Origin: Pavona decussata
Lineage: Eukaryota
Direction of reading: 5' to 3'
DNA length: 64,000 nucleotides
Assembly: GCA_977016875.1 (NCBI GenBank)
Contig: CDRNST010000436.1
Coordinates: forward strand, 6,138,001 to 6,202,000
Numbering within the stretch: position 1 is the first letter of the stretch; each line of letters opens with the position of its first letter. The notes beneath the pieces are model-generated. The model did not search any database. It had not been told where the DNA came from and saw only the letters and a program-made list of their open reading frames with translations. Shown here piece after piece: positions 1 through 64,000 of the stretch. Both the position numbers and the translations under genes were made by a program.

Positions 1-3000
1 ATTTTAAACTAACCCTCAAAATCTCCCTCTTTCTCTCTTAGCAACATATCCTGAGCGCCTACCGTACACAGTTAGTTGAGTACGAACAATTGATAAGGCA
101 TGTAAGGAATTACGGCTCGAAAGTGAAACCTGATACAAAATAAGGAAGTTGAAAGAGCCAATCAACGCACTCTTATGTAAATTAAATATGTAATCCGTAG
201 ATTTAACCAGTTAGGCTCAATTTCACTGCCACATATTTGTCTTAGAATAAAGATAACAGCCCCCTCCTCCCCAACTAACTTTACCAGGTGGAAGGGAGGA
301 ATGGGGGGGGGGGGGGGGGGGGAAGGGGTTGGATGCACCCAAAGCTTGAAAAGCTTTCTTAATTTGAACAAAATATCTCCCGATATTCCATCCGCCAGTT
401 CCCTTCTCCTACTCTCTACTCCCCCCTCCCCCATTCTTAATGCAGACGAAAACGCACACACAAAACATCAGATCACAAAATCCGCAATGGCTATTTCAGA
501 CCGACTGTAGCCAAGGCAGAACCCAGCTCGAACTAGAATCGGTCTAGAAACTCTGAATTTGTCAAGACCACAGTACAGCGACAAGACGTTGAAATATGCC
601 GGATCTATTGCTGACTTGGATCAGTAAAATACTTGGGACAATAAGTTATAGACCGTAAGACTGATCCTTAACCCAGCAATAAAAAGGGCGGAAACAAGAA
701 AACATTGGATATATAACAAGAACTAGAAAGCTCTAGTCAGCAAGACATAGCCTATTCAGAACAAAACAGCTCAAGGCACATTGAACCTATCAGTTGGCCT
801 GTGCTCAGGTTAATAGATACATTATGTTCCTTTAACTGCAGCTAATACTGGCCAGGAGTACTGCTTTTGGTAAGCGCTGTTTGCTGGGATAGAAAATACT
901 GACGTGTGTCTAGTATAAGCCTTTATCGTCACTTTTACTTGGGACATACACAAACGGAAAAATATTGATTTTCGGCAGTAAAACAGCCTTCAAATATTCA
1001 AGTGTTCGGTCACGTGAACAGTATCGAAAAGGATCGAAACAGCCGATATGATATCGAGTATTTGGTATCGATATGGACCCACCCACACTAAGTGACCAGC
1101 ATCTTATTTCTCCTTACAATACCACTACTTAATCAAATATACAGGTTATGAGAATTAAGAAAATGATCACCAAAGATAATTACAAAATTGCGCCATCTAG
1201 CACCATGACAATAGTACGAGAATGGTGGAGAGAGCATGTATTTTAAAATTGGGTCTTTTCAAAGAGGTTTTAAATACGACTATCGACGGTCCATAAAATT
1301 TTAAATGAACTGATTGGCTGTATTGAAGGTTACGAAGGTAAGTTTAGACCTTATTAAAGAGAAAGCAAAATAAGAAGGCCACCTGGAACAGAATAAAAAG
1401 ATAGACTTCTTCTTTGTCGATTCACATAGTCTGTACAAATTGTAACAAATCCCAAGCTAAATTAATAATATAAAATAAAATTGTATTTCCAAAATAATGT
1501 AAATCTGATGATCTGATGAAATATTCTGCAGCACGTGACAAATAGGTATGAATTGATCTGGGGATTCCCCCACCCATGTGTCTTACATGGGTCTTACATC
1601 GCGTCAAAAAAATGTGCTCCGTCAGCAGATCAGAATGCTGAGTGGCAAAAGCAAGTTGAAAAGAGTTAGTTGTTCAATTTCTTTTCAAGGAATGGATGAA
1701 ACCTTTAAGGTGTTCGAGGTAAGGCATGGTATGAACTAAGTAGGGATTTAGAAGTAAGTATTGCCACATAACTGAGAGCACATTCCAACACAATGAGTAA
1801 GGGCTTAAGAATCTGTCGTTATATTTCTTCGTTTAAACGGTGAGATAAAGGTAGGTAGCGCAAGAAAGCCTGCTCTTTAACCGTGCAAGCTTTGCCCTGC
1901 TACAAACTCTACTATAATACCATTGATAGACAACATAATACGCTTTTACTTGAACTCTTTATATACGAATTGAATTTATTGGCCTGCTACCTTGCCCCCC
2001 TTCGAACCGCAACCAGTGAGTGTTATAGTCGACTAGACTTTTTCATCGCTTTGTAATAAGATCTACCAAAATCTGTTCTTCGATCTTCAGGAACTTACGA
2101 GTATTTTTCCGAAAATTAGCGCTATAAATCCCAACAATTTTGCCAGGGAAATAAGGTATGAAAAATGTGCTTTCGTGTCGCTTTTTACCGCACTCAAGCG
2201 TGACGCGTGCTGCTACTTGTGATGAATAAATTCTTAACTTGCCACAAAAGTCGCAAATTCAATATTAATACTAGTCGTTTCTTTCGCGACGTTGGTGTGA
2301 CAAAATGTATTTATTTCTCAATAGTCTCAAGCCAGTTATAAACGTCATTTTAATATGCAACGTGTCATTCCTACTATGCTAATGAACTTCATGTAAATTA
2401 TGCGAAAATTATAATGGCACCATCCTGCTCAATTCAGCTCGTGATAGAAACTGATTAAAACGGAAAGAAAAAGGAAAAAAAAGATAATATGATGTAGAAG
2501 TGAAGGAACCAGGAATGACCTTCATATATCATAAAATTACAGCCATTAATTAATTGAACAGCAATTAGTTAATTATTTGCACACCCAAGTCCTCCTACAT
2601 GGACGCTCTTTGGACTCGTCACGCATTCCTCCCATGCGTGGCAGAGGAATGCGTGACGAGTCCAAAACGCGTCTGCATAGGAGGCTTAAGCAACATAACG
2701 TTTTGGGTTTTCAATCTCACTCCCAGGGTCATTGTGAGATTCAAAATGGCAGGCGGCAAAGACTCCTTGTACATTCCATCAATCATGGAGTATTTTGTAA
2801 TGTGACACATCCAAATTTGATCTGGGAAAAGTGTATTGAAGACATTCAACCGTGTCATGTCACAATACATTGCATTCCACAGTTCATGGGGTATTTCGCA
2901 GCATGTACCAGGCATGTCCCTTCACATCATTTTGAATTTTGCAAGGACCGTGGGGAGCTTCCCCATATGCAGGGCTGTCAACCTCGCACGTTTTCAAATA

Positions 3001-4953
3001 TGGACAACAAGACTTCCCCGGCAAAGCGCCTTACAGACGCGTCACATTAAGGCCAAATTCACGGGTTCAGTGGGGGGGAGGGGGGGGGGGGGGCGGGGGC
3101 GGGACATACATTCATACATTACACAATACCAGAAACAACGCTAAACATTCAGATTTTCTTGTCAGAGAGTTGAGTCTACGACAAAATAGCAAACTTCTTT
3201 AATGATCCGGGAGATTACAGACATAAATCTGGAGACCAAAAGATACCGCTCAAAATCTGGAGATAACAGACATAAATCTGGAGACTGGGAGATACGGTTC
3301 GGGAGAGTTGACAGTCCTGCCATTTTAAAATGTATTGAATATTCCCCCCTCCCCCCCCCCCCCCCCCCCCCAGGGAAAAGCAGCCAAAGACAATTATAGC
3401 ATTTGTAACCTTGAATAAGGGATACCTTAAGCATATTATGCAGGTTCAATGTTAATTGAAACTTTGTGGCTGTCCCCTTGGTGGAGAGGGTGTTAAAGTC
3501 ACTGGAGGGTGATGTATGATGCAACCTTTGGTGTCCTTTCAAGCAATAACACTGTTTGATTTGAAACATCTAATGTTTATTTACAGATGAGTTTTTACAA
3601 TGTTCACTATAATTGTGTGAGAGCAACCAATATTTAATTTACAAGCAAGTACAACATTTGGCAAAAACAAATGAAGTAAAGACTATTTGTTTTAATCCAG
3701 TCTCTGTAATCTATGATTACCTATCTGGTGACTCCATAAAACGGAATGAATTTAACTTCTGACATGAGAAGCACTACATAGAAACTGAAAAAATATTGTA
3801 AAAGATGCTATTTTAATTTAATCTTTAGCTTAACTAAACTTTACCGTTAGGTTAAACAATTTTGAACTGCCAGTCGAATTTTACTCAGCTCTGGCAAAGT
3901 AAGCGCAGATTTTAAAATAGCTCTTGTTTGGGACATGTGTATAAAACTACAATTTACAGCTCTTTATCGTTTTGTCTAGCACTCGATTAAAAAAAACCCC
4001 GGGATTTTAGTAAGGCACGCAGACGACGTGTGACGGCGTCTGCCTTACATGTTCATAGCTACAAAAATCTTCATTTTTCAGACTTTATTGCTAGTTATAA
4101 CATTTATACATACATCTAAAGCACGGAATATGACGACTGCATTTCATATGCAAAGCAACTGGCAAAAGAAAAAAGGTGTACACATTCTGAATGTGACGGA
4201 ACTATATAATAGCCCCAAGAACTGATTTTTTTCGGTTATGAACTTCAAGTAGTGACTTCATAAAGAAATTAACACCTCTGCGGTGAAACTGAGATGTTAA
4301 AGTTCGTGGGAGCGAAGTTTAAAGGGAAAAAATAAGCTTAAGAGATAAAGGAACCCCGTGTTAAACTCGTGAAAACTACATAGCGGTTTCAAAAGGAAAC
4401 GGCACCACTGCTAGCATCTGTTTCTTGAAAATTATTGCGCTTTACATTTTACCCACGTCCGCGAAAGCTGGAAGCGTATCACGAACAAACGCACGCGTCT
4501 AACTCGGAAGCTGTGGCACAGGCTAAAAGAGGAAGTATCGCTTGCGACAATACCTTCATTTAGTTGCAAAATAATTTTAGAAAATCAAGAAAAAGAAATC
4601 AACTGAATTCTTGAAAGGAACAACTCATGACCTGCTCTTGTGCTTTTTGGAAACGAATACGCAAGAACATCTAAAATGTTAGCCTACCCTTTTTTTAAAG
4701 TTGCAGTCCATTCTAGCCCAGTACAACTGAAGCCAGACACACTCCTCGATAGTCTTAGTACACTGGGGTGATAATTTACAACAAAAGAGGATGAAGGGGT
4801 ATACCCTCTTGTTTACCAAAAAAAAAAAAGAACAATACGCTTAGGTTTCGGTTGGTAAAAGAAAAAAAATGTTTCGAGTTATTGATATAACACCAAATTC
4901 ATGTGATGACGTGACACTTCCCCTTTAAAAGAAAACCATCCATTCGCTTGGTT

Positions 4954-7822
4954 TTACTGGGGATTCGGACCAGGGGTGGTTGATTCAGTGGTGTGCGCTG
5001 CCACAGGGCAGATGAGGAAGACGCCAAAATAGCTGGTGTCCCTGTGCATATAGTAGGACTTTGTGAACGGAATCCGCACGGATATTTTGTCACCTTTTCT
5101 GAGCAAGAACACAGCTCCTTGGTAATTTGTGTTGTATTTCTTCGTCTCGTTAACCACACTGCTGATACTGCGCATGACCGGGTCCTCATTGATGTACGTG
5201 TAGTGTCCCATGAAAAGCGTGTCCCCTGCGTAATAGAACAGTTGGCTGTATACGAAGTAGTAACCCGTTGTACCAATCACCAGGAAACTGTTGCTTACGA
5301 ACTTGATACTTCCGGTTATGTGGCCAAGCCTCCAGTTGGTGATGCGGTGAACTGTGGGAGAAAGAAACAGGTCAAAACCTATTAACGTTTCCATTAAATT
5401 TCACTTGAGGAACATTGAAAAGTGAATAACACCACAGGAAAGTACTTCGATTCGCGAATCGATTGGCTCTGAAGCAGGGCTAACGCTCATTCGAATCTCT
5501 TTACGGTGGCTTTTGTTTACAGTATGTCATTATATCGTTTACATGTCGCAAGTGTGTCAGGAAGATGTTTCTTTTTTCTCAATTGGAAGCAAGAAAAAAT
5601 GACAAAGGAATCAACAAAGCCGACAATCTTGAACACTGCTTCTAAGCTTAACTGAATTTTTACATGTGGCATCTCCTGTCAGAGGACATTGTTCACGAGA
5701 GGCATGCAGTCACCAGAGGTTCCACTTTATGGGGCCAAGGTGAGGCCAGACCAAACGATCACGTGGTTTATATGCGATGACACAATGAAGTTCTCCCTTA
5801 TTATTTGCACGGATTTCATACCAGGGACCCTCTCCATTTAGCAAAATTCGGCGGTTAAACTGATTGAATTGCAAATGGCGGGCGCGGATCAAACGGAAAT
5901 TTTCCGGAACAAATGGAATAACTTTGAAAGTACTTCACTTTTCCTGTTCCAGCCGGTTGGAACAGAAATTACCGTTCCATTTGCGGAAAATCTCCATATC
6001 TACTTTGTTATCCTCTTGCGTCTACCTTTGAGATTCCAAGTTTAAAACGAATGGATAAAGCCTTGCCATTCGACAGTTAGAGTTTACCGAATTTCCAACC
6101 GAAAACTTTGGCTAAATGGAAAGGGCTTCAGAGGTCATTGCTTTGCACGTGGTTCATTGTCTACGTTTAGAAAATTGCATTAACTCACAGCCTTGGTCGT
6201 TGTTAAAAGAAATCTAAAAGAGGCCTCAAAAAAGTCGAAAACTTGTCGAACAAAACTGCTTTGTTATTTAAGTTCTTAAGGCCAAAAAAATTGAACGTCA
6301 TAAAATAACATAAAAAATAAACCAAGAAAAACAACACTAACATTTTGTTCTACCTGTGGGAATGATGTGTTCGCCAACCCCAAAAATATGAGCCGAATCT
6401 GTGAACTGAAATGCAATAAAAGAATATTGACCAGGTATTAGACATCAATAGTCCCCTATCACATAGTACACTGGCTGAAGTCTAGTTTCAGTCTTGGAAA
6501 AATAAACGGCAAAGATAATATTACTTACGCCAATCATAGTGCCTGGTATACCTGTGAAAAGAACAAATTAGAAGTTTACAGCGGTTTTCAAAAGAGTGTA
6601 GTTTCTACTCGAAGATATAAGCTTTCAACTACTCTCCAATTGGAGTGAAAATAAAGTTTCAAGCAATCAATCTAACTTAAAAATGACAACAAACGCTGAC
6701 AAGGCAATGAATCCATCGGAATTTGAACCAAAAACAAGTAAAGGACATCAACCGCGGTAAACAAGAGTGTGAGCAAGTTACGATTGGTTTTAGTTTTACT
6801 GGTTATTGACTGGGGAAGTGGCGCAAGATCTTTTTCCCTCTTTTCAGCAATCACAGAATGAAGCAATACCTATTGAAAGTCAAACTCGAAATATTTCACA
6901 CTATGGCTCTCTTCGCTTATACTAGAGCAAAGACTTCAAAAAGAAAAAAAGTAGCACTTATCCTTGCCGGTTACAATGGTTTTGATTTTTCAACTCAAAT
7001 TGTTTCCCTTAATTTATTGAACTCATGCGTCAGAATTCGCTTTCCTGTGCATAATGGTTAATGTTTGGTGATAGATGATCTAGACGTTTAAATAAGACTG
7101 ATGTTTGTTTTGTTTCAGATGCACTACCTTGGGGTCCACGCCTTCCTTGCTCACCTGAAAGAGAGGCAGCGGAAGTCTTAGTAACAGGTAAGTTTCATAA
7201 AGCCAGGAAAATAAGTTTCAGTGATCACGTAAAAATCCCTCCCCCACCCATCCCTTCCTCTTTCAGTCTCCACACGCCTAACTATAAAAAAGACTATTAG
7301 TGATTCACCGACACGGCACAAAAACGTATTATCTTTGAGCCCTCAAAGTAAAAGTGGACCTTGACGACATAAAGCTATTCTCTCCACTACCTAGTTATTT
7401 CTTTTGGTTTCAAAAAAAAAAGGACTTACTGCATTATATTTTGGGTGCGTATTTTATGTATGATTTACGTTACACCATCACGACAATAGAAGCGGATTGT
7501 TATACCCTTTTCGCCCCTGTCTCCTTTCTCTCCATCTTTTCCATTTTTTCCTGCATCTCCTCTGTCACCTTTAGCACCTGAGACGAGAGACGATAAAGTC
7601 AAACTGATAATAAGGAATGTTCGGTTTATCAACAGAATTGACAACCAAAGATAAATTGGCCACTGTAAAGAGATACGAGTGCTGACGTTTCAAACGTTAG
7701 CCTTTCGTCGATGGATTCCCTCTCACGAAACGTCAGCACTCGAATCTCTTTACGGCGGCCAATTTACCTTTAGTTATCAACTCTGTTGATAAACCGGCTA
7801 AAATTTATTTCTACTCTCCAAA

Positions 7823-7853
<31 letters not shown>

Positions 7854-10800
7854 ACCCCCTTATCGAACTAATAGGCTTTTGACAGTTTTACAAAGTTTGC
7901 CGTGTTCCATGTATTCGAAGCGCTACCCGCACGTAGCAAAAAAAAGCTTTGGTAAATAAGTTCTAACGTAGGCCTAACGCTTGAAACGTCATCTTTTGCA
8001 TCCCTGTACGGTGTTTAATTTACCTTCAAACTCCTCTGCTGTGTTTTGTGATAGTTTCACAATTTATAGACTATGAAATCCGACGGTAATTAGCAACCAG
8101 CCGCGATCTCAGTGACTTTTCCTTTTTTTAATTTGAGGGGGCTGGCAAAGTACCCTGGGATCGGCGGCCGGTTCACCGTTTCATTTTCTTTTCCTTTCCT
8201 ATTCAACTCATGAAAAAACAACAGAAACAACAACAACAACAGAAAGACCCTGGGATCGAGGTTGATCGTCATCAACAACACGAGATTTTGGTGGGTCCTA
8301 GAGTTCAGTCATGCGTTTTATTAATTCTCTTTTTGTCTTCGTATGGTCAATTCTAATATAATCCGCAACTGGTCCCACCGTAGTCCCTTAGAGCCTAGCC
8401 CTATTTACGAATCGTGGAAGTCGGCACATTTTCACGAATCATTTGGCTGTGAACGGAAGCATTTCTGTGTACGAATCACGCGATACCTTTGCCTTTAAGC
8501 TCAACGTATTCTACAAGGAACCGTGTTTTACGATCTCACCTGGTCGTCCTCTTCGTCCTCTTGGTCCTACATAAAGACAAGGCATCAGTTAACCATTTCA
8601 GACTCCTTTGGTAATGCTACAGGATCATCACATAAAGCAGTTTTCAATCGAGTGTCGTAAAACCAAAACAGAAGTAATTACTTTACTCAGTCACAACAGC
8701 GCAAGAACAAATCAAAATTTAAAGCAAACTGAAATAAGCAAATGGTGTCATACGCAGGAAAAAGTGTGCAAGCGAATCACGATTGCTTTCAGTTTGTTTT
8801 GCTTCTCCGGCAATGGTTGAGAAGGTAGCAAAAATTTCACTAATCAAATACAAATTTTGGTAAAGTAAAACCAAAGTAAATTCGAATTGCTATCGTTATT
8901 AAATTGAAAACTACTGTAGATAACGTTGATAATTATACTGAACAAGCCAATCACTTCAGTACAATGCCCAAGCTCCTCTCTTACACGAAATCGTGTGAGG
9001 CTGCTGAGGTCGCGTTGCCCACGAATTTCAGGGACACCCAATGGTCGGCTTCGGTTAATCTCTTTTCGGAAGGTGGACGTGCAGAGAAGATTTCCGGAAC
9101 ACATAGAGGGCGTTAATTCGAGACTTAACAGTAATGAAAACAACAACAACAAAGTTTTTGTGTCTTCTATAAAAGAACAAACAAAACAAAATAAAGGAAA
9201 AAAGCATTCAGTGTTACCTTTTTGCCCTGGTTCTCCTTTGGGACCTGTATTGGAAAAGCTGTATAACTATTAAATCACTTAGAACCAAAGCAGTTTAAAA
9301 ATCTTCAGTTATTCTTATGGCGAAATTAGATATTCTAAAGAGTTGTTTGCCATCTTTCTTATAAATTATTGATGCTATGCTTTTCAAGCGGCGTCAAAAC
9401 AGTGAAAGTTTCCACGAAGATGAAGAAAAAAAAATCAATATTTTGTTCTGTGAATGACGAAATTTTCGTCCAGAAATATAAATTAAATCCGGCGTCTAAA
9501 AATGGCGGGAAAACAGCGCTGCACGGCTCGCCAACGTTGCCATCAACGGTTGTTCTGTCTTTTGATTGGTAGCCTGCGTAGCAAGCGTTTCAAGGGGGGG
9601 GGGGGGGGTTGCGTTTTTCTCTCTTTGATCGCGCGGATAGCTCTCGTCCCAATTTCCGCGCGTTCAAACAGCGAAAACCGCACAAAACCCTTGGCTCCAA
9701 AGTGTTTGCGTGACTGTATGGCGTGACTTTACCCACGAAAATACAGTTGCAAACTGATTGATGACAATCATTGAATGTTGGCACCCTGTTCTAAACCGCA
9801 GACAAAAGTGCTTCCGCTAAAGACAAATGGTGTTAATTTTCCGAACAAAGTCAAGGCTGCTAAAAATAATTTAGAAAACGTTTCTAACAACTGTATAGTC
9901 TAGATACAGTTCATTTGATTTGTATGACAAGGAAGTTATGCATTCTATTTAGCTTTTTAAGGTAAACACACACGCATTACATTGTTGTGAGTGGTAATAT
10001 TTGATATATTATATGATGTGATATTCCGAGGTCAATATACACACGTGCCCAGAGCATGCTTCGGACAAAACAATATTTTTAATGCGGATTGTATTACAGG
10101 TAGAGCATTTGTTGCTGTTCAAACATTGGGGCGATATATATAGCTTGAAAAATAATCTTCAAAACCTCAACAAAAGCCACACACTCCATGTGGCGTGACT
10201 ATTCCCGAACTATCATAATTGCATATAAACGATTAAACTTCTGATGAGATCTTGAGGAACTTAAAACCCGCGACCTTCGAGCCTTCTCCTTTGACGTCCC
10301 TTTATTGAAAAAAATTCGAGTCGAACATTTCTCTCAACGCTTGTTTGTATTATATGCTTCTTATCACGCTGTCAAGATCGAGGGGAGGACTTCCCAGAAA
10401 AATATGGATTTGCGCCAATTATGCAACCATTATCAAATTTAAAACCCATTGAACAATGAAATACAGTCGTAAATTTTTTTCTCACTTTGGAATATGAATT
10501 ACGTTTTGACATTCGAGTATAGGCGAAAATTTAACTGAATTGTGCATCAAATCAAGTTTGCAGTATGTGATTTATTCGCACTAGTCAGGTATAAAAGCTT
10601 CTCCATTGTACAACGTTTCCCCGAAGAAAGAAGACTTGGATCGTGCACTAAATGTGTCAAGTTTGACAAAAATCCCGAGACCGATTCCACAGTCACCACA
10701 CCCTCCCCTCCCCCAGTTCAGTCGTATCTCCCAATCCCAACAAAAATTTCTGTACCTGTAGTACAGACCTCGAGGTATGCACACGTACATCAGATGATTT

Positions 10801-11427
10801 ATATGACTGATTTGTATACCTCTCCTGCACCGACATTGCTGACTAGTAGGGTTTCTTGACCTCGCTTCTCTTCTTATCCTGACACGTAAATCGTCCTAAA
10901 CAAAGACAAACACGGAAATAACTGTACTTCACACAGATAAATATCAGTTATGGTTGTTCAATGGCCTAATGTGCGAACTCTTCAAAAGATTAGCATATGT
11001 GGATGTCCCCTGACGGCAATAGAGGTCATAAGAAGTCTACTGCGCTATTGTCTGAAACGCACCTCTCGTTATGCCCAAAATGACTCAGGGAATGCTTTAT
11101 CACCGCAATACTAGACGCGTCAAGGCTTTAAAATATTGCATCGATTAACAACAGCTAAACAGGCCAAACCTCCATTTTAAAATACTTCAGATCTGCCTTG
11201 TTGGTGTCATCGTTCGATATTTTGTCTCCCACAGTTCGGCGTTGAAGCTGCTCTGTGACGGATTCTAAAGAAGCGATCTTTTGCTGCTGGTCACCAACGC
11301 GCGATTTTAGGACTACAATCTCGTGCAAACAAAACAAAAATGCCGGGAATAAAGTCACTAACGTCGCAACGAGAATGATTAATGTCCACCAGGGCAAAAC
11401 GACGACATGTTTTTGAGCTTTATGCAT
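4954..11427 (-). CDS. Collagen-containing TNF-superfamily ligand (EDA-like), cluster gene 1, about 319 aa, 9 exons
   Basis: Exons, all GT-AG and phase-compatible, total 960 nt: 11170-11427 (TM WWTLIILVATLVTLFPAFLFCL), 10820-10895 (furin RIRR, CRC), 9218-9244, 8540-8566, 7506-7577, 7128-7154, 6529-6551 (Gly-X-Y), 6354-6405 (FTDSAHIFG, THD strand A), 4954-5351 (THD: W..GYYFVYSQL..YQGAVFLLRKGDKISV..SYFGVFLI). Confidence 0.88.
5823..6129. mobile_element. MITE with imperfect TIRs (possibly Harbinger-like)
   Basis: Ends ..tctccatttagc and gctaaatggaaa.. are inverted. Confidence 0.5.
7622..7796. repeat. Palindromic repeat, probably Penelope-derived
   Basis: Arms cggtttatcaacaga..gctgacgtttc and gaaacgtcagc..tctgttgataaaccg are inverted. 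Degenerate relatives lie near 5465-5515 and 7960-8020. Confidence 0.6.
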
Positions 11428-11454
11428 TTTGGTCGGCTCTAAGGTGTTACAGAT

Positions 11455-11463
11455 TTCTCAGAA
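11455..11463. promoter_or_regulatory. GAS (STAT) palindrome near gene 1 start
   Basis: TTCTCAGAA inside the palindromic context gatTTCTCAGAAatc, 28 bp upstream of the ATG. Confidence 0.55.
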
Positions 11464-12104
11464 ATCACCATTGTCGTCACTATAGGCTAGATCTCTAGGG
11501 AGATTGGATTTTTTACTGAGAATACTTAGTCACGTGACCGAGATTCCAATCCACCCATTGTTTTAGACTCGACTTGCCCAGCATTCGTTACCATTCCCTA
11601 GGTAAGGCCCTAGTTAGCGCGTCTTTGAGTGAACTGCCAGTTTCGTTTCAACGAGGGCATACAGTATTATAATCCGTTATAAAACCCCTATTGTGTTACA
11701 CAATTTAAAACCTTTTATCTGTTAACTACAAGCACGAGCGTTTGATGGATTGCACTGTCCGCCTTTTGGCTGCTTAAATAAGACACCACTACTTCTTCCC
11801 TTGATAGAGAGAAACAGCGTAGCTCAGAGTGCAAAGTTGTCTGTAGTACGCGCAAATCATCACCATCATCACCTTCCATATTCTCCCAGTGGAGAGTTGG
11901 ACTGGCTTGGTCTCTCCTTCGAGGCCCTTCTCACTATCGCCATTGCTCGTTAGTTTCCATAACCAAATTGATTTTACGGGGTGGGGCGATTAGCCCCATA
12001 TCCAACCCCCAATCAGAAAGACCTGGGTTTGTCTATGGTAGTTTTCCTTCCCTTAAAAAACAGTTTCAGTTATTAAAAGGTACCGTTCTCTCAACTTTCT
12101 CCAT

Positions 12105-12378
12105 TAGGGACCTTAAGCAGTGACGAAAACGACATCAACGAGAACGTCAGAAAACAATAGTTTTAATTAGCAAAACACTGGCTCTGCACGTGCGTTATAC
12201 ACTTTGATACATTTCTTTGCCGTCATCTGCAAAACAACAAGTCAGCTCCTCGATAGTTCGGCTACATTGCACAAACTGAGAGAGTATAAATCATTGCGAA
12301 TTTATTCAGAAGACGCGAAGGTAATTTTTTACGTTTCGTTTTCGTCGGCGTCGTCGTCGTCTCTGCTTAAGGTCTCTA
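12105..12378. mobile_element. MITE
   Basis: TIRs tagggaccttaagcagtgacga and tcgtctctgcttaaggtctcta. Confidence 0.7.
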
Positions 12379-14220
12379 TTGTCGCTTAGCCGCCGCAAAA
12401 ATCATTATACACTACGATAACAAGGACGTGCGACACGTGACTTTCGCTGGTAGAACCTGTGTTATGCGGGAGGGCATTTCCTAGAATTGATGGGGGAAGC
12501 ATTGGTGACACTTGCCAAAGGCTCATAGGAACCCAATACTAGCGCTTAGCTCCGCGCAAATAACCAAAAAAAAAGGTTGCATTAAACGGACAGTGGCAAC
12601 TACAACTCTCCCAGGTGAAAACCTGACGTGTTTCAGGCGGTCCGTTTGTTTTTTTTATTTTTTATTTTTTTTTTTATTTCATTTTCTTCACCACGACATA
12701 CATTCATAGAAAGTTACAGTGAATAATACACTAAGATCTTAGATAAGTTTACAGTGAATAATAATAGTAAAAGAAGAAGTAAGAAGTGGCGAGGAGACCT
12801 CAAGAAACCCCCGGGCTTATACTGAGAGGTCTCCTCGTAGATGTGTTAGGACTGTAAGACTAGTAAAGACATTGTATTTAGATTTTTTAACATACGGTGG
12901 TAAGACTATAAAGACATAACAGAGTCCGACGTCCCATTGTTTCGCGCAAGGAGGAGATAAATTGTTAAGTGGTAGTTGAAAGGACAAACCCAGGTAGCTC
13001 TTTGTTCTTTTCAGCTTCAACACCTACGCAAACCTCTCCAGAAACACGCATTCCCCTTACACAATGTTGCCGCGTGAACCTGATTTTTTCGCCCTGAATC
13101 ATTTCTTACACTATCATTTGCTGGGAGAGAAGGGGAGAAGGAGGTGGGGCTAAAAGAGCCTGGTATGAACTTATTTTAAATTATAATGTGTAACTGGATA
13201 AGAAATTAAATGTGCAATTTGCGCGTGCTTTTGGTCAGGGTCTCGTTGACTTTTTACCACGTCTGTAGTAATCAATCTGCAGACATGTTGTTTATCGGAT
13301 AGTCCACTAGCAACCAAAGGTCTATAAACTATATGAAATCTAAGGGCGAAGCTAAACTAAGAACTAGGAACTTTCGTAGACAACTGACCTCGCGTTGGTT
13401 GAATATTCCACTTCTTGCTGCTACCCCGTGTTGACAAGAGCCAACCAGCTCGAAATAACTGTTTACGGCACTTGCATTTTTGACTCTTGGTTTGGTCTCT
13501 ATTTATCGCTGTCGTGTTTAGCTTTACGCAGTATCCGCCTTGTAGTTATTTCACGCTTACTTACTAGTTTGTCTGCACGAGAGACTTGGGTTGACGAAGG
13601 AAATTTTGCAAAATATTGTTGCTTCCTGAACACAAATTTGTCTCTGACTGAATGTTTCACAGGTTAGACACATCAAAAGAAGCAATCTTTGCCAAATAAT
13701 GTTTCCAGTTAGCCAGGCCCTTTGTTTAAAACAAATAATGAATTTTTTTTCATGATTTTTTTTTCTTCACAGAGTGGGTTGCCTGTTACACTGAGTATCT
13801 CCATGGCGACAAAGCAACGTAGACTCGTGTGCTTTTTTCTCATCGGGCAAAGAGCATTCGAACTTTCTTGGTAAGTTAACGTGAAATTAAAAAAAATGTC
13901 TTCTTCCTCATTAAGTTATTGGCTCATCAAGTCCGTACTTATCTCTGACCGTCATAGGGTGAAGCGAGGATAGCTCTTCTCCCTCATCTGCTTTGAATTA
14001 AAGTGGTCTTTCAAGGGGTACACATCAGTATGCTGATAGTCTTTCCTGAATAACGTATTCTGGAGTCCTTAAAAAAAACATGTTGCTCCGATGTGCATTA
14101 GACAAACGTTTTTTTTAAACGAACATTTAGTTAACATCTAGTTAATTTTCACATAATTAGTAATTAATTCGTTCAGTTTCTTAATACCCTTGTTTTTTAA
14201 TATAAGTATAACAAACATCC

Positions 14221-14410
14221 TCCACTGGTATATTACGAAGTGGAACTTACAATATGTCAAGCTCCCAGTTAGGTTTCATAGCTCAGTTAGTAGACCACTA
14301 CACCGGCATCGTACAGGTCATGTGTTCGAATCCAGTTCAAACCTGAATTTTTTTCAGGCTTTCTTTCCGCAACTGCTTAAGTTGCGTACTAACTGCGAGG
14401 ATCTTTCTTC
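14221..14410 (+). repeat. tRNA-derived SINE-like repeat
   Basis: A box TAGCTCAGTTAG (14279-14290) and B box GTTCGAATCC (14324-14333), followed by the hairpin cctgaatttttttcagg. It does not form a complete cloverleaf. Confidence 0.6.
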
Positions 14411-16055
14411 TGTTGGACCCTTGCCGTTTTATAATGATTTTTCTCACTTTTGTAAAGCGTCTTCGAACCTTCGGATTTTGGCGCTATATAAACTGTCATT
14501 GTAATTGTAATTGTAGTGAGAATACGCATATATACTCTCACTGAGGTTTGAAGGGCGGAAACGCCTGCAAAACGTGGGTCAAACGATTATCTTCGAAAAA
14601 GCTGTTCATTTGTCAGACCGTTCAGTACTGGTACGAAAAGACGCTTCCTTAGCGAAACTATGTACGCTACGTTTGACGCCCTTGTCAAATTTTGTGCAGA
14701 TGCACGTGATATATTTAGTTGGGTAGTCTCACGATCAGCTGCAACTGAAGAAAAAAACCCAAGAACACTTACACTACACGCTTAAATGCAGAAAGACAAT
14801 GAAGTGCAAAGTGTCTTGTCTAAGAAAACAACAAGACTGTAGAGTACCTTTTGCCTTCTTATCTCCAATCTTCCGCTGCGGTTTTTTAAAATTAATTGTT
14901 AAATGATGGAACATTCACACAGTTTCACCACAGAAAGACTGAAAGATGCGAGTGTCACATATATATCTTTACTTCTGTTCCTATCCCAACGTTCACAACT
15001 TTAAAATGCAAAAAAACAGTCCGCGTTTTTGCGTGCGTCAGACGTAAGGACGCGCGATAGATCTGGAGCCAGTAAGTAAAAGGAGAGTGGGGCTGGGGCG
15101 AGAGTGACCGTACATTTTCTTCACGCTTTCGGTAGCTCGCGCCTTCCTCTGCGAGTTTTAAAAGACAAAAAGAAGTTTACTTTCAAAGTCTATAACAGTT
15201 AAGTAACATTTATTGCAAGATTCTACAATAACGAGTAAATGTTCACTCCTTCACCCGTTTTTTTTTTTTAAAAAAACGTATCTAATCTATTTAGCCATTA
15301 AATAACCTCGGTGATCTTCGAAATATTTTAATATTTGGACAATAACTGAGTCGGTGTGCTAGTCATAAATGAGAACTACCAAGAAGGCTTCCTTTATCAT
15401 ATACTTCGACAGTTTAAATTGAACCTGTTCAACAACAAAACTTTTACTAATGGTATGGAAAGTATAACTGAAATCCTTATACAATAAGAATTAATATGAA
15501 AACTCTTTTTAACGGAGAAATTTTGCTTTTTTTAAAACAGAAACATTTTCCCAATGCGTATTAGTTTTGCGTCAGTTTAACTTTATTCTCATGCAAAATA
15601 TATTAATCAACAGAAAAGTGATCTACAAAGATAAAATATCCATCACCCGTTTGCTATGAGCTCATATAATGTCGTGGGCTGGGGTAGACGTCCTCTTATT
15701 TTCATGGCTGAGTACATAGCCTGCGTGGCAGGCGCTAGAAAGAGGAAGGGAGAATGGAAATGGGGCACGCGCGCGACGCGCGGGGACGCGACGCGCGGGG
15801 AAAAGGGAAAAGGAAGTTCTGTCTTACAAAAAGGATAAACTTTTCGACGAGTTTGCAGAATTTTATTAACGTCCCATTTGCATCACGCTACCATGCACAA
15901 TAGTGCATGCTAATCAGGAACACCTAAATCTATAGCAAATAAGACATATCGAAAACAGAAGAAAAAATTACTTATATACAATTTTAACCCAGAAAAAATA
16001 AAAGTAATTCAAGTAGTGTTCGTTTATCCTGCACTGCGATAACACACTAAGAAAT

Positions 16056-19000
16056 TTAGTCACTGGAATACAGCAAAAACGCTCCAAAGAAGCTGGCGTC
16101 AGTTTTCATTTCGTAATTCCTCACGTAAGGTATGCGAACAGAAATAGTATCGTTCGCTCGTAGCAGAAACACTCCACCATGATACTTTGTGTTGTACTTG
16201 GTGCTGGGAGTCACAGAGCTTCCCACACTTTGCATGACATTCCTGTCGTTGATGTAAGTGTAGTGAGCCATAACTGGCAAGCGGGAGTCGAAGTAGTACA
16301 TTTGGCTGTATATGAAGTAGTGACCGGCCCTCGCGACTCTGATGACACCTCTCTTGTACTGAATGGAACCCACTTTGTGATGGACAATCCAGTTTGTTAT
16401 AAGTAGATAAACTGTCGTGAAAAATTGAATAGAATATGAAATGAGGGATTTGTTCAGCACCCATAACCTTCTTGCATATCGAGCTCATTTTCCTCGATTT
16501 TCGTGTTTACAGACCATGAAAGTGCATCAAAGCCAAGCTTTCTGCCGAGTTTCTTGCACTTAGTGTTTCTCATTTACCTCAAAAGATTCTACATATCTTT
16601 TCATCGGTTCCAATTCGGGTCTTGACAATCTGCGAGCCAGCGAGCCAGCGAGCCATGCGAGGCAGACGTGCGAGGCACTCAGGTTAGCCTAAAAAACACT
16701 CCGGTTAGCCTAAAATAGCTTAAATAGCTCCCCGGTTAGCTTAACGGTTAGCATTTATGTTGGGGGCTGTTCATGCCTCGCAAGCCTCGCATGTTTTGTT
16801 CATGCCTCGCACGTTTGGCTCGCATGGCTCGCTGGCTCGCTGGCTCGCACATTGGCAACACTCTTCCAATTCACGAGTCTGACATCTTAAAGCATGTCCA
16901 TTGAAATGAAGTTCTTCAGGGGTATTAAAAACCTTGTGGTGTGGGTTTTACTGAAATATTATTTATGTAACATTTCAGTGCCCACTTTCAAACTTTGTGC
17001 TCGTATGAAAGGATAAAGAATGAATCAGTAACTGAACACTGCTTACGGGGATTGCTAAGGCTTGTATCATCTCCTGTCAGGTGGATACTTTCTGCGACCT
17101 AACAGAACAAATTCAAGTGGTTAAATTCAGTTATGGTCAGTAAAAGCAAAAATGCATTACATGCTTGGTAACCCAAGATAAAGAGGCACTCTAGGTACAG
17201 GCTGCCCATCACGGCCTGTTCATAATCCGGATACTGCAGCATGAAGGATTTAAGATTATCACTACTTTACACTCCCCCGTTATGAACAAAAACATTTAAG
17301 CTGGAGAGAATTCTTACCGCTGTTGGTGGTGGTTTGACTTTCTCTCCTAAAATACAAACAGATACTCAGTTAAGTCCTGCAAGTGCGAACAGGTAAGAAA
17401 GAGGTGGAACGCTTATGCTTATATGAAGAGAAAACGTTATCAATTTTAACCTCAATAACAAACAACGAGAACCCCTTATGTAAATTGTTAATCCGTTTTC
17501 CTTCGAAATCCCAACTCTCTGGTGTCTTTTCAGGAGACCCCTCTAACGAGTTCCGTTTACTGGCCAGTCAAAATAAAGGAACTGTGGGAAGCGGTTGGTC
17601 AAGTGCAATTTCGCGTTCACCACCTTTTAATTAATTCGCCCGATAAAAACAATTTAAATAATCGGAAAGTTTTGAAAAATATATCAATAAAAATTGTCAA
17701 AGACTCATAAGCAGCTTTGCGAAGGGAAAACCGTAACGCATGCCGCGCTAAAGCTGTGATAACCCTAAACTAAAACCACCCGGTTTTGTTTTGCCTTGTT
17801 GATATTTTTTGTTTTTGTTGTTCGGCCCCATGCTTGTTACTTGCTCTATCTTCATTCTTTCTTCGTCGTCACCCAGGACCCTTTCAACATTGCTAATTCC
17901 AACCTCGTTCCCAGGGTCTCTCCTCTTCACTGTCCCAAGGGAGCGTGAAGAGGAGGGAAGCCTGAGAAAAATGTTTTGTGTGATCGCCGCGAGTCTCCTA
18001 GTTGCCTAGTTGTTAGACCTTTCGAGCTGTGCTTGGAAGTTCATGTCTTCGAATAAACAATCAATTTTTGTCTTTGTTCCAACGCGCATGATTCGTTCAA
18101 CCCTACAGCATTTTGTATGTCATGTTATTACCTTCTATTCCGGTAAAACCCAGCGAAAACGCTCCGAAAAAGCTTCCTACTTCATCCATGTAGTAACTCT
18201 TGGCGAATGGAATGTGCACCGAGATGGTGTCTTTTTCTTGAAGCAAAAAAACCCCGCCATGGTACTTGGTGTTGTATTTCTTAGAGAAGCTAACAACGCT
18301 CCCCTGACTCCCTAGAACCCTATCACGATTGATGTAGGTATAATGACCCATTTGTGCAGAGGTGCCATCGTAGTAATGCATTTGACTGTATATGAAGTAG
18401 TACCCAGTCTTCTTGACCTCTATGTATCCCGTTGTGTCGTGGTACAAGATACTGCCTTCTCTGTGCCTTAAGTGCCAGTTCGTTATGCGGTTCGTTGTGC
18501 GGAACTGGGAATCTGGTGGCGAAACCATAATTTGTTAGTTTCCAAGTGGCGTGTTCTTGAACCTTGCGAGAAAGGCTCGGTGCATGGTCAGAGCGTACTT
18601 GAAATAGTTCAGATTTGTCTCATCTTTCAGTTTGTTACCAAGGCCATTCCACATGACAGCCCCCTATAGCTAAACGCCCTCAAAGCAGCATCAATACGGG
18701 ACCTGGGCACAAAAACACTGTTTGAGGAGCCTCGTACATTACATGAATGAAGCCGGGAGGTTGGTTTAAACATATTCTTCAAACCTTCAGGATGGAGATT
18801 ATTCAGAGATTTGAGTACACTTGTTGTGAGCTGCTTAGAGCGTCTTTGCTCGAGAGTATCCCATCCTAGGTCTTGGAGTTTATCCACAGATCTAGTATTA
18901 TAACCACTAAATGTAACTGAATCAGGAATAATTCTCCATAAATCAGCTGAAGGTTAAATAAACAATCAACTTGGTAAAATACGTTTTTAAGGTTCCAATA

Positions 19001-22000
19001 GAAGTGGTAAAACTGATGGCAATTAGATAATTAGATGATTCTCACTGATCATTTGTCTATTTTTCTGATACAAAAGAGCGAAAAAACTCGATAGACATAC
19101 TTGGATGTCTTGACATGTAGAACTCGTGTTACGATACTGGAATAACTTGAGCAGAAATTTCCCACTTCAGAAATTGTTAAGAGACTTGTACGAGCTAGGG
19201 ATTGTGGGATTCTTGAGAAGCATAGCTCTTGTTAAATAGTTTTAACCTAAAATAGTATTTTCTATACAGCTGACTACCAAGAAATGTATCATTCATCGGT
19301 GCACTGTCTACCCAAACGATCCCATCATCCCTAACTTGCACCAGTCTCCCCTTTAGTTTCTGGAGTGGGGAGTAGTACAGAAACTGAAAAAAGGAACGGG
19401 AGAAGGAGACAGGGATGAGAAGTATCTCACTTCAATCCACAGAACAAATTATCCACTGGGTCATTACAAACAAGGTTAAAAAATCCAGTCTACATTTATT
19501 ATTCATACATCGATACTGTATTCTTCGTCCATCACCAGTCAAATGGATGCTTTCAAGACTCTAAAAAATCAAAATATTTATCACTCGTTAGCGTAGTCAG
19601 AATGAGGGAGACTTCAATTAAATAAATGTGAATGTTTTAGTTGATTTCCGTAAGGCATTCGATCTTATTGATCACAATATCTTAGTGCGTAAACTCTCAG
19701 ATTATTATGATATTCCGAACCACATCTATCTCTGTTTAACAGCGACTTTGCTACTTACCGGGGACCCAGGGACGCCACGTGGTCCTGAAGAAAAACATTT
19801 ACATTGTATATGTAAATTAACTCCAGAAAATTGTTAAACTTTAAGAGTTATGGTACACATCTCACAATAACGTTTTGTTAACAACAAACGAAGAGAATCT
19901 CTGAATATTCTGACTCACATCTTGATTAAAATTTGCCTTGGCCTTTTTGCAATCCGCTTCAGTTTTTGTCCAACCTTTACGGACATCTTACACCACAAAA
20001 AATATAAAAGTTTCGAACTGCAAGTATAGTTTTGGGCTCACCCACGGCCCACTAACACATTTACTTGTGAAGGGCATCAAAAATGACTTTTCATTTTGTG
20101 CGATGGGATTATCATAATCATAATGAAATAAACAGCTTATCTGGCATTCTGACCTGGCATTCCCATGGGTCCTTGGGGACCTCTATCTCCCTTGAAGCCC
20201 GGCGGCCCTTGCGGTCCAACAGCACCAATAGGTCCTGGAAAACCTGAAATCATTGATTGATAACTGTACACTGTGGTGTGGAACTCATCAAACAACACGA
20301 ACTAAAAGGTTAGTGTCATGCAAAAGATGAAAAGGAAGCAGCTAAAGTAAAGCTGAGTATTTTTCGGCTTGTAATGTAAATTTGTCCTGAAGTGTGAAGA
20401 ACTACGAAGACGTGATTTCTATGACGATGCTACTGTTGTATGATATTCCCGAAGTTTCTTCTCAGGAACGAGTGGAGGTTGCGTTAAATTCTCCTTTTTG
20501 AGAAAATCGTGGGTTTTTTTTTTTCTATTTGCAGTCAACAAATATTTTTTGCTATAACATATGTATGGGTGCACAATTTGTTAGGCGAAGCAAAATATAT
20601 AAATAAATCAGCCTATAGCATTTTGTCCACATATTTCGATCCTGCTACCCCTTAATAGAACCTCAGTAGTAAACCCACTGCGTTAAGGAAAGTAGCACCA
20701 GTTTTCGAAGAAAATGAAATCCGGCATTACCTTTAGCACCACTCGGTCCAGGAGGGCCGGGACGACCAGTTCTTCCCATTCTTCCTCTCCTTCCTTCTCT
20801 TCCTCGAATTCCTACAGTTGAAAGATAATGTAACACTTTGTAAGGGCTGAGTTGATTTATTTCATGAAGAATTCGGGCCTTGCTTCACAAAATATTGGAT
20901 AAAAACACTGTACATAACCTCAGCTGTGCAGTCAGCCTCTCCCCCTTAGTTGGAAAAATACAGTGGTGAGAAGGGGGCGGAGAGGGTAGGGGTGGTGGCG
21001 TCATATAAGCCACATTTGTATGTCTTACCTCAAAAAGCTATTTTAGTATGAATTAGAGAATTTTTCTTGCCTTTTAGTCTCCATAATGAAGTATGGTTTT
21101 GCCTTTATGGCCTAAAATAGAGTTCTGTTCTGTCTACTAGACTAATATTGCACAATAAATCTTGTGGTTGGTTAGGCATTTTAAAGATGTATATTTTCGT
21201 CCGAATTTTTAACGCTGGGCAAATTAAACATGTTTTCCCACATTAAACACTCTTTGTATTCTGATTGCGATTGGTTTGGCTTTATAAAAAGGACACTAAA
21301 AGTGTGAACTCTGGTCTCACTTGGTGTAATCTGAGTTTTCGTTTCAGTCCAATTCTACTGTCCAAAGGGTCAATTACCAATGTGCAATTCTTTATTTGAT
21401 TAAGTCATCACAGATTATGCAGTCTTCTAAAAATATAAATTTTCGGTGACAGTTTTTGCGCACCTCAGCAAAATCACGACTTGAATCGAAATTGTTAAGG
21501 GGTGGGGTGTGGGGGGAAGACGAAGTCGCCAGCTTTAGAAGGAACACTGGAGAAGGAAATAAACACCCCCCCCCCCCCCTCCCCGCTGTCCCATTCCAAC
21601 TACATGTCTGAGTCTTCCTCCCCTGCTTTGATCTTGTTGTTTGTTATCATTCTTGTCATAATTCTTCTCAATAACAACATAAAGTATGTAATTGTTATTT
21701 GACTGAAATACTAGAGTACTAACCAACACAAGTACAGGATCCTTCAGCGCTTCTCCGAATACGAGCTGTCTCTGAATCCTAAAACGTTTGTACAGCACGA
21801 TCAACACTGAGTTTGAAAATTTCGTATCTTTTATATGACTACTAAATGTAAGTTGTGGGGTTTGAATGAATCCCCGAGGCCAGCAAAGGTAAAACGAACT
21901 CCTTACCTGGATATCCCCAACTTCCTTTCCGCTCTGCAATGCGTCGATGACCTTCTGATGCTCTCGAATTTGTATTTTTAGCCAGGCGATTTCTTTGTAA

Positions 22001-22098
22001 GTGTAGACACCGAAAACAATCCCCGAACAGGCTAACATCAAACAGCAAAGCAAAACTGGCAGTAGCTGAGCTCCGTTTTGGTTTTGTTTCTTTTCCAT
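16056..22098 (-). CDS. Collagen-containing TNF-superfamily ligand with two tandem THDs, cluster gene 2, about 437 aa, 10 exons
   Basis: Exons, total 1314 nt: 21907-22098 (TM), 21724-21778 (RIRR, CTC), 20731-20811, 20154-20243, 19759-19784 (collagen), 19509-19560 (SLESIHLTG), 18132-18512 (THD1, ends at GAAG|GTAATA donor), 17318-17346 (linker GEKVKPPPTA), 17047-17098 (VAESIHLTG), 16056-16411 (THD2, ends FFGAFLLYSSD*). Confidence 0.8.
16617..16863. mobile_element. Mutator-like MITE with 9-bp TSD
   Basis: Long TIRs with gcgagcca subrepeats. Direct repeat ttccaattc at 16608-16616 and 16864-16872. Confidence 0.8.
18627..18900 (-). mobile_element. LINE (CR1/L2-like) ORF2 C-terminal fragment
   Basis: LQDLGWDTLEQRR...NVRGSSN..RAFSYRG motifs. 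Confidence 0.75.
19628..19722 (+). mobile_element. LINE reverse-transcriptase fragment
   Basis: VLVDFRKAFDLIDHNILVRKL, matching the RT motif DxxKAFD. Confidence 0.7.
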
Positions 22099-22171
22099 CA
22101 CGGTTGCAGCTAGAACATAGGAGCAGCAGATTCAAGAACAGACAAAGCTGGCAAAGAAGACACTGCGTAAG

Positions 22172-22180
22172 TTCTCGGAA
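22172..22180. promoter_or_regulatory. GAS (STAT) palindrome near gene 2 start
   Basis: TTCTCGGAA, 74 bp upstream of the ATG. Confidence 0.55.
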
Positions 22181-22506
22181 AAACAAGGGTCACTCAAGGG
22201 TTTAGTCAAAGCTAAGCCAATCAGGAAACTTGACTCGGATATCGAATATCGTGACAAGCGCGCGCAGGACATTATAAACTTGTAGCATCATCACACAACA
22301 GTTTGGAAATTTGGGAAAACAAATTTTAGCTGAAAAAGTGGAAACCCAATTCATGCTATCATATTAATGACTCTTCAATTTTAGAATGAAAGCGGAACAG
22401 CTCGCGCGTAAAAGAATTCTTACTTTGCTGTCGCTTCAGATCCACTCCACGAACACGTGAACAGCAGATGAGACTGTAAAGGTTAAAGGTTAAACTGTAC
22501 AATGGA

Positions 22507-22542
22507 GGGGAATTTCCCCCACCAAGCTACTTTCACTTTCTC
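22507..22542 (-). promoter_or_regulatory. Composite IRF plus NF-kB element upstream of gene 2
   Basis: Minus strand reads GAGAAAGTGAAAGT-N10-GGGAAATTCC(CC): a consensus IRF element next to a consensus kB site. Confidence 0.6.
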
Positions 22543-23589
22543 AGGACAATCTCCCATCGAATGAACCACTCTTTTTACAACTTCTAATGAAGATATCGTA
22601 TTTACTCGAGGATATGTTTTCATTTGCTTGATCCCTCACCTTCTCCCACTTCTGTTACCCACCCCCTCCCTCGACCTCAAGAATATCTCGGTAGCAGGTC
22701 CCCTTAGAATGTTCCGTTTTCCGTTTTTTTTCTCCGACTCGTTCCATGATAGCGCGGATGATAGATTTCGTCAGGAGCCCATTACTCCTGATTTCGTACA
22801 GTTTTTACTAGTCAGAGTTATTCAAAAGATAACATTTATATTATGTTTTAATACAGCAAAGAACCAGTTACTACACTTTATAAACAAATAGTGACCGTTA
22901 TTGTAAAGTATATTCTCAGATAAGCTTAACTGAATATATAACAAAGCAACTGCTTACCATAGAACAACGAATACGTTACATCCATTACCAACTGTACAGG
23001 GTGACTGTCTCTGGACTATACCAGCTATCGACTGGGCAGAGCATTTTCCTGAAAACGGACTTTGCTTTCCCTTACAACTGACTATGAACTACAACATGCA
23101 TACACCAGAGGATGTCGTTTTTAAATTTACATGTAAGAGGAAATTAGTCCTGTCTCGGGGAATTCTGAAACAGGACTAAGAGGAAATCGGATGATACTGA
23201 TACGCATAAGCATAAATTATAATCTTTGGATTCCAAAATTATCACGTTAGAATAACTAACAAGCAAATAAATCATCACCCATAACAAAAACGGAATTTGA
23301 TTTTTAACCAACTATAACTCGGAAGCTTGCGACAGAAATTCTGTCTTTTCTTGAACAAGTACATGAACAAGTACATGGCTGCTCTTTTTCTATGAAAAAG
23401 GCCCTTTGCAAGCCTCGAGTTCAGGAAACGCTTCTTCCCTTTCTAAATTTCATGCAACAATTTACAGAGTTCGGTCACGTGAAGAAGCAATACTGCTGAC
23501 GCGAATATTTTTTCGATGTTAAGGTTAACACACAAATCAAACTTTAGTTCGCATTGTATGATTATAGCTTCTCTTTCCTGTTAATAATG

Positions 23590-23795
23590 CCTTACAAGGT
23601 GGTTCTAAATTTTGAGTCCGTGGATTAAATGCTATACTGTGACCAGTTCAAATGAAAGTTACTGAGCAGTACTCTCATCTGATGCTGTTTTTGTCGCTGT
23701 GCAGGGTGGTTCTAGCTTTTGAGTCTATGGTTGAAATCCTAAAGTGTGACCATTCAAATGAAAGCTACTGAGCAGTACTTTCCTGTAGTGCTGTA
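23590..23795 (+). repeat. ~107-bp minisatellite, about 2 units
   Basis: Unit ggttctaa..gaaatcctaaagtgtgaccattcaaatgaaagctactgagcagtactttcctgt. Same family as 46320-46740. Confidence 0.8.
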
Positions 23796-23845
23796 ACTTC
23801 TGGCAGGTGTCGGTCTTGGGCGTTTTGGGCGTGAAATTTAAAGGT

Positions 23846-24207
23846 TTAAGTTGTTACAGGGTGAAGAAGAAACGCACCAAAATAGCTATAAGTTGGTTCC
23901 ATTAAATAGACTCTTGAAAAAGGAGTTCGTACAGATATATGATCAGTGGCGTTCAAAAAAACTACGCAACCGTTATAATTGGTGCTGTACTTTCTATCTT
24001 TGCTAACAACAGCAGATGTACTCTGCATCAAAATGCGCGAGTTGACATACAACTGATGTGTCATCTGGTATGCCAAGCCGTCATGGTAATACATCTGGGA
24101 ATACACATAGTAAAATCCAGCTGTCTGTATTTGAATGGTCCCGTGACTGTACTGAAGTCTGCCTGATCTGTGTTGCTCTTGCCAGTTCTTGACTGTGCGT
24201 CTACCTA
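23846..24207 (-). CDS. Additional intact THD terminal exon, probably an alternative last exon of gene 3
   Basis: Acceptor TTTGTTTCCAAACAG at 24208, phase 1 like the other THD exons. Open frame ...KNWQEQH..AGFYYVYSQMYY..YNGCVVFLNATDHISV..SYFGAFLLHPVTT*. I found no 52-nt strand-A exon of its own between 24208 and 24868. Confidence 0.72.
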
Positions 24208-24867
24208 CTGTTTGGAAACAAATACAGCCTATGTTGAAAAATCCATGGTCAGAGATGGCAGAAAAATTAGGTGTGCCAGGCATCGTTTGACAAGCTTACA
24301 AGATTGTGATGCCGACATGTTATTCGATTCAATTCACTGCAATTTAAGGCTCGAACATGAGAAAAATCGTCCACGTTGTTGATATCACAGGCTGCGCATG
24401 GATATGAATCAAATGCCAATCAGATGAAGAGAAACCGACAAGAGGCACAAATCAGGCAGCATCTAGACCACAGACCAACTGGACAGCGGCATGTACAGCG
24501 CAACTCTACAGCCTTTCAAAGGATAACCCACAAGATTATACAGTTAGATATCAAGTGCAGTCAAAACTTCAGTTACCTAATAAATAAAGCACAGGCCAAA
24601 TAAGAGCCGGAAACGTCTGAGTTTAGTCATCCGTAAGGCTTTTGGCACTAACAGAAAGAGACTAGGATAGCGAGTGAGGTCCTTACGTCTGTAAATACCA
24701 GAAAAGTTTTAAGTTCTCTGCTACCGATGGATCTTTAGGATCACACTAATTTGGTACGTTTTGACTGTACAAAACGTGAACGCTTCCTTTTATTATCATG
24801 GCCCATAGCGACTTCAAAGGAGGGCACAAATCACCGTCTTCTTCGTCTGTGAAACCTTCCGAAGTTA

Positions 24868-63000: not shown

Positions 63001-63093
63001 TTTCATAACTGCTGTATGTCACTGTGGGTTGTGCAAAATAACAGATGTCCATTGTGTCAGCAAGAGTGGGTTGTGCAGAGGATTGGAAGATAA
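60007..63093 (+). CDS. RNF7: RING-box protein 2 (RNF7/RBX2/SAG), cullin-5 E3 ligase subunit, 112 aa, 3 exons
   Basis: Exons 60007-60178 ([30 protein letters not shown]), 62687-62734 ([16 protein letters not shown]), 62975-63093 ([32 protein letters not shown]). GT-AG introns, total 339 nt. Confidence 0.96.
60391..61143. mobile_element. Young foldback element or MITE with ~165-bp near-perfect TIRs, in RNF7 intron 1
   Basis: 60391-60555 is the reverse complement of 60979-61143 with only one visible mismatch. Confidence 0.9.
62003..62212. mobile_element. MITE with TTAA TSD
   Basis: ttaa-agggactatgtcagcagggggacatg ... catgtccccctgctgacatagtccct-ttaa. Confidence 0.85.
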
Positions 63094-63203
63094 TAACAGG
63101 CTTCAATGAAAACTGTTATGAAGAAATTGAAGACTTCCTTGGACAATGCCTCCTTTTGCTACTGTGGATACTTGCTCTACATCTCAGGACAGTCATAGAA
63201 GCT

Positions 63204-63450
63204 CTGGCCCCAGTTGTTCAAAGAGCGGATAATTTTATCCACTGGATAGGAAGCTATACGGCAGATAAAATGTGTGTGAGAATTTCCCTATAGCCCTTTA
63301 TTTTGTGTATAAAGTAGAAGCATCTGTCTAATTCAAGTGTGGGATTGTGTGAAAAACTTGCCAAAAGCTTTTGTCGGAGCACATTTTATCCGCTGGATAG
63401 CAACTTATCCACTGGATAAAGTTATCCACTCTTTGAACAACTGGAGCCAG
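63204..63450. mobile_element. Harbinger-like MITE
   Basis: ctggccccagttgttcaaagagcggataa and ttatccactctttgaacaactggagccag. Confidence 0.8.
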
Positions 63451-63459
63451 ATTTCTTAA

Positions 63460-63956
63460 GAATGGTGCCTACTACTATATATAAGGGATTTTTGTTTGGT
63501 TTATGGCTATGTGGGAAAAGAAGATATTAGCAAAGGGCTAAGAATGTTGTTCTGTGATTTTGTTTGCTGTTTTTTGCTTTGTTTTCGAAAAATGGGCCAA
63601 AAAAATTGCAGAACAACATTCTTCAAGTCAAAACAAGTCTGTATGTTAAGATTTAACGAGAACCTGAAATAAAAAATTTCACCAAAAAAACGATATATGC
63701 CCCTTTTGCGGGAGGTCCTTCAATTGGGGGTAACCATGCATTTTTCAGAGTTAATTAAGCTTCAGTTTTGAAAAAATGACACACGTTGTTGTGTATTTTA
63801 AAGCTTCTAAAAGATATTGTTGCTTAATTATCTCCGAAAAATGCGTGGTTCCACCCAGTTTTCTTTTGAAGTTCAATAGCCCTTGCTAGGATCTGCTTTT
63901 CCTGCATAGTCATAAACTGTGCAAAAAAACCTAGCTCTTATTAGGAGGCACTGCCC
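63460..63956. mobile_element. Diverged copy of the TTAA MITE family seen at 57647
   Basis: ttaa-gaatggtgcctacta ... taggaggcactgccc-ttaa, with the shared internal ttgggggtaaccatgcatttttcagag. Extra internal sequence at about 63541-63720. Confidence 0.75.
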
Positions 63957-64000
63957 TTAATGGATTCACATTGAAAAGGTGTTGTAATGGTTTTTGAGTG

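Follow-up and report, generated by a model that had tools for sequence, protein, structure and literature searches.

The stony coral Pavona decussata carries a gene that, taken as a whole, is probably best explained as an expressed and conserved stony-coral gene for a type II, EDA-like ligand bearing two different TNF homology domains (THDs) in tandem. In the textbook picture, a TNF ligand consists of three chains, each with a single domain. The gene, called gene 2 below, lies on the minus strand of contig CDRNST010000436.1, within the 64,000-nucleotide stretch of DNA that was analysed and that is referred to here as the window. Its 10 exons run from 22098 to 16056 and sum to 1314 nt, encoding in frame the 437 amino acids and stop that a sequence-only reading of the same DNA had predicted. 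The chain comprises, in order, a membrane anchor, a RIRR furin-type site, a CxC motif, 22 Gly-X-Y triplets, THD1, a linker of about 20 residues and THD2. All ten exons fit the AG acceptor and GT donor rule, with consistent frames and phases, and the features of the locus are as follows (junction support refers to the four sequencing runs described below):

21907 to 22098, minus strand: exon 1, with the ATG, an 11-aa cytoplasmic tail, the membrane anchor (LPVLLCCLMLACSGIVFGV) and stalk; junction 21907/21778 in four runs
21724 to 21778, minus strand: exon 2, with furin-type RIRR/S, then the CxC motif SCTCV directly before the collagen; flanking junctions in four runs
20731 to 20811, minus strand: exon 3, collagen, 9 Gly-X-Y triplets, very basic (GRR, GRM, GRT); junction-supported
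20154 to 20243, minus strand: exon 4, collagen, 10 Gly-X-Y triplets; junction-supported
19759 to 19784, minus strand: exon 5, collagen, 3 triplets, phase 1 to 0; junctions 20154/19784 and 19759/19560
19509 to 19560, minus strand: exon 6, 52 nt, first strand of THD1 (A-strand exon); junction 19509/18512 in four runs
18132 to 18512, minus strand: exon 7, THD1 body, 381 nt, with the tail SLGFTGIE leading into the phase-1 donor G/GTAATA; junction 18132/17346 in four runs
18103 to 18105, minus strand: TAG that would end a THD1-only protein upon intron retention
17318 to 17346, minus strand: exon 8, 29-nt linker exon (EKVKPPPTA), phase 1 to 0; both flanking junctions in four runs
17047 to 17098, minus strand: exon 9, 52 nt, first strand of THD2 (VAESIHLTGDDTSLSNP); junction-supported, with counterparts in the coral sequences L002, L003, L004-6 and L007
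16056 to 16411, minus strand: exon 10, THD2 body and TAA stop
15862 to 15867, minus strand: candidate polyadenylation signal, the AATAAA nearest downstream of the THD2 stop

Each of the two large exons encodes a TNF homology domain: Pfam PF00229 matches the THD1 exon at 18133-18510 (E 1.3e-9, 38.6 bits) and the THD2 exon at 16059-16409 (E 1.6e-15, 57.6 bits), each above the gathering cut-off of 23 bits. The two domains are 57% identical and are separated by 20 polar or proline-rich residues. That the first THD exon reads past FGAF into a phase-1 donor, and that a 29-nt phase 1-to-0 exon, a second 52-nt exon and a second full THD exon lie downstream, had been proposed from the letters alone and is confirmed by the Pfam matches, the splice sites and the junctions. 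The paralogues in the window end right after FGAF, as had also been noted; the neighbouring gene 3, for example, reads FGAFLLHRM and then a stop. The first A-strand exon, 19560-19509, is a detail absent from that reading.

Upstream of the domains the chain has the predicted topology of a type II protein, with one N-terminal anchor and no signal peptide: a single hydrophobic stretch follows the 11-aa polar tail, the 19-residue Kyte-Doolittle profile peaking at 2.47 over residues 13-31. The RIRR/S of exon 2 matches the furin-type consensus (R-x-K/R-R) upstream of the collagen and is a predicted cleavage site, and the run of 22 Gly-X-Y triplets continues uninterrupted across exons 3-5, between the anchor and the THD. 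When every exon was searched by tblastn, no anchor or collagen exon was found between 18131 and 16412, and no ATG-bearing exon either, in agreement with the earlier claim; both THDs are accordingly predicted, from sequence, to be extracellular, with no second membrane anchor between them. The window holds no 5' exons belonging to THD2 alone. AATAAA is absent from 18131-17347, where the only related signal is ATTAAA at 17631, which bears out the earlier observation that none lies in the ~400 bp past the 18103 stop. Because contigs continue past 16000, the 3' end of the transcript is not fixed at the 15867 AATAAA.

Transcript evidence was drawn from contigs of four public runs (X1, X5, X6 and X8), which represent four studies and no more than three samples; the runs are taken as RNA because splice junctions are present in them, the run type being otherwise a guess. 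All nine predicted junctions, each with GT..AG ends, are present in the contigs of the four runs, and exon bins are far deeper than intron bins. The junctions that the sequence-only reading had singled out for checking, 18132/17346, 17318/17098 and 17047/16411, occur in every run and place two THDs in one frame and one gene, as in a natural multi-THD member of the TNF superfamily (TNFSF); in place of the one THD per chain of EDA-like collagen-stalked ligands, the transcript joins two. One 751-nt contig in X5 and one 1588-nt contig in X6 each run from the 3' UTR through THD2, its A-strand exon and the linker exon into 77-146 nt of THD1. None of the contigs or reads spans the entire 381-nt THD1 exon, contigs breaking at variant sites, so that exon 1 is connected to THD2 by inference, through contigs that overlap. 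On this evidence the protein-coding transcript with tandem THDs is very probably real.

The arrangement extends beyond Pavona. L002, the TARA Pacific coral contigs L004-6 and Stylophora L007 keep the tandem layout, as does L003 in part, its contig ending 600 nt past the second A-strand exon and before any THD2. In the shared layout, THD1 lacks a stop and reads on to a phase-1 donor 8-10 codons past FGAF; a linker exon of 29-32 nt follows (32 nt in both L002 and L004), then the 52-nt A-strand exon and THD2. The orthologues carry RIRK, RIRR or RVRR at the furin motif, with C-x-C after it. The THD2 exons group in a single clade with support 100/99.7; a first tree containing long-branch rows left THD2 unresolved, and the clade was resolved after P0220, P0077, L004_11676, W_24193 and P0221 had been dropped. 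The dN/dS ratios, 0.11-0.22 for THD2 and 0.24-0.35 for THD1, indicate that THD2 evolves under purifying selection, and the tandem gene is kept across lineages in which synonymous sites are saturated. The tandem-THD variant of EDA-like ligands is thus real and conserved, and its architecture is used rather than accidental, because transcript support, presence in several coral lineages and purifying selection coincide. Judging from available sequences, the layout is not universal in corals: Porites lutea has two gene-2-like copies that both stop after FGAFLVHE and lack the THD2 module, and in Montipora the gene-2-like first exon leads into another THD instead.

Several other explanations of the locus have to be weighed against the joined transcript. 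The working product could be a THD1-only protein, made by retention of the intron and ending at the 18103 stop, with the tandem form a tolerated read-through chimera carrying a decaying downstream fragment. In three of the four runs there are contigs that read through the 18132 donor unspliced, the Porites orthologues have a single THD, and in X1 the unspliced k-mer depth is close to the spliced depth (14.3 against 17.5), so a THD1-only isoform may coexist with the tandem one. As an account of the working product, however, this is improbable: spliced contigs are far deeper than unspliced ones in X5 (72 against 2.4), X6 (55 against 4.9) and X8 (47 against 0), low unspliced cover is similar at other introns and resembles pre-mRNA, no AATAAA follows within 470 nt of the stop, and THD2 is intact, subject to purifying selection and in frame in at least four lineages despite a 3-nt change in linker-exon length.

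THD1 and THD2 might instead be mutually exclusive ends, the collagen exons being spliced either to the THD1 set or directly to 17346 or 17098. Collagen donor 20154 and acceptor 17346 are phase-compatible, and gene 3, like its Montipora orthologue, does choose between terminal THD exons, yet the only partner of acceptor 17346 in any of the four runs is donor 18132, and no THD1-skipping junction, neither collagen-to-17346 nor collagen-to-17098, was found in them, which makes mutually exclusive ends very unlikely. Use of the 18132 donor and absence of such skipping in the four runs are also the two points on which the sequence-only reading had beforehand staked its tandem product. An artefact from genome misassembly, a processed copy or misplaced paralogue contigs is harder still to credit. 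The THD of gene 3 is 89% identical to THD1 in DNA, and several of the THD1 variants found in the runs coincide with residues of gene 3; against this, the junction contigs match at 95% or more on either side, their flanks in the linker exon and THD2 being unique, and the exon order recurs in independent assemblies of other corals. The 602-Mb genome assembly holds one THD2 copy at 100% and no second near-identical copy, so a retrocopy cannot account for the junctions.

The sequence-only reading had known of no described natural example, but examples are on record. The coral tandem architecture is already in public annotation, as the Stylophora pistillata orthologue PFX34031.1 (UniProt A0A2B4SVX8, 378 aa, 'TNF ligand superfamily member 10'), with the RefSeq isoforms XP_022792743.1 ('ectodysplasin-A-like' X1) and XP_022792748.1 ('TNFSF10-like' X2), and Pfam marks two TNF stretches in these public proteins. 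The orthologue shares with the Pavona gene a first exon at ~55% identity, RIRK-CTC, collagen, a stop-less THD1, a short linker and a THD2 in the same clade; it differs in its shorter collagen and in its linker, which in isoform X1 includes an additional Gly-X-Y exon. Its annotation borrows the names of vertebrate ligands with a single domain, and the public names 'TNFSF10' and 'ectodysplasin-A-like' conceal the tandem architecture. Within the library searched, no paper names the Stylophora orthologue, and the literature on the Stylophora accessions, coral TNF ligands and tunicate TNFSF yielded no account of the present tandem ligand. The Stylophora tandem proteins came from cluster and word-index searches. 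Among the 150 representatives listed in a protein search with the THD2 exon there was no full-length tandem protein from Pavona decussata, and two TNF stretches occurred only in P0077, from Ptychodera, and in a 189-aa fragment. The Ptychodera flava protein (XP_070553352.1, 570 aa, predicted) resembles the coral ligand in having an anchor, collagen and two Pfam TNF stretches, but it is an unverified model from a hemichordate, with a ~110-aa spacer and 34% identity, on a long branch outside the coral sequences.

Among known ligands, vertebrate EDA (EDA-A1/A2) is like the coral protein in its type II anchor, its furin site before a chain-bundling collagen stalk and its C-terminal THD, and unlike it in having one THD per chain. 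The receptor choice of EDA is switched by a 2-aa splice variant, with no second domain involved. Multi-THD TNFSF proteins have been predicted in Hydra vulgaris (9, 4 and 9 THDs), Crassostrea virginica (2) and Darwinula stevensoni (3), and are read as in-frame duplications or paralogue fusions (preprint 10.1101/2024.07.27.603686). These share with the coral ligand several THDs in one reading frame, but they come from predicted proteomes without cited transcript evidence, some keep an anchor before each THD, and neither a collagen stalk nor the coral tandem ligand is mentioned (10.1101/2024.07.27.603686).

Structural and complex models were made for the Stylophora orthologue (database entry P0222) in place of the Pavona product. 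In the AlphaFold2 monomer (pTM 0.62) each of the domains folds as a beta-sandwich (pLDDT mostly 70-94, against below 50 in the linker), and they match structures of EDA, BAFF, APRIL and TRAIL; the model thus assigns the Stylophora orthologue the predicted jelly-roll fold of solved ligands. The nearest solved single-domain structure is EDA-A1 (1RJ7; TM-score 0.80, target-normalised, 26-29% identity to the Stylophora orthologue). Over both domains the top PDB match is 4ZCH, a single-chain APRIL-BAFF-BAFF trimer (TM-score 0.71, query-normalised, 277 columns), together with the single-chain C1q head 5HKJ and single-chain adiponectin 4DOU. These are matched as neighbouring protomers joined by short linkers; they are engineered and have three domains per chain, whereas the coral chain has two. 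A complex prediction with three copies of residues 100-378 of the orthologue gave a score of 0.25 against a mark of 0.32, which counts neither for nor against binding.

How three such chains would assemble is a question on which these models and known fusions point in different directions. Furin would free the ectodomain, as in EDA, and the CxC motif and collagen helix would zip three chains together, so as to present six THDs. We prefer two stacked heads, (THD1)3 and (THD2)3, an arrangement that matches the Duokines, engineered TNFSF1-linker-TNFSF2 fusions whose 15-20-aa linkers yield homotrimeric, hexavalent and bifunctional molecules (PMC6140609); they have two different THDs per chain and a linker of similar length to that of the coral chain, but are man-made, with glycine-serine linkers and without a collagen stalk. 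By this analogy the chance that the coral ligand forms two homotrimeric heads is about even. The same transcript could also yield mixed heads, in which THD1 and THD2 of one chain sit adjacent in one trimeric head and the third place is taken by another chain, so that three chains form two heads (2:1 and 1:2) or larger daisy-chained assemblies. This is a live alternative because the Stylophora monomer model packs THD1 beside THD2, like neighbouring protomers in a single-chain trimer; its best two-domain matches are such trimers, the linker is long enough, and intra-chain THD pairs appear in the predicted models of the multi-THD proteins (10.1101/2024.07.27.603686). On the other hand, a monomer prediction offers no other chain, so that the trimer interface tends to be met within the chain; two domains per chain clash with the three-fold symmetry of the collagen helix; and Duokines with similar linkers form two homotrimers (PMC6140609). 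Mixed heads strike us as possible but rather doubtful.

A ligand with two stacked heads would cluster six receptors or bridge two receptor types. More tentatively, and again by analogy, it may act as a natural Duokine of stony corals, furin-shed and collagen-zipped, whose (THD1)3 and (THD2)3 bind different receptors and so cluster six of them or link two receptor types or a pair of cells. The TNF receptor set of corals is greatly expanded, and coral TNF signalling has been linked to heat stress and apoptosis; the tandem ligand is a candidate regulator in it. Many TNF receptors need clustering, for which reason engineers raise valency by single-chain, hexavalent and Duokine formats, and a natural two-domain, collagen-stalked ligand offers a template for multivalent design with its own linker and stalk. 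If the Duokine reading is true, the locus is a natural experiment in ligand valency and specificity, next door to a gene 3 that exchanges one THD for another through alternative last exons.

The locus also offers a tractable example of how two neighbouring genes fuse, through loss of a stop codon and of the downstream gene's 5' exons. In the origin that we propose, a downstream collagen-TNF paralogue would have shed its membrane-anchor exons, while the upstream gene lost its stop and acquired a phase-1 donor. Loss of the THD1 stop by a 27-nt deletion relative to gene 3 was considered and dropped: similarity between gene 2 and gene 3 ends at FGAF, and alignment beyond that point is therefore untrustworthy. 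The linker exon may be a remnant of the downstream paralogue's last collagen exon; its phases and position are those of the last collagen exon in a paralogue, and in pocilloporid corals Gly-X-Y exons still occupy the linker-exon position.

The window, stony-coral DNA at G000:C436:6138001-6202000 of a 602-Mb assembly, holds seven exons for TNF homology domains (THDs), all on the minus strand and part of an array of EDA-like, collagen-stalked ligand genes, with the closest named matches of the encoded proteins coming from Porites, Montipora, Stylophora, Pocillopora and Acropora. Within this array, gene 2 encodes two THDs in a single chain:

22098-16056, minus strand: gene 2, ATG at 22098 to TAA at 16056, ten exons with canonical splice sites
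18512-18132, minus strand: THD1 exon, in which SLGFTGIE follows FGAF, up to the donor G|GTAATA (phase 1)
18103-18105, minus strand: TAG, the read-through stop of the THD1 exon
Downstream of the THD1 exon, minus strand: linker exon, 29 nt, phase 1 to 0
Following the linker exon, minus strand: second A-strand exon, 52 nt (VAESIHLTGD...), encoding the first THD strand; the THD2 exon comes next

The exons of gene 2 total 1314 nt, which bears out the 437-aa in-frame product claimed by the sequence-only reading. Exon 1 encodes a single hydrophobic stretch with the strength of a membrane anchor, exon 2 the motif RIRR|S together with a CxC motif, and exons 3 to 5 an uninterrupted run of 22 Gly-X-Y triplets. 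The Pfam TNF profile recognizes both the THD1 exon (E 1.3e-9) and the THD2 exon (E 1.6e-15), and the two domains share 57% identity. The remainder of the proposed splice plan also stands: the THD1 exon has no stop after FGAF and reaches a phase-1 donor at 18132; the 29-nt linker, second 52-nt and second THD exons lie downstream with canonical splice sites; no anchor or collagen exon was found between the THD1 and THD2 exons, and no AATAAA within ~470 nt past the read-through stop.

Gene 2 does give a tandem-THD transcript, and this transcript is conserved. Positions 16000-21999 were compared with contigs from four public runs, which come from four studies and no more than three samples. The RNA label of these runs is putative; the splice junctions observed show that they hold spliced RNA. 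Each of the nine introns of gene 2 is seen as a GT..AG junction on the gene's strand in three or four runs, and the predicted junctions 18132>17346, 17318>17098 and 17047>16411 are present in all four, confirming use of the 18132 donor. A 751-nt contig of run X5 and a 1588-nt contig of run X6 contain the 3' UTR, THD2 and both small exons and reach 77-146 nt into THD1, where contigs break at variant sites, so that no single record spans exon 6 to exon 8. Contig depth is 10- to 20-fold higher in exon bins than in adjoining intron bins. A retrocopy as the source of the junctions is excluded because the 602-Mb assembly holds only one 100% copy of THD2.

The downstream exons could instead be joined to the collagen exons as alternative, rather than tandem, THDs. 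This arrangement was looked for in the four runs, and neither 17346 nor 17098 was seen joined to a collagen exon; THD1 is therefore not skipped. Unspliced contigs over the 18132 donor may represent pre-mRNA or a minor THD1-only isoform, the unspliced versus spliced depth being 14.3 versus 17.5 in X1, 2.4 versus 72 in X5 and 4.9 versus 55 in X6, with transcript ends lying beyond what contigs can show. A junction omitting 205 nt within THD2 (16094-16300) in X1 and X6 has non-canonical ends and a shorter side of only 21 letters, and is probably a contig chimera.

The best library match of the THD2 exon is an open reading frame on a coral contig (75% identity). In the coral locus L002 a THD1-like exon reads on past FGAF with LVRALDLEIQ and reaches G|GTAAAC, a phase-1 donor; after it come the linker exon (32 nt), the A-strand exon (52 nt) and THD2. 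The L003 contig runs out beyond a THD1 without a stop and the second A-strand exon, and the Stylophora pistillata locus (L007) also has the tandem layout. The TARA Pacific coral contigs (L004-6) share the exon order and add two Gly-X-Y exons between the THDs, which in L004 are:

5738-5846: extra Gly-X-Y exon, phase 1, between THD1 and the linker exon
6296-6359: extra Gly-X-Y exon, phase 1, between THD1 and the linker exon

Splicing of these exons into the transcript would give a chain of collagen-THD1-collagen-THD2. An AATAAA lies past the read-through stop of THD1 in L004 (about 5290). In every such locus the donor is in phase 1, 8-10 codons past FGAF, and in each of these lineages THD2 is preceded by a stop-less THD1. 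A maximum-likelihood tree, from which five long-branch rows were left out, unites the four THD2 sequences as a clade (support 100/99.7). In pairwise comparisons THD2 has a dN/dS of 0.11-0.22 and THD1 one of 0.24-0.35; the low ratio, with dS of at least 1 between the window and other corals, shows that THD2 is a long-standing coding exon and evolves under constraint.

Some corals depart from this layout. Porites lutea (L008, OY283133.1 5314476-5339233) lacks the THD2 module and has two tandem gene-2-like copies of 263 aa, each stopping after FGAFLVHE, and then a gene-1-like gene. The Porites evermanni model CAH3190916.1 (598 aa) joins gene-2-like and gene-1-like parts, including a second membrane anchor, and looks like an annotation fusion. 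In Montipora a gene-2-like first exon is joined to another THD without collagen; P0205 (Logan transcripts, 244 aa) and P0241 (Montipora foliosa, 591 aa) combine a gene-2-like exon 1 with a gene-1-like THD, collagen being absent. The exon sets of the cluster are re-paired differently in Acroporidae.

In its length class, its phases and its place in the gene, the linker exon (29-32 nt) matches the last collagen exon of a paralogue (26 nt in gene 2). Gly-X-Y exons persist at the linker position in pocilloporid corals, and one of them forms part of the linker in Stylophora RefSeq isoform X1. The simplest history we infer is a two-step fusion: the anchor exons of a downstream collagen-TNF gene would have been lost, and the gene upstream would have lost its stop codon and acquired a splice donor.

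In EDA the ectodomain is released at a furin site and the chains are bundled by a collagen stalk. By analogy, cleavage at RIRR would free the gene 2 ectodomain and the stalk would hold three chains together, presenting six THDs per molecule; we infer assembly and valency on this basis. Among solved single-domain structures, EDA-A1 is the nearest. Engineered Duokines, THD pairs on 15-20-residue linkers, form two homotrimeric heads (PMC6140609), a format that works because the protomer N and C termini share one side. Modelling used the Stylophora database orthologue, the window exons being searched one by one rather than as a joined protein; disorder is predicted for the ~20-residue linker of this orthologue (pLDDT <50). 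Mixed THD1/THD2 heads are a serious alternative because, in the AlphaFold2 monomer model, THD1 packs against THD2 like protomers of a single-chain trimer (top structural match 4ZCH, TM-score 0.71 normalised to query), although monomer predictions have a bias in favour of this kind of packing.

The earlier suggestion that no natural example was on record proved too strong. The Stylophora orthologue is public (PFX34031.1 / A0A2B4SVX8, 378 aa, and two RefSeq isoforms), its proteins carry two Pfam TNF stretches, and no papers citing these accessions were found in the literature searched. Multi-THD ligands have been predicted in Hydra (9, 4 and 9 domains), oyster (2) and an ostracod (3) in a preprint that draws on proteomes and AlphaFold modelling, gives no transcript evidence and does not name the coral ligand (10.1101/2024.07.27.603686). 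A predicted hemichordate gene model, Ptychodera flava XP_070553352.1, combines an anchor and collagen with two TNF stretches that have a spacer of ~110 residues between them, and may represent a tandem-THD ligand of independent origin in a deuterostome. Gene 2 is a variant among EDA-like and multi-THD ligands, with an architecture already on record, and is supported here by transcript and evolutionary evidence.

Paired terminal THD exons occur elsewhere. Gene 3 (23864-25971, minus strand) has two, with one common A-strand exon (25971-25921):

25224-24870, minus strand: THDa, ending FGAFLLHRM*
24217-23864, minus strand: THDb, phase-1 acceptor and own stop

The pair recurs in Stylophora (L007 961-1314 and 2261-2614). 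In Montipora capricornis, the RefSeq isoforms X3 and X1 have the N-terminus and collagen in common and end in a THDa-type (82% identity) or THDb-type (63%) domain, so mutually exclusive THD ends are annotated elsewhere. Another pair in the Pavona genome, 1.3 kb apart (L001, G000:C117, 5420-5773 and 7074-7478), stops right after FGAF in both exons, making them at most alternative ends rather than an in-frame tandem, and G000:C60 carries an array of at least 23 THD exons at 1.88-2.57 Mb.

Intronic contig depth reaches 750, with many loose ends in all runs, at 16600-16800, which holds an inverted GCGAGCC-rich repeat with a junction on the opposite strand, and at 17899-17930; these look like dispersed repeats, perhaps MITE-like, in introns 9 and 7. 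Within intron 6, between A-strand exon and THD1, the sequence at 18560-19000 (minus strand) reads like an inserted retroelement ORF tail that brings the intron to nearly 1 kb. Genes 2 and 3 share 89% DNA similarity over the THD exon and 44 nt of upstream intron (18152-18556 versus 24881-25270), stopping at FGAF, and 77% over the A-strand exon, with no other shared DNA. Six amino-acid variants of THD1 in the runs equal gene 3 residues (V277E, K259N, Q257R, G236E, S217A and H211Y), which points to still-segregating gene conversion or to some paralogue contigs being cross-laid.
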